A stretch of 64,000 nt of DNA from Candidatus Hermodarchaeota archaeon (GCA_048885865.1 JBHLLF010000013.1:1-64000), one strand, 5' to 3'; positions 1-64,000 are shown, counted from the stretch's first letter. A program made the numbers and translations. The notes: generated from the sequence alone by a model not told the origin.

Positions 1-30
1 CTCGGTGGGGAAAGACAGCTCCAACCGCGA

Positions 31-114
31 TTCTCAAATCCGATGAAACAGGTTAGACACGGTAATCCTGGGATAGGTGCAACCAAAAGCAGCGCTTACG
101 TGCCTCTAAAGTAG
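31..114 (+). repeat. Copy 1 of uS19 (rps19p) 3'-end direct repeat; putative att-like site
   Basis: Translates to FSNPMKQVRHGNPGIGATKSSAYVPLK*, matching the conserved C-terminus of archaeal uS19/eukaryotic S15 (..EFS....V.HG.PGIGAT.SS.F.PLK). The upstream codons (LGGERQLQPR) do not match uS19, so this is not the intact gene. Confidence 0.9.
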
Positions 115-186
115 AAATACAGGCCCCTTACTCTCCGAGGGGTTCTTCATTTATCCATTTTACTTTGACCAGACCATGTGTTCATC

Positions 187-1431
187 TTACCACTTTATGT
201 CAATATATTGTGGTAAGCCTTTGAGAGGGGATGTGTCTAAGTCCTTGATTTTATTCCCTTCTAGATACAGTTCCTTAAGCTTTTTGCATTCCAGGAGAGG
301 TGAGAGATCCACTGTTGTCAGTCTGTTCTCTTTGATGGACAATTTCCGCAGAGCTTTACAACGAAACAGGGGAGTCAGGTCGATTGACCGTAGCAGGTTC
401 TTGGAGAGATTGAGATAAGTGAGCTTCTTGCATGAAGATAATGGCCAGAGGTCAATGTCTTCTAGTCTGTTACGAAATAGGAGAACTGTCTCTAGATTGG
501 GGCACTCTGCCAGGGGTGTGAGATCAACTCTCTGCAATTGGTTTCCGAGGATGTCCAACTCGGTCATATCACAATGGGCAAGAGGCGCCAGGTCTATCTC
601 TTTGAGCTTGTTGTTCGAAAGTGATAGGATGTTAAAGTTCTTACAAGATGAGAGAGGGGTAAGGTCTAGAGATTCGAGCTCATTCCGTTCGATTGATAAT
701 TCTCTCAGGCTTTTATTCTGTGACAGAGGCCCTAGATCACAGCCAGTCAATTTGTTTCTGTCAAGGCAGATCTTCTCGAGATTGGCTAGTTTCACAGTAA
801 ATCCGAGGTCTATATTTGTCAGTTCAAGACCTTGAAGAGTCAGCTTCTTGAGGGTTGTACAACTTCCTAGAGGAGCTAGACTCGTTTCCCCAAACCCGCT
901 ATAATATGCAATGAAGAGGTCTCGCAGAGACCCAAGCGATGCTATTTCCTTCAGTGAGTCGATAGAGAATGGACCCGAGTCAATGATGTTCAGTTTCTCG
1001 ATGTTTGGGGTATTGGACAGCAAATCAGAGATTCCAGTGAGTGGTGTGACACTTGAGATTTCAACATGTTTCAGATTCTCCAGTTGCTTCAATGGTGAGA
1101 AGTCAAGACCCTCTAAAGACCCCTTTTCCAGTCTGAGTTCTTCTAGAGAGGGATCCTTCAACGCTTTCTCAATGGCTTTGTAAGTTATTTCTGTTTGTTT
1201 ATTACGCTCTTCTTTCTTACGCTCTTCATCATCTCGCCATACTTCAAAGTCCGCTTCATAATGTAAATGGTCTATTGCACCTGATACTATTCTGTTTAGA
1301 TTTTGCATTACAAGGGGATGGATATTGTTTTCCTCTATCCATTTCTCACTGAATGATACAAGCGCAGAGTAGTTACTTGTCAGGTCATATAGCAATTGGT
1401 GTATTCGTTCCCAAAGCTCATCATCACTCAT
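187..1431 (-). CDS. Leucine-rich repeat protein with N-terminal helical domain
   Basis: 414 aa; repeated LxxLxLxxNxLxxIDLxPLxxC units after a ~80-aa non-LRR N-terminus. Confidence 0.92.
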   Translation of the reverse strand: MSDDELWERIHQLLYDLTSNYSALVSFSEKWIEENNIHPLVMQNLNRIVSGAIDHLHYEADFEVWRDDEERKKEERNKQTEITYKAIEKALKDPSLEELRLEKGSLEGLDFSPLKQLENLKHVEISSVTPLTGISDLLSNTPNIEKLNIIDSGPFSIDSLKEIASLGSLRDLFIAYYSGFGETSLAPLGSCTTLKKLTLQGLELTNIDLGFTVKLANLEKICLDRNKLTGCDLGPLSQNKSLRELSIERNELESLDLTPLSSCKNFNILSLSNNKLKEIDLAPLAHCDMTELDILGNQLQRVDLTPLAECPNLETVLLFRNRLEDIDLWPLSSCKKLTYLNLSKNLLRSIDLTPLFRCKALRKLSIKENRLTTVDLSPLLECKKLKELYLEGNKIKDLDTSPLKGLPQYIDIKW

Positions 1432-1446
1432 TGTTCATCCACCCTT

Positions 1447-1668
1447 TTATGCGCCAACCTTGTAATCTAGAGTATCATGTTTTCGTTTTATTTCAGCATG
1501 GATTATTCTGTATAGATTTCTAAGTTCTAGGGGAGTGATTTTTCTCTCCTTTATCCATTCCTCACTGAACAATATAATGGGGTCCTTGCTGTTATACTCA
1601 AGTAGATCCCATAGTAAACCCTCTACTCCTTCCCATAGCTCTTGTCTACTCATTTCTTCGTCATTCAT
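1447..1668 (-). CDS. Small protein homologous to the N-terminal domain of the adjacent LRR protein
   Basis: 73 aa; ELWE..LL.DL...FSE.WI....I.PL...NL.RI shared with the 187..1431 product; AGGAG upstream. Confidence 0.8.
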   Translation of the reverse strand: MNDEEMSRQELWEGVEGLLWDLLEYNSKDPIILFSEEWIKERKITPLELRNLYRIIHAEIKRKHDTLDYKVGA

Positions 1669-1870
1669 TGTCCATCATCTCCTTTTATCACGCTCAGCTT
1701 CGTTATTATACTACCACCTTTATTGAGGAACTTGTCTTTCTAAGCTCGAAGACTGCTACATCCAATTCAATTCTTTCCCTTTCTAAAAGTATAGTCCCAT
1801 GAATAGAATTCGATTCTGAAATAGGACAGTGGCATATCTTAGCACAAGACTGAACGCAGTAATCTCCCAG

Positions 1871-1954
1871 TTTTCAAATCCGATGAAACAGGTACGACAT
1901 GGCAACCCTGGTATAGGTGCAACGAAAAGCAGTGCTTACGTGCCTCTAAAATGA
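1871..1954 (+). repeat. Copy 2 of uS19 3'-end direct repeat
   Basis: Same peptide as copy 1; 12 nt differences in 84 bp, all silent (10 synonymous codons plus TAG to TGA). Confidence 0.9.
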
Positions 1955-2085
1955 TACTGGAAAAGGCGCACATTCTTCCCTTTGTCTTACGACAGCCCTT
2001 AATCATTCAAGCTTGACCACAAAACGACCCTTGGAACCGGATTCAATCATTAAAGGTTAAATGCAGTTTCAAAATAAGTCAAAAT

Positions 2086-3201
2086 GTGAAGCTGAAGAGA
2101 TACAGAACAGGGCCTCCTGACTTTGAGAGCAATCCAACCCGCATCTCTCTTGGCTCTAAGTATAGTACCATGAAGAACATTGACCAATTGAGAAACTGTC
2201 CTGCTCTCAAGGAGCTTGCTATAAACGGATATAGAGCAAATTCTGTCGATCTCGATTCATTACGTAATTGTGCTGGTCTTGAATCATTGCAGATTTCCGA
2301 TGCTCAGAACATTGAGAGTCTGGACCTCATACCGCTGTCAGTAATGACTGAGCTCAAAGAGCTCTTCTTGGTCAACATTCCTAACTTGAAATCTCTTGAT
2401 CTATCACCACTAGCAGAATGTAGGTCGCTTGAGAAACTATGGATTGCCAACAATAGTATCAAAGAACTGGATATACAACCTATACTTGAACTAGAGAATC
2501 TCGAGCATTTGGATATTGAGCAAATGCCTCTTACCAAAATAGAGGGGGACTCATGTAAGAGCTGTATTCCACTAAAGACTCTGTATCTCGACTACATGAA
2601 CAACCTACAACATCTCAGTCTTGATTTCTTGTCAAACTCTAAGCTAGAAGGAGTTGGAATACATAGAACGAGTATCACTGAACTAGATCTCAGTCCGATA
2701 TCAAATCAAACTCGTATTCAATCTATATTCCTCACTCATCATAAAATAACAGATATTGACCTGTTTCCTCTTGCTGGCTTTTCTGAATTGGAGGTACTTG
2801 AATTGGCTGTAAATCAGCTGTCACGTATTGATCTGACTCCCTTAGAAACATGCACGTCATTACATTCATTGTATCTACATCAAAACAACATCAAAGAGAT
2901 TGATTTAGCACCACTCTCATCGTTACGACTTGCTAATTTGTTCCTATCACATAACCCACTACGAAAAGTGGATATTACTCAGGTCATATCCCCTGAGCTG
3001 CATGTTTTGACGTTTGGACCCGACACAGTTGCAAGAGCTTCCAAAACGATGAAATCATCCACACGTTTTGGTAAAGAAATCGGTTCCACGGGCTATAAAT
3101 CTCAAGTCTTTATTCAATATTATCATGGTACAAGAAGTATTGGTAGACGTAAAGTACCTCATGAAAAAAGACGTGGTCTAGACGTGGTTGAATGGTACTG
3201 A
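2086..3201 (+). CDS. Leucine-rich repeat protein
   Basis: 371 aa with LDLxPLxxCxxLxxLxL repeats; start uncertain. Confidence 0.9.
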   Translation: MKLKRYRTGPPDFESNPTRISLGSKYSTMKNIDQLRNCPALKELAINGYRANSVDLDSLRNCAGLESLQISDAQNIESLDLIPLSVMTELKELFLVNIPNLKSLDLSPLAECRSLEKLWIANNSIKELDIQPILELENLEHLDIEQMPLTKIEGDSCKSCIPLKTLYLDYMNNLQHLSLDFLSNSKLEGVGIHRTSITELDLSPISNQTRIQSIFLTHHKITDIDLFPLAGFSELEVLELAVNQLSRIDLTPLETCTSLHSLYLHQNNIKEIDLAPLSSLRLANLFLSHNPLRKVDITQVISPELHVLTFGPDTVARASKTMKSSTRFGKEIGSTGYKSQVFIQYYHGTRSIGRRKVPHEKRRGLDVVEWY

Positions 3202-3385
3202 TGGGCTCCGAGGTCTTTGGCTGCTAATTCTCTATGATGATTTTACCAGTTCGTATTGGAGTAACAATCGATTCTGGGGTTGAGAAAGTCGGAGAAGACT
3301 AGTCCTGCAAAGGTCTAGAGAGCAAATATATACAAGACCAATCAGGGGCTAATGTATTGCCTTAGAGCCTGGAGGAACATGAGGC

Positions 3386-5704
3386 ATGGTAATCACGCTG
3401 AAATATACATACCGTGATGGCACAAAGAAAGAGGTCGAGTATGATGAGGACGTTGAAGAGATTTGGGAGAATACTCAAGGGATTACGAGCATTGACCTTA
3501 AACCTCTTAGCTCATGTAAGAATTTGAAACATCTCGATCTTGGAACCAACGAATTAACAGAGATTGATTTGAGTCCCCTTAGCTCCTGTAGTAATTTGGA
3601 AGAACTTTATCTTAACACGAACGAGTTACAATCCATCGACCTTAGCCCTCTCAGTCAGTGTACCAAATTGAAGAAGCTCCTTCTCCTTGAAAACAAATTG
3701 CAGACTCTTGACCTCACTCCTCTTAGAACATGCACAGGTCTATTCAATCTAATCCTCTCTTCAAATCAGCTACAGAGCATCGATCTGTCACCTCTGAAGA
3801 ATTTCAAGGATCTGTATGAAATCAATCTATCCTCTAATCAGCTACAGAGCGTCGATCTCAAACCGCTGATGGAGTGCGATTATCTATACATACTTAATCT
3901 TGGCTCCAATCCCTTGAAGAGCATCGATTTATCACCCCTCAGCTCATGTAAGAACCTTCATGTCCTCTTTTTATACTCAACAGAGATTGAAACTGTAGAC
4001 CTTCCCAATCTCAGTGCATGCAGCTCCCTCAATCTCGATACTAACAGACTCAAAAGCATTGATCTCACACCTCTAAGCTCTTGGCAAGGTCTGAAACTTC
4101 TTAGCCTCCAAGATAATCAGCTATCATCAATTGACTTGTCACCGTTAAGTCATTGTGCGAGACTGATGTCACTCACACTCAATGGGAATCAGTTCTCATC
4201 TATCGATCTTTCACCTCTCTCCGCCTGTACAAACCTGCGTGAGCTTACTCTCGACGCCTTGGAGGACGAGGACATCGATTTGTCTCCATTACAGTCTTTC
4301 AAATATCTCGAAGTCGAAATACTGAAGCCTGAGGTCCCTCTAGAAAATAGAACCTTTCAGGTGAAAGCGTATTATTATGGAGGGCCGAGTGAGATTAGTC
4401 TTGACCAGGGGATTGAAGAGATTGATCTCAGGGGGATGTACATCGAGAGTATAGACTTGACACCTATCTGCAAAAATACTAGATTGAAAAAACTTGATCT
4501 CAGCGTGAATCAAATTAAGAAATTAGACTTGGCACCTCTCAATACCTGCCATGATCTACATGAGCTGGACATTAGCGAGAATCAGCTAAGAGCGATTGAC
4601 CTTGAACCACTCAGATTGTGTGCTAATCTGAAGACACTGAATCTCTACCAAAACCAAATATCGAACATTGATCTCGCTCCTCTCAGCGAGTGCTCCAAAT
4701 TGCAGGAGGTCAACCTTCGTGACAATCCCATACAGACAATCGACTTGAGCCCTCTCAGTTCATGCTCTGATCTAGAGGAACTTGACCTAGCTGGAGTGTC
4801 ACTCCAGGAAACAACTCTAGCCCCTCTCAGTTCCTGTGCTCAATTGAAGCACATACGCCTGCGTGATCCAAAGCTCCAAAACATCGATCTGGCCCCACTG
4901 AAGTCATGCACTAATCTTCGAAAGTTTGAAATGACCAAGTCAAAACAGCTTCAAAGTATCGACATTAAGCCCTTGAGCTATTGCACGGAACTTCAATCGT
5001 TTGCATTAGTAGAAACTCTTGTACAGGCCATTGACCTGAGTTCTTGGAGCTCTTTTACAAAATTAGAGAGACTCGAACTTTCTTATGGTCTGCTTGAATC
5101 CATAGACTTGGGTCCACTTTCTTCATGCATAGATTTGGAATTGCTCTATCTCAACAACAATCGGCTAAGGGAGTTGGATCTAGCCCCTCTCTCTCATTGT
5201 AAGAAGCTTCGGAGAGTTGAGCTGGATAATAATCAACTCCTGAACCTTGATCTATGGCCCCTTGAATCCTGTGCAGATTTGGAGAGATTTCGGCTCTTCG
5301 GCAATCAGCTTCAGAATATCGATCTTGGTCCTCTTAGCTCATGGACGTCGCTCCAGCGCCTTGACATTGGCAAAAATCAGCTTGAAGATATAGATCTAAC
5401 GCCTCTTGGTAAGTGTGAGAGTCTCAAGGAGCTCTACATTCATGGTAACAGACTCCAACGTATCGATTTGCGTCCACTTAAATCATGTACCAAGCTGGAA
5501 ACGCTCTGGCTCTCTGGAAACCAACTCCAGAAAATCGACCTTGCCCCACTAGGTTCATGCAAGAACCTGAAAGAACTCTGGTTGGGTTCCAATAAGATTC
5601 AGAGGATTGACGTGAGACCACTGCCTTCGGGAATCAAGAACCGTCGCCGGGGAGTTCAAATGGATAGTGAGGTTAAGACACGCGGAAAATACAGACGATA
5701 TTGA
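3386..5704 (+). CDS. Large leucine-rich repeat protein (two tandem LRR modules)
   Basis: 772 aa with roughly 30 22-aa LRRs; GGAGG upstream; a second cap-like segment interrupts the repeats near the middle. Confidence 0.95.
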   Translation: MVITLKYTYRDGTKKEVEYDEDVEEIWENTQGITSIDLKPLSSCKNLKHLDLGTNELTEIDLSPLSSCSNLEELYLNTNELQSIDLSPLSQCTKLKKLLLLENKLQTLDLTPLRTCTGLFNLILSSNQLQSIDLSPLKNFKDLYEINLSSNQLQSVDLKPLMECDYLYILNLGSNPLKSIDLSPLSSCKNLHVLFLYSTEIETVDLPNLSACSSLNLDTNRLKSIDLTPLSSWQGLKLLSLQDNQLSSIDLSPLSHCARLMSLTLNGNQFSSIDLSPLSACTNLRELTLDALEDEDIDLSPLQSFKYLEVEILKPEVPLENRTFQVKAYYYGGPSEISLDQGIEEIDLRGMYIESIDLTPICKNTRLKKLDLSVNQIKKLDLAPLNTCHDLHELDISENQLRAIDLEPLRLCANLKTLNLYQNQISNIDLAPLSECSKLQEVNLRDNPIQTIDLSPLSSCSDLEELDLAGVSLQETTLAPLSSCAQLKHIRLRDPKLQNIDLAPLKSCTNLRKFEMTKSKQLQSIDIKPLSYCTELQSFALVETLVQAIDLSSWSSFTKLERLELSYGLLESIDLGPLSSCIDLELLYLNNNRLRELDLAPLSHCKKLRRVELDNNQLLNLDLWPLESCADLERFRLFGNQLQNIDLGPLSSWTSLQRLDIGKNQLEDIDLTPLGKCESLKELYIHGNRLQRIDLRPLKSCTKLETLWLSGNQLQKIDLAPLGSCKNLKELWLGSNKIQRIDVRPLPSGIKNRRRGVQMDSEVKTRGKYRRY

Positions 5705-5754
5705 CACTGCTGAAACTTGTAAGGTTCCTCGACCAAAAAGGCACAAATAGCAGC

Positions 5755-5838
5755 ATCTCAAACCCTATGAAACAGGTACGACACGGCAACCCTGGGATAG
5801 GTGCAACCAAAAGCAGCGCTTATGTGCCTCTAAAGTAG
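5755..5838 (+). repeat. Copy 3 of uS19 3'-end direct repeat
   Basis: ISNPMKQVRHGNPGIGATKSSAYVPLK*; 8 differences from copy 1, 7 synonymous and 1 at the boundary codon. Confidence 0.9.
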
Positions 5839-5850
5839 GTCTAGAATATC

Positions 5851-8800
5851 CTAGCGTTCTCTTCCACGTATGAGCCTGGGATACATGAAGTAAGAAATTG
5901 CAGCTAGAAGCGCAATTAATCCGAGAATTGGAATATAGGACAGTAAATCGGGAACTGCATTTAACCGCATTACTTGAACATAAACGGTATCAGTTGCTGA
6001 ATTTCCTGAGCTATCATATGCAATAATGGTGTAATTGTAAGTACCAAAAAGAAGATCATCAACATTGATTACGATGGCGGATTCATTCCATGTTCCTGTA
6101 AGGATTCGGGTACCATTTCGATAAACTTCGAAAATACCAGGTTTAAGGTCTGCTGGGATCCAAGCTATGTTATTTCCACTTTCACCCTCTTGGTATGTGA
6201 TATCTGGTGGATGATTGATTTCTGGAGCAATAGTATCAATAATGGAAATTACTACCATGTCGTTGGACATATTTCCTGATGTATCATTTACAGTGAGAAC
6301 ATATGTGTATTCACCGAGATCCAGTCCGATGATTGTAAGAGATACATTTCCGCCGTTCCAGACTCCAGATTCGACAATTTCATTATTTCTTGTTAGTGAG
6401 TAGTTTGAGGGATGTAGATCGAAGCAGGTCCAGGAAAGGGAGAAGCTCGTATACCCAAACTCAATGTCAATGTCCTCTAGGGGAGTAATAGAGGGGACAA
6501 GGCCATCAACTATTGTGACTAAAACAGTATCAGTTGCTGAATTTGAGGCTTTATCATATACAACTAAGGTGAAATTGTACTCTCCTAAGGCAAGTCCATG
6601 AAGAGGAATGGAAATTGAATCGGTCCAGTTTCCGGATGCAACTTGAACGCCGTCTTGCAGAATCTCATATGATTCTGGATTAGTATCTGATACTAACCAA
6701 GTTACATTGGAACCAGGTTCACCTTCATCAATTTGAAAGTCTGCCAATTCGGTGATGATAGGTGCGGCTGAGTCGAGTACAGTCACTAATACTGTGTCAT
6801 TAGCAAAGTTCAGGTTCTGATCATACACAATGATAGTATAGTTATGAACACCAAATGGAAGCCCATCAATATCCATGTAGATACTCTCTGAGCTCGAATT
6901 CCAATCTCCAAATCTGCAGAGCTCGTCATTGTGATAGATTTCATAGTATGATGGATATAGATCACTTGGCGTCCATGTTAGATTGTGACCAGTTGTTCCT
7001 TCTTCATAAAACAAATCGAGAATATCATTAATAGTAGGAGGTGTGAATTTTGTTACTGTCACATTAACATAGTCTATTGCAGCATTTGATCTCTCATCGA
7101 ATACTATGATAGTGAAGTTGAAGGTTCCAATTAAGAGTCCATCAATGTTTAGAGAGATGCTTTCTGAACTTGAGTTCCACATTCCCTGTTTGATAAGGGA
7201 TGAATCTTGGAATATCCTGTAGATTGAAGGATTCCAATCACTCGGTGTCCAAGTCAGATTCTTGCCGGTTGACCCTTCTTCATAGGAGAGATTATCGATA
7301 TCGTTGATGGTGGGGGATATAGTGTCATCCATAGTCACTAATACAGTGTCCGTAGCAGAGTTTAGAGCTCGGTCATATACTGCTATTGTCACATTTTTCA
7401 CTCCGAAATCCAATAGGCTCAATGGAAAGACGATTGGACTACCATCCCAGGTATTGTCTACTTCGAGTGAGCTATTCACGAAAATCCGGTAAAAGAGCGG
7501 ATTTGCGTCGGTAGGACTCCAGATTATCTGTTCACCTGGATCTCCCTTTTCAGCTAATTTGTCAATTGGAGTATCAAGTGTCGGGCTAATTTCATCATTT
7601 GAGAACTTGGAAACAAACGCATCACCCATTCCATTGTATGTATCATCGATAGCATTCTTAACCGGGATTGAAATGGTTTTGCCACATAGATAATAATCTC
7701 CCCACGCATCCACCGCTATATCTTCGCCCGATGAAACACCAGTTCCACTCCAAAATGAACTGAACTCGAGTTGGTAGTCAGTTGTGTTTATTGATAGGAT
7801 AAATGCATCAGAATAATCCCCTCCATAGGTGTCATCGTATGGAAGATAGAGGGGAAAGTCACTTGAACATGTATAACCAGTCACATAGACTAAATCATTC
7901 TTAATATCCAAACCTCCCTGAGCAGAATCATCAGATGAGCTACCATAGTATGTACTGAATTCAAGCCCATTTCCAGTGGAATTGAGTACTGAGATAATAA
8001 TGTCACTTGCCCCGTTTAATGAACTCTGATATTCATTAAGTAGCGGATAATCATCAGAATAGGAATAGCCTACAATGTACACATTATTCGATGCATCCAG
8101 CCCAATGTCATAAGCTGCATCAAATGTATTTCCTCCTACATAGGTGCTGAAGACAAGGCCGTTACCCGTTGAGTTCAATCTACACACGAAGATGTCATTA
8201 TCCCCTCCAAAATCCGCATCATAGGGATTCTTCATGGGAAATCCTGCGCCTGCAAATCCAGTTATGTAACATGTGCTATCAGTACCTACACAAATGCCGG
8301 CCCCTATTTCATCGCCACTCCCACCAACGTAGGTGCTAAAGATTAGACTTCCAGATGGACTAAACTTGACGGCAATGACATCAACAGTTCCATTTAGGGA
8401 AGTACTCATGGCGGTTTTTGTGGGAAAGTTGCTAGACCACGTTTCTCCTGTGATAAAGATTGAATCATCCAAGCCTACGTCAAGAGCATAACCATAGTCA
8501 CGTGCCGAACCACCAAAATAGCTCGAGAAAGAAACCGCAGTTCCTGAGCCTTCTAGTTTTATGATGAACACATCCCAATCCCCACCTCTCGTATCTTGAT
8601 ATGCATTCATCAAAGGGAAGTCGTCAGATTGTGTCCGTCCTGTGATTATCACATAGCCGCTACTATCAATCTTGATTCCGTGAGGAATATCGGTTCCAGC
8701 ACCGCCAAAGTAAGTGCTGAAGAGAATGGCATCACCCCTCTCATTTAGTTTCGTAACAAAAATATCAGTCCCTGAATTCGAAGAGGAATTCAGAGCATTT

Positions 8801-9651
8801 ACTGTAGGAAAGTCATCTGATGCAGTTGTACCGGTAATATACGAACACCCTATCTCATCAACTGCAATCGATGATCCTGAGTCATCATCGGATCCTCCAA
8901 GATATGTTGAAAAAACAAGCACAGGATCAATGACGAGAATATCAGAGGAGTCATATTCATCAATGGAGAATCCATAGCAATGCTGCCTCTTAGCATCGTT
9001 TTGAAATCTGCCATTTATGAGGCCACCATTCTTCTCGTAGATTTTCCCCAAGTTGTCCTGAAATCTAAGATGAGACTCGGGAAATGTGACAAGTACTTCA
9101 GTATCTGACACAGACATCAGCGTGGTTTCTGTAGCTTGAACTCGAATTAAGGATGGATCAGCTCCAGGATGAACAAGGAATTCGTACTTTATTCCAGACT
9201 CCGAATAGTAGTATCGCAGGTCGATTTTGTGATAAATATCGAAATACCAAATCTCGTTCCAGGTGGGAATATCCGTTTCCCACCAATCCCCAATGAAATA
9301 ATTAACTATTCTGACGTTTCTTTCTCTACTTTGCGGAATTACAAAATTGGACCCTGGAAAGGTAAATGAGAATCGAGAGACTTCATTAGCAGACATCATT
9401 TGAAAAGCTATTTCCGATTTCTTGAAGCTAATCGTGTAAGTTGAATCACTGTAAGAGAAATAAAGGTCTGAATCGGATATACCTCTATAATCCACAAACC
9501 CTCCAAAAGGCAGGTTAGTGGTGGAATTGGAGTCCACATCGTGTGGTACTTCTTTTGAATAGGCATCTATGTCGCTTGCTTTGGGCAAAGATGACATAAA
9601 CGGATGAAGTAAAACAAGTAGAATGAACCCTGATACAATCCTTTTTCTCAT
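5851..9651 (-). CDS. Membrane-anchored surface protein with SBBP beta-propeller repeats and Ig-like repeats
   Basis: Signal peptide; repeated FSTY.GG...D....I.VD..G..YITG.T.S.DFP units; ~90-aa repeats ending GxYNYTIxxYDxxxNxATDTVxV; C-terminal TM helix. Confidence 0.9.
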   Translation of the reverse strand: MRKRIVSGFILLVLLHPFMSSLPKASDIDAYSKEVPHDVDSNSTTNLPFGGFVDYRGISDSDLYFSYSDSTYTISFKKSEIAFQMMSANEVSRFSFTFPGSNFVIPQSRERNVRIVNYFIGDWWETDIPTWNEIWYFDIYHKIDLRYYYSESGIKYEFLVHPGADPSLIRVQATETTLMSVSDTEVLVTFPESHLRFQDNLGKIYEKNGGLINGRFQNDAKRQHCYGFSIDEYDSSDILVIDPVLVFSTYLGGSDDDSGSSIAVDEIGCSYITGTTASDDFPTVNALNSSSNSGTDIFVTKLNERGDAILFSTYFGGAGTDIPHGIKIDSSGYVIITGRTQSDDFPLMNAYQDTRGGDWDVFIIKLEGSGTAVSFSSYFGGSARDYGYALDVGLDDSIFITGETWSSNFPTKTAMSTSLNGTVDVIAVKFSPSGSLIFSTYVGGSGDEIGAGICVGTDSTCYITGFAGAGFPMKNPYDADFGGDNDIFVCRLNSTGNGLVFSTYVGGNTFDAAYDIGLDASNNVYIVGYSYSDDYPLLNEYQSSLNGASDIIISVLNSTGNGLEFSTYYGSSSDDSAQGGLDIKNDLVYVTGYTCSSDFPLYLPYDDTYGGDYSDAFILSINTTDYQLEFSSFWSGTGVSSGEDIAVDAWGDYYLCGKTISIPVKNAIDDTYNGMGDAFVSKFSNDEISPTLDTPIDKLAEKGDPGEQIIWSPTDANPLFYRIFVNSSLEVDNTWDGSPIVFPLSLLDFGVKNVTIAVYDRALNSATDTVLVTMDDTISPTINDIDNLSYEEGSTGKNLTWTPSDWNPSIYRIFQDSSLIKQGMWNSSSESISLNIDGLLIGTFNFTIIVFDERSNAAIDYVNVTVTKFTPPTINDILDLFYEEGTTGHNLTWTPSDLYPSYYEIYHNDELCRFGDWNSSSESIYMDIDGLPFGVHNYTIIVYDQNLNFANDTVLVTVLDSAAPIITELADFQIDEGEPGSNVTWLVSDTNPESYEILQDGVQVASGNWTDSISIPLHGLALGEYNFTLVVYDKASNSATDTVLVTIVDGLVPSITPLEDIDIEFGYTSFSLSWTCFDLHPSNYSLTRNNEIVESGVWNGGNVSLTIIGLDLGEYTYVLTVNDTSGNMSNDMVVISIIDTIAPEINHPPDITYQEGESGNNIAWIPADLKPGIFEVYRNGTRILTGTWNESAIVINVDDLLFGTYNYTIIAYDSSGNSATDTVYVQVMRLNAVPDLLSYIPILGLIALLAAISYFMYPRLIRGRER

Positions 9652-9791
9652 GACTTCGCACCTATGAATAGGATTTCAATGGCCCCCACATCGAGAACGT
9701 AGACAGTCCAGACCTACAGGACAACATGAACCAATTAAATGATGCGAATAAAGACAGGGAAGATACTAAATACACTACACGAGTGTTGGCA

Positions 9792-9874
9792 TTCTCACCA
9801 GTCGGCCGCAAGTCAAGCACGGAAATCCAGAAATCGGCGCTACCAAGAGCAGCGCGTACGTGCCTCTAAAATGG
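9792..9874 (+). repeat. Copy 4 (diverged, decaying) of uS19 3'-end direct repeat
   Basis: 9809-9874 reads QVKHGNPEIGATKSSAYVPLKW; many synonymous changes plus R>K, G>E and stop>W; TTCTCA at 9792 is one base out of frame. Confidence 0.8.
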
Positions 9875-9933
9875 GATAAGTACTTTCCCAGAATAATTGC
9901 GAGGTATCTGCTGAATCATCCAAAGCACTAGAG

Positions 9934-10872
9934 TCATGACTTGAATTTTCTATACACTGCTAACACAACAATGGCTGCAATAACAATCACACAGAGTGTG
10001 AAGAGATAGTTCAGTCCGTCCCCAAGGTTTGCTAATGGATTCATATTTGGGCCAACACTTCCGGTTGGCACTCCAAAAGGAAGCTCACTCACTACATGCA
10101 CAGTAACATTATCGCTTCCTGTGCTAAACCCACCTTCCACGGACAGTTCATAGAAGTGATCGCCCAATGGAAGCCCATCTACATTGATTGTCAACTCATC
10201 ATGCCAAAAGTGATGCTCAAGAAGGTAGCCATCCTTCAATAGCGTGTAGTAGAAGCCGCCTTCCGTGGTTGCCCAAGTCACTTGGTGGCCAGTAGACCCC
10301 ACCAAGTACCAGAGGTCAGGGGTGTCATACAAATAACTATAGAAGTCAACTGTCCAGGACCAGTAGCTCGGGGATAATCCAAATTCCATAATTGGTGATT
10401 GTGCAACGTTTCCGAGTGTGTCGTTTGCCACATAATACACCTGGCGGTAGTAGGTTTCGTGTGGCTGCAATTCTGTAGAGTTATAGAAGAACTCGAGCGT
10501 ATCTGTAAACAGGTCATCATTGCCTTCACTTCGAGTCATTGGAGTATAATCCCAATCACTACTCCCTTGATCGGCAAAGTGCATGATTACTGAATCAATA
10601 CCATCAGGATCTTTTGCCAACACTTTCACCAATAGTGTGTAATCCTCATTCGTTGGACCATAGTATTTGCGCGGGAAATACTCCATAGTAGGATTGCTGC
10701 CTTCACAAGGAATATCAGCCATGTGAATGAATCTGACATCCGTTGGCTCTCGTGCGATTTGATTGCTGTCCAATGAATAGTGTATTAGTGGAGTCAACGG
10801 AAACACACTCAGAATGACAAGGAGAAGAATGTATGATAAAAGACGAGAGCGAATGAAATTTCGATTCTCCAT
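9934..10872 (-). CDS. Membrane-anchored surface protein with Ig-like domains
   Basis: N- and C-terminal hydrophobic helices; INVDGLPLGDHFYELSV..DNVTVHV resembles the repeats in 5851..9651. Confidence 0.8.
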   Translation of the reverse strand: MENRNFIRSRLLSYILLLVILSVFPLTPLIHYSLDSNQIAREPTDVRFIHMADIPCEGSNPTMEYFPRKYYGPTNEDYTLLVKVLAKDPDGIDSVIMHFADQGSSDWDYTPMTRSEGNDDLFTDTLEFFYNSTELQPHETYYRQVYYVANDTLGNVAQSPIMEFGLSPSYWSWTVDFYSYLYDTPDLWYLVGSTGHQVTWATTEGGFYYTLLKDGYLLEHHFWHDELTINVDGLPLGDHFYELSVEGGFSTGSDNVTVHVVSELPFGVPTGSVGPNMNPLANLGDGLNYLFTLCVIVIAAIVVLAVYRKFKS

Positions 10873-10973
10873 AATCCACTCCCCAGATAATCAAGCGCTC
10901 CTGTATTGATTTCAAACCTAATCAAATCTCAGGTTTCCTATTTATTTGGACACTGAAACACACATTGATGGCT

Positions 10974-10991
10974 TTAGAACACGTGTTCTAA
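10974..10991. promoter_or_regulatory. Perfect 18-bp palindrome TTAGAACACGTGTTCTAA; candidate operator
   Basis: Exact inverted repeat between divergently transcribed genes. Confidence 0.5.
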
Positions 10992-11048
10992 GGAAGGACA
11001 AGATTAAGATGATTGATAATTAGTTCATTGCATTCTGGAGGTCTACTG

Positions 11049-11813
11049 GTGCCAGAGAGACCAAGCGAGAGGTACTATCGTACGACAGCAAGATTCTATG
11101 ACCTGTTTGCAGAGCGTCCAGATGAAACACTTTACCTGGAACTAGCAAAGCGCTTTGGGTCGCCCATCCTAGAGCTTGCCTGTGGAACAGGAAGAATCAC
11201 ACTCCTCCTTGCACAAGCAGGTTATGATATCACAGGAATTGAGCTTTCTCCCGAGATGCTAGAGATTGCACGAGAGAAACTGCAAAAGCTTCCTGAGGAG
11301 GTCCAATTAAGGGTCGCATTGAATCATGGAGATGTGACTAATTTCCAATTAGACAAGAAATTCGCACTGATCATCATACCTTGGTCTTTCAAGTTTCTAT
11401 TAACGACTGATGATCAACTTGCATGTCTTAGACGGGTTCGAAATCATCTAGCTGACGATGGCGTATTCATTCTAGATCTTTACCCACGGGAAGTAATTGA
11501 TATGGGTGAAAGAGATAGCGAAACAGTGGAGATTGATGATGCCACCATTACAAGGACGTTCATTTATTCTACAGACGTCTTAACCCAGCTCAGACACACG
11601 ACTTCACTCATAGACATCGTTCATTCAGATGGCAGAGTTGAGCACCTAGAATCTGAGTCTGTTGTATCAATAATCATGCCAAGAGAGGCTGATCTTCTTG
11701 TGAGAATGGCTGGGTTTGAGATTGCTGAAGAGTATGGAGGGGACGACTTCTCTGAATACTCGATTGAAGATTGGAAGAGAATATTAGTTCTCAAGAAAAA
11801 GCCCGATGGCTGA
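11049..11813 (+). CDS. Class I SAM-dependent methyltransferase
   Basis: ILELACGTGR motif I; GTG at 11049 preceded by GGAGGT (ORF track start 11013). Confidence 0.9.
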   Translation: MPERPSERYYRTTARFYDLFAERPDETLYLELAKRFGSPILELACGTGRITLLLAQAGYDITGIELSPEMLEIAREKLQKLPEEVQLRVALNHGDVTNFQLDKKFALIIIPWSFKFLLTTDDQLACLRRVRNHLADDGVFILDLYPREVIDMGERDSETVEIDDATITRTFIYSTDVLTQLRHTTSLIDIVHSDGRVEHLESESVVSIIMPREADLLVRMAGFEIAEEYGGDDFSEYSIEDWKRILVLKKKPDG

Positions 11814-11934
11814 GCTTTCGTTGAAATAGATACGATGATGGAGAACCCACCAATTTCGCATTATCATTTGATTTATCTACGATTTTAGCAGACTGTATCC
11901 ACTGAGGAGTGCTAGAGTTTCAGGTGGTCAATGG

Positions 11935-12489
11935 ATGAAGAGCTGGATCGGCCCTCGAACAGTGTACATAGACTGCTATGACGCATTTGGATTCTTGGAG
12001 GAGAACTATGAACGAATCATGATTGTCATGTCATCTATTGGGAAATCAATCCTCTTGAAACGGGAAATGGTGCCGGCTCATGGAGGGAGAACGGCGGAAA
12101 CTTTGCGTTGCACGTTCGAAACTGAGTTGGAACCAATACATGTGAAGACAATGATGCTAGGTTTGCAGTATCTTGACTCTAAGGCGGTCCCATATAATAT
12201 TCCTATAGAAGAGGAAAAAGACCTCTTCAGATTCGCAAACATCGAAGTGACTGAACTAATGGAAACGGGATTAGAAGAGAAAGGCCGATTCATTAGCAGG
12301 AGAAGGCAACCTGAAAAGAAGATAGAGCTCTCGGACTTGGAGTTCATTGGAGACGCCAAAGTCTTCATCAATGCTTGTAGAGACCGGCTCATTGAGAATT
12401 TAGACAACTCATTACGCGAAAAGCTATTCGGCATTGAACAGCTGATTCTGGACAAGTTACAGGCTTCTAGGGAACCAGAAGGACACTGA
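11935..12489 (+). CDS. Hypothetical protein
   Basis: 184-aa ORF with AGGTGG upstream; no recognised motif. Confidence 0.7.
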   Translation: MKSWIGPRTVYIDCYDAFGFLEENYERIMIVMSSIGKSILLKREMVPAHGGRTAETLRCTFETELEPIHVKTMMLGLQYLDSKAVPYNIPIEEEKDLFRFANIEVTELMETGLEEKGRFISRRRQPEKKIELSDLEFIGDAKVFINACRDRLIENLDNSLREKLFGIEQLILDKLQASREPEGH

Positions 12490-12644
12490 CAAATAGCGCT
12501 AATCGAGCCTAATGAACGGTTTTGAACTCTCATAAAGCTTCGAATGTGAAATAACTGGATATACGCCCTATACCTGATGCCAATTCACAATAGTGCATAA
12601 TCGTCACTATAAATACTCACGAGAAGGGCATCTTGGTGAACTAA

Positions 12645-13739
12645 ATGAGAAAGCGTCACCTGTTCGAAAAAGCATTGCTACTCATGGTATTTGCCCTGCT
12701 CGTTTCGTCAATCCCTCCTGTGATTGCGCAGGATAACGGCGATGATGATAACTCGACTGTGGATGATACCACTACTGACGATGGAACATCGAGTGATGAC
12801 AATCACAATGATAATGATGATGATGGCGTAAGTGACGACAGCGAGGATCGAAACAGACGCCAGCTTGATATCTCTGCTTCTGCGAATCAAGTTGAGATCG
12901 AGTCACAGCTTGAATCTGGCGGCACGGAAGACTCCTTCAAGATTGAAGTAAGCACCAGCCCTGACGGTGTGGAGTTCAAGGTAGGGTTTGAAACAGAGAA
13001 CTCGACTGCAGAAACTGAGCGCGAGTTCGAAGTGCAGTTTGAAAAGATTGTAGAGTATATTGACGACAACAGCAATGGACTCTATGATAAGGAAACTGAC
13101 ACCGAGGTGCAGACTCTGCGACTAGAGAGCTTCAATCCAATAGGCTACAGTGTCGAGAATCACACAGACGGCCAGATTCACATCTTGGAAGTCACAACGA
13201 CAGACGGTGTCTTCAGTGCTGTGATCTATGCAGCTGGTGAGTTTGCAGACATCAACGGGACTGTCATTGCGCCAACTCAAGTGAAGATTGATGTCATCAT
13301 TCAAGGCTTTAATTACCTGGAGAACAGCTCTCAGCTTGCACTTGAGGTCAAGCTTGGGGCATCCATGGAAACATCCTATGAGAACACCACAGAGGATGAA
13401 GAGGATGGAAGAGCTACTGAAGAGGCTGCTGTTGATGTGATTATGGATGAGGTCTCAGGGTTCTTCTCATGGAAGGAAACCGCAGAGATTGATGGAATCA
13501 CATATCCAGTCAATGCTAGCATTGTCGAGGTCAGTCCAACTCAGCAGGAGATCTATCTCAACTATGTCCGAGGCGATGTTATCATCCATGATCCTAAAGT
13601 CGGGTTCGAGAACCTCCTAGTACGAACCAGTGGAATATTAGGAATAGGTGAGTTGTTGGCAGGCAATTTTGTCCCTGTTGCCGCAATTGCTGCAATTGCA
13701 ATCATAGGGATGATTGTATTAGTGAAGCGCAGATCATAA
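12645..13739 (+). CDS. Acidic secreted, membrane-anchored protein
   Basis: Signal peptide, D/N/T-rich tract, C-terminal TM helix followed by KRRS. Confidence 0.8.
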   Translation: MRKRHLFEKALLLMVFALLVSSIPPVIAQDNGDDDNSTVDDTTTDDGTSSDDNHNDNDDDGVSDDSEDRNRRQLDISASANQVEIESQLESGGTEDSFKIEVSTSPDGVEFKVGFETENSTAETEREFEVQFEKIVEYIDDNSNGLYDKETDTEVQTLRLESFNPIGYSVENHTDGQIHILEVTTTDGVFSAVIYAAGEFADINGTVIAPTQVKIDVIIQGFNYLENSSQLALEVKLGASMETSYENTTEDEEDGRATEEAAVDVIMDEVSGFFSWKETAEIDGITYPVNASIVEVSPTQQEIYLNYVRGDVIIHDPKVGFENLLVRTSGILGIGELLAGNFVPVAAIAAIAIIGMIVLVKRRS

Positions 13740-13880
13740 TGCGCTCACCTCCACTATTTCTCTGGAGTTGAGGGAACAACCTCTCCTCCAGAGAGTTTCT
13801 GTTTTTGTACTCGCACTAAAATGAAACACATAGTGCATCAGACTTAAGAAGAGGAAGCCATCGACAACCCGAGGCAGGAA

Positions 13881-15014
13881 ATGAAACTTCGACGGACGGA
13901 GAAAGAGAAGCACAAGCAGTTCGACTTCCCGGCTCCCATGTACTTCATCGCCAAGATGGCTCACCAGTTTCCTTCACTCGCCAATTTGATGAACAAGACT
14001 GAATCAATTGTCCTGCGGAGACAGGTAGCGAATTATGAAATAGACCGTCCAATTTACGTGACTGGGATGGCTCGGGCAGGAACAACTATAACACTCGAGA
14101 TGCTGAGTCAGCACCCCAGTGTCGCAACGCATCGATATCTGCATATGGTCCTACCCTATACCCCACATTTCATTCAACTGGCAGCCAATGTATTGCCATT
14201 GATGAAGTCACCAGTTGAACGGTTGCATAAAGACAGATTGCTTGTCACCCGTGATAGCCCTGAAGCTGTTGAGGAGATTCTCTGGCAGAGATTCTTCAGT
14301 AGCATAGTGGATGAATCTCAGTCAAACATCCTTGATGCAACAGCAAAGCACCCTGAATTCGAGCGATTTTACAAAGAACATCTCCGAAAACTGCTCTTCA
14401 ACCAGAACGCGACTCGTTACGCCGCAAAGAACAACTACAATGTTTCCCGAATGGAATATTTGCAGAAGCTATTTCCTGATGTTCGATTCATTATTGTTGT
14501 GCGCAATCCATTTGATCACATAGCCTCACTTGCAAAGCAAGATATGATCTTAAGGAACCTCGAAAGCGCCGATCCTCGGCTCCTTGACTGGACCAAGATT
14601 ATTGGCCACCGCGAATTTGGATCTGCACGTATATGCATCAACTTGGGCAGTACAGAAACTGTTGAGAGAATATGGAAGCTATGGAATAGCCCAGAAACAT
14701 ATGCTAGGGGATGGGCAGTATATTGGAACGCAGTTTACTCATACGTTCATGATAAGCTAGAATCCAATCCCAAGCTAGCAGATGCTGCACTGGTGTTTCG
14801 CTATGAAGACCTCTGTGAGTTTCCTGAAAAGATAATCAATGAGATTGTAAACCACGTAGAGATCGACTCTGCGAGCTTTCGTCATATTAAGGAGCACTAC
14901 AAATCTCGTCTAACTATGCCCACCTATTACAGGACTGAGTACACAGAGCAAGAACAGAACGACATTCTTCAAGAAACGGAGGAAACAGCCAGCAGATTTG
15001 GCTATTCCCTCTGA
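13881..15014 (+). CDS. PAPS-dependent sulfotransferase family protein
   Basis: PIYVTGMARAGTT (5'-PSB loop) and IVVRNPFDHIAS (3'-PB) motifs. Confidence 0.88.
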   Translation: MKLRRTEKEKHKQFDFPAPMYFIAKMAHQFPSLANLMNKTESIVLRRQVANYEIDRPIYVTGMARAGTTITLEMLSQHPSVATHRYLHMVLPYTPHFIQLAANVLPLMKSPVERLHKDRLLVTRDSPEAVEEILWQRFFSSIVDESQSNILDATAKHPEFERFYKEHLRKLLFNQNATRYAAKNNYNVSRMEYLQKLFPDVRFIIVVRNPFDHIASLAKQDMILRNLESADPRLLDWTKIIGHREFGSARICINLGSTETVERIWKLWNSPETYARGWAVYWNAVYSYVHDKLESNPKLADAALVFRYEDLCEFPEKIINEIVNHVEIDSASFRHIKEHYKSRLTMPTYYRTEYTEQEQNDILQETEETASRFGYSL

Positions 15015-15088
15015 TATCCACCGGTAGCTCTATGTGTATTTCAGCTTCACAGTAAATTACTATCTCTTCAACAAGGACGCCAATAAAC

Positions 15089-17182
15089 ATGAGAAGAAGG
15101 GTAAAGGGGCTCTTAGCTTTAGCCATCGTGCTTTTGATAACAATCCCTGTGGTATATATTGTCTTCAACGTGATTCTAGCACCGCCTGAGGCTGAGCCTT
15201 TCAGTCTTGATGATGCACCGCAGTACATCAGGGATTCACAAGAAGAACTCAAGGCGAAATTAGAGGACGAAACTCTCTCTTGGGATGACATGCCCCAGTT
15301 TGTTGAATTCTCACAATACTTAGCAGACAACAGTCCCGAGATTCAAGAGTTAACCGAAGGGTGGGATGTGACCGTCCTATTTGAAATAGGAGACACGGAT
15401 TATATGTGGTTCCTTGTTGAAGACGGCTCAATAGACATTCACATTGGGACTGAACCGCCTCAGAATTATGGAATTCGTGTGACTCTATCATTTGAAACCT
15501 TTGCCGATATAATGAAACAGGATGAAACCCCGTTGTCGGCCTTCCAGAAGGGGACACTGCAGTTTGAGGGCCCGTTCGGTCAGGTCCTGACCATAGCTCA
15601 GATAACGGGAATTGTCAGTGCAACCATAATGGAAACTCATGGCGGCAGTGTAGGTGGGCCCGAGTTCTCCATCACAGTGAACCAAAGAGACAAATACTTG
15701 GATGGCGGCCTTACTATATTCTCTCTCTTTGAAGTGACAATCGTTCCTGAGTTTATTGGGCAACACCATATGTCGCAAATAGGACCTGGCTCTGTTTATG
15801 TTGTGGATGAATACGGTACGGTGGTAGCACAGCTCGAGAATTCAGCACACACCGTCACTGAATTCCTCAATTCAACTACAGTCTTGATGGGCGGACAAGA
15901 GGGTTCTATGCAGCTATGGAATTATGTGACAGATACACTCGAAACTCTGGCAGTACCAGCAGGGCATCACGAGATAGACTACAATCCGGTTACTGACACA
16001 TTCATGGTTTTGGAATATGCCCTCTCTGACGAGTTGTGGGATGGCAAGAATGTGACATATGATGTCATCTCCGAATATGATAGGGAAGGGCAACTTGTAT
16101 GGCAATGGGATGGTCGTGTGTATTTCCCATTCAACTCAACGCGTCATACTAGTCTAGGACTCAACGAAACCTTCAGAGGCGGTGCTGACTGGATGCATTC
16201 CAACAGTTTCGCGTGGGACAAGAGTGGTGGTTTCATCTATCTCAACGTTCGGAATGTTGACACCATCCTCAAGATCGATTATAATACTAAAGCCGTTCTA
16301 TGGGATGCGGGTCGCATTGGTGAATTTACACTTCTTAATAGGGATGGAATGGAGGTAGAGTCGCTCTTTCATCATCCTCACAGTCTGGAACAGATAAGTG
16401 GCAATCGGTTCATCATCTATGACAATGACTTGTATAACTCCTCAAATCCCTCCACTATGACTCTTGAGAACTCGACAGGGCACTCAAGACTATTGGAGTT
16501 AGAGATTGACGAGGCGTCTCAAACCATGAGGGAAGTGTGGTCTTGGACTCCTTCCAATGATTCATACTATTTCCCTGAGTCAGGAGGGGATGCAAATCGA
16601 CTTCCAAACGGAAACACCCTTGGAACTTTTGGAAATAAAGGTCTGATTCTCAATGTTCGGGATCCAGTTATTCTCACAGAGGTCACAGCTGAAGGGGAAA
16701 TTGTGTGGGAACTACAGATTCCATGCATTAACAATACATGCTACTGGGTACAACGAGTAGACCGATTCTACGAAGCTCCCATAATAGAGGTCAATGATTA
16801 TACACTTGATCTTGATAGTAACGATTTGTGGCTCAATGTGTCAGCTTGGAATATGTTCAAGATAGATGCCACTTCAGCTGCTACAGTGAAGGTGGTTGCA
16901 GACGGACAAGAAGTCTATCAGGATTCATTCGAGTTCCTACGACAATGGCAAGATGCAAGCCTCCAGTTCACTCTGAGCGGACTCTCTTCGAGTACGAAAT
17001 TCATTGAGATAATAGTTGAGAACAGTGATGGGTTTGAGGGCCATTTCACTCTTTACGATGAGAGAGTGCCGGCACCTCCGTTGAGCTTGGCTCTGCTCTT
17101 AGTCATAGGGTCAGCAGTCGTGGCAGTTCCGGTAGTCATCTGGTACGCGAGATATCGAAGGCCTCGAGCTCAAATAGAATAG
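15089..17182 (+). CDS. SCP2 lipid-binding domain fused to aryl-sulfate sulfotransferase (ASST)-like propeller; membrane anchored
   Basis: SCP2-like segment (..VTLSFETFADIMKQDETPLSAFQKGTLQFEG); ASST motifs GHHE, DWMHSNS, FHHPHS, RLPNGNTLGTFG; TM helices at both ends. Confidence 0.8.
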   Translation: MRRRVKGLLALAIVLLITIPVVYIVFNVILAPPEAEPFSLDDAPQYIRDSQEELKAKLEDETLSWDDMPQFVEFSQYLADNSPEIQELTEGWDVTVLFEIGDTDYMWFLVEDGSIDIHIGTEPPQNYGIRVTLSFETFADIMKQDETPLSAFQKGTLQFEGPFGQVLTIAQITGIVSATIMETHGGSVGGPEFSITVNQRDKYLDGGLTIFSLFEVTIVPEFIGQHHMSQIGPGSVYVVDEYGTVVAQLENSAHTVTEFLNSTTVLMGGQEGSMQLWNYVTDTLETLAVPAGHHEIDYNPVTDTFMVLEYALSDELWDGKNVTYDVISEYDREGQLVWQWDGRVYFPFNSTRHTSLGLNETFRGGADWMHSNSFAWDKSGGFIYLNVRNVDTILKIDYNTKAVLWDAGRIGEFTLLNRDGMEVESLFHHPHSLEQISGNRFIIYDNDLYNSSNPSTMTLENSTGHSRLLELEIDEASQTMREVWSWTPSNDSYYFPESGGDANRLPNGNTLGTFGNKGLILNVRDPVILTEVTAEGEIVWELQIPCINNTCYWVQRVDRFYEAPIIEVNDYTLDLDSNDLWLNVSAWNMFKIDATSAATVKVVADGQEVYQDSFEFLRQWQDASLQFTLSGLSSSTKFIEIIVENSDGFEGHFTLYDERVPAPPLSLALLLVIGSAVVAVPVVIWYARYRRPRAQIE

Positions 17183-17190
17183 GAAGAGTA

Positions 17191-17230
17191 CTGTTTGTGA
17201 GAGAGGTAGGCACCTTCTTCTGACAAACAG
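17191..17230 (+). terminator. Long hairpin immediately after the ASST gene
   Basis: CTGTTTGT..ACAAACAG outer stem with an imperfect AGAGAGGT/ACCTTCTTCT inner stem. Confidence 0.5.
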
Positions 17231-17672
17231 GACTATTACGACTACAATCGCGAGAGCAGACGCGGTGCCAATTAATTAGTGGAAATTGACCAAATGTAAC
17301 TGCATTATCGACCACGAAACTGTCGACGTTGAGTTTCGGACCCGGTATCAATATCCGAACCTGTTTCTTCGGTTTCTTGCCATTTTGTAGGGTCAGGGTG
17401 CACAAATTGGAAATCAACGGCTAACGCCAATTGATATTCTTTCCGAGCAATACCAATCTTGGTGTTAGAAAGTTGGCATTCGCTAAGATTCGTCGGAAAC
17501 CAAAACTTGAGCCCTCCTTTGATGATTATAATCGTCTGAAATCACAAGTGAGGCTTGAGTTGTACAGAACCTCTTTCCGGAGGTAGAACCCGTGCCGCTA
17601 TCTGCGCGTACGGATTCAACTTCTCTCCTTTTGGCCGTGCCTGAGGCGCGGCCCATCTCCTTTTTCCACTGA

Positions 17673-18287
17673 CTATTTCCAGCTGATTCTACTGACGAAT
17701 GACTTCAGCGCCATGGGTGGTTTTACTTTCTTGAGTTTAGCTGATGCGGTCATACTCACGTCTGAATCAAGACCTAGTTGGACAAGCCGGCGACAATAAT
17801 AGAGCGGAGATAAGTCGGCAGATGTGATTTCGTTCTTTGTTAGAGTGATGTTCCGCATCTTCTTGCATTTACGGAGAGGGGAGAAGTCAATCGTTTCAAT
17901 CTTATTCTCGTAGAGATGGAGCGCTTTCAGTTCTGGGCAATAGGTTAGGGGCGTGAGGTCAATCGAATGCAATCTGTTGAAGGAGAGATCTAGATGCATC
18001 AGACTTGCACATCCTTCAAGAAATGACAAATCAATTGTTTCGAATTGATTTCCGCCAAGGTAGAGCTCGAGCAACGTCGAATTGCCTTGTAGTTTAGAAA
18101 GATCAACAGATTGTATCTCGTTGCCAGAAAGAGTAAGCACCTCTAGGTTTTGAAACTGATCAAGTGACGAGAGGTCTGTTGTAGCAATCCGTCTATCACT
18201 GAGGTTAATCTCTGTTGTATCTGTATCAAACTGCTCTACAACTTTACCGCCCGTCTTTGTTTCACTCCAAATAGTAATCTCCGTCAT
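17673..18287 (-). CDS. Leucine-rich repeat protein
   Basis: 204 aa; same IDLxPL LRR type as the array proteins. Confidence 0.9.
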   Translation of the reverse strand: MTEITIWSETKTGGKVVEQFDTDTTEINLSDRRIATTDLSSLDQFQNLEVLTLSGNEIQSVDLSKLQGNSTLLELYLGGNQFETIDLSFLEGCASLMHLDLSFNRLHSIDLTPLTYCPELKALHLYENKIETIDFSPLRKCKKMRNITLTKNEITSADLSPLYYCRRLVQLGLDSDVSMTASAKLKKVKPPMALKSFVSRISWK

Positions 18288-18349
18288 CTATGACAAATCC
18301 TAGAGTTGCGTACGAGTTCTTCACTTAATAACTACGATTGCAGGCTCAA

Positions 18350-19168
18350 CTATGATTTTGGAGGGACCTCAGCCATCATTCGAAACAATCTGTGATGAAG
18401 CTTGTATCCTCGACTATGGCAAAGGTTTGCAAGATCCTCATTATCTGTAAATGTAAGTCGAATATAGTCATATTTCGGCAAACTGTGTTCTTCTAGACCA
18501 TGAATGAAATCATCAACTCCATCGAGGTTGTCAATCCTAAACGGCATGCATCCTGGGAATGAAGGAGTATAACGGCATGCCCCAACAATATCCGAATCCC
18601 TATTCTTCAACACAAAGACTAGGAAGTCCTCCGATTCAAGAAAACGTCCTATCTGTGCGGCAGGAAGATAGTCATGGTATTTTCGACCAACGAAGTCTAT
18701 CTCTTCATCGTGAATTGGCTCACATCTATACTCTCCAGTCGGGGTCAAGGTCTTGAAAGGAACAAAGTAATGCCAAGTAGTACCAATTATCTCAAAGCCG
18801 AATTTCCTGTAGAGGTGCTGAGCGTGTTTGTTGTGATCTTGTGTGTATAGTATAGCCTGAGTGAGATTCTCATTTCGAAACCAATCCATGGCATATTCCA
18901 TGAGTATAGTTCCAAACCCCTTGTTCTGCATAGACTTGGAAACTCCTATTCTCCCAAGATGCCCTGCGCCTTCTCCGAACTTGGAGACCACGAGCATTCC
19001 TATTAATCGAGTGTCTGATTCCAGAGCAAAGAAGGCACCACGTGAGATAGCTCTAGAAAAGGATTCATTGGACATCAAGTCATCCGGGAATAGTTCTGCA
19101 TCAATGACTTGAAACTCAGGCCAGTCATCCTCTCTGATCAACCTGATTTTGAATTGGCTCACTGACAT
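18350..19168 (-). CDS. GNAT N-acetyltransferase
   Basis: RIGVSKSMQNKGFGT acetyl-CoA motif and AQHLYRKFGF; start placed at MSVSQF. Confidence 0.85.
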   Translation of the reverse strand: MSVSQFKIRLIREDDWPEFQVIDAELFPDDLMSNESFSRAISRGAFFALESDTRLIGMLVVSKFGEGAGHLGRIGVSKSMQNKGFGTILMEYAMDWFRNENLTQAILYTQDHNKHAQHLYRKFGFEIIGTTWHYFVPFKTLTPTGEYRCEPIHDEEIDFVGRKYHDYLPAAQIGRFLESEDFLVFVLKNRDSDIVGACRYTPSFPGCMPFRIDNLDGVDDFIHGLEEHSLPKYDYIRLTFTDNEDLANLCHSRGYKLHHRLFRMMAEVPPKS

Positions 19169-19369
19169 GCTGATTACTCCAATCATCACATGATAATGAT
19201 GGCTAGCATTCCAACCATGAATATTACAAAGACGAAGAAGCAAAGACAGGTCCTTCTAGCAGATTGTGGATAGTCATTCTCTTCTTCATATTCGTTCATG
19301 CTACACGCCTGAACCTACTCGGTGGATAGTACTGCACTTCAGTCTATTGCCACTCGAAGTGCTGCAAGA

Positions 19370-19897
19370 CTACGAGAGTTTGAGCTTGAATACCTTCTCA
19401 AACTTGTCAAGTTTCGGTCGGATCACGTATCGACAATACTGCTGGCTTGGGTTATTCTTGTAGTAATTCTGATGATAGTCTTCTGCACGATAGAACTTGG
19501 TGAAGGGAACTATCTCAGTAACCACCGGATTCTTCCAATCTCCACTTTCATCGACTTTCGACTTGAATTGCTCTGCAGCCTTCTTCTGTGCATCATTATG
19601 ATAGAATATGGCTGAACGATATTGAGTTCCTATATCGTTTCCTTGGCGATTGAGAGTTGTAGGATCATGAGTTTCAAAGAACACCTCAAGCAGATCTTCG
19701 TATGTTATTTGTTCTGAATCGAATTCTATCTGGCATGCCTCAGCATGACCAGTCTTTCCTGTAAGGACATCTTTGTATGTAGGATTGTCAGTGTGTCCGC
19801 CTGTATAGCCAGATACAACCGAAGCAACACCTCTGAGTTGCTGGAACACGGCCTCAACACACCAAAAGCAACCTGCTGCAAACGTGGCGGTTTCCAT
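19370..19897 (-). CDS. msrA: Peptide methionine sulfoxide reductase MsrA
   Basis: [42 protein letters not shown] motifs. Confidence 0.97.
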
Positions 19898-19959
19898 GCA
19901 CTATCAATGTAGCGAATGTAAATCAATAGCTAGGAAGAGGCACAACACCTCTCTGCCAG

Positions 19960-20355
19960 TCAACCTAGGTTCCTTAATCTGAACCAGTGTTCAAGGAAGA
20001 GAATGCCAAGCAGAAGGTCACCTGCAACGAAAGCAAGTACCAAGATGGACGCCTCTCCGATTATGTAGTAGTAGAAGCCCACGACAAATACCATGGCTTT
20101 CTCGAATATCACAACGGGAATGAACCCTTGGCTGACCTCGAAGTTAATGCTGATGACATAGAGAAGTAGTCCCACAACGAATATCAACAGGAAAAAAGAA
20201 TCGGCCCATAACAGTGTCGGCGGAGGAGGCACATCACCTGCTAAGGAGAAATAGGCAATATCAATTCTAGGCAACACTGCAAAAGAGATTGCCAGTATGC
20301 AGTTCCAAAACGCAGCTAGTTTGAACAATAGACTGTGATATCGTTCTCTGTCCAT
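19960..20355 (-). CDS. Small integral membrane protein
   Basis: Four hydrophobic helices; start placed at MDRERY. Confidence 0.7.
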   Translation of the reverse strand: MDRERYHSLLFKLAAFWNCILAISFAVLPRIDIAYFSLAGDVPPPPTLLWADSFFLLIFVVGLLLYVISINFEVSQGFIPVVIFEKAMVFVVGFYYYIIGEASILVLAFVAGDLLLGILFLEHWFRLRNLG

Positions 20356-20454
20356 GGAATTCACACCTTTGCACCTTCTGCATATGTTGCACATATAACT
20401 CCGACGGCACTAACCAAGGAAGCTCCTATATGGAGCGGTATGTCTTGGTTCAGT

Positions 20455-21609
20455 ATGCGAGTCAAGCCCAATTACTCTGGTAAAGGAATCACAAACCTGA
20501 TGAGCTCGATTGCATCCGCTGTTGGGACAGAGAGCCCATATCCAGAGATATCTGAAAGTTGGTTATCAGGGATAGAAGAATCCAAGAATATAGTTCTGAT
20601 AGCAGTGGATGGTCTAGGGTACGATTACCTCATGAAGAATGGAAAGGACACAGCGCTTGCATCATCAGTGAAAGGTCCGCTTACGTCGGTATTTCCGCCA
20701 TCGACAGGCTCTGCGATAACGACGTTCATCACAGGATTGCCGCCTCAACAACATGCTGTGACAGGTTGGTACGTCTTTCTCAAGGAATATGGGATGATGT
20801 CACGCATTCTTCCATTCACTAGTGTAGTTGACTGGAATGTGCTGGACACAGACATCGCCAATGTGGTTAATGTCGAGTCCTTATTCTGGCAGATAGAGCG
20901 AGAGCGCATTGTTGTAGCCGGTAAACAGATAGTTGACTCTACGTTCTCACTCTACACTATAGGTCTCTCTGCCAAGAGAATTGCATATGAAGGACTTCAA
21001 AGCTTCTTCACTGGTTTGGAACAGGCTATCTCATCATACGAAAAGGCAAGCTATATCTACGCATATTGGCCGGAGCTTGACTCAATCGCTCACATACTTG
21101 GGATTGAGAGTAATGAGGCACTCGATCATCTTCAGGAGTTTGATCATGCCCTGAAAGAGTTCATTGAGAGGATTGAAGGCACTGATACCACGCTAATAAT
21201 CACAAGCGATCATGGATTGCAAGATGTGACTCCTGATGATCTTATCCTGACCGGTGATCATCCGGATTTGGTCGAGTCTCTCACCCTTCCGCTTTGTGGA
21301 GATACGCGCTCCGTCTACTGCTATGTACGACCATCGAGAGTAGGAAGATTCGAGGATTACATCACCTCAGAATTCGGGCACGCTTGCACGCTTCATAAAA
21401 GTGAGGATCTGGTCAACGAAAATTGGTTTGGCCTCTACGAGGAAAATCCAAGGCTATCTGGTCGAGTTGGAGATTATACATTGATCTTCAATGATGGGCA
21501 TGCTGTTCTAAATAGCTTCCCAGGACAAGAACCCCCATCTCTTACAGGACATCACGGAGGGACATCCAGCGAGGAGATGAATGTTCCACTCATTGTTATC
21601 AACTGTTGA
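20455..21609 (+). CDS. Alkaline phosphatase superfamily (type I phosphodiesterase/NPP-like) protein
   Basis: VDGLG, TSVFPPST, ELDSIAH, TSDHG, GHHGG motifs; start uncertain. Confidence 0.88.
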   Translation: MRVKPNYSGKGITNLMSSIASAVGTESPYPEISESWLSGIEESKNIVLIAVDGLGYDYLMKNGKDTALASSVKGPLTSVFPPSTGSAITTFITGLPPQQHAVTGWYVFLKEYGMMSRILPFTSVVDWNVLDTDIANVVNVESLFWQIERERIVVAGKQIVDSTFSLYTIGLSAKRIAYEGLQSFFTGLEQAISSYEKASYIYAYWPELDSIAHILGIESNEALDHLQEFDHALKEFIERIEGTDTTLIITSDHGLQDVTPDDLILTGDHPDLVESLTLPLCGDTRSVYCYVRPSRVGRFEDYITSEFGHACTLHKSEDLVNENWFGLYEENPRLSGRVGDYTLIFNDGHAVLNSFPGQEPPSLTGHHGGTSSEEMNVPLIVINC

Positions 21610-21802
21610 CTCATCTTTTTGTAGGTGCTTATAAGGGTCCCAAAGGACGCATGTTTGATGTGATGAGCCCGATGTCATGGGGTTGTAGGCTGTCCCTTGT
21701 TGGCATCGGGACTCTCCTCCTAATTCTCTGACACTAACTTGCTCTGTAAGACATATTCTTCTCCTGATTAGGATTCGCTGCCAACGGGCTTGGAAGGTCA
21801 CC

Positions 21803-22723
21803 CTACAAGAGGACCTGCATCTCTTTCGCAGTTTCCAGGTTCTTCTTGACTATATCGAGCTCGGAATCCAGTTCTAGGGCTTTTTGATAGCACTCAACAG
21901 CCCGTTTAACATCGCCCTTCTCTCTCAAAGCAACTCCAAGATTATTCCATCCGCGCGGATCGTTAGGCGACAGTTCAGTGTACTTCTCAAGTATTGGTAT
22001 CGCTTCCTTCCAGTTGTCAAGAAACCAAAGAGTAGTTCCATATTTGAATAGAATCTCGGGCTGCTTCCTCTTCACTGACAGACTTGACTCGTAGAACTCA
22101 GCTGCTCTCTCGTAATTTTGGGCATCATAGCAGAGATTCCCAACTGTGTTTATTGAACTTAGAGCTCTAGGATTCAAGTCTATAGCAGCGTTAAGGCTTG
22201 TACATGCGGCATTGTACCGGCCAAGTTGGGCTTGGCACATTCCTAGCATTTCCCATACTTCATAGAGGCCAGGATGGGTTTCTAGAATATAGGAGGTGAC
22301 AGTGAGCACGCTTTGGCAGTCATCAGCTTGGACAGCAGCCTTAGCCATTGCCAAGAGAGTATCCAGCTCGCTACCCCCAAGCTCAAGATATTTAGTGAGG
22401 GTTTCTATTGCCTCCTCATACATCTCTTCAGAGTATTGAAGCATCCCCGCATTCTCAATCGGTTCAATCCATTCCGAATCGATTTCCATGGCCTTGATGA
22501 AACACTCCAGTGCTTCTGCAGACTTCTCGGCATCTTGATAGACTAGTCCCAGAAGGTTCCATGCCATCACAAATGATTCGTCCATCTCAATAGCTGCCTT
22601 GAGGGATTCTTCTGCAGCGTTGAACTCTCCAAATCTCTGAAAATGCTCACCACGACGATATAATGACATTGCTTCGTCAGATGGGGCATTTGGCATTGTA
22701 GTCCGCTTCCATGAGGTATTCAA
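21803..22723 (-). CDS. Tetratricopeptide repeat protein
   Basis: Multiple TPRs, e.g. AWNLLGLVY and GWNNLGVAL...AVECYQKALELD. Confidence 0.92.
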   Translation of the reverse strand: MNTSWKRTTMPNAPSDEAMSLYRRGEHFQRFGEFNAAEESLKAAIEMDESFVMAWNLLGLVYQDAEKSAEALECFIKAMEIDSEWIEPIENAGMLQYSEEMYEEAIETLTKYLELGGSELDTLLAMAKAAVQADDCQSVLTVTSYILETHPGLYEVWEMLGMCQAQLGRYNAACTSLNAAIDLNPRALSSINTVGNLCYDAQNYERAAEFYESSLSVKRKQPEILFKYGTTLWFLDNWKEAIPILEKYTELSPNDPRGWNNLGVALREKGDVKRAVECYQKALELDSELDIVKKNLETAKEMQVLL

Positions 22724-22878
22724 TTATGGATTTTCCCTTGGAAAACAAGAAGCCCAGTGTCTTTTGAATCCTTATCGGTCATACTGTGATATTTTATGAG
22801 AAGAAAAAAGAAGGGGATTGTCCACACATTTGCGACATAGTGGACTCTCACCCTCAACCGGATTGGTCACGTTGAGGA

Positions 22879-23091
22879 TCATGCTATATAGTACCTCCAG
22901 AACGTTTCCAATTCTGATACATCTACACCATGCTTTTGTGGTTCATACTTCTCTTTGGAGGCATCCTTCTTGTCAACATCCTCTCCGTCAGAGGACAGGC
23001 AATTTGGATGCTGGTTTTTTATTCCTGGCTTGTCGGTTTCTTTTACCACAATCTCCACCTCTAGAGAGGGACTGCCTTTATTGCAGTCCAT
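22879..23091 (-). CDS. Small hypothetical protein (true start may be an internal GTG after GAGGTG, giving MVKETD...)
   Basis: Short charged ORF ending ELETFWRYYIA. Confidence 0.5.
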   Translation of the reverse strand: MDCNKGSPSLEVEIVVKETDKPGIKNQHPNCLSSDGEDVDKKDASKEKYEPQKHGVDVSELETFWRYYIA

Positions 23092-23446
23092 GTGTTGCAG
23101 GATGACTAAGCGAATCTGCTAAGATAGACTTGCAGTCATCCGGATTCCTTGTCGTTGCTGACTCACTTCATGTCAATCTTGATGTCTGACTGAAGCGATG
23201 ATAGATGATAGGTGTCGAAGCGGGGAGTCAGACTGATTTTCATTCGTATGGAATGGGCATCACATCACACTGTAAACTAGATCCACGCACAATTTAGCTG
23301 ACCTCCTCGACCTGACTATCATGCTAGTTGATAGAAGTCATCTTTAGTGACCTGAGTTTCTACAGAAGCAGTATTATACCTTTCCAACTACGCCATGTGA
23401 AAATGCACATAAGCGCCGCCTTGAATATGAAAAAAGGAGAGGACAA

Positions 23447-23914
23447 ATGTCAAAGACAATCATTATCTATGAAAGCATCTATGGAAACACAAAGAAAGTG
23501 GCAGATGCAATAGCAGAAGGGATTAGAGAGTCAGGTCAGATTGATTGTATCATTGCCAAGACTGGAGAGGTGCATCATACCGATGACCTGGCAAAATATG
23601 ATGCTGTCATTTTCGGTAGCCCCAATCACAATCAGGAACCGTCACGTAACATGCTGAAGTTCATTGAACGAGTAGGTATTGTGGACCTTGATACCAAAAT
23701 GGGCGCGGCATTTGATACTTACACTGGCGGGAACAAGGGAATTGCCGTGAGGAAAATGGAGCAGGCAATTCGCCAGAAAATAGCTTGTATCACATTTGTC
23801 ATTGATGGCTTTTCAGCCAAGGTGGAGGGCAGAAAAGGCCCCTTAGCAGAAGGAGAGATTGATAGGGCTATTGAATTCGGGAAACAAGTGGCAGCCAAGA
23901 TTCAGGGCAAGTGA
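23447..23914 (+). CDS. Flavodoxin family protein
   Basis: YESIYGNTKKVA FMN-binding loop; FGSP. Confidence 0.92.
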   Translation: MSKTIIIYESIYGNTKKVADAIAEGIRESGQIDCIIAKTGEVHHTDDLAKYDAVIFGSPNHNQEPSRNMLKFIERVGIVDLDTKMGAAFDTYTGGNKGIAVRKMEQAIRQKIACITFVIDGFSAKVEGRKGPLAEGEIDRAIEFGKQVAAKIQGK

Positions 23915-23929
23915 TGAATTAGTCCATTA

Positions 23930-25120
23930 TCAAATCTCATATCGGTTGGGAGCACTCGATAATGAACTATTGCCAGAACTTGTGATGGCGTACGTGTCTT
24001 CGATTCCTAGGACTTCGCGGCCAGGCGTGATGATTTTTGGCTCACATGCAAGAACATTGCCTTGCTCCAAGTCAGGACCTCTGGAGTAGAACACGGGTAG
24101 CTCATCCAACTCAAGTCCAACTCCATGGCCAATGAAAGAAACTTTGTTATTGTCAACGCCCATGAAATTGTCCTGAATTCCCAGCTCCATGCTGAGTTCG
24201 ATCACTTCGCCATAGAGAACTCCTAGATTGACTCCTGGTTTCATTTTCTTGAGAAGGAGGTTTTTAACTTCTGACAGACTGTCAAGCTTTGCACTTAGAT
24301 CTTCATCGAACTTGCCACAGATGAAAGTGCGAGTCGTATCAGAATGGTATCCTCTCATATTTCCACATGAATCAACGAGAAATGGTCGGTTTCTGCCAAG
24401 CTTCTGACGTGTTGGTCCTAGCGGATATTTCAAAGAGAGTCCAACTCCAGATACAGGAGTGAAGAAGGTGTTCAGTGTAGAGCCTCCACTGGAAACAACA
24501 TAGGAATAAATCAGCATTTCAGATGTGAAGGATCGTGTTGTGATAAAGCCGGCATGTCCATTCTCCACCATATAGGCATCTAGACGCATTGATAATTCAA
24601 TCTCGGTCATTTCAGGAGTAGCTATCTCTGTGCAGTACTCGTAAGATTGGTCGACAATTTTAGCTGCTCCTTCAAGCAGTTCGATTTCATAGTCTGATTT
24701 CCTAGCACGTATCTGTCTAAGCAAATCACTGCCATCAGAGAGGGTAATCCCATCCACTCTTGATTGAAGGAAGGTCAAAAATGAATAGGGCACTACATCC
24801 GCCTCCATCCCTATTGTGGTGCCAGACGGTACATTGAGCGTCTGGAATATTTGTGACATACGACCCATTGGCTTGATATCAGGTATCAACGAGTATGACT
24901 CTACCAAATCCAAGTTACGCTCAACCAAACGAATTGGCTCACCCTCAACTGGTATGTAGACGACACCGCCAGTACCAATTCCTGAGTAGTAGTATAGCTC
25001 AACGGTAGTCATTAAGAGCGCACCATCAAGCTCAGCACTCCTCAGGTGGTCCTTGAGTCTAGAAATACGGCTATCGATCTCCTCTTGTGGAAGTCTGGAA
25101 TACACCTCTGACATAGTCAT
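23930..25120 (-). CDS. M24 family Xaa-Pro peptidase
   Basis: Metal ligands in VDSC, SDTTRT, GHGVGLE, CEPK, GIEDT. Confidence 0.9.
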   Translation of the reverse strand: MTMSEVYSRLPQEEIDSRISRLKDHLRSAELDGALLMTTVELYYYSGIGTGGVVYIPVEGEPIRLVERNLDLVESYSLIPDIKPMGRMSQIFQTLNVPSGTTIGMEADVVPYSFLTFLQSRVDGITLSDGSDLLRQIRARKSDYEIELLEGAAKIVDQSYEYCTEIATPEMTEIELSMRLDAYMVENGHAGFITTRSFTSEMLIYSYVVSSGGSTLNTFFTPVSGVGLSLKYPLGPTRQKLGRNRPFLVDSCGNMRGYHSDTTRTFICGKFDEDLSAKLDSLSEVKNLLLKKMKPGVNLGVLYGEVIELSMELGIQDNFMGVDNNKVSFIGHGVGLELDELPVFYSRGPDLEQGNVLACEPKIITPGREVLGIEDTYAITSSGNSSLSSAPNRYEI

Positions 25121-25263
25121 CAGTCATTCATAGCACAATATGACTCCTCCGCCAGTGACCCCAAAAGAAGAAGAAACGGACTTAATAGGGGAATTAAGGC
25201 AAGAATATAAACATAATAGACCACCGTATAATATATTAGGGTATACTATGTATTCATATCTGA

Positions 25264-25638
25264 ATGTGTTGTGAAAAAGGGGCCGAGCCAATGACAGACG
25301 TCATACCAACCGCCAAAAACTCCATGAAGACCTCATGCGGACGTTGCGGATGCATTATAGTCTACACAGGGAAATTATGCTTGTTCTGCGATGCTGCAAA
25401 AGAGATCATCGGAGAAGCAATCAACCAGTATGGTGTTTCTGATGACGTAATCTGTCAGATTGATGTAGACGAGGGTGAAGGAGTAGGATGCGGATGTGAG
25501 GATGTGGTGACAAGCCTGCCCACCATTCGAATCTGCGAGATTGTCCTCGAGGGTCTTCCAGATGAGGGCCAGGTGACAGATGCTGTTCTCCGGGCACTCA
25601 TGATGGACTGTTTCTGTGATAGCCCGGCTATGCTGTAG
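25264..25638 (+). CDS. Cys-rich thioredoxin/glutaredoxin-fold protein
   Basis: IVYTGKLCLFC CxxC motif and VTSLPTI cis-Pro motif. Confidence 0.7.
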   Translation: MCCEKGAEPMTDVIPTAKNSMKTSCGRCGCIIVYTGKLCLFCDAAKEIIGEAINQYGVSDDVICQIDVDEGEGVGCGCEDVVTSLPTIRICEIVLEGLPDEGQVTDAVLRALMMDCFCDSPAML

Positions 25639-25655
25639 GCAATCTCTCTTATCCT

Positions 25656-26138
25656 CTATTTCAATTCCATTAGAGGACTTGCGGCATGGGCCTTGATGCT
25701 GTCTTCTTGCCCTGCTGTTTCAATGGCACATGGCCTACTCTTCCGTACAGACTCGATTGCATCAAGGCCGTCCCTCTGCCCATAGAGATAGACCTCGGCG
25801 ATAGCAAGCATTGTGCCTGTTCTGCCACATCCAGCAAGACAGTGAATTAGCACGGGCTTCCTTTGGTTTAGGGCATTCCTCACAATCTCTACGAACTCCC
25901 TCACATTTTGTTCTGAAGGAATATCGAAGTCTGGAATTGATATCTGGTGGTGCTCCAGGTCGAACTCTGAAAAGTCTGGAAATCCAAACCTTGATTCCAG
26001 CGAAATGACCACTTTGATGCCAGCATCAGAGATTTGCCGAAGGTCATTGATGGTTTCAGGCAGTGAAGCCCCCCACAGCTCACCTGGCCTATGTTCGAAT
26101 AGCTGAAACAACAAATTGGCACGACCTGCAAGGACCAA
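25656..26138 (-). CDS. Dual-specificity/protein tyrosine phosphatase
   Basis: HCLAGCGRT (CX5R), IPDFDIP loop, RPCAIET. Confidence 0.92.
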   Translation of the reverse strand: MVLAGRANLLFQLFEHRPGELWGASLPETINDLRQISDAGIKVVISLESRFGFPDFSEFDLEHHQISIPDFDIPSEQNVREFVEIVRNALNQRKPVLIHCLAGCGRTGTMLAIAEVYLYGQRDGLDAIESVRKSRPCAIETAGQEDSIKAHAASPLMELK

Positions 26139-26139
26139 T

Positions 26140-26595
26140 TTAGAGGTCTACTCTAATAGTTTCCCATTTGACTCTGCCAGATTCCACAGCCTCTTTGATC
26201 CTGCGTTCGGTTCGGTTCAGTTTTGCGTCACCCGTTTTTATGTCAGCTAGAACTACTGTAATGGGACGTTCAAATGGGCTGTCTTTCACTTCAGTATAGC
26301 CATCGAAGATCAGATAGTCAATGGGAGCCCCTATGAAACGTGCATCTGCAGGATTGTATCTAAATACATCACTCATCATTGGGACCATATGTTCTGCAAT
26401 CTTCCCCTTGATGACATAGCGGCTTCTCTGCGCTGCATCCTTTCTGATGTCACCCTCTTGTTCAGCCCAAGTCTTCTCAAATTCAGCAGTCACAATCTCG
26501 ATTCTGTGTCTAAGACGCCAGTTCATAATCAGATATACAAACACTGTAACAAGTAGTCCGATCCCAAGACCAAGAAGCACATCCTCTAATGCCAT
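26140..26595 (-). CDS. Holliday junction resolvase-like endonuclease with N-terminal TM helix
   Basis: KGKIAEH..P, ARFIGAPIDYLIFDG, DIKTG PD-(D/E)xK motifs. Confidence 0.85.
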   Translation of the reverse strand: MALEDVLLGLGIGLLVTVFVYLIMNWRLRHRIEIVTAEFEKTWAEQEGDIRKDAAQRSRYVIKGKIAEHMVPMMSDVFRYNPADARFIGAPIDYLIFDGYTEVKDSPFERPITVVLADIKTGDAKLNRTERRIKEAVESGRVKWETIRVDL

Positions 26596-26629
26596 AGAAA
26601 TCTATTCATTCTATAGGATATATGCACGG

Positions 26630-27002
26630 GTAATCGCCGGGTATTGCGTCATAGACGACGATCGAATCGCTTGGGCCGAGGCTGTGTAGTTCCATTCCAA
26701 AACTATCAAATGAACTGGAGAAAGCCTGATAGACGGATTCGCGGCATTAGCTCGCTTATCGAGAATCTGGGACATGGACTAAATAATGAGGTCTCAAACG
26801 GTGGCTGGAGAAAGAGATGTCATTCTTCGCATGCCTATGTGTTGCAGGAGGCCGTTGGATCACTAGCTTTGGCCCGGTCCAAGCTGATGACGCATTGGAG
26901 TTCTATGTGACTGCATATGACAGCTCCCCTCTTGCGAACCCTGCTGACACTCAGCCGTTCTCATTTCAGATAGGCCGTGTGGACCTACAATTACCGGGAT
27001 AA
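26630..27002 (+). pseudogene. Possible decayed surface-protein fragment
   Basis: Broken frames; FGPVQADDALEFYVTAYDSSPLAN resembles the Ig-like domains of surface proteins such as 9934..10872. Confidence 0.3.
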
Positions 27003-27064
27003 GAATGCTAATAGAGGCCAATTCTTGAGCAATTAGACAAGCAACGCTTGGGTAGGCAGTCCTT

Positions 27065-28612
27065 ATGCCGAACACTCGTAAGTTCCTCTATGCCTTGATT
27101 ACAATTGGCCTCATTCTTGGATTCACTAAGACTACTGTTCTGGCCCCTGCAGAAATAAGCCGGACTCCTGCTAGTGTGGCCTATATTTCAGACGGCACAA
27201 TTGTGGGTTTCACAGAGAATCTGCTTCTATCAACAGATGATAGTTCTTACAATCACCATATAGAAGTCACAATGGTCATTAGTGACAATGGGACTCTCTT
27301 CGCAGGTTGGAAAAACTCTGAAACTCACAATGGAGGCGGGGCAAGGGTCAGCTTTGTCAAGTCAAGCGATGGCGGTGAAACGTGGTCATACCCCTATCAT
27401 ATGCCAATGTTCTGGCAGGATTTTACCTCAAGACAGTCCGACCCTTGGATGGCTTGGCATGACGGAAAGTTATACTATGCGTATCTCGAGTTCACAGATA
27501 CAGAGTCGCAAATCACTGTAGCAGTTAGCCACGACTATGGAACATCATGGGACACCGTACAATCCACTTTTGGATCCGGTTTTGCTGACAAAGAAACCAT
27601 TACCGTCAGCAATGATGGTGTTGTCTACGTTGCATACGATGATTTGGTCAATGGCAATTCCACCATCAGACTCACACGTTCTCTTAATGATGGAGAGTCA
27701 TTTGAGGCTGCTAGTGTGATTGCAGAGTCAGACCCGGGAAATGTCGCACCCTATCTTGAAGTTGATTCGGCAAATGATGTCTATGTGGTATGGACATACC
27801 TCAATGACACAGCAGGTGACCTGTTTCTGGATGCGAGCTATGACCAAGGTCTTACTTTTGGAGAGGAGGAGTTCATCAATCAAGATGGTAACTATGCTGC
27901 ATGGACAACTGCTGGAAATCTGCCAGCAAAAATCACTCTTCCAGTGATACATTTCGAAGAACGTTCAGGACAAAATGACAGAATGTATCTTCTTTGGGCG
28001 GACTTGTTTGACGGAACTCATGATAATTTCGACGTGTATCTTCGGTATTCAGACAACTATGGCGAAACATGGAGTCCTAGAATTCTGATTAATCCTGAAA
28101 CGGAGGGGGACCAGTGGAACCCTGAGATGGCTATTGACTCAACCGGACGGATTCATATTGGATACTATGATGAGCGCGATGGCTTCTATCGACCATACTA
28201 TCGGTCACTTGTCTTCACCGGGATAGACAGATCATTTCCTGTGCTCGGACCAGTGATTCCTATAGCTGAACAGAACACCTCGAGCGCGTTCACAAGACCC
28301 GGGGAGTATTTTTCAATAGAGGTGGATGCGCACGACATGCCGCATATTGTGTGGGCAGATGGAAGAAATGGCGAGATGGACATCTACTATGCGAGGGGAA
28401 CACAGGTTCAGCAAACAGAAACGTCAGGCACTGCCACAGATACGACACCCACCACGACCACCACTGGGGGAAATGTTGAGCCAACAGATGGCTTCTGGTC
28501 AGATATAGGCCCACTTGCAATCACGACTCTGCAGGTTGGAGCTGTCGCACTACTAGTAGTTGTACTCTATGTGCTTATGCGCCGCAAGCCATGGCTATTG
28601 GAGGATCATTGA
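27065..28612 (+). CDS. Sialidase-like BNR/Asp-box beta-propeller surface protein
   Basis: Five Asp-boxes (SSDGGETWS, SHDYGTSWD, SLNDGESFE, SYDQGLTFG, SDNYGETWS); Thr-rich linker; C-terminal TM helix. Confidence 0.85.
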   Translation: MPNTRKFLYALITIGLILGFTKTTVLAPAEISRTPASVAYISDGTIVGFTENLLLSTDDSSYNHHIEVTMVISDNGTLFAGWKNSETHNGGGARVSFVKSSDGGETWSYPYHMPMFWQDFTSRQSDPWMAWHDGKLYYAYLEFTDTESQITVAVSHDYGTSWDTVQSTFGSGFADKETITVSNDGVVYVAYDDLVNGNSTIRLTRSLNDGESFEAASVIAESDPGNVAPYLEVDSANDVYVVWTYLNDTAGDLFLDASYDQGLTFGEEEFINQDGNYAAWTTAGNLPAKITLPVIHFEERSGQNDRMYLLWADLFDGTHDNFDVYLRYSDNYGETWSPRILINPETEGDQWNPEMAIDSTGRIHIGYYDERDGFYRPYYRSLVFTGIDRSFPVLGPVIPIAEQNTSSAFTRPGEYFSIEVDAHDMPHIVWADGRNGEMDIYYARGTQVQQTETSGTATDTTPTTTTTGGNVEPTDGFWSDIGPLAITTLQVGAVALLVVVLYVLMRRKPWLLEDH

Positions 28613-28839
28613 TGACTACAATAGCATACTCAGGCAAAGAATTGAATCCAGACCAAATGGCTGCGCCATTGAGGAGAATCAGCATAAGCCATCTGATAAT
28701 GAAAGCTTGTTCCTATTTAGCAAATAGAAGCGTTACCAGCCCATCTCAAGACTAGCTTTCCAGCCTGAAACTGCAACTCCTCACCATTGATGCGGGACAT
28801 TCATTAAGTGCTAGCTCAGATTCAGAGAAGCTGAGAGCG

Positions 28840-29877
28840 ATGATGAAACGACTGTTCGATATGCTCAAGACATTGAGTGAAATCCCAGGACCCGTTGGAC
28901 GAGAAAGCCTTGTTCAAGAGGAGATTAAGAAACACTTGGTGAACCTTGGATTGGAGGTTTCACAGGACAGAATTGGGAATCTCACAGCAACAATGGCCGG
29001 GACCAACAAACACTATGCTTTGGTCTCTCATGCTGATGAGGTGGGATTCCTTGTAAGCAACATCGACTCTTCGGGATTCATTCGTGTCAAATGGAACACT
29101 TCAGGACACATGCCTGATCTAAGACTATTGCCCGGTCAACATGTGGTGCTTATGACCGACGATGGAATGATCCCGGGAGTCTTCTGTGTGAAGACTGCGC
29201 ATATTGCAGGGCCAGAAGGCAAGAAGAGGATACCAGAATACAGCGAGATATTCTTGGACATCGGTGTTGCTTCAGCTGAAGAGGTGGAAGAGAGAGGAGT
29301 AAACATCGGTACGCCTGTGCTCTACGATACCACACTAAGGCAGAATGGTCGCAATGTTGTTGGTAAGTCAATGGATGATAGAGTAGGCCTCACAATGATG
29401 ATGGTCATAGCAGAGGAGTTTTCCAAGATTTCTGAGAATAACCGCCCTACGCTGACATTCGTTTCCACTGTCATGGAAGAGCTAGGAGCCAAGGGAGCTG
29501 CCGCCGTTGCGAGTAAATTGGATGTGGATGGAGTGATCATTCTCGAGATTGGACTGGCTGACGACTATCCGGGAACCGCCGGAGAAGCTGGCGTGGCTCT
29601 TGGAAAAGGTCCAGTGGTTGTTGTAAAGGACACACAGCTGCATTATTCTCAAGATATGATTGAGAAATTCGTTGAAATAGCAGGGAAAAAGGACATTCCT
29701 ATTCAGCGAGCGGTCTATCACAACTATGCTACGGACGGTCTTCAGATGGTAATGCAAGGACTACTGGTTTCAACTCTGGCCATTCCTTGTAGATATTCCC
29801 ATAGTAGCTTCGAAACTCTGAATCTTGAAGATGTGGATAACGCTATTCTACTACTCATAGCGTTTCTGAAGGAATAG
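28840..29877 (+). CDS. M42 family (TET-like) aminopeptidase
   Basis: SHADEVG, GKSMDDRVG, TVMEELG, RYSHS motifs. Confidence 0.92.
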   Translation: MMKRLFDMLKTLSEIPGPVGRESLVQEEIKKHLVNLGLEVSQDRIGNLTATMAGTNKHYALVSHADEVGFLVSNIDSSGFIRVKWNTSGHMPDLRLLPGQHVVLMTDDGMIPGVFCVKTAHIAGPEGKKRIPEYSEIFLDIGVASAEEVEERGVNIGTPVLYDTTLRQNGRNVVGKSMDDRVGLTMMMVIAEEFSKISENNRPTLTFVSTVMEELGAKGAAAVASKLDVDGVIILEIGLADDYPGTAGEAGVALGKGPVVVVKDTQLHYSQDMIEKFVEIAGKKDIPIQRAVYHNYATDGLQMVMQGLLVSTLAIPCRYSHSSFETLNLEDVDNAILLLIAFLKE

Positions 29878-29882
29878 AAAGG

Positions 29883-30281
29883 TCATTCGTTATCCATCCC
29901 AGTTGGGGCCACTACGACTCTCATCATATCCCGAGAAACTATTGTGACATCAATTCCTACCTCAATGCTACCTGCATCACATCGAGCATCCCAGATCTCA
30001 GCACCGACCTTGATCTTGCCAGAGCTGATGGTGACTTTTTCAATGACTTTTCCCCGTAATCCTTCAAGTTCATAGAACGAGTATGAGCTTTCTTGCAGGC
30101 TGGGGTATACCAAGTAGTACTTGGCAACAACAAAGATGGCAGCTCCAATTATCAGCAATATCGTGAGGGGAATAAACCATTCGGGAACGAAGAAGTAGGC
30201 CAATGCCATTGCAACTGGTACTAGAAAGAGCTCGTCTATTGTAATTGCTATAAACTTGACTCTAGGTGAAAGTGTAACCAT
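29883..30281 (-). CDS. NfeD-like membrane protein
   Basis: Two TM helices plus GKIKVGAEIWDA OB-fold. Confidence 0.8.
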   Translation of the reverse strand: MVTLSPRVKFIAITIDELFLVPVAMALAYFFVPEWFIPLTILLIIGAAIFVVAKYYLVYPSLQESSYSFYELEGLRGKVIEKVTISSGKIKVGAEIWDARCDAGSIEVGIDVTIVSRDMMRVVVAPTGMDNE

Positions 30282-30424
30282 CCTTTTCTACAGCCACCCT
30301 TTTTCAAGTGTTAATTGGTTCCTAGGCTGAAAAGCCTTTGCTAGTTTTTAACCTCCTTTTCAATTGTATCACACAGGACTATTAAAAAGCAGATTGAAGG
30401 GCTCGAGTCAAGAGTGACCACCTT

Positions 30425-31564
30425 TTGAAGACAGAAACCATTCAAGTAATGGCCGGAGCAGCTATGCTCTCGGCATTCACATATATTCCAATATTGGCGC
30501 GTGACTACTTGAGTGCAGACGAACTCTTCGTAACGCTACTGGTTGGTGCCTACTCAGCGGCCTCATTCATTTCCAGCTATATCTTTGGCAGGGCTGGAGA
30601 TATCTATGGTCGACGAATTGTCATAAGGATAGGTCTTCTTATTTCCGTAGTTACTTTTGGACTTCTGATGTTTATCCAAAGCCGTGAGGTCTTGCTCATT
30701 GCTAGGATACTTGGTGGTTTCTCAATGGGCACGTATCCTGGAGCCCTTGCGGCCTATGCATTCGAGTCAAAGATGAAGATGGGCAGATTCGCATCTTTTG
30801 GCGCAGCTGGATGGGGAATTGGAACTTTCCTTGCTGGCTTTGCGGCGGGATACAATATCTACTATGCTTTTCTGATGTCGACTGTATTTCTGATTGTCGC
30901 ATTTGCTAGCGCGATGACATTGCCACCTGTCGAGAGAAAGAAGATCTCTGTGCCTCTCTTTCCAATCGAAACCATTAGGCGGAACTGGTCGGTCTACACT
31001 GCAGTACTAATTCGCCATAGCACAGCATCTGCTGTCTGGACTTTATGGCCTCTATTCTTGACAGATCTGGGTGGAGATCCCTTCATAATCGGGATTGTTC
31101 AAATGTCTAACGCAATCCCACAGGTCATTGTAATGATAGCCATCACAGATCGATTCGACTGCAGGCTCTTGATATCTGCGGGAATGATAAGCTCTGCATT
31201 GACTTTCTTCTGGTTCACACTAGCCACCAACATACTAGAAATCATCCCGACACAATTCCTCTTGGGCTTTTCGTGGGCATGCCTCTATGTTGGAGCGTTA
31301 AAGTATGTGACAGAACGAAATGAGGACAGGTCGACTGCCTCAGGGCTGCTCAGTTCCGTATTGGCACTCTCAATGGTTATTGGACCAATCATTGCCGCGG
31401 CAATTTACTCAATCTGGCCAGGGTACATTCCAATCATGTATAATGCAGTCTTGTTCTCGTTGATTGGTTATGTGATATTTGTGATAGCTAGTCGACGGGA
31501 AGTAGCAAAGGAATTGGCTATTGAGAGATCTTTGGAAAAAAACCACAACCACATTGACCTGTGA
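30425..31564 (+). CDS. MFS transporter
   Basis: GRAGDIYGRR motif A; ~12 TM helices. Confidence 0.9.
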   Translation: MKTETIQVMAGAAMLSAFTYIPILARDYLSADELFVTLLVGAYSAASFISSYIFGRAGDIYGRRIVIRIGLLISVVTFGLLMFIQSREVLLIARILGGFSMGTYPGALAAYAFESKMKMGRFASFGAAGWGIGTFLAGFAAGYNIYYAFLMSTVFLIVAFASAMTLPPVERKKISVPLFPIETIRRNWSVYTAVLIRHSTASAVWTLWPLFLTDLGGDPFIIGIVQMSNAIPQVIVMIAITDRFDCRLLISAGMISSALTFFWFTLATNILEIIPTQFLLGFSWACLYVGALKYVTERNEDRSTASGLLSSVLALSMVIGPIIAAAIYSIWPGYIPIMYNAVLFSLIGYVIFVIASRREVAKELAIERSLEKNHNHIDL

Positions 31565-31607
31565 CACTAGAAAGAAGAAAGGAGAGGGAGCGACCCCTCT
31601 GCTTTCT

Positions 31608-32987
31608 TTATGCTGCCAACTCAGAAACCTCTTCATCTCCAACTTCGCCAGACTTAATGGCCAGTGTCAGCAGAAGGGCAATAATGAGAAATCCAATTGA
31701 AACCGGGAATAGAAGTGCAACCGAGGTGAGGTCGAATATCACCCCAGTAATGAGGGGTCCAAAAATGGCCGCACTCATACTGAATGCATAATACATTCCA
31801 GTTCCGGCACCAAGTCGGGATTTCCCAACCAATTCCCACACAATGACGATTGAGTTCACATTAATCATTGCCCAGAAGAACCCTCCAATGCCTAGGAGAC
31901 CGAAGAGTATCCAATAGTCAGTCATGAAAGTAGCGATGACCAGAATTGCTATGAGCCCCACAAGTCCCACAAGGATTGTGTTTCTTCGGCCTAGACGTCC
32001 AGCCATGAACCCTGCTGGTACAGCAAATAGGACAAAGGTAAGTGAGAATGCCGTCATGAGGAAAGTAGCCTGATTTGTTTCGAACGAAAGGATCAGATTC
32101 CCATAGGTTGTGAACCAAGTTTCAAGCGCATTGAATCCGAAGAACCAGAACATGATTGCACCAAGCACAGCGAGGGCGGACTTATCGGCCATCGATGCCA
32201 CCTGTCGGAATGCTTCGATAATGCCAATCTCTTTGGGCTTATCGAGGTCTACCGGAGGCACCTCAGGTTCCTTCACGACCAAAAACAGGATTAGCACTGA
32301 AATCAACATGATTATTGAAGTTGTCATGAAGGCTAGTACCGGACCAGCCTGTGCCGCTGACACTCCTAGCATTGCTCCAATGTTCGCGTCATCTATGCCA
32401 TAAAGCCATGGAGATACTCCAAATGCATAGATTGCTCCAACACCCCCCATGAGGTTGATGACGCCATTCGCCTTGGAACGTTGTTCTGATGAAACAACAT
32501 CGGGCATCAACGCTACTACAGGACCTCGATAGAATGCCATTGCTACATTGAATATCGTAATCATAGCTAACATGAACCAGAAACCGAAGAGCGCCCAGCC
32601 ATATGCGATTAGTGTAAAGAACAGAGCAGCTATTGGAGTCCCAATCATGATATAGGGCATTCGTCGCCCCCACTTCGTGCGTGTCTTGTCCGATCTTGCA
32701 GATATGTAGGGCTGCATGACAAAAGCGAACACATTGTCAAGAACCATTATCGCTCCGACAATTGTACTGACAATAGCACCGTATCCCATATCGATGATGA
32801 ACGGACGGAGAAAATCAATCGGAAGATAGCTGTTGTATACACTCCAACTGACTCCTGTCGTGAAAAAACCGAGACCTATCACAAAGACATAGAGCCATCT
32901 CATTGGAGCAGGCCCTGTTTCTTGAATCGCTGGTTCATCATATGTTCGAACATCTTCATCCTCTGACAAAAAACCTCTCTCCTTCAA
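31608..32987 (-). CDS. MFS transporter, GPH/SLC45-like sugar permease
   Basis: SDKTRTKWGRRMPY motif; ~12 TM helices. Confidence 0.88.
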   Translation of the reverse strand: MKERGFLSEDEDVRTYDEPAIQETGPAPMRWLYVFVIGLGFFTTGVSWSVYNSYLPIDFLRPFIIDMGYGAIVSTIVGAIMVLDNVFAFVMQPYISARSDKTRTKWGRRMPYIMIGTPIAALFFTLIAYGWALFGFWFMLAMITIFNVAMAFYRGPVVALMPDVVSSEQRSKANGVINLMGGVGAIYAFGVSPWLYGIDDANIGAMLGVSAAQAGPVLAFMTTSIIMLISVLILFLVVKEPEVPPVDLDKPKEIGIIEAFRQVASMADKSALAVLGAIMFWFFGFNALETWFTTYGNLILSFETNQATFLMTAFSLTFVLFAVPAGFMAGRLGRRNTILVGLVGLIAILVIATFMTDYWILFGLLGIGGFFWAMINVNSIVIVWELVGKSRLGAGTGMYYAFSMSAAIFGPLITGVIFDLTSVALLFPVSIGFLIIALLLTLAIKSGEVGDEEVSELAA

Positions 32988-33139
32988 GATGAATTAGGCA
33001 ACAGTTGCTTACAGAACCAGTATTAGAAGTATATGGAGGAGTGACTTCTGAAGAGGTAACTAGATTAATGTCGAATGAATACTCTGATGAAACAACAGCT
33101 TGATAACGAGAAAACCATGATGCGCCGAATGGAGGTCAT

Positions 33140-33979
33140 TTGTTGGAAATAAGAGAGATGCAGTCTTCCGATATCGACTTCGCGCTCAGTCTGACTGAGG
33201 AGGAGGGTTGGTCGAGCACTAGGAGTGACTTTGAAGAGCTCCGTCTCTTTGATCAGCATGGATGCTTCATTGCGGAAGAGGATGGCATCTCAATAGGTAT
33301 GGCTTGTGCACTCTCTTATGGACCATTTGGAACTCTCGGGAATCTGATACTCGTGCGAGAGTATAGAGGAAAGGGCTATGGGATTAAACTGATGGAGCAT
33401 GGAATGGAATATCTCAAAAGCAAGGGCGTCGGATTCACAATGCTTGATGCAGTACAGAAAGCGGTCCCGCTTTACGAAAGGCTAGGATTCAAGAAGGTTT
33501 GCCGCTCCCTTAGACTACGCGGTCGTGTCGAACCAGTTGTATCGGCCAGAGTTAGAACGCTTGAAGACAAGGATATGCTCAGGGTTCTTTCTATCGATCG
33601 TGAACAGTTTGGTGCGAATAGGTTTCTATTCCTGGGAAGTACCTTATCAGCAAATCCCAATCTTGGAAGATTGCTTGAAGTAGATGGTCAGATTGCAGGA
33701 TTTTTGCTGGGAAGTAGGCGTCACGGATTTGTACGCCTTGCACCATGGGTTATGTGTAGTCACTTTGAATTAGCCAAATCCATTCTGAAGGACTTCGCAG
33801 TTCAAGTAGGAGGCGCGGAGATTAGAACAGGCGTTCTTGAAACAAGTAGAAAAGCTATAGCAGTCCTCAAGGAGTCAGGACTTTATCAAGAGAGCTTCTC
33901 ATGGAGAATGGTCCACGGAAAGGACAGATTGGAATTCTCTGACGGCCTCTTCGCAATTGGCTCTCCTATGAGAGGCTAG
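33140..33979 (+). CDS. GNAT N-acetyltransferase
   Basis: EYRGKGYG, PLYERLGF. Confidence 0.88.
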   Translation: MLEIREMQSSDIDFALSLTEEEGWSSTRSDFEELRLFDQHGCFIAEEDGISIGMACALSYGPFGTLGNLILVREYRGKGYGIKLMEHGMEYLKSKGVGFTMLDAVQKAVPLYERLGFKKVCRSLRLRGRVEPVVSARVRTLEDKDMLRVLSIDREQFGANRFLFLGSTLSANPNLGRLLEVDGQIAGFLLGSRRHGFVRLAPWVMCSHFELAKSILKDFAVQVGGAEIRTGVLETSRKAIAVLKESGLYQESFSWRMVHGKDRLEFSDGLFAIGSPMRG

Positions 33980-35150
33980 TCCTTTTTCTGCGCCTCTGGC
34001 GTATCTGCTCAATTCTGCTTACGAAATCAATCCTTGCTATTCTCTCAGCCATTATTGGCGAGATTACGAGAAGCACAACAGAAAAGGACCATATCACCGA
34101 TAAGTCTACCATGATGTGTGTATAGGTCCCCTGCACAAACATCTCTATTGCTGTGCGGTAAACATTGGAAAACGGGGCGTACTCGTTGAGCATTCCAAAT
34201 CCCATTCCAACCAGTGATAGTGGGGCGATACCGCCGCCTACTATCCAATAGAATAGAGCGCCCAAAGCACAGAGTGGCACAACATAAACAGAATTTCTTG
34301 CCAGTGCTCCGATAATCACGCCCAGTCCTGCTGAGTATAGAGCAAGGGGTAGTGTCAGTGCAAAGAACGTCAGTACATCTCCCTGTGGCCAGAGTCCATA
34401 GAAACCCCATCCCATAAGCAGTACCGCTGGGACAGAGATATAGCTCAGAATGACTCCACTAAGCATCTTCCCCATGAAAATTGCATGAGCTGATTGATTG
34501 GACATCAATAGCTCATCCAGGGTGTCTTGTTCGAACTCATGCGTTGTTGCGGAGGCTGACAGAAATAGCCCGCCAAAAGAAACACCAAAGATTATGACAG
34601 TCCAAGCCATGTAGGCCAATCTTGGAGGAGTAAACTCGCTCAGTAACTCGACTTCGAAGTTGGCAACTGCTGCATCAGGCAGGTAAGTCTGGTAAAAGAT
34701 GTCTAGTTTGCGTATCACAGGCATTCGCAGATTCTTTGTCATGTCCTCGTGTGCATTATTGACCTGAATGTGAATGCTGGTGGAAACATTGTTCATGATT
34801 GCTTGCTCGAACCCATCAGGAATTATAATGACAATGAGGATTTCACCGTTCTCAAACAGAACTTCCGCGGTTTCCGCATTCATTTCAATGAGCTTCAGGC
34901 TTGGCGGAATTGGATCGTGCTCTCCGAGTATCTGCACCAGTCCATTGGTATAAACGCCAGGATTCTGCTCCTCTATGACGAGAGCCGTTTCAACACCGGG
35001 GCCCGCATAAACACCCCCCATGAGGAGCACAAAGGCAGAATAATAGAGAAGAGGAAACAAGACGACGAAGCCAAGCCGCCTTTTATTGCGGAGCCACACC
35101 TTCAGCTCCTTTATGACCCCGGCACGAAAGATTCTCAGGAAGCCGCTCAC
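33966..35150 (-). CDS. ABC-2 type transporter permease
   Basis: KELKVWLRN N-terminus, extracellular loop with IIIPDGF, several TM helices. Confidence 0.88.
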   Translation of the reverse strand: MSGFLRIFRAGVIKELKVWLRNKRRLGFVVLFPLLYYSAFVLLMGGVYAGPGVETALVIEEQNPGVYTNGLVQILGEHDPIPPSLKLIEMNAETAEVLFENGEILIVIIIPDGFEQAIMNNVSTSIHIQVNNAHEDMTKNLRMPVIRKLDIFYQTYLPDAAVANFEVELLSEFTPPRLAYMAWTVIIFGVSFGGLFLSASATTHEFEQDTLDELLMSNQSAHAIFMGKMLSGVILSYISVPAVLLMGWGFYGLWPQGDVLTFFALTLPLALYSAGLGVIIGALARNSVYVVPLCALGALFYWIVGGGIAPLSLVGMGFGMLNEYAPFSNVYRTAIEMFVQGTYTHIMVDLSVIWSFSVVLLVISPIMAERIARIDFVSRIEQIRQRRRKRTSLS

Positions 35151-36280
35151 GCACGCTCAACCTCCCGTTTCATCAGTTGCGCGGCGACCATTGACAGCAC
35201 AATCCAGACTGACAATAGGGCTACAAATCCAGGTAGTAGGCCAGATATCGTGTCTAGAAAGAAGACCCGAGTCCACATGCCGATGGAATGAGTCGTTGGT
35301 AGTAGCAAAGCGAGCGCTCTCAGCTCTGCTGGCATGAGGCCAATTGGGGCAAGGCCACCACCTGCTAAGAAGCCAAACACGGCAAAGAGGACCGAGAAAA
35401 GAATAGCCTGTTCCCTCTGTTTTGTACGGATGCCAATCAGTTCTCCTACAGGTGCCAATGCCAGAAGAGTGAGAAGCAAGATCAGTCCAAGCACAAACAC
35501 ATTTCCGACTGGTAGGGTGCCCGTACCCAACAAGAGTATAGGGATTGTGATGATCATTACTGCTAGAGAACGAGGAATTGCTGCAATGGTATGTCCAATA
35601 ATTATGGACATTCTGCTGGCTGGCGAGTTCATTGTGTCATAAATGGCCTGTGTTTCGAAGTCAGCAGCGGTAGCCATTGCTTGACCTGCAACAGCGCAGA
35701 CGATCATGGACAGAATGATGCCTACTGCGTACATGTACGCGGTATTTGATGGGGTTTCTGTGTGATTCAGGGTTTCCTCTAGGGCAACTCGTGCATCTGA
35801 CTGATTGAACTCTGGATACACCGCCAGCTGGTTGTAGAGAAGCACACCTGCTTCTATCCTATGGACATAGTTCTTCACGATGTCGTCATTTAGATTGACA
35901 ATGTAAATCACAATGGTGGCTTTGACTCCAGATGTGACATTGGCACCAAAACCTTCTGGTATGAGGATATAGGCTATCAGGCTGCCACTCCGAAACAGTT
36001 GTGATGCAGATTCTGAATCGTATCTTGTCATCTTGAACCAGGGGAAATCCGTTGTGGAAACCATGTTCTCTAGAATCTCAGCCATTTCATCAGCCTGAGA
36101 TGATTGATCCTCCACCACAAGACCGCAGACAAAAGACTCACCGCCCCCAACCTGCGCCCACATGATTGTATACACGAACGCCAATACAAACGGGACGATT
36201 AGACTTGGAGCAATGAAACGGGGATCACGCTTAGCCTGCTTAAGGTCCTTCTTTGCCACTGCAAGTATCTCACGTAGCAT
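35147..36280 (-). CDS. ABC-2 type transporter permease
   Basis: AKKDLKQAKRD, ILIPEGF; paralog of the neighbouring permease. Confidence 0.88.
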   Translation of the reverse strand: MLREILAVAKKDLKQAKRDPRFIAPSLIVPFVLAFVYTIMWAQVGGGESFVCGLVVEDQSSQADEMAEILENMVSTTDFPWFKMTRYDSESASQLFRSGSLIAYILIPEGFGANVTSGVKATIVIYIVNLNDDIVKNYVHRIEAGVLLYNQLAVYPEFNQSDARVALEETLNHTETPSNTAYMYAVGIILSMIVCAVAGQAMATAADFETQAIYDTMNSPASRMSIIIGHTIAAIPRSLAVMIITIPILLLGTGTLPVGNVFVLGLILLLTLLALAPVGELIGIRTKQREQAILFSVLFAVFGFLAGGGLAPIGLMPAELRALALLLPTTHSIGMWTRVFFLDTISGLLPGFVALLSVWIVLSMVAAQLMKREVERA

Positions 36281-36282
36281 GC

Positions 36283-37257
36283 CTAGTCCCTCAGCGTTGA
36301 CCCTGTGATAGTGAGGAAGACATCCCCCAGAGATGGTTCTCTTAGCGCAGCCTGTTTAACCTTCAGGCCTAGCTCTGTCAGTTTCTCAATGACGCGTGGA
36401 AGGTCAGCGTGACCAACCTGACTCTTAATCCATGCAGTCCTCGGACCGCTGTCTAGAGGCTTGCTTAGTTTCTCAGCTTCCATTCCCAGCTGCTCACCAA
36501 GCCAAGCTGCATCACTATCTGGTTCTAGACCTTCCAGCAAGACCTCAATCAGATAGTTGCCCACATGTTTGCGCTTCAGCTGATCAGGTGTCCCCTCTGC
36601 AACTAGTTTCCCATTGTCAATTACAATGACTCGGTCTGCTAGCGCTTCGGCCTCGTCCATATAGTTGGTGCAGAAGAGGACAGTTAGACCCTCATCACGC
36701 ATCCTTCTGACCTGATTCCAAATCAGATTCCGACTGTGCACATCTACCCCAAGTGACATCTCATCGAGTATCAATAACTCTGAGTCATGAAGAATTGTAC
36801 GAACAAGTGCAAGTCTGCGCTTCATGCCTCCCGAGTACGTCTTAATGCGGTCGTTCTTTCTATGAGTCAAACCGGCAAGATCAAGCATCTTGGCCACACG
36901 ATCAGACACCTCTTCCTTGGGAACGCCATAAAGGTCTGCATGATACTCTAGGGCTTCTTGAGCAGTAAGGTCCTGATAGAGAGATGTTTCTTGCGGCATG
37001 AAACCAATACGCCTTCTGACTTCAGTAAGATTCGCTGAAACCTCGAATCCAGCAACCTTGATGCTACCTGATGTTGGACGTAAGATTCCCGTGATCATCT
37101 TCACGGTCGTAGATTTTCCTGCACCATTGGGGCCCAGTAGACCTACCACCTCTCCACGCTCGACTGAGAACGAGAGGCTATCCAGGGCTTTGGTATCTCC
37201 GCTGTAGACATGGGAGAGGTCCGAGATTTCTATCATCAGATCCAGACTAACCACCAT
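36283..37257 (-). CDS. ABC transporter ATP-binding protein (DrrA-like)
   Basis: GPNGAGKST, YSGGMKRR, LILDE; ORF-track N-terminal extension trimmed. Confidence 0.93.
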   Translation of the reverse strand: MVVSLDLMIEISDLSHVYSGDTKALDSLSFSVERGEVVGLLGPNGAGKSTTVKMITGILRPTSGSIKVAGFEVSANLTEVRRRIGFMPQETSLYQDLTAQEALEYHADLYGVPKEEVSDRVAKMLDLAGLTHRKNDRIKTYSGGMKRRLALVRTILHDSELLILDEMSLGVDVHSRNLIWNQVRRMRDEGLTVLFCTNYMDEAEALADRVIVIDNGKLVAEGTPDQLKRKHVGNYLIEVLLEGLEPDSDAAWLGEQLGMEAEKLSKPLDSGPRTAWIKSQVGHADLPRVIEKLTELGLKVKQAALREPSLGDVFLTITGSTLRD

Positions 37258-37356
37258 TTGATACATGTAGTCACAACGATATGAAATTCGTGTCACCAGA
37301 GGAGTTACAGCGAGTGATTCATATCTAGCGCCTGTAATCCTTCTCAGGATGTAAGA

Positions 37357-37638
37357 TTGAATCTGCAATTTCTCCTTCAGCCTAGAGTATGGGCGGTCCT
37401 GAAAGAACTGAACTGGGGAGACCGGTTCGAAAGTGATCTTCAAGGGAAGATAGATCAGCTAACTGGAGGGCCCGATAACCTAGCGGAAATAAAGGACCGA
37501 CTTCTTGAGATGGGTCTAATCTATCAATTGAAGGGAGGAAAGGGTAGTCCGTATCTTGCATTGACCTACAAAGGTCAGGAGATTGTAGGTCGTCTCATGG
37601 AAACTGAAGAGATTCTTGATTCAGACAATGAATCATAG
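37357..37638 (+). CDS. Small winged-helix-like protein
   Basis: LLEMGLI....YLALTYKG pattern. Confidence 0.6.
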   Translation: MNLQFLLQPRVWAVLKELNWGDRFESDLQGKIDQLTGGPDNLAEIKDRLLEMGLIYQLKGGKGSPYLALTYKGQEIVGRLMETEEILDSDNES

Positions 37639-37697
37639 ATGCCACTGTCACCTCAAAAGTGACAAGGGATTGAAAAGATTTTGATCTACTAGATTGC

Positions 37698-38537
37698 ATG
37701 GGTGCAATGTTGTCAGGTGATGCAATCGTATCCGATATGATGAGTCTTGGCTTACATCTCAATGAAGCAAAGGCATACAAAGCTCTCGTCGCATTGGGGC
37801 AAGGAACAGCTAGAAAGGTTGCGGACCTCTCAGGAGTCCCTCGGAGCAAGGTGTATGATGTCTTGTATTCCCTCGAAGATCGAGGCCTAGTTCGAAAGGT
37901 CTTGGGGAGTGACCCCACTGAGTTTAGAGCTTATCCTCCTAGAGAGGCAATTCCATTTCTTCTGGAGAAGATACAACAATCTGGTGTGGCCGTCCAAACT
38001 GCTCTAGAGAAGTTGGAGAATGAAAGAGAGCTGGAGAAAAGAGAGTATGTCTACACTGTAGAGGGTGAAGACCAAATCAAAATGGAATTGCGAGGGATAA
38101 TTAATGGTGCCAAGAATGAAGTCTTCATAGCTACATTGGACCCCAAAGTCTTGAGCGCAGCACGACCTTCGCTAGCCAATGCAAAAAAACGAGGTGTTGA
38201 CATAAAGCTGGTCACATCAAAATCATTCATGGATGAATGGCCCGAATTCGCACATTACGCGAGCATGATGGATGTCGGTGGGTTGAGTCCTCCAGATTTG
38301 GCTGAACAGCTGAGCAAAGTAGTACAGGACAGCTCCATCCTTGAAGCATGGAATCCAACTCAAATGGGAATCATCATTGCTGATAACACTGATAGTATTG
38401 GAATGTTTGGAAGCCATCCGGACCAGGCTAAACCCTGGGCGCTAATAGTGAGGGTTCCTCTAATTGCAATTCTACAACGCCAAGTAATATCTGCAGTCTT
38501 ATCACAAGTGCTTCGTGTTATCGAGAGCGGATGCTAG
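37698..38537 (+). CDS. TrmB family transcriptional regulator
   Basis: EAKAYKAL..SGVPRSKVYDVLYSLEDRGLV; C-terminal effector domain (AKNEVFIA, KRGVDIKLV). Confidence 0.92.
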   Translation: MGAMLSGDAIVSDMMSLGLHLNEAKAYKALVALGQGTARKVADLSGVPRSKVYDVLYSLEDRGLVRKVLGSDPTEFRAYPPREAIPFLLEKIQQSGVAVQTALEKLENERELEKREYVYTVEGEDQIKMELRGIINGAKNEVFIATLDPKVLSAARPSLANAKKRGVDIKLVTSKSFMDEWPEFAHYASMMDVGGLSPPDLAEQLSKVVQDSSILEAWNPTQMGIIIADNTDSIGMFGSHPDQAKPWALIVRVPLIAILQRQVISAVLSQVLRVIESGC

Positions 38538-38629
38538 AAAACCCCCCTCCTAGGATAACCTATCCTAGAACATGCATGAGATTAGATTGATAACTAGGAG
38601 GTGTTGATGAGTTCAGAGGAGGATGCGCA

Positions 38630-39439
38630 ATGAAAAAGCCCCTTCTGAAGTTCATAGTATGTCCAAAGTGCCACAAAGATCTCTTCATCACTGAAAATGA
38701 ATCAGATGACGAGATAGAAAGTACAACCTTAGCATGTGAAAAGGGGCACATCTGGAAGGTCGAGAATGGCATTCCATCGCTGGTATATCCAGCCATAACC
38801 AAGGAAGACGCAAAGTGGATTGCAGAGTATGACGAGATGGCTGAGAATTATGATGATATTGTCAAGCAGTACGACGATTGGCTTGGCATTGAACTAATGA
38901 AGGAGCGAGAGAAGCTTGCACAGTTCATTCCTAGTGAGGGGCCCGTCAAGATGCTTGATGTGAGCGTTGGAACTGCAGCCAATTTTGTAGCTCTGCATAA
39001 TGCATTCAATGCCAAGGAGATGGGCCGCCTCAATCTCCATGGACTAGATCTATCACAGGGAATGCTCAATGTTTCGAGAAGGAAGATGATGGCAATTGGG
39101 CTTGATGTAAGTCTTGTCCATGGAAGCGTCTTTAACATACCCTATAAGGACAAGTCTTTCGATATCGTCAACCATAGCGGCGGGATTAACACATTCTCTG
39201 ATATTCCAAAAGCATTCGATGAGATGCTGAGAGTGGCAGCACCAGGGGGGATAGTGATTGTAAATGACGAGGGGCTTTCACCAGATATGAGGGAGTCTGA
39301 GAAGGGAAAAGCCATTATGAAATCAAACAGCCTCTTTGCGGCTAGACCCCCGCTCGAGCATATACCAGATAAGGCGAAAGATGTCGAGATCGACTATATC
39401 ATGAACGGGACATTCTATCAGATTGTCTTCAGGAAATGA
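38630..39439 (+). CDS. Trm112-like domain fused to class I methyltransferase
   Basis: LLKFIVCPKCH...VENGIPSLV N-terminus; LDVSVGTA, GLDLSQGML, PGG motifs. Confidence 0.85.
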   Translation: MKKPLLKFIVCPKCHKDLFITENESDDEIESTTLACEKGHIWKVENGIPSLVYPAITKEDAKWIAEYDEMAENYDDIVKQYDDWLGIELMKEREKLAQFIPSEGPVKMLDVSVGTAANFVALHNAFNAKEMGRLNLHGLDLSQGMLNVSRRKMMAIGLDVSLVHGSVFNIPYKDKSFDIVNHSGGINTFSDIPKAFDEMLRVAAPGGIVIVNDEGLSPDMRESEKGKAIMKSNSLFAARPPLEHIPDKAKDVEIDYIMNGTFYQIVFRK

Positions 39440-39493
39440 GGGATATCTTGGAAAACGAGTATAGGAACGAAGCCGATGAAGTGAGTCAAGCAC

Positions 39494-39610
39494 TCAGGTG
39501 GCTTCCCACATGAGCACTTCCTCACGTGTCAGTCGACGAGTCTTGGCGCTTTCGTCGGGTGAACTGTACTTCTTTGGGCGGATTCGCTTGGTCCCATTCC
39601 TATGAGCCAT
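39494..39610 (-). CDS. Small basic peptide C (38 aa, MAHRNGTKRIRPKKYSSPDESAKTRRLTREEVLMWEAT)
   Basis: Hand translation; in frame directly after peptide B; alternative ATG at 39616. Confidence 0.55.
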   Translation of the reverse strand: MAHRNGTKRIRPKKYSSPDESAKTRRLTREEVLMWEAT

Positions 39611-39616
39611 GGTCAT

Positions 39617-39706
39617 CTACCTGTACAGATATGCATGGGCGATAGCCCTTGTTGAGATCTTCTTTCGAAGCCTCTTCTTCTTGGTGATTCTCTCTGTTAG
39701 AGCCAT
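39617..39706 (-). CDS. Small basic peptide B (29 aa, MALTERITKKKRLRKKISTRAIAHAYLYR)
   Basis: Hand translation; AGGAGGT ribosome-binding site; C-terminal motif shared with peptide A. Confidence 0.7.
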   Translation of the reverse strand: MALTERITKKKRLRKKISTRAIAHAYLYR

Positions 39707-39713
39707 TTTTCGA

Positions 39714-39824
39714 TTACCTCCTATATGTGTAGGCAAATCCGATGGCTTGGGTCGACTTGACCTGTACCATCATCTTGTTCATCTTCACAGACTTGTTCTT
39801 CGTGTTCTTAGCCACAGCCAACAT
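39714..39824 (-). CDS. Small basic peptide A (36 aa, MLAVAKNTKNKSVKMNKMMVQVKSTQAIGFAYTYRR)
   Basis: Hand translation; GGAGGT ribosome-binding site; C-terminal motif shared with peptide B. Confidence 0.7.
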   Translation of the reverse strand: MLAVAKNTKNKSVKMNKMMVQVKSTQAIGFAYTYRR

Positions 39825-39916
39825 CTGTTACCTCCAGGCACAGTAGTCGTAGTATAGCGACTCATGGGTGTCAGGTCCGTGACCAGAGCACTCGTATTCA
39901 GTAGCATCATGAGTCA

Positions 39917-39975
39917 TTGGTTTAGCACCAAACTATTAGACACACCATTTCTATATAAACGTTTGGTCACCAAAC
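39917..39975 (-). promoter_or_regulatory. TATA box (TTTATATA, 39952-39959) flanked by candidate operators
   Basis: GTTTGGT-C-ACCAAAC at 39961-39975 and a related TTGGT-N5-ACCAA at 39917-39931. Confidence 0.55.
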
Positions 39976-40170
39976 CATTCGGTTTTGTGCGGTTAATACG
40001 ACACGCTATTTTTTGAGCATAATAGTACAAATCAGATGTCTGACAAACTATCTAACGCAATATGGTTCCAACATCAAAACGTTTTTATCTACTCCTGTGC
40101 CTAAATTAGCTACAGTTCTGCATTAAATGCAGGGGATTCAGACATAAGCAAAACGAATTCGGGTGATACA

Positions 40171-40923
40171 TTGACGACTGACGAGATTACTGATGACTTA
40201 GCAGGGATTGAACCCCCTGAAGAAACTGGTAAGTTTCCAGAACCCATGAAAGAGATTGTTTTTGTAAATGATCCCGAGAAAGCTACAATACTTGATGAAC
40301 AAGTAAGGTACATGATAATTCAGGTACTCAGGCGGGGCGTTGATGATACTTCTACTACGCGGGACGTTGACAGTACGACAGGCGAACGTATTATCCGTCA
40401 ACGAGATGTAAAGAGATATGCTATGTCAGTAGTAGAGATTGTCAAGTATTCTGAAACCTATGATGACATTGACAATATAACAAAGAATCAAGTCTACCAT
40501 CACCTTCCTAAACTGATTGAGGGAGGTTATGTTGTCAAATTTGGCACCGTGACAACTGGAAAAAGAACGACGGACTACTATAGGCGCACGGCCAAAGGAT
40601 TCGTCCTAACAGTTGGTGATTTTGCCGTTGATCAGAAGCTGATAAAGCAGAAGTCTAGCATCTATGTTGAAAAGTTCACGGAAATGTTTGATATTGATTT
40701 GACGGAGAAAGATAAGAAAGAACTCGCAGACCTCATGGTAGAGTCCATGAGAATGGAGCATCAGGGACGTGCTAAGATCGGTCAGCTGGTCAAGGGAGAT
40801 GTTGCCGATAAGAAAGTGCTGAGCATGTATGAAGACCTAGTCAAGCTCTATGCCCTAGGCGATGATGAGTGGATTAAGATTCAGAAAAAGATGCGTGAAA
40901 TCCTACTCCCAAAAAGCCTGTAA
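40171..40923 (+). CDS. Winged helix-turn-helix (ArsR-like) transcriptional regulator
   Basis: RYMIIQVL, KNQVYHHLPKLIEGGYV, YYRRTA. Confidence 0.8.
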   Translation: MTTDEITDDLAGIEPPEETGKFPEPMKEIVFVNDPEKATILDEQVRYMIIQVLRRGVDDTSTTRDVDSTTGERIIRQRDVKRYAMSVVEIVKYSETYDDIDNITKNQVYHHLPKLIEGGYVVKFGTVTTGKRTTDYYRRTAKGFVLTVGDFAVDQKLIKQKSSIYVEKFTEMFDIDLTEKDKKELADLMVESMRMEHQGRAKIGQLVKGDVADKKVLSMYEDLVKLYALGDDEWIKIQKKMREILLPKSL

Positions 40924-40937
40924 AAGCTACACACAGT

Positions 40938-41174
40938 CTAATCACAGGTGGCGCAGACGTTGGTCTGAGTCTCTCCAACACCATCGATTTCTCTTAGTTT
41001 CTCAACGACATACACACTCATGTCATCGTTAGTCTTGAAAGATGCTTTCACGATAATGTCAAAGGCCCCAAAGATGATGTAAGCCTCCTCGGTTCCATCA
41101 AGAGCCATGATTTCAGCCAGGACTTCTCTGTTAGTCATGCCTTCAACCTTTACCATAATGAACGCCGTGATCAT
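40938..41174 (-). CDS. Stand-alone Lrp/AsnC ligand-binding (RAM) domain protein
   Basis: AFIMVKV, IFGAFDIIVK, LREIDGVGETQT. Confidence 0.9.
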   Translation of the reverse strand: MITAFIMVKVEGMTNREVLAEIMALDGTEEAYIIFGAFDIIVKASFKTNDDMSVYVVEKLREIDGVGETQTNVCATCD

Positions 41175-41240
41175 TGCGTAGCACCTCTAGAGGAACTAGA
41201 AGACAAATGGCGAGCTCCTCTTATCCTTTGCGAAACGACA

Positions 41241-41615
41241 TCAAAGTCTACGCATGAACTGGACAGCAGTCTTGGAGAGATCAATAAGTGTCAGCTCAGG
41301 AATAGAATCATGCGTGGCCCAAGCGATTAGCCAAATGCCTATTTCAACGCGGGACATAAGCAAATGGCCTTGGTCTTGGTCGGCAGTTCCAATGTATGAT
41401 TCTTGATTTGATTTGATCCTGTTGTATTTGACTCCACCAATCTCTACACTCTCTCTTGCTGAAGCAGGCGCATCAGTGAGGGCTGCTGCGGCTGGTACAC
41501 AGTCCCAGTTGCTTGTCTGCCAAATAATCTCGCCATTCTTCAGAATGGCAAATGCCTGAATTTTGGGATTGTGCGAGTAAAGCAGATTCCATTCGTTGTC
41601 AATAGTCATATCCAT
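41241..41615 (-). CDS. Profilin-like protein (divergent paralog)
   Basis: AFAILKNGEIIWQTSNWD, IGGVKY, GHLLM, LIAWA; aligns with the neighbouring gene and Asgard profilins. Confidence 0.8.
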   Translation of the reverse strand: MDMTIDNEWNLLYSHNPKIQAFAILKNGEIIWQTSNWDCVPAAAALTDAPASARESVEIGGVKYNRIKSNQESYIGTADQDQGHLLMSRVEIGIWLIAWATHDSIPELTLIDLSKTAVQFMRRL

Positions 41616-41661
41616 TTCACAGTCACCAGAATATCATCATGGCTCGTTAAGAAGTAGTCGT

Positions 41662-41697
41662 TAGAGGGACATGAGGGGGAAACCCTCAGTCCATCTA
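41662..41697. terminator. Hairpin between the profilin genes
   Basis: TAGAGGGAC/GTCCATCTA outer stem and TGAGGG/CCCTCA inner stem. Confidence 0.5.
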
Positions 41698-41706
41698 GGA
41701 TTTTAG

Positions 41707-42087
41707 CTAGATTTTACCCTTTAGGGATTTTGCGGCTCGGTCTACGTCGACATAAATGCCGTCTGGAGCTGCTTCTGCTGCGGCCCAGGCAACCACAAAC
41801 TTCTCACCTTCAATCTTGGCTAGAACAAGGGTTCCATTCCCCGCCACATTTCGAGCAACTAGACTGTCCGGTGTGGTTCTTATTGTGGAGTACTTGATTT
41901 GATTCTGTGTAACTGAGGCAGCGCCAGAACTGACTGCTCTTCCAAGCTGAGCTGCGTCAGCCTGTAAATCCCAGTTATTACTCTGCCAGAGAACCTGTCC
42001 ACTGGCTGTGATCACTCCAAATGCCTGAACCATGTTCCCACTACTATTATACGCCTGTGTGTATGCATCCATGACTGGATCTGACAT
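41707..42087 (-). CDS. Asgard-type profilin
   Basis: 126 aa; G.VLWQSNNWD, QIKYS.I, VARNVAGNGTLVL typical of Asgard profilins. Confidence 0.87.
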   Translation of the reverse strand: MSDPVMDAYTQAYNSSGNMVQAFGVITASGQVLWQSNNWDLQADAAQLGRAVSSGAASVTQNQIKYSTIRTTPDSLVARNVAGNGTLVLAKIEGEKFVVAWAAAEAAPDGIYVDVDRAAKSLKGKI

Positions 42088-42200
42088 GATCGTTCACCCC
42101 GTGTTTTGCACGGCCTCAAGAAGGATGAGGAAATGATTCCATAAAAAGGAACTCTTGATAGCTCCTTCCCGAAGTAAATGGGTCACACTCATATGGCGAG

Positions 42201-42536
42201 GTGTTGCAAGCGTCTTGCATGGATAAGACTGTGATCCGGGAAACAGAAGACGGGGTGTTACTGAGGGTTATTGTTAAACCGAAGTCCACTCTGAAGCGGA
42301 TATTCTTCGATGTAAATCAAGACGCTTTGGTTGTCAACTTAAAATCACCAGCCAGAGAAGGAAAGGCCAACGCGGAGCTGCTCAAACGCGTGTCTAAGGT
42401 GTTTGGAATCTCAACTGGAGATATCAAGTTAGTTTCAGGGCAAAAGTCCAGAGAGAAGACATTGCTTATTACCGGATTGGAAATGCAAGCAATCAGAGCG
42501 ATGGTTGCTGAGATTGCAGGGGCAGAATCAGAATGA
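42201..42536 (+). CDS. DUF167/UPF0235 (YggU) family protein
   Basis: VIVKPKS, SPAREGKANAEL, SGQKSREK. Confidence 0.9.
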   Translation: MLQASCMDKTVIRETEDGVLLRVIVKPKSTLKRIFFDVNQDALVVNLKSPAREGKANAELLKRVSKVFGISTGDIKLVSGQKSREKTLLITGLEMQAIRAMVAEIAGAESE

Positions 42537-42789
42537 AATATTCACGCGAAGGTCAGAAATCTTATTTTGCCCTATTGGACCACTGATAGCCAAAATAGAC
42601 TGAAACTGATACTAGATTTGCTTCCACTTGGTAAAACAGGTTGAGTTGGCAATCAGGTGACTACGAAATGTGATCTCTGAGTCTCAAAGATGACATAAAC
42701 GATAAATGACGACGATTTCATGACACGTTCCACCCATTTATCACAACCAGACCTAGGACGCATTGAGAACGCAAGACGGAGGATAGCCA

Positions 42790-45033
42790 GTGACCAGAAT
42801 CCCGAGACCAACAAGAGGACTTCTAGTGGGTCTTTTCGGAGCTGGCTTGTTCTATGCACTGGTTGTGGCAGCAGAAGGACGGTGGGCGGATATCGATGTT
42901 CATACTGCTATTGCGGTAGAGATACTCCTGATTCTTGGAGCTCTCTTCCGAGAGCCAATAGACAAGAAGGGGCTCATCTTTGTCAGTTTCGGGATACTCG
43001 GTATTCTGCTTGCTACAATGATTCTTGGCGTGTTCACTGAGATGGTCATAATGGCCACTAGTGGAATGGCACTATACGCCTTTGGTATGAGTGAGCCAAA
43101 GTTCCCAATGACAAAACGGGCGATGGTCACAGGTATAATTGTAGGCACAATCATCACGTTTTTGGGAATTTACCTGAACCTGAAGCTCGGTGTTGTCTAT
43201 TTCATTGGTGCGGAGATGCTCGGTGCAATCATTCTTGGTACCATGGGACTATATACTCCAGAAGAGAACACAATCGTCGTGGCAATTGCCAATAGCTCGG
43301 GAATGATATCAGTTGGAGTCCTAGTGACCTTTCCAGCAATTGCCATTTGGTTACCTACCATTGATCCTGCATTGACGGCGCTTGTCGACCAGATTGTCAC
43401 AATACCATTCATTATGCTAGTCATCGCGATGAGTGGGATATTCGGTATGATTCTTCTCTTGCCATGGCGTGACATCTTCGAAGATGAGCCATGGCCACAA
43501 GTCCAACCACAGGCAGAAACCATTCTAGCCTTGGGAGCTGACCCATCATCAAAGAAGGCTGTTTTGACAGGAATGGCAGCATCCGGAGCATGGATGGGAG
43601 TCACAAAAGCAGCCGAGGAACTCACTGGAGGGAGCCTTGAAGCATTACCCAATGCTCTCGCTCCTGCAATCCCTATGGCAGGAAATGTACCGGAATGGAT
43701 AGGCGTTTCGAACTCTCCACTCATTGCAGGCGTTGGTTATTTCGTCGGCTGGAAGAGAGTGCTCATCATAGCAGGAGGCTCCGTAATTTCACTTCTTGTA
43801 TGGATTCTCCTGGAAGGAGCGGCGCCCATTCACTACGGGGATCATCTTCATCGTGCTGAGATCATATACATGGTCCTTGGGATTTTCGTTGCTGTTATAG
43901 CTAAGGATCTTCTATCAAGCAGAGATGAGGATTTGAAGCCTGACCATTTCAAAAGGCTGCTTGAGAGGGAAATCAGTGGGAAGGATGAACGGGGTGATGG
44001 ACCTCAGGTAATTGAAGACCCACACAAGACGCGAGACGTACCCAGGCTTATGAGAGTACAGCAGGAGCTATTCTCAATTGAAATGATTAAGGAAGAGATT
44101 CGAGAAATTGCTGAAAATCCTCGAGCCTACCTTCGAAGTCGAAGAGGCCAGCTACCCCCATGGGTCGCTTTTGCTTCTCTTGGCCTTTTCATCTTGGCCG
44201 GCATAATCATATTCTGGTTTCTGACGCCGTTTCCCGAACTTCGAATAAGTTGGCTGCTTTTTGTACTGGGTTCTCCATTGGCAATGGTTTCAGCTTACTT
44301 TACTGCGAGAGCTGTGTGTGAAACAGGCATGCTAGCAGGATATATCTCAGATATCATAGCAATTCCCGCCATTCTTTTCTTTCGAGTCACGTTTCAAGCC
44401 ATCACTACATTCATGGCTATGCTGGGAGGGCTTCAGGATGCCGCACTTGCGCTACTAGTACATCTCAAACTTGGAAGACTTACAGGTGTGAGAGGACGCG
44501 ATATTGTCAAAGCCGTCCTCATCGGGATGATTCTGGGCTCGCTAGTTGGATCTGTAGTGACCTTTGGCTTGTTCAAGAACCCCGGATTTGGAGGCAGCGA
44601 GCTGCCAAGCCCAGCAGCTCAACTGTTTGGTTTTCTCGTCATCAGCCTTTCTCAAATAGGCGAGTTCCAATTGCCCGGAGTTGGAGATCTTCCGGGAGTG
44701 CATCCAATTCTCGCTTTCCTCTACCTTCTAATCTTTGCAATAGCTGGCTTCTTAGCAGCCAGAGAATTAGGTAAGAGAGGTTATAGTGCCATCAGTCTAG
44801 GCGTGGGCGTTTTGATTCCTCCAGCCACAGCAGTTACTATGCTCTTTGGAGCTTACATCAAATATAGAACAGAAAAGAAGTATGGGTCTATAGCTAGCCC
44901 CATTGATGGGTGTGAACCTCCGACTGAGCAGGTCAGAAGTAGAATCACACAGGTGCTCAGTGGTGTCGTTGCAGGAGAGGCTGTAGTCACGATAGCTTGG
45001 GTCATTTGGAGCGTTCTTTTGCGTGGAATCTAA
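42790..45033 (+). CDS. OPT/YSL family transporter
   Basis: Many TM helices; YLNLKLG, EENTIV, LPSPAAQ. Confidence 0.75.
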   Translation: MTRIPRPTRGLLVGLFGAGLFYALVVAAEGRWADIDVHTAIAVEILLILGALFREPIDKKGLIFVSFGILGILLATMILGVFTEMVIMATSGMALYAFGMSEPKFPMTKRAMVTGIIVGTIITFLGIYLNLKLGVVYFIGAEMLGAIILGTMGLYTPEENTIVVAIANSSGMISVGVLVTFPAIAIWLPTIDPALTALVDQIVTIPFIMLVIAMSGIFGMILLLPWRDIFEDEPWPQVQPQAETILALGADPSSKKAVLTGMAASGAWMGVTKAAEELTGGSLEALPNALAPAIPMAGNVPEWIGVSNSPLIAGVGYFVGWKRVLIIAGGSVISLLVWILLEGAAPIHYGDHLHRAEIIYMVLGIFVAVIAKDLLSSRDEDLKPDHFKRLLEREISGKDERGDGPQVIEDPHKTRDVPRLMRVQQELFSIEMIKEEIREIAENPRAYLRSRRGQLPPWVAFASLGLFILAGIIIFWFLTPFPELRISWLLFVLGSPLAMVSAYFTARAVCETGMLAGYISDIIAIPAILFFRVTFQAITTFMAMLGGLQDAALALLVHLKLGRLTGVRGRDIVKAVLIGMILGSLVGSVVTFGLFKNPGFGGSELPSPAAQLFGFLVISLSQIGEFQLPGVGDLPGVHPILAFLYLLIFAIAGFLAARELGKRGYSAISLGVGVLIPPATAVTMLFGAYIKYRTEKKYGSIASPIDGCEPPTEQVRSRITQVLSGVVAGEAVVTIAWVIWSVLLRGI

Positions 45034-45998
45034 TTTCGTTCATCTACATACTCAGCTAGTCTTTGTAGGAACTTTGGAAAGTCATTCTTGTACATGCTTG
45101 CACCAGCAGCAGCTGGATGACCGCCACCTTGAGCACCCTCCATCTCAGGCAGTATGCTATCAAGTGCCTTGTTTAAATCAACACTGGACTGTCTCCGTCG
45201 TAGGCTCATGTCTACTTCATCATCAGTTGATCTGGCGCTTATGCCAACATTGGCATCTGTCACATAGGCTGCAAACTTTGCACTCTTTCCTCGGTAGCCA
45301 TTTATTGGCATGTCAAGGACATAGCCAATTGGGCCTAGCTTTCGGGCATTTCCTTGGACATAGCGAAACACTTGATGCTCGATTCTGGTGGCCTTCAGTG
45401 CCAGGGTCACTATGTCATTCATTGAACTTGGCTCTATTCCAAGAGTCAATTGACGAACAATATCCTTAGCTTCCTTTCGATAGTCAATCTCCTGAAGGGC
45501 TTGAACGAGCAAGCCAGCTTCAAGATAGAGTGTGCGTTTGTCATAATTGTCGAACTGCTGCCTAGCAAATTCTGTGTCATCACAGTAGTCACCAATTGCT
45601 CCATAAAGCGCAAGGCGAAGAGCATGTTCTGGAAGCTGTCCTTTGAACTCTCTAAATACAAGCTCTGCTGCTGAAGGGCCAACTTCGTGAACTAGATGTA
45701 CTCGCTTTGAAAGCTCTCGTCTTTGTTTGGTGGTAATTGGATGATGGTCCATCCAGTAGATTGCAGTTGAGTCAGGAAATCGATCAATTGCGTCCAAAAT
45801 CTCATTGAATTTCTTGCTATTTATGGCGATATCACTAATGGTGACTTTTGTAGGTCTGTCTTTTGCGACTCTATAGAGATCCTGATGAAGCTGCGATGGT
45901 CTCGTGAAATAGAAGTCAGAGCCGGGAAATGCTAAGAGTGCAATCGCTCCTGACACGATGCCGTCGAGGTCTCCATGACTGAGTACAACCGTTGTCAC
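45030..45998 (-). CDS. DHH/DHHA1 family phosphoesterase
   Basis: HGDLDG, MDHH, GGGHPAAAG. Confidence 0.92.
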   Translation of the reverse strand: MTTVVLSHGDLDGIVSGAIALLAFPGSDFYFTRPSQLHQDLYRVAKDRPTKVTISDIAINSKKFNEILDAIDRFPDSTAIYWMDHHPITTKQRRELSKRVHLVHEVGPSAAELVFREFKGQLPEHALRLALYGAIGDYCDDTEFARQQFDNYDKRTLYLEAGLLVQALQEIDYRKEAKDIVRQLTLGIEPSSMNDIVTLALKATRIEHQVFRYVQGNARKLGPIGYVLDMPINGYRGKSAKFAAYVTDANVGISARSTDDEVDMSLRRRQSSVDLNKALDSILPEMEGAQGGGHPAAAGASMYKNDFPKFLQRLAEYVDERN

Positions 45999-46022
45999 AA
46001 TGATACTCCTCCTGGGGACTAT

Positions 46023-47459
46023 CTATGTCTTGTACGCTTCCTCTAATGCTTTGTCCCACTCATCTTTCTCCTCAGGTTTGGCCTTCATTTTCTTGCGGGC
46101 TTTCTCACGTTCCTTTCTTTTCCTAGCCGCGTCTTTCTTCTTCTGAGAGAGTTCTTTCTTTCGTCGCTTCAGCTCTTCCTTCTCTTCTTTGGTCAGCTTG
46201 ACATCTTCTTCTCGCTTCGAGAACCAACTGATGACCATTGCCGCAAATGGAAATAGCAACACAATGGGCACTAGGAACAGAAGGACTATCTCTGGCTGGA
46301 GCACCTCTATACTGGTCTGAATGCCAACAGGAGGATTCAGAAGGAGCAGGAAAACAGCAGGGCTCATCATCATAAAGGATATCGCCACTACACTCAGAAA
46401 TCGGAATATCGAGCCCATTATTGTAGAGCCTATGACATAACTTGAGGAAGGCGCTGCTGCTTTTGCTGTGAGTTCATCCCGAGCTCTTGAGTCAGTCTGG
46501 AGCAGCTCATCCACGAAAATCTGCAGACGACGAACATCAGACACTGCATCAAGGTTCTCCAGAGCATCTTGACTACCAACAACCTTTCGTTCTATTGCTT
46601 CTCGCAAAAACGAGAATGCGGTCGATCCCGAAGACCTGCTCATCGCCGTTGTGCTAACCTTCTCCCCTCTTTCAATGGCATCCTGCTTTCGGGTTGCCTG
46701 TCTCAATGCCAACAGTTGTTTCTTTAGGGTTTCCTCCCTGTCCTCTACTGGTTTTCCAACAGAATAGCTATAGATCATTTGATAGCTGAGTTCGAGATAA
46801 GCAAAAGAAACTAGAACAAGAACTTGAAGATCGCTGAAAAGGAATTCTATAAAGTCCTCTGGAAAGGTTTCATAATCGAGTATGGCATGCTCATTGGCAA
46901 AGAAGGGGAGATTAATTCCAAAGTCGCCAAGGATTGCTACAATTGTATTTCGGAGTACTGCGATAAGCAGAATCATCTGCAAAGAGATGAAGGCACCGCC
47001 TACGAATTTGTGTTCCATTTTAACTAGGGACTGTAGGAAGAGCGCCACTCCAATGCCAGCACATAGAAAATAGAGGAACAGGAATGTGTTTTCGAAGAGA
47101 GAAGTCAACACCTCGAAGATATCCACTGAAAACCGTGCAAATACCTCATTCACATTAGTAATGGGACCGGATACGCCGTAGGGCTGCATATACCATGTTC
47201 GAAGGGTGATTGTGTTATAGAGCCCTACAACAAGCTCGTTCGGTACTGTGCCAGTTATTGCAGTTGATAGTCCAGTGACGAGGACAAATGAGATGAAGAA
47301 GAATAGGAGTGATAGGAGACGAAACACCGTAACCACAAAGTCATAGGGAGCGTTCCAGTGCCAGACATCGTTAGGATCCATGGTTGTGTAAATCAGGAAA
47401 GCCATGGCCACAAACGAGGCTGTGGAGGCAATGCGAAGAATCCAAGTAGTGACTCTCAG
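46023..47459 (-). CDS. Polytopic membrane protein with basic C-terminal tail (probable CTG start at 47459)
   Basis: ORF track starts mid-helix at 47411; the frame stays open upstream to a CTG overlapping the TGA of the DUF58 gene. Confidence 0.75.
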   Translation of the reverse strand: MRVTTWILRIASTASFVAMAFLIYTTMDPNDVWHWNAPYDFVVTVFRLLSLLFFFISFVLVTGLSTAITGTVPNELVVGLYNTITLRTWYMQPYGVSGPITNVNEVFARFSVDIFEVLTSLFENTFLFLYFLCAGIGVALFLQSLVKMEHKFVGGAFISLQMILLIAVLRNTIVAILGDFGINLPFFANEHAILDYETFPEDFIEFLFSDLQVLVLVSFAYLELSYQMIYSYSVGKPVEDREETLKKQLLALRQATRKQDAIERGEKVSTTAMSRSSGSTAFSFLREAIERKVVGSQDALENLDAVSDVRRLQIFVDELLQTDSRARDELTAKAAAPSSSYVIGSTIMGSIFRFLSVVAISFMMMSPAVFLLLLNPPVGIQTSIEVLQPEIVLLFLVPIVLLFPFAAMVISWFSKREEDVKLTKEEKEELKRRKKELSQKKKDAARKRKEREKARKKMKAKPEEKDEWDKALEEAYKT

Positions 47460-48799
47460 AACAATGCCACCCCCCTCTGCTTTGCCTGTTCATAGGTCTT
47501 GATGATTGCTGGAAGGAAATCCTCAGGTCCTACATTGACAACACTAATCCCAAACTTCGCTAACGCACGTGCAATCTTCCTTCGGCGTTCCCATAGCTCT
47601 TCAGAAACGGCTTCCGCTAGAACCTTCTCAACCGGTCCAAACTGTCCCACAGGAGCCTCAAACCAGGGTCCAAACGGGCTAATGACCATCGCTCTGTGAC
47701 CATTTGCAACTAAAGTCTTCATAGCATTGAGTAGAGGACCAGGACTCTCCTCAAGATCAGTCAACCAGATGACGAGTGTACGTTTCCTTGTTTGTGAAAC
47801 GACGTGGGCAATTGCAGACTCATAGTCGCTCCAGCCTTTTGGCTCAGCCATTGCGAGAGACTCCAAAACATTATACATGTGATTTGGATGAGTACTTGGT
47901 GGCACAAATGAATGCACGAATTCACTAAACACACATGTGCCAACCAGGTCTTTTCGTTCGAGTCCAAGGTGAGTCAGTAGAACCGCGGCGCGGATGGCGT
48001 ATTCCAGCTTGGTGTTCTCTGGGTACCCATTGCCCATGCTCCCACTTGTGTCCACCATACACATGATTTGGACGTTCTTCTCTTGCTCATACTGCTTTAT
48101 TACCATGTCACCGCGTTTTGCACTGGTCTTCCAATCAATCAGTCTGAACGAGTCCCCAGGCATGTACTCACGAAATCCTGTGAAGTCGGTCCCCATTCCG
48201 ACTATCTTTGTACGATGGGATCCAAACATAAGTCCCAGTTGTCGTTGTTTCCCAATGGCATCCAATCGTCGAACATCTTTCCATGTTGGATATACCAAGA
48301 CCTCTGTTTCGGCCTTCAGAGACCTTTTGTAATAGTGCAATCCAAGCCGGTCACGCATAATTACCTCAGTCGGGCCAATATTGTAGCGGCCACGCATTCT
48401 CGCCTGTAGAATATAGGAGAAGGTGATGCTACTTCCTGGCTCTATACGAGTTGCGATGAAGTTCTCACCTATGGCAAGAATCCAAGTCTCGGGATATTGG
48501 TCATGCACCTCTATGAAGTCGAAGTGTCGACGCGAGGTGTTCCTGATTGTGACTCTGACACGGAGAAAGTCACCTGAAAACAGCTTGAGTTTGTCAATCT
48601 GGCGGTCAACCTCAATACCAGCGATGTTGGCAGTAAGTGCAAAGAAAGGCAGAGAAACGACTAAGCCGATGATAAGATACACGCCTAGAGTTGTGAGGTA
48701 GAAGTTCCCTCCTAGGGCAAATCCACTAGTGAGGAATGTTACTGCTGCAAAGATTACGACAAAGCCTCTCTGCGTGATCACAGTTGTTCTTCTCCGCAC
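47456..48799 (-). CDS. DUF58 domain (vWA-like) protein
   Basis: GTDFTGFREYMPGDSFRLIDWKTSAK, VDTSGSM. Confidence 0.92.
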   Translation of the reverse strand: MRRRTTVITQRGFVVIFAAVTFLTSGFALGGNFYLTTLGVYLIIGLVVSLPFFALTANIAGIEVDRQIDKLKLFSGDFLRVRVTIRNTSRRHFDFIEVHDQYPETWILAIGENFIATRIEPGSSITFSYILQARMRGRYNIGPTEVIMRDRLGLHYYKRSLKAETEVLVYPTWKDVRRLDAIGKQRQLGLMFGSHRTKIVGMGTDFTGFREYMPGDSFRLIDWKTSAKRGDMVIKQYEQEKNVQIMCMVDTSGSMGNGYPENTKLEYAIRAAVLLTHLGLERKDLVGTCVFSEFVHSFVPPSTHPNHMYNVLESLAMAEPKGWSDYESAIAHVVSQTRKRTLVIWLTDLEESPGPLLNAMKTLVANGHRAMVISPFGPWFEAPVGQFGPVEKVLAEAVSEELWERRRKIARALAKFGISVVNVGPEDFLPAIIKTYEQAKQRGVALF

Positions 48800-48818
48800 T
48801 TACATTGCTTATAGCCGG

Positions 48819-49808
48819 TTATCGAGGACAATCAACTTCTCCAAGTATCTTTGAGACCAGTCTCTCTACGGACAGGCCCTCAAGTTCAGCTTCAGGCTTC
48901 AAGACCAGTCGATGATTCAGACACTGAACTGTCAATCTCCGAACATCTTCAGGTATCACATAGTCACGCCCATCCATCGCGGCTCGTGTCTTGGATGCAC
49001 TCATGAGAACCAATGATGCACGAGGCGATCCGCCGAGGAGAATTTGGGGATCATTCCTTGTCCGTATGACGATATCGCGGATGTAATTGATAATGTCCTC
49101 CTCGATGTACACAGTTTTACACGCATTCTGCATTCGTGCAATAGTTGTAGGATCTGCAAGGATCTGAAGGTCAGAAGCCTCTCCAATGTGCTTCCTTCGA
49201 ATGACCTCTGCCTCTTCGGAGTCAGTGGGATAGTCCAGAATCAGCCTAAACATGAATCTGTCAAGCTGAGCCTCGGGAAGAGGATAGGTTCCTTCCTGTT
49301 CTACTGGATTCTGTGTCGCAATGATCAGGAAGGGTCTAGGAAGTTTCCTTGTGACTCCTTCTATCGAAACCTGTCGTTCCTCCATCACCTCAAGCAAAGC
49401 ACTCTGAGACTTTGGGGGGCATCGATTGATCTCGTCTGCAAGCACAAGATTCGAAAATACTGGACCCTTTCGGTACCAGAACTCTCCTGTCCTCTGGTTG
49501 AACACATTGCTACCCAGCAGGTCCGCTGGGAGCGTATCAACCGTGAGTTGTATTCTCTTAAACGCACAACCTAGAATGGACGCGAACGTGCGTGCCATGT
49601 AGGTCTTCGCCAAACCAGGCACGCCCTCCAGCACAACATGTCCGTTTGATAGGAATGCTATGAGCACATCACGGAGTATATCCTCCTTGCCGACGATGAT
49701 TCTCCCACACTCACGGATGATTTCTGAGCTTAGAGTGTAGACCTCATCGATGCTCATTGGCTGAAGCACCTCAGCTGGTTCGGCACCGGTTGCTTCTTCT
49801 GTTGTCAT
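48819..49808 (-). CDS. moxR: MoxR family AAA+ ATPase
   Basis: EGVPGLAKT, LADEINR, ATQNPVEQEGTYPLPEAQLDRF. Confidence 0.95.
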   Translation of the reverse strand: MTTEEATGAEPAEVLQPMSIDEVYTLSSEIIRECGRIIVGKEDILRDVLIAFLSNGHVVLEGVPGLAKTYMARTFASILGCAFKRIQLTVDTLPADLLGSNVFNQRTGEFWYRKGPVFSNLVLADEINRCPPKSQSALLEVMEERQVSIEGVTRKLPRPFLIIATQNPVEQEGTYPLPEAQLDRFMFRLILDYPTDSEEAEVIRRKHIGEASDLQILADPTTIARMQNACKTVYIEEDIINYIRDIVIRTRNDPQILLGGSPRASLVLMSASKTRAAMDGRDYVIPEDVRRLTVQCLNHRLVLKPEAELEGLSVERLVSKILGEVDCPR

Positions 49809-49826
49809 TTTTTTCTACCTCACAAT

Positions 49827-51236
49827 TCACTTAGTGTCGATTAATTTGGTTTGAATGTCACGAAGTATGAAGAAGAGTGACATCATCTCGTTCTCCTTCA
49901 CCTTCATTCCAGGATTAGAGGAGATCTCCTCAATCCTAGCGAATATTTTTTTGAAATTCTCCAAGCTGATTCCAGGGTCCTTGTACTGGAGGAGCTCATA
50001 CAGCTTCCTCAGATCGAACTCGCGCCATTGATACTTCTTCACCATGGCCCTTTTCAGCTTACGGTATAACATCTTCACGACCCGCCCATAGTTGCCCTCA
50101 CTACGGTAATACGACATCCGTTCGCTGAAGTAAGTTTGACCTCTTCTCAGAAAGACATCAGATACACTCTTCACTTCAGGCTTCTTGGGATCGGGCAGGT
50201 ACTTACGAATGCCTAGTACTGTTACCAGAGGATATAGAGGAGCAAGAATTGGCATGCCAGACAGCCACAGCGCTCTTCCAAGATAGAGTCCAAAGAAGAA
50301 CTCAGGCGATGACCAGGGCACCTCAAGAAGATTCTCACAAAACACAATGGGTCTATTCTCATCAGTGTCGCCACGTGCAAGCCAGTTGATTATGTTCAAT
50401 CCGAATCGTAAATTGCCGCCAAAGTCCTCCACCATGTCATTGATGAAAATGCTGGGATCGCTCACAGCAACCAAGCGACCACCGCCAAGTCCCATCGCAT
50501 CTCCCAAGTCGATAGCACCAGCTACCGGCAATACGCCAGCCCACTCATCTGGATCAGGCCAAGCCTCGCCTGTTTCAATTGAGGTAAGATTCTTCTCGCA
50601 CCACGCACGTCGTGTGGTCCATGCGAATCCCATATACCCCAGCAGACTCGTGGGGGTGATGACTGAGGCATAGTTTAGGTGTAAGGAACCAACTCCTTGA
50701 GTCAGAGTAGTGCCATAGCCTGTGACGCTATGAAAATCTGTCACAATGGGGAGGAGAGGGTTAGGTCCGTATGAGTCTAGGTCATAGAGAACTCCCTGTG
50801 GGAAGTTCAGTAGTCCCGTAAGGTTGACTGGGCCTGCCTGCATAGCTCCTTGCAGAAGGAGGTTGAGTATTGTAAATGAGCTGTTTGCTGTGCCAAAGTC
50901 ATCCGCAATTAAGACTCCTCCTCCTCTACTCAAGTGTTGAAATATCACTAATATTGTATCCACACTGAAGTCCACAACAGGACCTGTAATCACTAATGTT
51001 GCATTACCTTCATAGCGTCCTAGTGTACTCATCGATGCCTGGATTGTCTTTACCGTGTATCCAAGACCCTCAATAGCATCACGATATATACTGAGGCCAT
51101 CATATTCCTCATTGTAGATGCTGAAATCGTGCTGGTATGTTGCCTCTACATTGAATACACTAGTCCCTATTAGAACACCAACTGGTGCCCAGCTTAGAAT
51201 GAAGAGGATAACCTGCAAGTATTCTTTCCAGCCCAT
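49827..51236 (-). CDS. DUF4350-like membrane-anchored protein
   Basis: GGGVLIADDFG, GRLVAVSDPSIFINDM; MoxR operon context. Confidence 0.8.
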   Translation of the reverse strand: MGWKEYLQVILFILSWAPVGVLIGTSVFNVEATYQHDFSIYNEEYDGLSIYRDAIEGLGYTVKTIQASMSTLGRYEGNATLVITGPVVDFSVDTILVIFQHLSRGGGVLIADDFGTANSSFTILNLLLQGAMQAGPVNLTGLLNFPQGVLYDLDSYGPNPLLPIVTDFHSVTGYGTTLTQGVGSLHLNYASVITPTSLLGYMGFAWTTRRAWCEKNLTSIETGEAWPDPDEWAGVLPVAGAIDLGDAMGLGGGRLVAVSDPSIFINDMVEDFGGNLRFGLNIINWLARGDTDENRPIVFCENLLEVPWSSPEFFFGLYLGRALWLSGMPILAPLYPLVTVLGIRKYLPDPKKPEVKSVSDVFLRRGQTYFSERMSYYRSEGNYGRVVKMLYRKLKRAMVKKYQWREFDLRKLYELLQYKDPGISLENFKKIFARIEEISSNPGMKVKENEMMSLFFILRDIQTKLIDTK

Positions 51237-51251
51237 CGGTCACACCTAGAA

Positions 51252-51641
51252 CTATTCTGGCATTGCTCTTCCTTCAATTCGCGGGTATAGATCGCTGAAT
51301 GTCTTGATTGCTAGCTCGTATCTTTCACGTGTAATCACATGGTTTGAGAAGCGAGCCTCTTCATAGGATCTTATGAAGTCGTCAACAGCCACACCATCTA
51401 GCGGAATCACCTTCAAAACACGTTCTAGGAACTCGCGTGCAGTTTCAGACTGAGCGCGTTCAGAGCCCGTCTTCATGCCGCACATCTGTTCGAAGGTACG
51501 ATAAGCCAGGGTAATAGCTGCATTGTACTTCCCAGCATCTGCAAGCTTCTTGATGTTGCGGAGTTTCGCTGGAATATCAACACTTGCGACCTTCGGCGTT
51601 CCTCCGCGGAAGAGCCTGCCAATCGATTCTCTAAAGCCCAT
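51252..51641 (-). CDS. DUF4129 domain protein
   Basis: SETAREF, YEEARFSNH. Confidence 0.85.
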   Translation of the reverse strand: MGFRESIGRLFRGGTPKVASVDIPAKLRNIKKLADAGKYNAAITLAYRTFEQMCGMKTGSERAQSETAREFLERVLKVIPLDGVAVDDFIRSYEEARFSNHVITRERYELAIKTFSDLYPRIEGRAMPE

Positions 51642-51654
51642 ATTTCATCACCTT

Positions 51655-54600
51655 CTATTCTGTGGTTGGTATCGCGTCAATACGCGGGTAAAGATCTGTA
51701 AACACGCGCATCGCCCCATCATAGGTCTCCTCTGTTATCTCATGATGGGAGAACCGCGCTTCTTCGTAAGCCTGAAGCAGCTCATTCACAGAAGAGCTGT
51801 CCAATGGAATCTCCTTAAGAATTCGTGTTATGTAATCCCTCGCTGTTTCCGAATGGCGTCGAGGCTGTCCAGTCCTGGATGCACACATGTCCTCGAATGT
51901 GTGATAAGTCAGCGATATCGCAGCGGCATATTTGCCAGCATCAGCAAGCCTCTTGATACTCCTCAGCTTGCTAGCCAGATCTCTTGCCACTGAAACAAAT
52001 GCACCTTTGCCAAAGCCTCTAACAAAGTACAGGTAAAGGAAAAGGACTGCCACAGCAGCGCCTATTGCAGCTAACGGTAGGAGCAAGTCTAAAGCATTTG
52101 GAAATCCAATGCCAGGAGGACGGATGTTAATGTAAATCGAGTTTGAAACCAAATCAGGGACACCACTATCGAGGGAAGTGAGTGTCACAAATACAGCAAT
52201 CCTAGCCTCGTGGTCAATCCCTGCTTGGTTCATCGAAACTACGCCGCTTGCCTGAGTACTGACTAGATGCTCAGTTCCATTTACATTGATTATTGCATTT
52301 CGTATTCGAATAGGAATCCCAAGATCATCTGTAAACGCCACAGTGATTGTGAAATCAGTTGCAAGATTGACTTGCTGCGGAGTGCCTCCAAAATCAAATC
52401 TAACAGCAGTGAATATGTGGATATTGCTAGGCGCGATGCCAGTCGAACCTAGGACGTAGTTCGCATCATTCCCATAGCATTCGACTACTAGCTGATAGAG
52501 ACCGCTCGTCGCCCAACCAGCTGGAATTGTTATGGGAATGTCGTTCCAATCACCTGAGGCCATCCCTCTTTGGAAGAGGAAGGTAGTATTGAGATAGATT
52601 CTGATGGTCGTTACTTCTTCTAGAATGCCATCATCATCCATGAGTTGAGCACTAAAAGTGAATGTTTCACCTGGCTGATAGTCTACAAGTCGGGGGACAG
52701 TCACAGTGGTTGTAGAACTTATGTACATCTCGAGGAGCCATGAGTCTGCAGGACCAGAGAGCACATAGTAGGACCCAGGCTGCACGTCAAGTGTGATGTA
52801 GAACAACCCACGTGGGTGAGTATCCGGAAATGTATAATCCACACTGAAGATTCCGGACCCACTTGATATACCACTCTCGGCCCAGGTTCCATCATCGAAG
52901 ATATCAATGGGAACATCAGCCACACTGCCACCACCGTTGGAAACAGTTCCAGATATGGTGATCTGTTCACCTCTTGCAAATTGCGGTCCTGGCGCCGGAG
53001 CCAAACTTAGAGTGACCTGATCCCATATCTCGACTATCTCAGGAGCTGTGGAAGCCGCCTGAAATGCTGCGTTTGGTCTGACAAATCGGACATAGTACCG
53101 ACTATCTCCAACATCATGCGCCCAGCCTATGTCATGGAGGTATGCAAATCCTCCCCCTAGATCTGTAATGGTTATGGTGGCTACTGTCCAATCTCCAGTA
53201 TTATTCACCCAATGAATTGCAACCTGATAACCCACCATTGGCGTACCATTGGTGAACGCAAGAGAGCCAGATATTGTACCAGAGTTCCCTCGGAAAATCG
53301 TGTAAGTGTCAATAGATGCAGATAGATTCACGGTATACTGTAAGAAGTCGACAGATGAAGTTGGAGTCGTGTAGTCTGCAACCCAATTCATCGGAGAGAG
53401 AAATCGAACGCTGATTTGGTGTGTGCCTGGAGTGGCGGATTCTGGGATTTGCCAATTGAACAAGAATGAGCCATCTGACGCGGTGAAAGTATTGCCAACT
53501 GGGTTGCCATCAACGAGAAGGCCAACCGAAACACCTCCAATCGAATATGGACCAACTACGTAGGTCAATGTGCCGGTGATTGGTATCGTCTGGAGAATAT
53601 AGTAACTGGCAGCACCAGTGCTAAACCCGGAGATGATTGTCTGCCATTGCGAAAGAGTGAGAGTATCGTGAAATGACTCTGCAGGTTCCAGCAATAATGA
53701 CCCATCATAATACACATAGACCTCTATTCCAGTTCTAATAGTGTCCATAGCCATTCTGGAATAGTCAATCACAGCCCACCCGCTTGCATTAGTTAGAATT
53801 GGTGCGCTATCAAGGCGTCCCAGAGTTCCATTGAACCAGTAGAATCTGATAGTCGCTCCGCTTATGTTGGTACCATTGATAGTGAAATACAGGTGCGCGG
53901 AGATAGTTAGCGTATCGTTCTGGTAGATTGGATTTGATGAAAGGAACATATCCAAGGTGACCTGATATCGTTGAGCCGTCACTTGCATGGCACCTGTTAT
54001 TGCATCAGCATTGAGAGAACTTGTGCTGTTGTAGAAACACAGAAAGTAGTAATCTCCCTCCGAGTCCGGCGGGACCGTGAAGTAATGAGTGTATGAGAAG
54101 TAGCCCGTACCATCAGTTGTATCACTTCCAATGTAGCTCCAGGGGCCAACTGCGCTTCCAGAGATGTAGACATCCACCACTTCTCCTACAAGAGGCGGTG
54201 CTCCTCCCAAATATGTAAGCCAACCATCGATGACTACGCCTTGGTCAAGGTATACGAAGCCGGGCGCGAATGCGGTAAGCTCCAACTGGTACAGCTCAAC
54301 ATTGGCACTTTGACTTCCTGAGTTTGCATTAGACCATAAGGGATCAGTACTAGTATACTCGCTCCAAATCATAATGCCGCCAAGAAGATCAGCCAGAGTG
54401 AAGTTGTATTGGAAGCTGAACCAACCAGACGCGTCTGTTACCTTTAACCAAGTACGTTCTCCGTTGCCATCTACGAAATGAATTACAACTGTGGCACCAG
54501 GAATTGGATTTCCATTGTGGGGAAATGTGAGCTGACCAGCATAGTATAGCACCTCATCCAAATGATAGGTACCATTGATTGCCATAGCCATGATGTCCGT

Positions 54601-57600
54601 CTGATAGAGTTGTGTAGTGATGGCAGGTACAAGATTGGTGAATGCCGGATCATAAGGACCACCTCCTGTATAATTAACACTGACTACTATAGTGCCAACT
54701 CCATCGCTCAGTGATAGAGGGTAGGTCAGATTATAGTACCCGGTTGAATTTGTGGTTCGAACGAATGATTGGAGGGTTCCATTGTTCCAGTATATTGTAA
54801 CGTCTTCGCCCGCGATGGGTGTACCGCCATAAAACAGCTGACCGAAAAGGTAGACTGTTCCATTCACATAGTAAACTCTCACGCCTCCAATAGTGTTAAC
54901 TGTCAGTATTGTGGGACGTGTCTGAATGTCAGGATAGGCGCGTGGAGACTCCGCGCTTGCAACATTGATGTATGGCGACTCGAATGATGTATAGATGGTG
55001 ACATTGCCTAACTCATGCCCTGCAGGGATGACGTAATAGAACAAGTATCCGCCAGTCGAGTTTGTTATCGTCCATCCAATCTGGTGCAAGCCATCAGTCT
55101 GGTTATACCACCATATCGAGAGATTCGCGTTTGAGAATGGCCAGGCAAGCTCTGGGAATGTCACAATACCCTCGATCGCCACTGTATCCAAAATGTACAA
55201 TGGATCAGGAATGGGCTCGAGTGTGATCTGAACATCCCACTTCTTGACCTCAACGCTACGAATTGGGGACTGTGAGTTGTCATAATATCCGTCAAGAGAG
55301 ATGAAATTCACCCAGAGATCCACAAAGCCTTCAAAACCAGCAGGTACAGTGTAAGTGAATTGGTACCAGCCACCTGCTTCGGTCACGTTTGACCCCAGCT
55401 GAACTGCGGATGTGCCATCGTCCCACCAGAAATCGACTGTTCTCCCCACGAGACCAGTGCCATTCACACCATCCAAAAGATGCCCATAGATTGTGATGTT
55501 CTCTGCAATATGGACAACCCCAGGAAGTACAGTTGAGTAAGCCATGTCACTGAGATCGGTCGGTCGCAGACGGATCTCCACTGGGATATTATCATTCATA
55601 TTCACAATGTCAGGAGAGGGTGAGCTCCATGTTACATTTGCATCAAACCAGCCTAGTGCATGGGCCAATGGTATTGGGAAGTCGTACTGGAAGAATCCTG
55701 TTGCATCTGTCACTCTGCTGTCGAGATATGCGCCGTTGAAGTAGAAGTCAATACTCTCGAAAGAGAGTATCGTGCCGTTGAAGAGCTGCAAAGTGCCCTC
55801 ATAATGTAGAGTAGCCCCACGATATGCGGGATTGGGAGTCACAACGAGGTTCGAGGTTGCGGCGCCATAGATTGTCACTGTAGAATTGTCACTTGACCGT
55901 GCAGGAAGATAGACGGGGTAGTATGGTGGGAGTGGGTCGTATTCACCGCGGTAGCTAGACCAGAGCTCATGAGCTCCCGGGGTCATAAGCCCCATTAAGG
56001 TGGCATTTGCAGGATCAATGTACATGAGGTACCTGTAGCTCCCATTTGAGAGAATTAGTGCAGAACCTAGAGTCTGATCATCCCACATGATTTGCATCCA
56101 GGGATTGTTCAAAGTGGAACCATCAACACCATTGCCCTCTGAATCCGTCATGTTACCCCGGATATCCAGGGTGTCATTCCAGTAGGCAATGTAAGTGTCC
56201 AATCCTTGCTTGATGTCGATGTCAATTTCCTCGCTTAGGAAGAATCCGCTCTCGGGCTCATCAGCTGCATACCTTGGATTGGGCTGCGACACAGCATAAA
56301 TGGCGGTCCAGTTCGAAACCACGTAAGTGGGACCATAATAGGTCGCAGTGATATTGTGCATTCCCACTGAAGATCCGCCCGGAAATGCATAGTCGAGAGT
56401 AGCATAGCCGCCGGGACCTATCACAGCGGAGCCCATTACAACACTATCTGTCCTGTCAAAGAAATCGATTGTTTCCGGTGTGGTTATTGGAACACCGTTG
56501 ACAAAGATGAATGCGTATATTTGGAAGGGCGTTCCAATAAGCTCGTACACATCTGGATACAGGCTGGACAAAAGCAGAAGCTCGACGTTTCCCTGCTGTG
56601 TGTTAGGAACTCCACCAGTATTAGGCAAAGGTAGAGGAAGGACTTGGATCCACTCGCCTCCATTTGGATGGCCCGACATGGGAATGAAGACCTCTGCCCA
56701 GAATACCGTGTGCAGGACTTGGATTTCACGATAGCCGCCCATTGGTTCACCTACAGCATAACCAAGTGTTGGTCGGGCAGGAACGCCAAGATATCGCATA
56801 AAGACGCAGTAGGCGGTCACGAAGTCCACGGGTAGTCCGCCGCCGCGTTCCAAGAACCAGTCAGTGACCTCCTGAGCGCCTGGACGATTAGTGTAGTCAT
56901 CAAGTATGAGCGAGAAGTTGCTACGGAAGAACTGCTCCACTTGAACTGCAGTTTCGTACGCATTACCGGCGCCGCTGAACTGCGATGCATTCCCAATCAC
57001 ATTGGCACTCAGGGCGACACCTACAGGAGAATACATATTCCAGATAGTTGGAGGAGCTTGATCACCATCAAGGGCACTACCTTGAACCGTGATGAGGTCT
57101 TGATTGTCGTACGTGACTTCATAGCTGAGGAGAACGTCCTCTCCACTGCCTTCAAAGAATGGGTTCAAGAGGGCTGTGCCATATTCATCAGTGAATATCT
57201 CATAGCTCGTCAGTCTGCTTGAACTATGAGAAACATAATGACCGGTTTCATTAATATAGCCAGTTTCAAATGACCCTCGAATGATCTTCATGTTTGGGAA
57301 CAGAGTAGGAATCTCAAGGGGCTCAGTAGCGGGTCCAGTCGTGACATTGAGATACACTCGGTATATTTCATTGGTGGCTTCCCATGAATCGATAGTCCCA
57401 TCGCCCACTGACCACTGTGTGGTGTCTGTCTTAGCCCAACTAGAGCCATCGTAGTCATCATATGCCGTGCTACGCCATAATTGAGGTGGGTCCTCTGGCT
57501 CCACGTAGAACAACACGTTATATAGCTGATTAATGTAGTCCTCAGGAGGCGTTTCGTTGACGGGAGCGCGCGTATAGTTCCACCAGTCCGTCACACCACC

Positions 57601-57789
57601 TGCCCAGGGTATATCATAGCCAAAGACTGGTGCCTCGTCATACTCTATGTGCGCGTCGTAGTCACGGACTAATCCGAGGTGGACCAGGGCAAAAGACCAA
57701 CCCGCCCATACTATCATAGCCACTAGAATAAGAGAGCTGATTACAGTCATTGCTCCCATTCTGCGCTGGTCTGTGGTTTTGGCGGCCAA
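51655..57789 (-). CDS. Giant membrane protein: transglutaminase-like domain, many Ig-like domains, C-terminal DUF4129
   Basis: LWRSTAYDDYDGSSW, RYLGVPAR..GY, WAEVFIP..W; repeated T...G.F/Y beta-sandwich units; TM helix followed by YEEARFSHH. Confidence 0.88.
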   Translation of the reverse strand: MAAKTTDQRRMGAMTVISSLILVAMIVWAGWSFALVHLGLVRDYDAHIEYDEAPVFGYDIPWAGGVTDWWNYTRAPVNETPPEDYINQLYNVLFYVEPEDPPQLWRSTAYDDYDGSSWAKTDTTQWSVGDGTIDSWEATNEIYRVYLNVTTGPATEPLEIPTLFPNMKIIRGSFETGYINETGHYVSHSSSRLTSYEIFTDEYGTALLNPFFEGSGEDVLLSYEVTYDNQDLITVQGSALDGDQAPPTIWNMYSPVGVALSANVIGNASQFSGAGNAYETAVQVEQFFRSNFSLILDDYTNRPGAQEVTDWFLERGGGLPVDFVTAYCVFMRYLGVPARPTLGYAVGEPMGGYREIQVLHTVFWAEVFIPMSGHPNGGEWIQVLPLPLPNTGGVPNTQQGNVELLLLSSLYPDVYELIGTPFQIYAFIFVNGVPITTPETIDFFDRTDSVVMGSAVIGPGGYATLDYAFPGGSSVGMHNITATYYGPTYVVSNWTAIYAVSQPNPRYAADEPESGFFLSEEIDIDIKQGLDTYIAYWNDTLDIRGNMTDSEGNGVDGSTLNNPWMQIMWDDQTLGSALILSNGSYRYLMYIDPANATLMGLMTPGAHELWSSYRGEYDPLPPYYPVYLPARSSDNSTVTIYGAATSNLVVTPNPAYRGATLHYEGTLQLFNGTILSFESIDFYFNGAYLDSRVTDATGFFQYDFPIPLAHALGWFDANVTWSSPSPDIVNMNDNIPVEIRLRPTDLSDMAYSTVLPGVVHIAENITIYGHLLDGVNGTGLVGRTVDFWWDDGTSAVQLGSNVTEAGGWYQFTYTVPAGFEGFVDLWVNFISLDGYYDNSQSPIRSVEVKKWDVQITLEPIPDPLYILDTVAIEGIVTFPELAWPFSNANLSIWWYNQTDGLHQIGWTITNSTGGYLFYYVIPAGHELGNVTIYTSFESPYINVASAESPRAYPDIQTRPTILTVNTIGGVRVYYVNGTVYLFGQLFYGGTPIAGEDVTIYWNNGTLQSFVRTTNSTGYYNLTYPLSLSDGVGTIVVSVNYTGGGPYDPAFTNLVPAITTQLYQTDIMAMAINGTYHLDEVLYYAGQLTFPHNGNPIPGATVVIHFVDGNGERTWLKVTDASGWFSFQYNFTLADLLGGIMIWSEYTSTDPLWSNANSGSQSANVELYQLELTAFAPGFVYLDQGVVIDGWLTYLGGAPPLVGEVVDVYISGSAVGPWSYIGSDTTDGTGYFSYTHYFTVPPDSEGDYYFLCFYNSTSSLNADAITGAMQVTAQRYQVTLDMFLSSNPIYQNDTLTISAHLYFTINGTNISGATIRFYWFNGTLGRLDSAPILTNASGWAVIDYSRMAMDTIRTGIEVYVYYDGSLLLEPAESFHDTLTLSQWQTIISGFSTGAASYYILQTIPITGTLTYVVGPYSIGGVSVGLLVDGNPVGNTFTASDGSFLFNWQIPESATPGTHQISVRFLSPMNWVADYTTPTSSVDFLQYTVNLSASIDTYTIFRGNSGTISGSLAFTNGTPMVGYQVAIHWVNNTGDWTVATITITDLGGGFAYLHDIGWAHDVGDSRYYVRFVRPNAAFQAASTAPEIVEIWDQVTLSLAPAPGPQFARGEQITISGTVSNGGGSVADVPIDIFDDGTWAESGISSGSGIFSVDYTFPDTHPRGLFYITLDVQPGSYYVLSGPADSWLLEMYISSTTTVTVPRLVDYQPGETFTFSAQLMDDDGILEEVTTIRIYLNTTFLFQRGMASGDWNDIPITIPAGWATSGLYQLVVECYGNDANYVLGSTGIAPSNIHIFTAVRFDFGGTPQQVNLATDFTITVAFTDDLGIPIRIRNAIINVNGTEHLVSTQASGVVSMNQAGIDHEARIAVFVTLTSLDSGVPDLVSNSIYINIRPPGIGFPNALDLLLPLAAIGAAVAVLFLYLYFVRGFGKGAFVSVARDLASKLRSIKRLADAGKYAAAISLTYHTFEDMCASRTGQPRRHSETARDYITRILKEIPLDSSSVNELLQAYEEARFSHHEITEETYDGAMRVFTDLYPRIDAIPTTE

Positions 57790-57988
57790 ATGATTATACC
57801 TCTTCTATGTGAGCTGCAACTCCAAACTCGCATTAGGTGGTGAGTTCTGTACTACCACAAACCGTCCGTTTCAAGCAATTAAAGGGTTTCTCGGGCCTTA
57901 TGGCTCTCCCATAAATCGAAAGGTAACCAAACACCAATATATAGCTCCAATCAGCAAATTAGCACCTCAAACAAAGGACCTATTCCAG

Positions 57989-58573
57989 ATGTCATACTTT
58001 GATAGAATTGACTCGTTTGTAAAGCAAGAAATGACCGGATCGGATCCAGGCGCACATGCCTACGACCATGTAAAGAGAGTGTTTTCCCTCGCGATGAGAA
58101 TAGGGACCATACTGGGAGCGGATCTGAGAATTCTGGGAGCAGCAGCTCTTCTGCATGATGTGGGGCGTGCAAATGAGGAGGAAACAGGAATCTCACACTC
58201 AATCGTGTCTGGTGATATGAGCACAGAGATATTGAAAGAAGTGGGATTCACTCAGGATGAGATACAGAATGTCAGAGATGTCATCAGAACTCATAGATTC
58301 AGCGAAGGGCTCACTCCCACAACTCTTGAGGGCGAGATTCTTAGCGATGCTGACAAGCTGGATGCGCTAGGAGCTATCGGGGTTTTTCGAGCTATTGCTC
58401 AAGCGGCAGCAACTGGTGATGGTGCAGAGGCATTTCTCAGACATGCAGATGAGAAGCTGCTGAAGTTGCACGAGTTGATGTACACTGAGGAGGGGAAAAA
58501 GATTGCAGAGGCCCGCCATTCGGTTCTCAGTGATTTTGTTACAGAGCTACGAAAAGAGATTGATAGTTACTAG
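57989..58573 (+). CDS. HD domain phosphohydrolase
   Basis: HAYDHVKRV, LLHDVG, DADKLDALGAIG; start trimmed to MSYFD. Confidence 0.9.
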   Translation: MSYFDRIDSFVKQEMTGSDPGAHAYDHVKRVFSLAMRIGTILGADLRILGAAALLHDVGRANEEETGISHSIVSGDMSTEILKEVGFTQDEIQNVRDVIRTHRFSEGLTPTTLEGEILSDADKLDALGAIGVFRAIAQAAATGDGAEAFLRHADEKLLKLHELMYTEEGKKIAEARHSVLSDFVTELRKEIDSY

Positions 58574-58574
58574 A

Positions 58575-59165
58575 TCATATTGGGTTCTTTCCAAGATACA
58601 TTTCAAGATATGAATCCCGAATAGACTCCTCTGGATTGAGACCGAGCTCTCTGACCACATCAAAGATGTCTTCTCTAGCTGAAGCAATCTGGTCCTCATG
58701 CTCCACGACGCGCTCAAGCTCTAGGAATTTGCCAACATCAATCACGTCATCTATGCTGATTGTGATTTCTCGTACAACGTAGAATGACCGTATCTTGGTG
58801 ACCTTCGCAATAGTTTTGAACCCAAGTTGGGTCAGTATCAATCCGGCCTCTCTGGAGTCGTCGAGCCCCACTGATAACTCGACTCTGGTCTTTGAGAGAG
58901 GATCGACCTTCGGGCCCTTGTATGTCATCTCATTGAGAGGTCTATCATCCGTTACTAGTTGACGATCATCTGTATGTGGCTGTCGACTCCTGATTCGTAT
59001 TGCCTCATCAGTTTCTGGAAAAGACCTGCATGGATGATCGAAGTATGCATCGACTTGGGTTTCAGTGTTGAGTTTTCGCGCACCAATCTTGAGAAGAGCC
59101 GCCTCGAGCCGCTCAGACTCTTCCAGGGTGATCTTCACTTCAACCTCGAATCTACTCTCACTCAT
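58575..59165 (-). CDS. cyaB: CYTH family/class IV adenylate cyclase-like protein
   Basis: EVEVK, TYKGPK, FLELE, SYLE. Confidence 0.88.
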   Translation of the reverse strand: MSESRFEVEVKITLEESERLEAALLKIGARKLNTETQVDAYFDHPCRSFPETDEAIRIRSRQPHTDDRQLVTDDRPLNEMTYKGPKVDPLSKTRVELSVGLDDSREAGLILTQLGFKTIAKVTKIRSFYVVREITISIDDVIDVGKFLELERVVEHEDQIASAREDIFDVVRELGLNPEESIRDSYLEMYLGKNPI

Positions 59166-59286
59166 TGTGCCTCATTATCTGCATCATCATATCTCCGAGT
59201 TAGGTGTTTCTCCTCGCTTTCATATTCACATAAGTTGCCACAACTCACATAACGGGAGATAGATTCCACTGCAATGGGTTGCCACC

Positions 59287-60537
59287 ATGTCAAGAGTCGT
59301 GAAATACAAATGTGCAAAATGTGGCAAGGAATACAACGATGGAAATGTCCCACCCAACGATGGATGTGGTGGTAGAATCGACATCACCTTTGATCTCGAG
59401 GCTATCAAGGATTCTTTCTCGAAAACTCAATTGGAGAGCACAAGAGGAGGCCTCTGGAAGTACTTCGACTTGATGCCTCTCAGAAAGAAGGAGAGCATTG
59501 TAACACTTGGTGAGGGTGACACGCCCCTTGTGCAGAGCAAAGGGCTTGGCAAGGAACTGGGGCTGCAGAGGCTCTACCTGAAGCTGGAAACATTATGTCC
59601 TTCTGGTTCTTTCAAGGATAGGCCAATATGTGTAGGTGTGAGTCGTGCAGCAGAAGATGGTGCTCAGACTGTTTCTGCAGCATCTTCTGGCAATGCTGCC
59701 GCTGCAATGTCAACATATGCGGCGAGAGCAGGACTCAGAGCAGTAGTATTTGTTCCAGAGGATGCTCCTGCAGGCAAACTCATTCATCTGAGAACATTAG
59801 GGGCCCGTGTATTCAGGGTTCGCAAAGTAGAGGAGGGTGTTGACCCAACAACTACGCTCCTCAAGGCTGCATGCAGTGAGCTGGGATGGACACCCTCTCC
59901 ATCATTCGGACCGTTCAACTGTTTCCAGTTTGAGGGTACAAAGTCACTTGGCTATGAGATTGCAGAGCAGCTATCATGGAATCCTCCTGATTGGATTCTT
60001 TTCCCTACGGGAAGTGGAGGGCTGACAGCGGGTACAATGAAGGGGCTCTGGGAGTTTCAACAAATGGGGCTTATCGACAGACTTCCCAGACCTGTTGTGG
60101 TTCAGCCAGAAGGATGCGCTCCCATTGTAAGAGCATTCAATGAAAGTCAAGAACCATTGAACATTGTGCCCTGGGATTCCAATGAGACCATTGCGGGGGG
60201 ACTTGCTGATCCTTTTCCATGGGATGGTGACGCTGCTCTAAAATACCTCAATCTGGCAGACGGAAAAGCAGTGGCAGTCGAGGACTCGCTCATTGAGAAA
60301 TATCTTGTACTCCTAGGGAAACTGGAAGGTGTGTTCGCTGAACCGAGTGGAGTTGCGGCCCTGGCGGGTCTAGACGTTCTTTTGAAGGAAGGTGTTATTG
60401 ATAGATCAGACTCTGTGGTCGTTCCTATTACAGGCTCAGGATTCAAGGATCTCGGCACTCCAGATCGATTGACACCACCGGTCACACTCATTGGCCCTAG
60501 GGTTAATGAGCTAAGGAGAGCATTGGAAGAAGGGTGA
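59287..60537 (+). CDS. thrC: Threonine synthase
   Basis: LGEGDTPL, PSGSFKDR (PLP Lys), ASSGN, PTGSGG, TGSGFKD. Confidence 0.9.
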   Translation: MSRVVKYKCAKCGKEYNDGNVPPNDGCGGRIDITFDLEAIKDSFSKTQLESTRGGLWKYFDLMPLRKKESIVTLGEGDTPLVQSKGLGKELGLQRLYLKLETLCPSGSFKDRPICVGVSRAAEDGAQTVSAASSGNAAAAMSTYAARAGLRAVVFVPEDAPAGKLIHLRTLGARVFRVRKVEEGVDPTTTLLKAACSELGWTPSPSFGPFNCFQFEGTKSLGYEIAEQLSWNPPDWILFPTGSGGLTAGTMKGLWEFQQMGLIDRLPRPVVVQPEGCAPIVRAFNESQEPLNIVPWDSNETIAGGLADPFPWDGDAALKYLNLADGKAVAVEDSLIEKYLVLLGKLEGVFAEPSGVAALAGLDVLLKEGVIDRSDSVVVPITGSGFKDLGTPDRLTPPVTLIGPRVNELRRALEEG

Positions 60538-60541
60538 TGGA

Positions 60542-61507
60542 ATGGCCAGTAAGCAACTCCGCCAAAGAGCAAAGGAGATTGCAGAGCAATATGGCTATCT
60601 GCCGTATATGATTGAACGCTACTTGGCATTGTGGGGCGAAGAGGAGACCATTCAGTTCATTGAAGCTTGTGAGGAGCAGATAACGACCTCTGTGAGGGTC
60701 AACACGCTCAAGATTGATCCTGATTCACTTCAAAAACGCCTGCGGCTCAAACAGGTAACACTGAGGGCTGTTGATTGGCTAGATGATGGCTTCTGGATGG
60801 ACTTCGAGGGCGCTCCTGGATCCCTATTTGAGCATATGCTCGGTTACTATTATGTTCAAGGAGTGCCATCCATGACTGTGACTAAAGTCTTGGATCCCCA
60901 ACCTGGAGAAACGGTCATAGACGTAGCTGCCGCTCCAGGCGGCAAAACCACGCATATTGCGCAATTGATGGAAAACGCTGGAACTGTGATTGCAGTAGAA
61001 CAGGACCGTCAACGTATAAAGAGCCTGGAGAGTAATATTCAGCGTTGCGGGGTGAGCAATGCCATAGTCCTCAGGGGTGATGCTAGGAAACTGGACAGAT
61101 TAGAGCAAACACCTGACAGAATCCTACTGGATTCACCTTGTTCAGGAGAAGGTCTCATTCCGCTAGACCCCACGAGAAAGACGAGTACATCTATGGCTGA
61201 CATTCGATTCTGTGCGACCAGGGAGGATGAGCTGCTGGAGGCTGCAGTGAACGCACTACCTTCCGGTGGGACTATGGTATATTCGACATGTTCCATTGCA
61301 CCGGAGGAGAACGAGTACATAGTTGACGAGGTTCTTGGCAGGCATCCGGATATGAGAGTAGTCCCCATAACGCTTGAGTTCGGCTCTCCGGGATACGCAC
61401 GACCATATGGGGTTGAATTGAGTGAATCAATGACTCTGACAAGAAGATTCCTGCCCCATCTTCATGGAACAGAGGGCTTCTTCATATGCAAAATGGAGAA
61501 AGAATAG
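60542..61507 (+). CDS. RsmB/NOP2/NSUN RNA m5C methyltransferase
   Basis: AAAPGGKT, DSPCSGEG, YSTCS. Confidence 0.95.
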   Translation: MASKQLRQRAKEIAEQYGYLPYMIERYLALWGEEETIQFIEACEEQITTSVRVNTLKIDPDSLQKRLRLKQVTLRAVDWLDDGFWMDFEGAPGSLFEHMLGYYYVQGVPSMTVTKVLDPQPGETVIDVAAAPGGKTTHIAQLMENAGTVIAVEQDRQRIKSLESNIQRCGVSNAIVLRGDARKLDRLEQTPDRILLDSPCSGEGLIPLDPTRKTSTSMADIRFCATREDELLEAAVNALPSGGTMVYSTCSIAPEENEYIVDEVLGRHPDMRVVPITLEFGSPGYARPYGVELSESMTLTRRFLPHLHGTEGFFICKMEKE

Positions 61508-61583
61508 GGGTTTCCAGCTGCTATGAAGCTCTAGCTTTTTAGGAGAAAATTCCAAGTTACCTCAAGGTTAGGCGTGGAGTGTC

Positions 61584-62357
61584 ATGGCGAGTGATGGAAT
61601 TGACATAAGAACCGAGGGTCTTTCAAAGAACTTCGGGACTATTCAAGCTCTCAAGGACCTGGATTTAGAGGTCAGGAAAGGAAGTACATTTGGATTCTTG
61701 GGCCCAAATGGAGCGGGAAAGACAACGACTGTCAGAATACTATCTGGGCTCCTCAGGCCCAGCGCGGGGAGAGCAACCGTCTGTGGATATGATGTGAACA
61801 AACAGAGAAATGAGATTAAGGCAGCAACAGGATTGCTGCCAGAGGCGCCAGGTCTGTATTCAAAGCTCTCAGCAGTCGAGTTTCTAGAGTTCATAGGCGC
61901 TCTAAATGACATGAGTGGAGAGATACTGAAACGCAGGATTGACAGCCTACTTGGCATACTGGGACTCGAGGGTCGTCAGAATGACTTACTGGAGAGCTAC
62001 AGCTCAGGAATGAAGCAAAAGGTGCTGGTTGCCTCAACAATCCTTCATGAGCCAAAGCTCGTGTTCCTTGATGAACCCACATCTCGACTCGATCCAGCTG
62101 CTAGTGCACTTGTGAAGGAGCTAATCTTGGCAATGGCCAAAGAAACAGAAACTACGTTCTTCATCTGCACCCACATGACAGACTTTGCAGAGGATGTCTG
62201 TGAGATTATTGGCATACTGAACGAGGGTGTTCTCACAACTTTAGGCACCCCACAGGATATCATCAAGAATGTAGAAGCATCTGACCTTGAAGAAGCATAT
62301 CTCAAGATTGTAGGTGGGGAAGTAGACAGAGAGTCACTACTGTCCTGGAGGCAGTGA
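61584..62357 (+). CDS. ABC transporter ATP-binding protein
   Basis: GPNGAGKTT, YSSGMKQK, FLDEPT. Confidence 0.95.
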   Translation: MASDGIDIRTEGLSKNFGTIQALKDLDLEVRKGSTFGFLGPNGAGKTTTVRILSGLLRPSAGRATVCGYDVNKQRNEIKAATGLLPEAPGLYSKLSAVEFLEFIGALNDMSGEILKRRIDSLLGILGLEGRQNDLLESYSSGMKQKVLVASTILHEPKLVFLDEPTSRLDPAASALVKELILAMAKETETTFFICTHMTDFAEDVCEIIGILNEGVLTTLGTPQDIIKNVEASDLEEAYLKIVGGEVDRESLLSWRQ

Positions 62358-62358
62358 T

Positions 62359-64000
62359 GTGACAAGGAAATGGCTGATCATAGCCAAGACTGAGTTTCTA
62401 GTTGCTACATCAAAGTTTCACACAAAGAGAAAGGCGGTATCTCTAGGCATTGTAACTGTTGCTATGATTTGGGCACTTTTCATCGCCCCTACCATCATGT
62501 CAGCATTTGTGAATCTCTTTGCTACTGAGATTCAACTGATTCTGGCCATTGCATTCCCCGGACTGATGAGATCAGTGATGCTACTTCTCTGGGTCATGGT
62601 GTTGTTCTACCCCATCTCATTTGCACTTCAAGAAATCAAGATAGGACAATGGGAGATAATGTTGAGTAACAATGTTAGGACTCGAGACATGCTCTTCGGA
62701 ACCTTCCTCGGCAAATTACCAAGCTATGGATTATTTGTGCTATTCTTAGCACCTGTGCTTATCTCACCCTTTGCAATCATGTACGAAGTATCACTAGTTG
62801 GGCAGGCTCTCATGTATGGCATTCTGTATGGCGCAGTTGTTAGTACATTGTGGTTCTCGAATGTCCTTTCTACAGCAATCCAAGCTAAACTCGGTGATTC
62901 ACCGAGAGGAAACGATATTGCAAAAGCCCTCAGCATGGTTGTTGCTGCTGTCGTCTTAATTCCCATGTATGGGCTCATATATATCGCAGGTCCATTAGGC
63001 GAAATCATGGGACTGGATGTCTTCCTAATTCTACCCTCGACATGGGGTGCTGATTTAATCACTTGGACTGCCATATACTTCAATGGGATTGGACTGCCTC
63101 AGTCCACTATCCTAGCCTTTGAGAGCATACTCCTCTTTGGGCCTGCAATTGATTTGCTCCTAATTTCTGTATTCTCTATCATCATGATTGGAATTGGATT
63201 CTCTGCGTCAGATCGGCTCTTCGCTATTCAAGCAGGAGCAAGAACAGAAGCAGTTACAACTGTTGGTCGAGAGAACTTGGTTCTTAGAGGAGTTAGGAGG
63301 CTGGTCGCTGGATCGTTCGGGGTGCTGATTGTCTCCTCAATGAAGGACTTTGGACGCAAAGCCCAGAATCTATCAAGAATAGGATATGGTGTGTTCATCT
63401 CTATTCTACTGCCCATTATCCTGAACTTTAGTGGCATAGGAGATCAAGTCGATGATCCTCTTTTCGTTCCTATGATGGCCATACTGATGACTGGAATGAT
63501 ACTAGCTATGGTGGGATCCATTGCCTTTGGAGGTGTTGGTTTTCTCGACTCAAAGGATCAACTTTGGATGCTCAAGGGGGCTCCAAATGGGGCGTCAAAA
63601 TTCATCAAAGCAAGAATTGTTTCACATGTTCTCTTTGCGGTTCCAGTCGTCATGATCTCCACGACATCTGTCACAGTCATACTGGGATTGGGAATTGTGG
63701 AGTTCCTGATGATGCTGGTCTACGTCTATTCGGTACTTTGTGGTGCAATTCTCATAGCGACTGGGATAACTGCAAACAATCCTGCATATGAGGACACCAA
63801 AAGCAGTGCATTCCAAATCAACACAGGACTAACGGTAATGATTATCATGCTGTCATCGATTATCACTCTAGTTTGGGGAATGATTATCATATTGGAGGAG
63901 GGAAACATCTCTCTAGGACTGTTGGTTAACATATTCCCTCTCCTGATAATAGGATCCATCATGATTTTCATTGGCACTAAGCGGCTCTCAATGCCTGACT
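62359..64000 (+). CDS. Putative ABC permease / polytopic membrane protein (runs off the window end)
   Basis: GTG after GGAGG; MTRKWLIIAKTEFLV...; hydrophobic frame read at both ends, still in frame at the window edge; absent from the ORF track, consistent with having no stop codon in the window. Confidence 0.8.
   Translation, partial: MTRKWLIIAKTEFLVATSKFHTKRKAVSLGIVTVAMIWALFIAPTIMSAFVNLFATEIQLILAIAFPGLMRSVMLLLWVMVLFYPISFALQEIKIGQWEIMLSNNVRTRDMLFGTFLGKLPSYGLFVLFLAPVLISPFAIMYEVSLVGQALMYGILYGAVVSTLWFSNVLSTAIQAKLGDSPRGNDIAKALSMVVAAVVLIPMYGLIYIAGPLGEIMGLDVFLILPSTWGADLITWTAIYFNGIGLPQSTILAFESILLFGPAIDLLLISVFSIIMIGIGFSASDRLFAIQAGARTEAVTTVGRENLVLRGVRRLVAGSFGVLIVSSMKDFGRKAQNLSRIGYGVFISILLPIILNFSGIGDQVDDPLFVPMMAILMTGMILAMVGSIAFGGVGFLDSKDQLWMLKGAPNGASKFIKARIVSHVLFAVPVVMISTTSVTVILGLGIVEFLMMLVYVYSVLCGAILIATGITANNPAYEDTKSSAFQINTGLTVMIIMLSSIITLVWGMIIILEEGNISLGLLVNIFPLLIIGSIMIFIGTKRLSMPD

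Follow-up and report, generated by a model that had tools for sequence, protein, structure and literature searches.

Displaced rps19 gene ends separate accessory-gene cassettes in Thorarchaeota and probably derive from an integrase-free homing element

Introduction

How does the 3' end of a ribosomal protein gene come to stand, several times over, between blocks of accessory genes in an archaeal chromosome? The question is raised by a 64-kb stretch, here called the window, with which contig C13 of genome G000 (completeness 87%) begins. A sequence-only reading had described four co-oriented repeats encoding the uS19 C-terminus in this stretch, and had proposed an integron-like or accretion platform anchored at rps19.

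Several known systems bear on this question. In streptococci, ICEs, IMEs and CIMEs accrete in tandem at rpsI, rplL, rpmG and rpmE via tyrosine integrases and att sites (PMC5704250). Integrons and CALINs have been described, archaeal ones included (10.1101/2022.02.06.479319). In fungal mitochondria, mobile endonuclease ORFs (mORFs) occur with a foreign C-terminus, as in atp6 of Allomyces macrogynus and in atp6, atp9, cox2 and nad3 of Glomus (PMC3630166). Mobile elements of Asgard archaea with tyrosine integrases and short att sites have also been reported, and these differ from the rps19 arrays (PMC11529989). We found no description of such arrays in archaea in the open-access literature searched.

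Results

The rps19-tail array of the window

The profile search of the window returned four co-oriented direct copies of the rps19 tail, at 32-114, 1872-1954, 5756-5838 and 9792-9874 (E 6e-22 to 8e-16; the next match had E 0.57), with spacings of 1840, 3884 and 4036 nt. The 5' part of rps19 is absent before all four, as the earlier reading had stated. Its repeat of about 84 bp is real and far above chance, although the homologous unit measures about 86 bp and runs from 5 nt before a Ser codon to the stop codon. Position 0 below is the first base of this Ser codon, and the tails are given from junction to stop codon.

The contig begins with the end of an upstream cassette (1-28) whose body is unassembled, and at least one further cassette lies beyond the left end of the window. 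Tail 1 (29-114, plus strand) differs from the working tail of the strain at nine third codon positions, and a terminator-like hairpin was read from the sequence behind it (122-144). Cassette 1 carries a leucine-rich-repeat (LRR) protein of 414 aa (187-1431, minus). Tail 2 (1869-1954, plus), a profile match bridged by a separate contig, is followed in cassette 2 by two LRR proteins on the plus strand, of 371 aa (2086-3201) and 772 aa (3386-5704). Behind tail 3 (5753-5838, plus; profile match), cassette 3 encodes a membrane-anchored beta-propeller (SBBP)/PKD surface protein of 1266 aa (5851-9651, minus); in run X3, a 96%-identical variant has its two ends within tails 3 and 4. Tail 4 (9789-9874, plus) is divergent, with seven amino-acid changes and a lost stop codon. 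Cassette 4 holds a 312-aa protein of no Pfam family (9934-10872, minus), with relatives that are cassettes in genome G014, and a class I SAM methyltransferase (11013-11813, plus), behind which a tail follows in G014 and G005.

The LRR and surface-protein cargo in mixed orientation had been described correctly, but the array proved to be longer. A decayed remnant of a fifth tail, consisting of the 5' half only (11811-11848, plus), was missed by the profile search and recognized by position and alignment; it sits where G014 has a full ninth tail, so that the array extends to about 11,850. The conserved gene behind it (11935-12489, plus) is the downstream boundary of the array in G000, G014 and G008. 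Tails 1 to 3 encode an identical 26-residue uS19 C-terminus, yet each shows 6-8 third-codon-position differences. The G+C content of the cargo is 41-44%, compared with 46% genome-wide. A domain scan of the window's cargo found no integrase or transposase, in line with the earlier reading.

The intact gene and the assembly

The earlier reading had taken rps19 of an Asgard archaeon as the anchor of an accretion platform. This part of it is supported, and the intact, co-oriented gene was found upstream in an assembly of the same strain. In G000, the 5' half of rps19 lies at the end of contig C45 and runs off it. The whole gene is found on a public contig, L347. It matches C45 over 3 kb with 99.93% identity, and its flanks match loose contig ends in run X1, which is possibly the source sample. 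The uS19 protein cluster is named Ca. Thorarchaeota. The intact gene in L347 is followed by a terminator of the type found in the three-gene element described below and by a winged-helix stump (E 7e-13), which is 82% identical to the element end in contig L354. The latter encodes the same tail peptide as the window's strain and retains a whole winged-helix gene and a nuclease end. The element at rps19 is dead in the window's strain, in which a stump of the winged-helix gene remains, and the window contains the old, cargo-only part of the stack; the cassettes in it show no element stump.

In contigs assembled separately from public runs, tails 2 and 4 are each spanned together with the flanks that they have in the window. 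A joined form that skips a window cassette was not seen among the contigs of four runs, which is no proof of absence, and depth steps between cassettes in these runs were kept out of the evidence.

Tail anatomy and junction position

The identity between tails and host gene was at background at -6, reached 0.53 at -5 and dropped past the stop codon. Within the unit, it was about 0.95 at codon positions 1 and 2 and about 0.5 at position 3; since the differences are mostly synonymous, each tail was once a working gene end. The tails took shape at the end of a working gene, in different lineages, and after displacement they are inert. Neighbouring tails were never identical and typically had 5-13 third-position differences, with few at first or second positions. 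Amino-acid departures of displaced tails amounted to 1.27 versus 0.09, which indicates decay after displacement. Terminator-like hairpins followed 119 of 206 tails, compared with 9 in shuffles.

The upstream limit of the repeat is fixed. Among 102 independent upstream junctions, 69 fell at -7 to +3, with the mode at -5; shorter tails trailed rightward, and none was convincingly longer. No conserved motif was found left of the junction in 99 junctions. In 48 genomes, uS19 varies most in six residues immediately to the right of the junction, 111-116, and this variability may reflect escape from cutting.

Three readings of the tail were discarded. A T-loop-like or inverted-repeat junction core fits the codons of the window's genus only and fails in others. 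A small peptide from an in-tail ATG conflicts with the many tails without ATG and with the stops and neutral changes that displaced tails gather. A junction-to-terminator distance fixed across anchors was dropped as well, the values being about 109 and 95 nt.

Occurrence and turnover in the family

We searched 86 genomes of the family and found 77 displaced rps19 tails in 36 of them, all co-oriented; the intact gene was recovered in 57, and further tails came from seventy metagenome stretches. These figures are counts rather than statistical tests, as kin are not independent. Two intact rps19 copies in G004 resemble a mixed scaffold and were left out. The other Asgard families sampled gave no clear extra rps19-tail copy, and IMG/VR viral contigs no rps19 tail.

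Closed cassettes have a median length of 1.5 kb, and their ORFs lie on the plus strand in 112 cases and on the minus strand in 97. Cargo and its order differ between relatives. A cassette that adjoins the intact gene in one genome can lie deeper in the array of a second, as seen in the pairs G008/G013, G093/G098, G089/G090 and G099/G079.

Fresh insertions and recombination between tails

Two fresh events are known, both across contig breaks. Genome G084 and metagenome contig L135 are identical through rps19 to about -16, after which G084 has a foreign tail; further on in G084, the L135 tail is found again together with the 2.2 kb that follow it, displaced and 99.8% identical from -2. In the other event, the sequences of L160 and L132 agree through -1 and part at 0. 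The newcomer in both same-strain insertions was the three-gene element. The new unit starts with a tail and terminator and the old tail is shifted downstream, which agrees with the unit of rps19 tail plus cargo proposed earlier. Since the left switch in G084 (about -15) lies left of the right junction (-2), break repair would fit better than a single reciprocal crossover.

Where two arrays have the upstream cassette in common and not the downstream one, or the reverse, the tails are chimeric, with switch points spread along the repeat. Judged from these patterns, later gain, loss and reordering of cassettes look like homologous recombination between tails, one of the two routes that the sequence-only reading had named.

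The three-gene element

The element next to intact rps19 consists of a LAGLIDADG protein, a HerA/VirB4-like ATPase and a winged-helix gene, all pointing at rps19. The sequence-only reading had noticed neither this element nor the comparable arrays at several other gene ends. We clustered 589 ORFs in and just beyond the cassettes. The winged-helix gene, coding for 305 aa, was in the first cassette in 15 of 15 cases; its product looks like tandem winged helices and a coil on the basis of weak fold matches, and the fold search gave no match at E <= 0.001. Its partners are a protein of 700-1240 aa and a membrane HerA/VirB4-like ATPase of 1020-1090 aa.

The C-terminus of the 700-1240-aa partner has two LAGLIDADG-type motifs with both catalytic acidic residues kept, and its predicted model matches I-Tsp061I, PI-SceI and I-DmoI with modest scores (E 1e-4, TM 0.3-0.5). 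This identity was revealed only by alignment and fold; a LAGLIDADG motif regular expression and Pfam and PDB sequence searches all missed the family, which is too divergent. Of the genes of a conjugative element (relaxase, coupling protein, mating pore), the only candidate was this one ATPase, which gave weak CedD and TraD matches below the cut-off; no relaxase was recognized.

Intact rps19 has genes or stumps of the element no more than 1.3 kb away in 11 family genomes and seven metagenome contigs; element genes also adjoin it in G102 and G104. Complete elements, counted from the intact gene to the displaced tail, measure 10.3 kb in L156, with PtuAB-like cargo, and 16.2 kb in G102; read gene by gene, with part of their ORFs scanned, they contained nothing integrase-like. 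Element-end codon stumps stand behind some intact and some displaced tails. A recognizable protein stump followed 6 of 142 displaced tails, and the element terminator 9 of 120, so that most cargo-only cassettes are tied to the element by junction position alone. No rps19-type nuclease copy was found in G000 (87% complete), only a distant element ATPase of 36% identity, truncated where contig C94 stops. The comparison of alleles gave no readable rule of target immunity.

This first nuclease family is present in 52 of 85 relatives, with up to 10 copies each. It adjoins rps19, Lsm, tRNA-Lys, rubredoxin, ahcY and sufS, anchors named from their own sequences. The nuclease tree clusters by anchor, and the rps19 nucleases do not form one clean clade (4 changes). 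In the sample from across the phylum, these nucleases are frequent in one further archaeal family and otherwise rare.

Other anchors and conventional recombinases

G000 has repeated downstream copies of other gene ends as well, namely those of acyl-CoA dehydrogenase, mvhD, iscU, a C16 gene and several tRNAs; the tRNA-end repeats start at the T-loop. Acyl-CoA dehydrogenase tail arrays occur family-wide, with up to 22 matches per genome; their 84 junctions cluster at -2 to +4, counted in the frame of these tails. In seven genomes the dehydrogenase gene is adjoined by a different LAGLIDADG subfamily, and in G091 the ATPase is present too.

No tyrosine (PF00589) or serine recombinase, reverse transcriptase, Cas1 or rve integrase was found in G000 at its completeness of 87%. 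A DprA-family match on contig C22 was short, partial and within a 172-aa frame, and was left unused. Tyrosine recombinases occur in 29 of the 86 family genomes, on no array contig, and none was found in G014, which has nine tails.

Discussion

Origin of the arrays

We consider it probable that the arrays originated from an integrase-free homing-nuclease element together with ordinary recombination. The observed starting point is an element that lies head-on to the rps19 3' end, behind a replacement tail and a shared terminator, usually with the winged-helix gene. A cut by the nuclease in an unprotected rps19 would fall about 86-95 nt ahead of the last base of the stop codon (about -15 to 0). 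The left broken end would be repaired on donor DNA, and the gene would thereby acquire a tail in a new spelling, with the terminator and all that lies beyond it. At the right end, the old tail would join a spare tail of the donor or use a few bases of microhomology; the outcome of this joining, many different junctions at one fixed place, is observed. A zone of partial match of 4-5 bases at both anchors would fit a 4-nt overhang. Decay of the element to stumps, with persistence of the cargo, is observed as well, and the recombination of tails at variable points, by which cassettes would be gained, lost and reordered without a dedicated enzyme, is seen as a pattern. The ATPase probably carries donor DNA between cells. 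We infer both the cutting and the birth of cargo-only cassettes; the latter may descend from elements whose core has disappeared, or from protected alleles that served as template for repair when a nuclease acted in trans.

Host recombination alone, in which one-sided homologous capture with an illegitimate far end builds the array and the nuclease element is a frequent passenger cassette, would account for the varying in-tail switch points, for the many cassettes without a trace of the element, for the nuclease not found in G000 and for arrays at many anchors, tRNAs included. We consider this explanation unlikely, as it leaves unexplained the fixed 5' limit at two anchors, the anchor-specific nuclease subfamilies, the winged-helix gene that is always in the first cassette and the presence of the element in both fresh insertions. 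Classical accretion, where integrase elements at rps19 decay to remnants mobilisable in cis or an integrase acts in trans, is decidedly unlikely. Its outcome would be that of the streptococcal IMEs at rpsI, rplL and rpmG (PMC5704250), tyrosine recombinases do exist in 29 of 86 family genomes, and the T-loop start of the tRNA-end repeats is like that of integrase sites. However, no tyrosine recombinase was found in G000, in G014 or on any array contig, and no serine recombinase or rve integrase in G000; no conserved att arm stands left of the junction, switch points vary, and in G084 the replacement sets in about 10 nt to the left of the junction, an outcome not expected from one reciprocal crossover. 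The streptococcal comparison of the sequence-only reading consequently holds for the outcome and not for a linked integrase.

The fixed length and sharp ends of the repeats would suit a long target-site duplication of the Cas1/casposon or retro-element type, with each insertion copying the host's own 86 bp. This is very improbable: neighbouring tails are never identical, Cas1 and reverse transcriptase were not found in G000, and the comparison of G084 with L135, where the old tail moved unchanged and the new one is foreign, largely refutes it. A true integron or CALIN, with attC sites that resemble rps19 by chance, is scarcely credible, despite the cassette-like look and the enrichment of integrons in Asgard genomes (10.1101/2022.02.06.479319). 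The four tails fold no better than shuffles on either strand (z -0.79 to +0.84), conservation follows codons, cassette genes have mixed orientation, and no IntI tyrosine recombinase was found in G000 or on the array contigs of 86 genomes, although a CALIN may lack one; the term integron-like can thus not be kept in its strict sense. Finally, an assembly artefact could be suspected, since only 28 nt of contig precede tail 1 and breaks at the rps19 locus are frequent in assemblies. The probability of this is negligible, because the tails are not identical to one another, tails 2 and 4 are spanned by separate contigs, and the same layout recurs in 36 genomes.

Relation to known systems

Returning to the homing element, we regard the fungal mitochondrial mobile ORF with a foreign C-terminus as the closest precedent. 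Both have a free-standing homing-endonuclease gene near the 3' end of a conserved gene, a replacement C-terminus, a native one pushed downstream and no integrase, while in the archaeal case cutting is the predicted activity. The nuclease gene stands beside the host gene end in relatives, whereas the window's strain keeps only the stump of a partner gene, and the foreign in-frame C-terminus is accompanied by a displaced native one that matches the element-free L135 (99.8% from -2). Unlike the mORFs, the element resides in an archaeal chromosome, is 7-16 kb long and convergent with the host gene, and besides the HerA/VirB4-like ATPase and the winged-helix gene it brings cargo, for example PtuAB-like genes or restriction genes. 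Moreover, repeated invasions stack up to nine tails (rps19) or more than 20 (acyl-CoA dehydrogenase), separating swappable cassettes.

The free-standing homing endonucleases of T4-like phages cut a neighbouring conserved gene and drag flanking DNA by break repair, as the rps19 nuclease would, but no displaced-tail stack or cassette array is known for them. Work on these phages covers intronless and trans homing (PMC2988022, PMC2790892). Streptococcal accretion shares the ribosomal-protein 3' end as an anchor that the element restores, with the newest unit nearest the gene and decayed cargo downstream, but the rps19 arrays lack integrase and conserved att arm and have longer coding repeats with variable crossovers. 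As in integrons, small accessory-gene cassettes lie between short repeats, growth is polarised and order changes between strains; in contrast, there is no IntI, attI or folded attC, the repeats are spent gene ends, and cassettes hold 1-3 genes in either orientation. The rps19 arrays are a known type of mechanism in a new variant, with a fair chance of forming a class of their own.

Significance for Thorarchaeota

A wider reading is possible, and we offer it tentatively. Thorarchaeota would harbour a class of integrase-free, self-transferring homing elements, with a LAGLIDADG nuclease and a DNA-pumping ATPase and a subfamily of its own at each of numerous essential gene ends; their cuts would continually create new cassettes. 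This would amount to genome-wide, integron-like capture by break repair, in which an arms race over the cut site changes uS19 itself.

The divergent LAGLIDADG nucleases form a pool with readable natural targets, the cut being predicted within about 15 bases of a known junction. Islands of displaced tails escape tools that look for integrases or attC sites, and the mosaic ends of marker genes such as uS19 are a warning for work on this family. A mechanism of fungal mitochondria would be carried into archaeal chromosomes, with cargo and a possible DNA-transfer motor added. The arrays are a candidate route for the heavy accessory-gene turnover of Asgard archaea where integrase, rve-type transposase, Cas1 and reverse transcriptase were not found, and along this route the ends of essential genes would become sites of gene swapping.

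Displaced tails at other anchor genes

In the source genome (G000), displaced tails were also found at protein genes other than rps19. The acyl-CoA dehydrogenase gene is followed by at least eight displaced 68-nt tails (C14:2133-17690; L203 and L291). Arrays at this gene occur family-wide, with a LAGLIDADG element of their own, and the first cassette of the C14 array is a paralogue of cassette 3 of the window, which encodes a beta-propeller surface protein. One dehydrogenase-anchored element, from genome G091 (L287:7462-14858), carries genes resembling those of type I restriction-modification systems, along with DprA and a ComF-like phosphoribosyltransferase. Further displaced tails belong to mvhD (three to four copies; C56:11492-14000), iscU (C27:16429-19148), a 221-aa gene (C16:198-2184), and a threonine-dehydratase-like gene (C7:44470-46092). 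Additionally, genes for tRNA-Gly, -Tyr, -Arg, -Cys, -Ala, and -Ser have copies of their final 24 nt located downstream (C9, C23, C28, C51, and C5).

Cargo and layout of the rps19 arrays

Some rps19 arrays carry defence-type cargo (L156:968-3103, L192:6580-10862, and L086:2696-5266), comprising a PtuA/PtuB-like pair, an HD-CE/HSP90-like ATPase, and nuclease-like genes. A core operon may lie inside an rps19 array, because histidine-biosynthesis-like genes directly precede the displaced tail in L047 (G017 C11). Two tails in L072 (G091 C188) are spaced only 90 nt from start to start, representing an empty cassette. One G004 scaffold with N runs holds two full, diverged rps19 regions (C1:1263512 and 1318923), and this genome is probably a mixed bin.

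In the window, a perfect 18-bp palindrome (10974-10991) precedes the methyltransferase gene and is probably a regulator site; near copies were located at G000 C5:61029 and C12:39550, as well as in G002 and G023. The conserved region downstream of the array harbors a further LRR gene (17673-18287), and G000 encodes about 12 LRR paralogues with 30-45% identity to the cassette LRRs.

A fragment of the rps19 tail and a distant relative of the element's ATPase were detected elsewhere in G000. A HerA/VirB4-like ATPase (C94:4161-6658, plus strand) shares 36% identity with that of the rps19 element, and the contig end cuts the gene where the nuclease gene would come next. A 37-nt rps19 tail fragment (C42:16692-16728, minus strand) resides in a cassette-like region before uvrB, far from rps19, which suggests DNA transfer between arrays.
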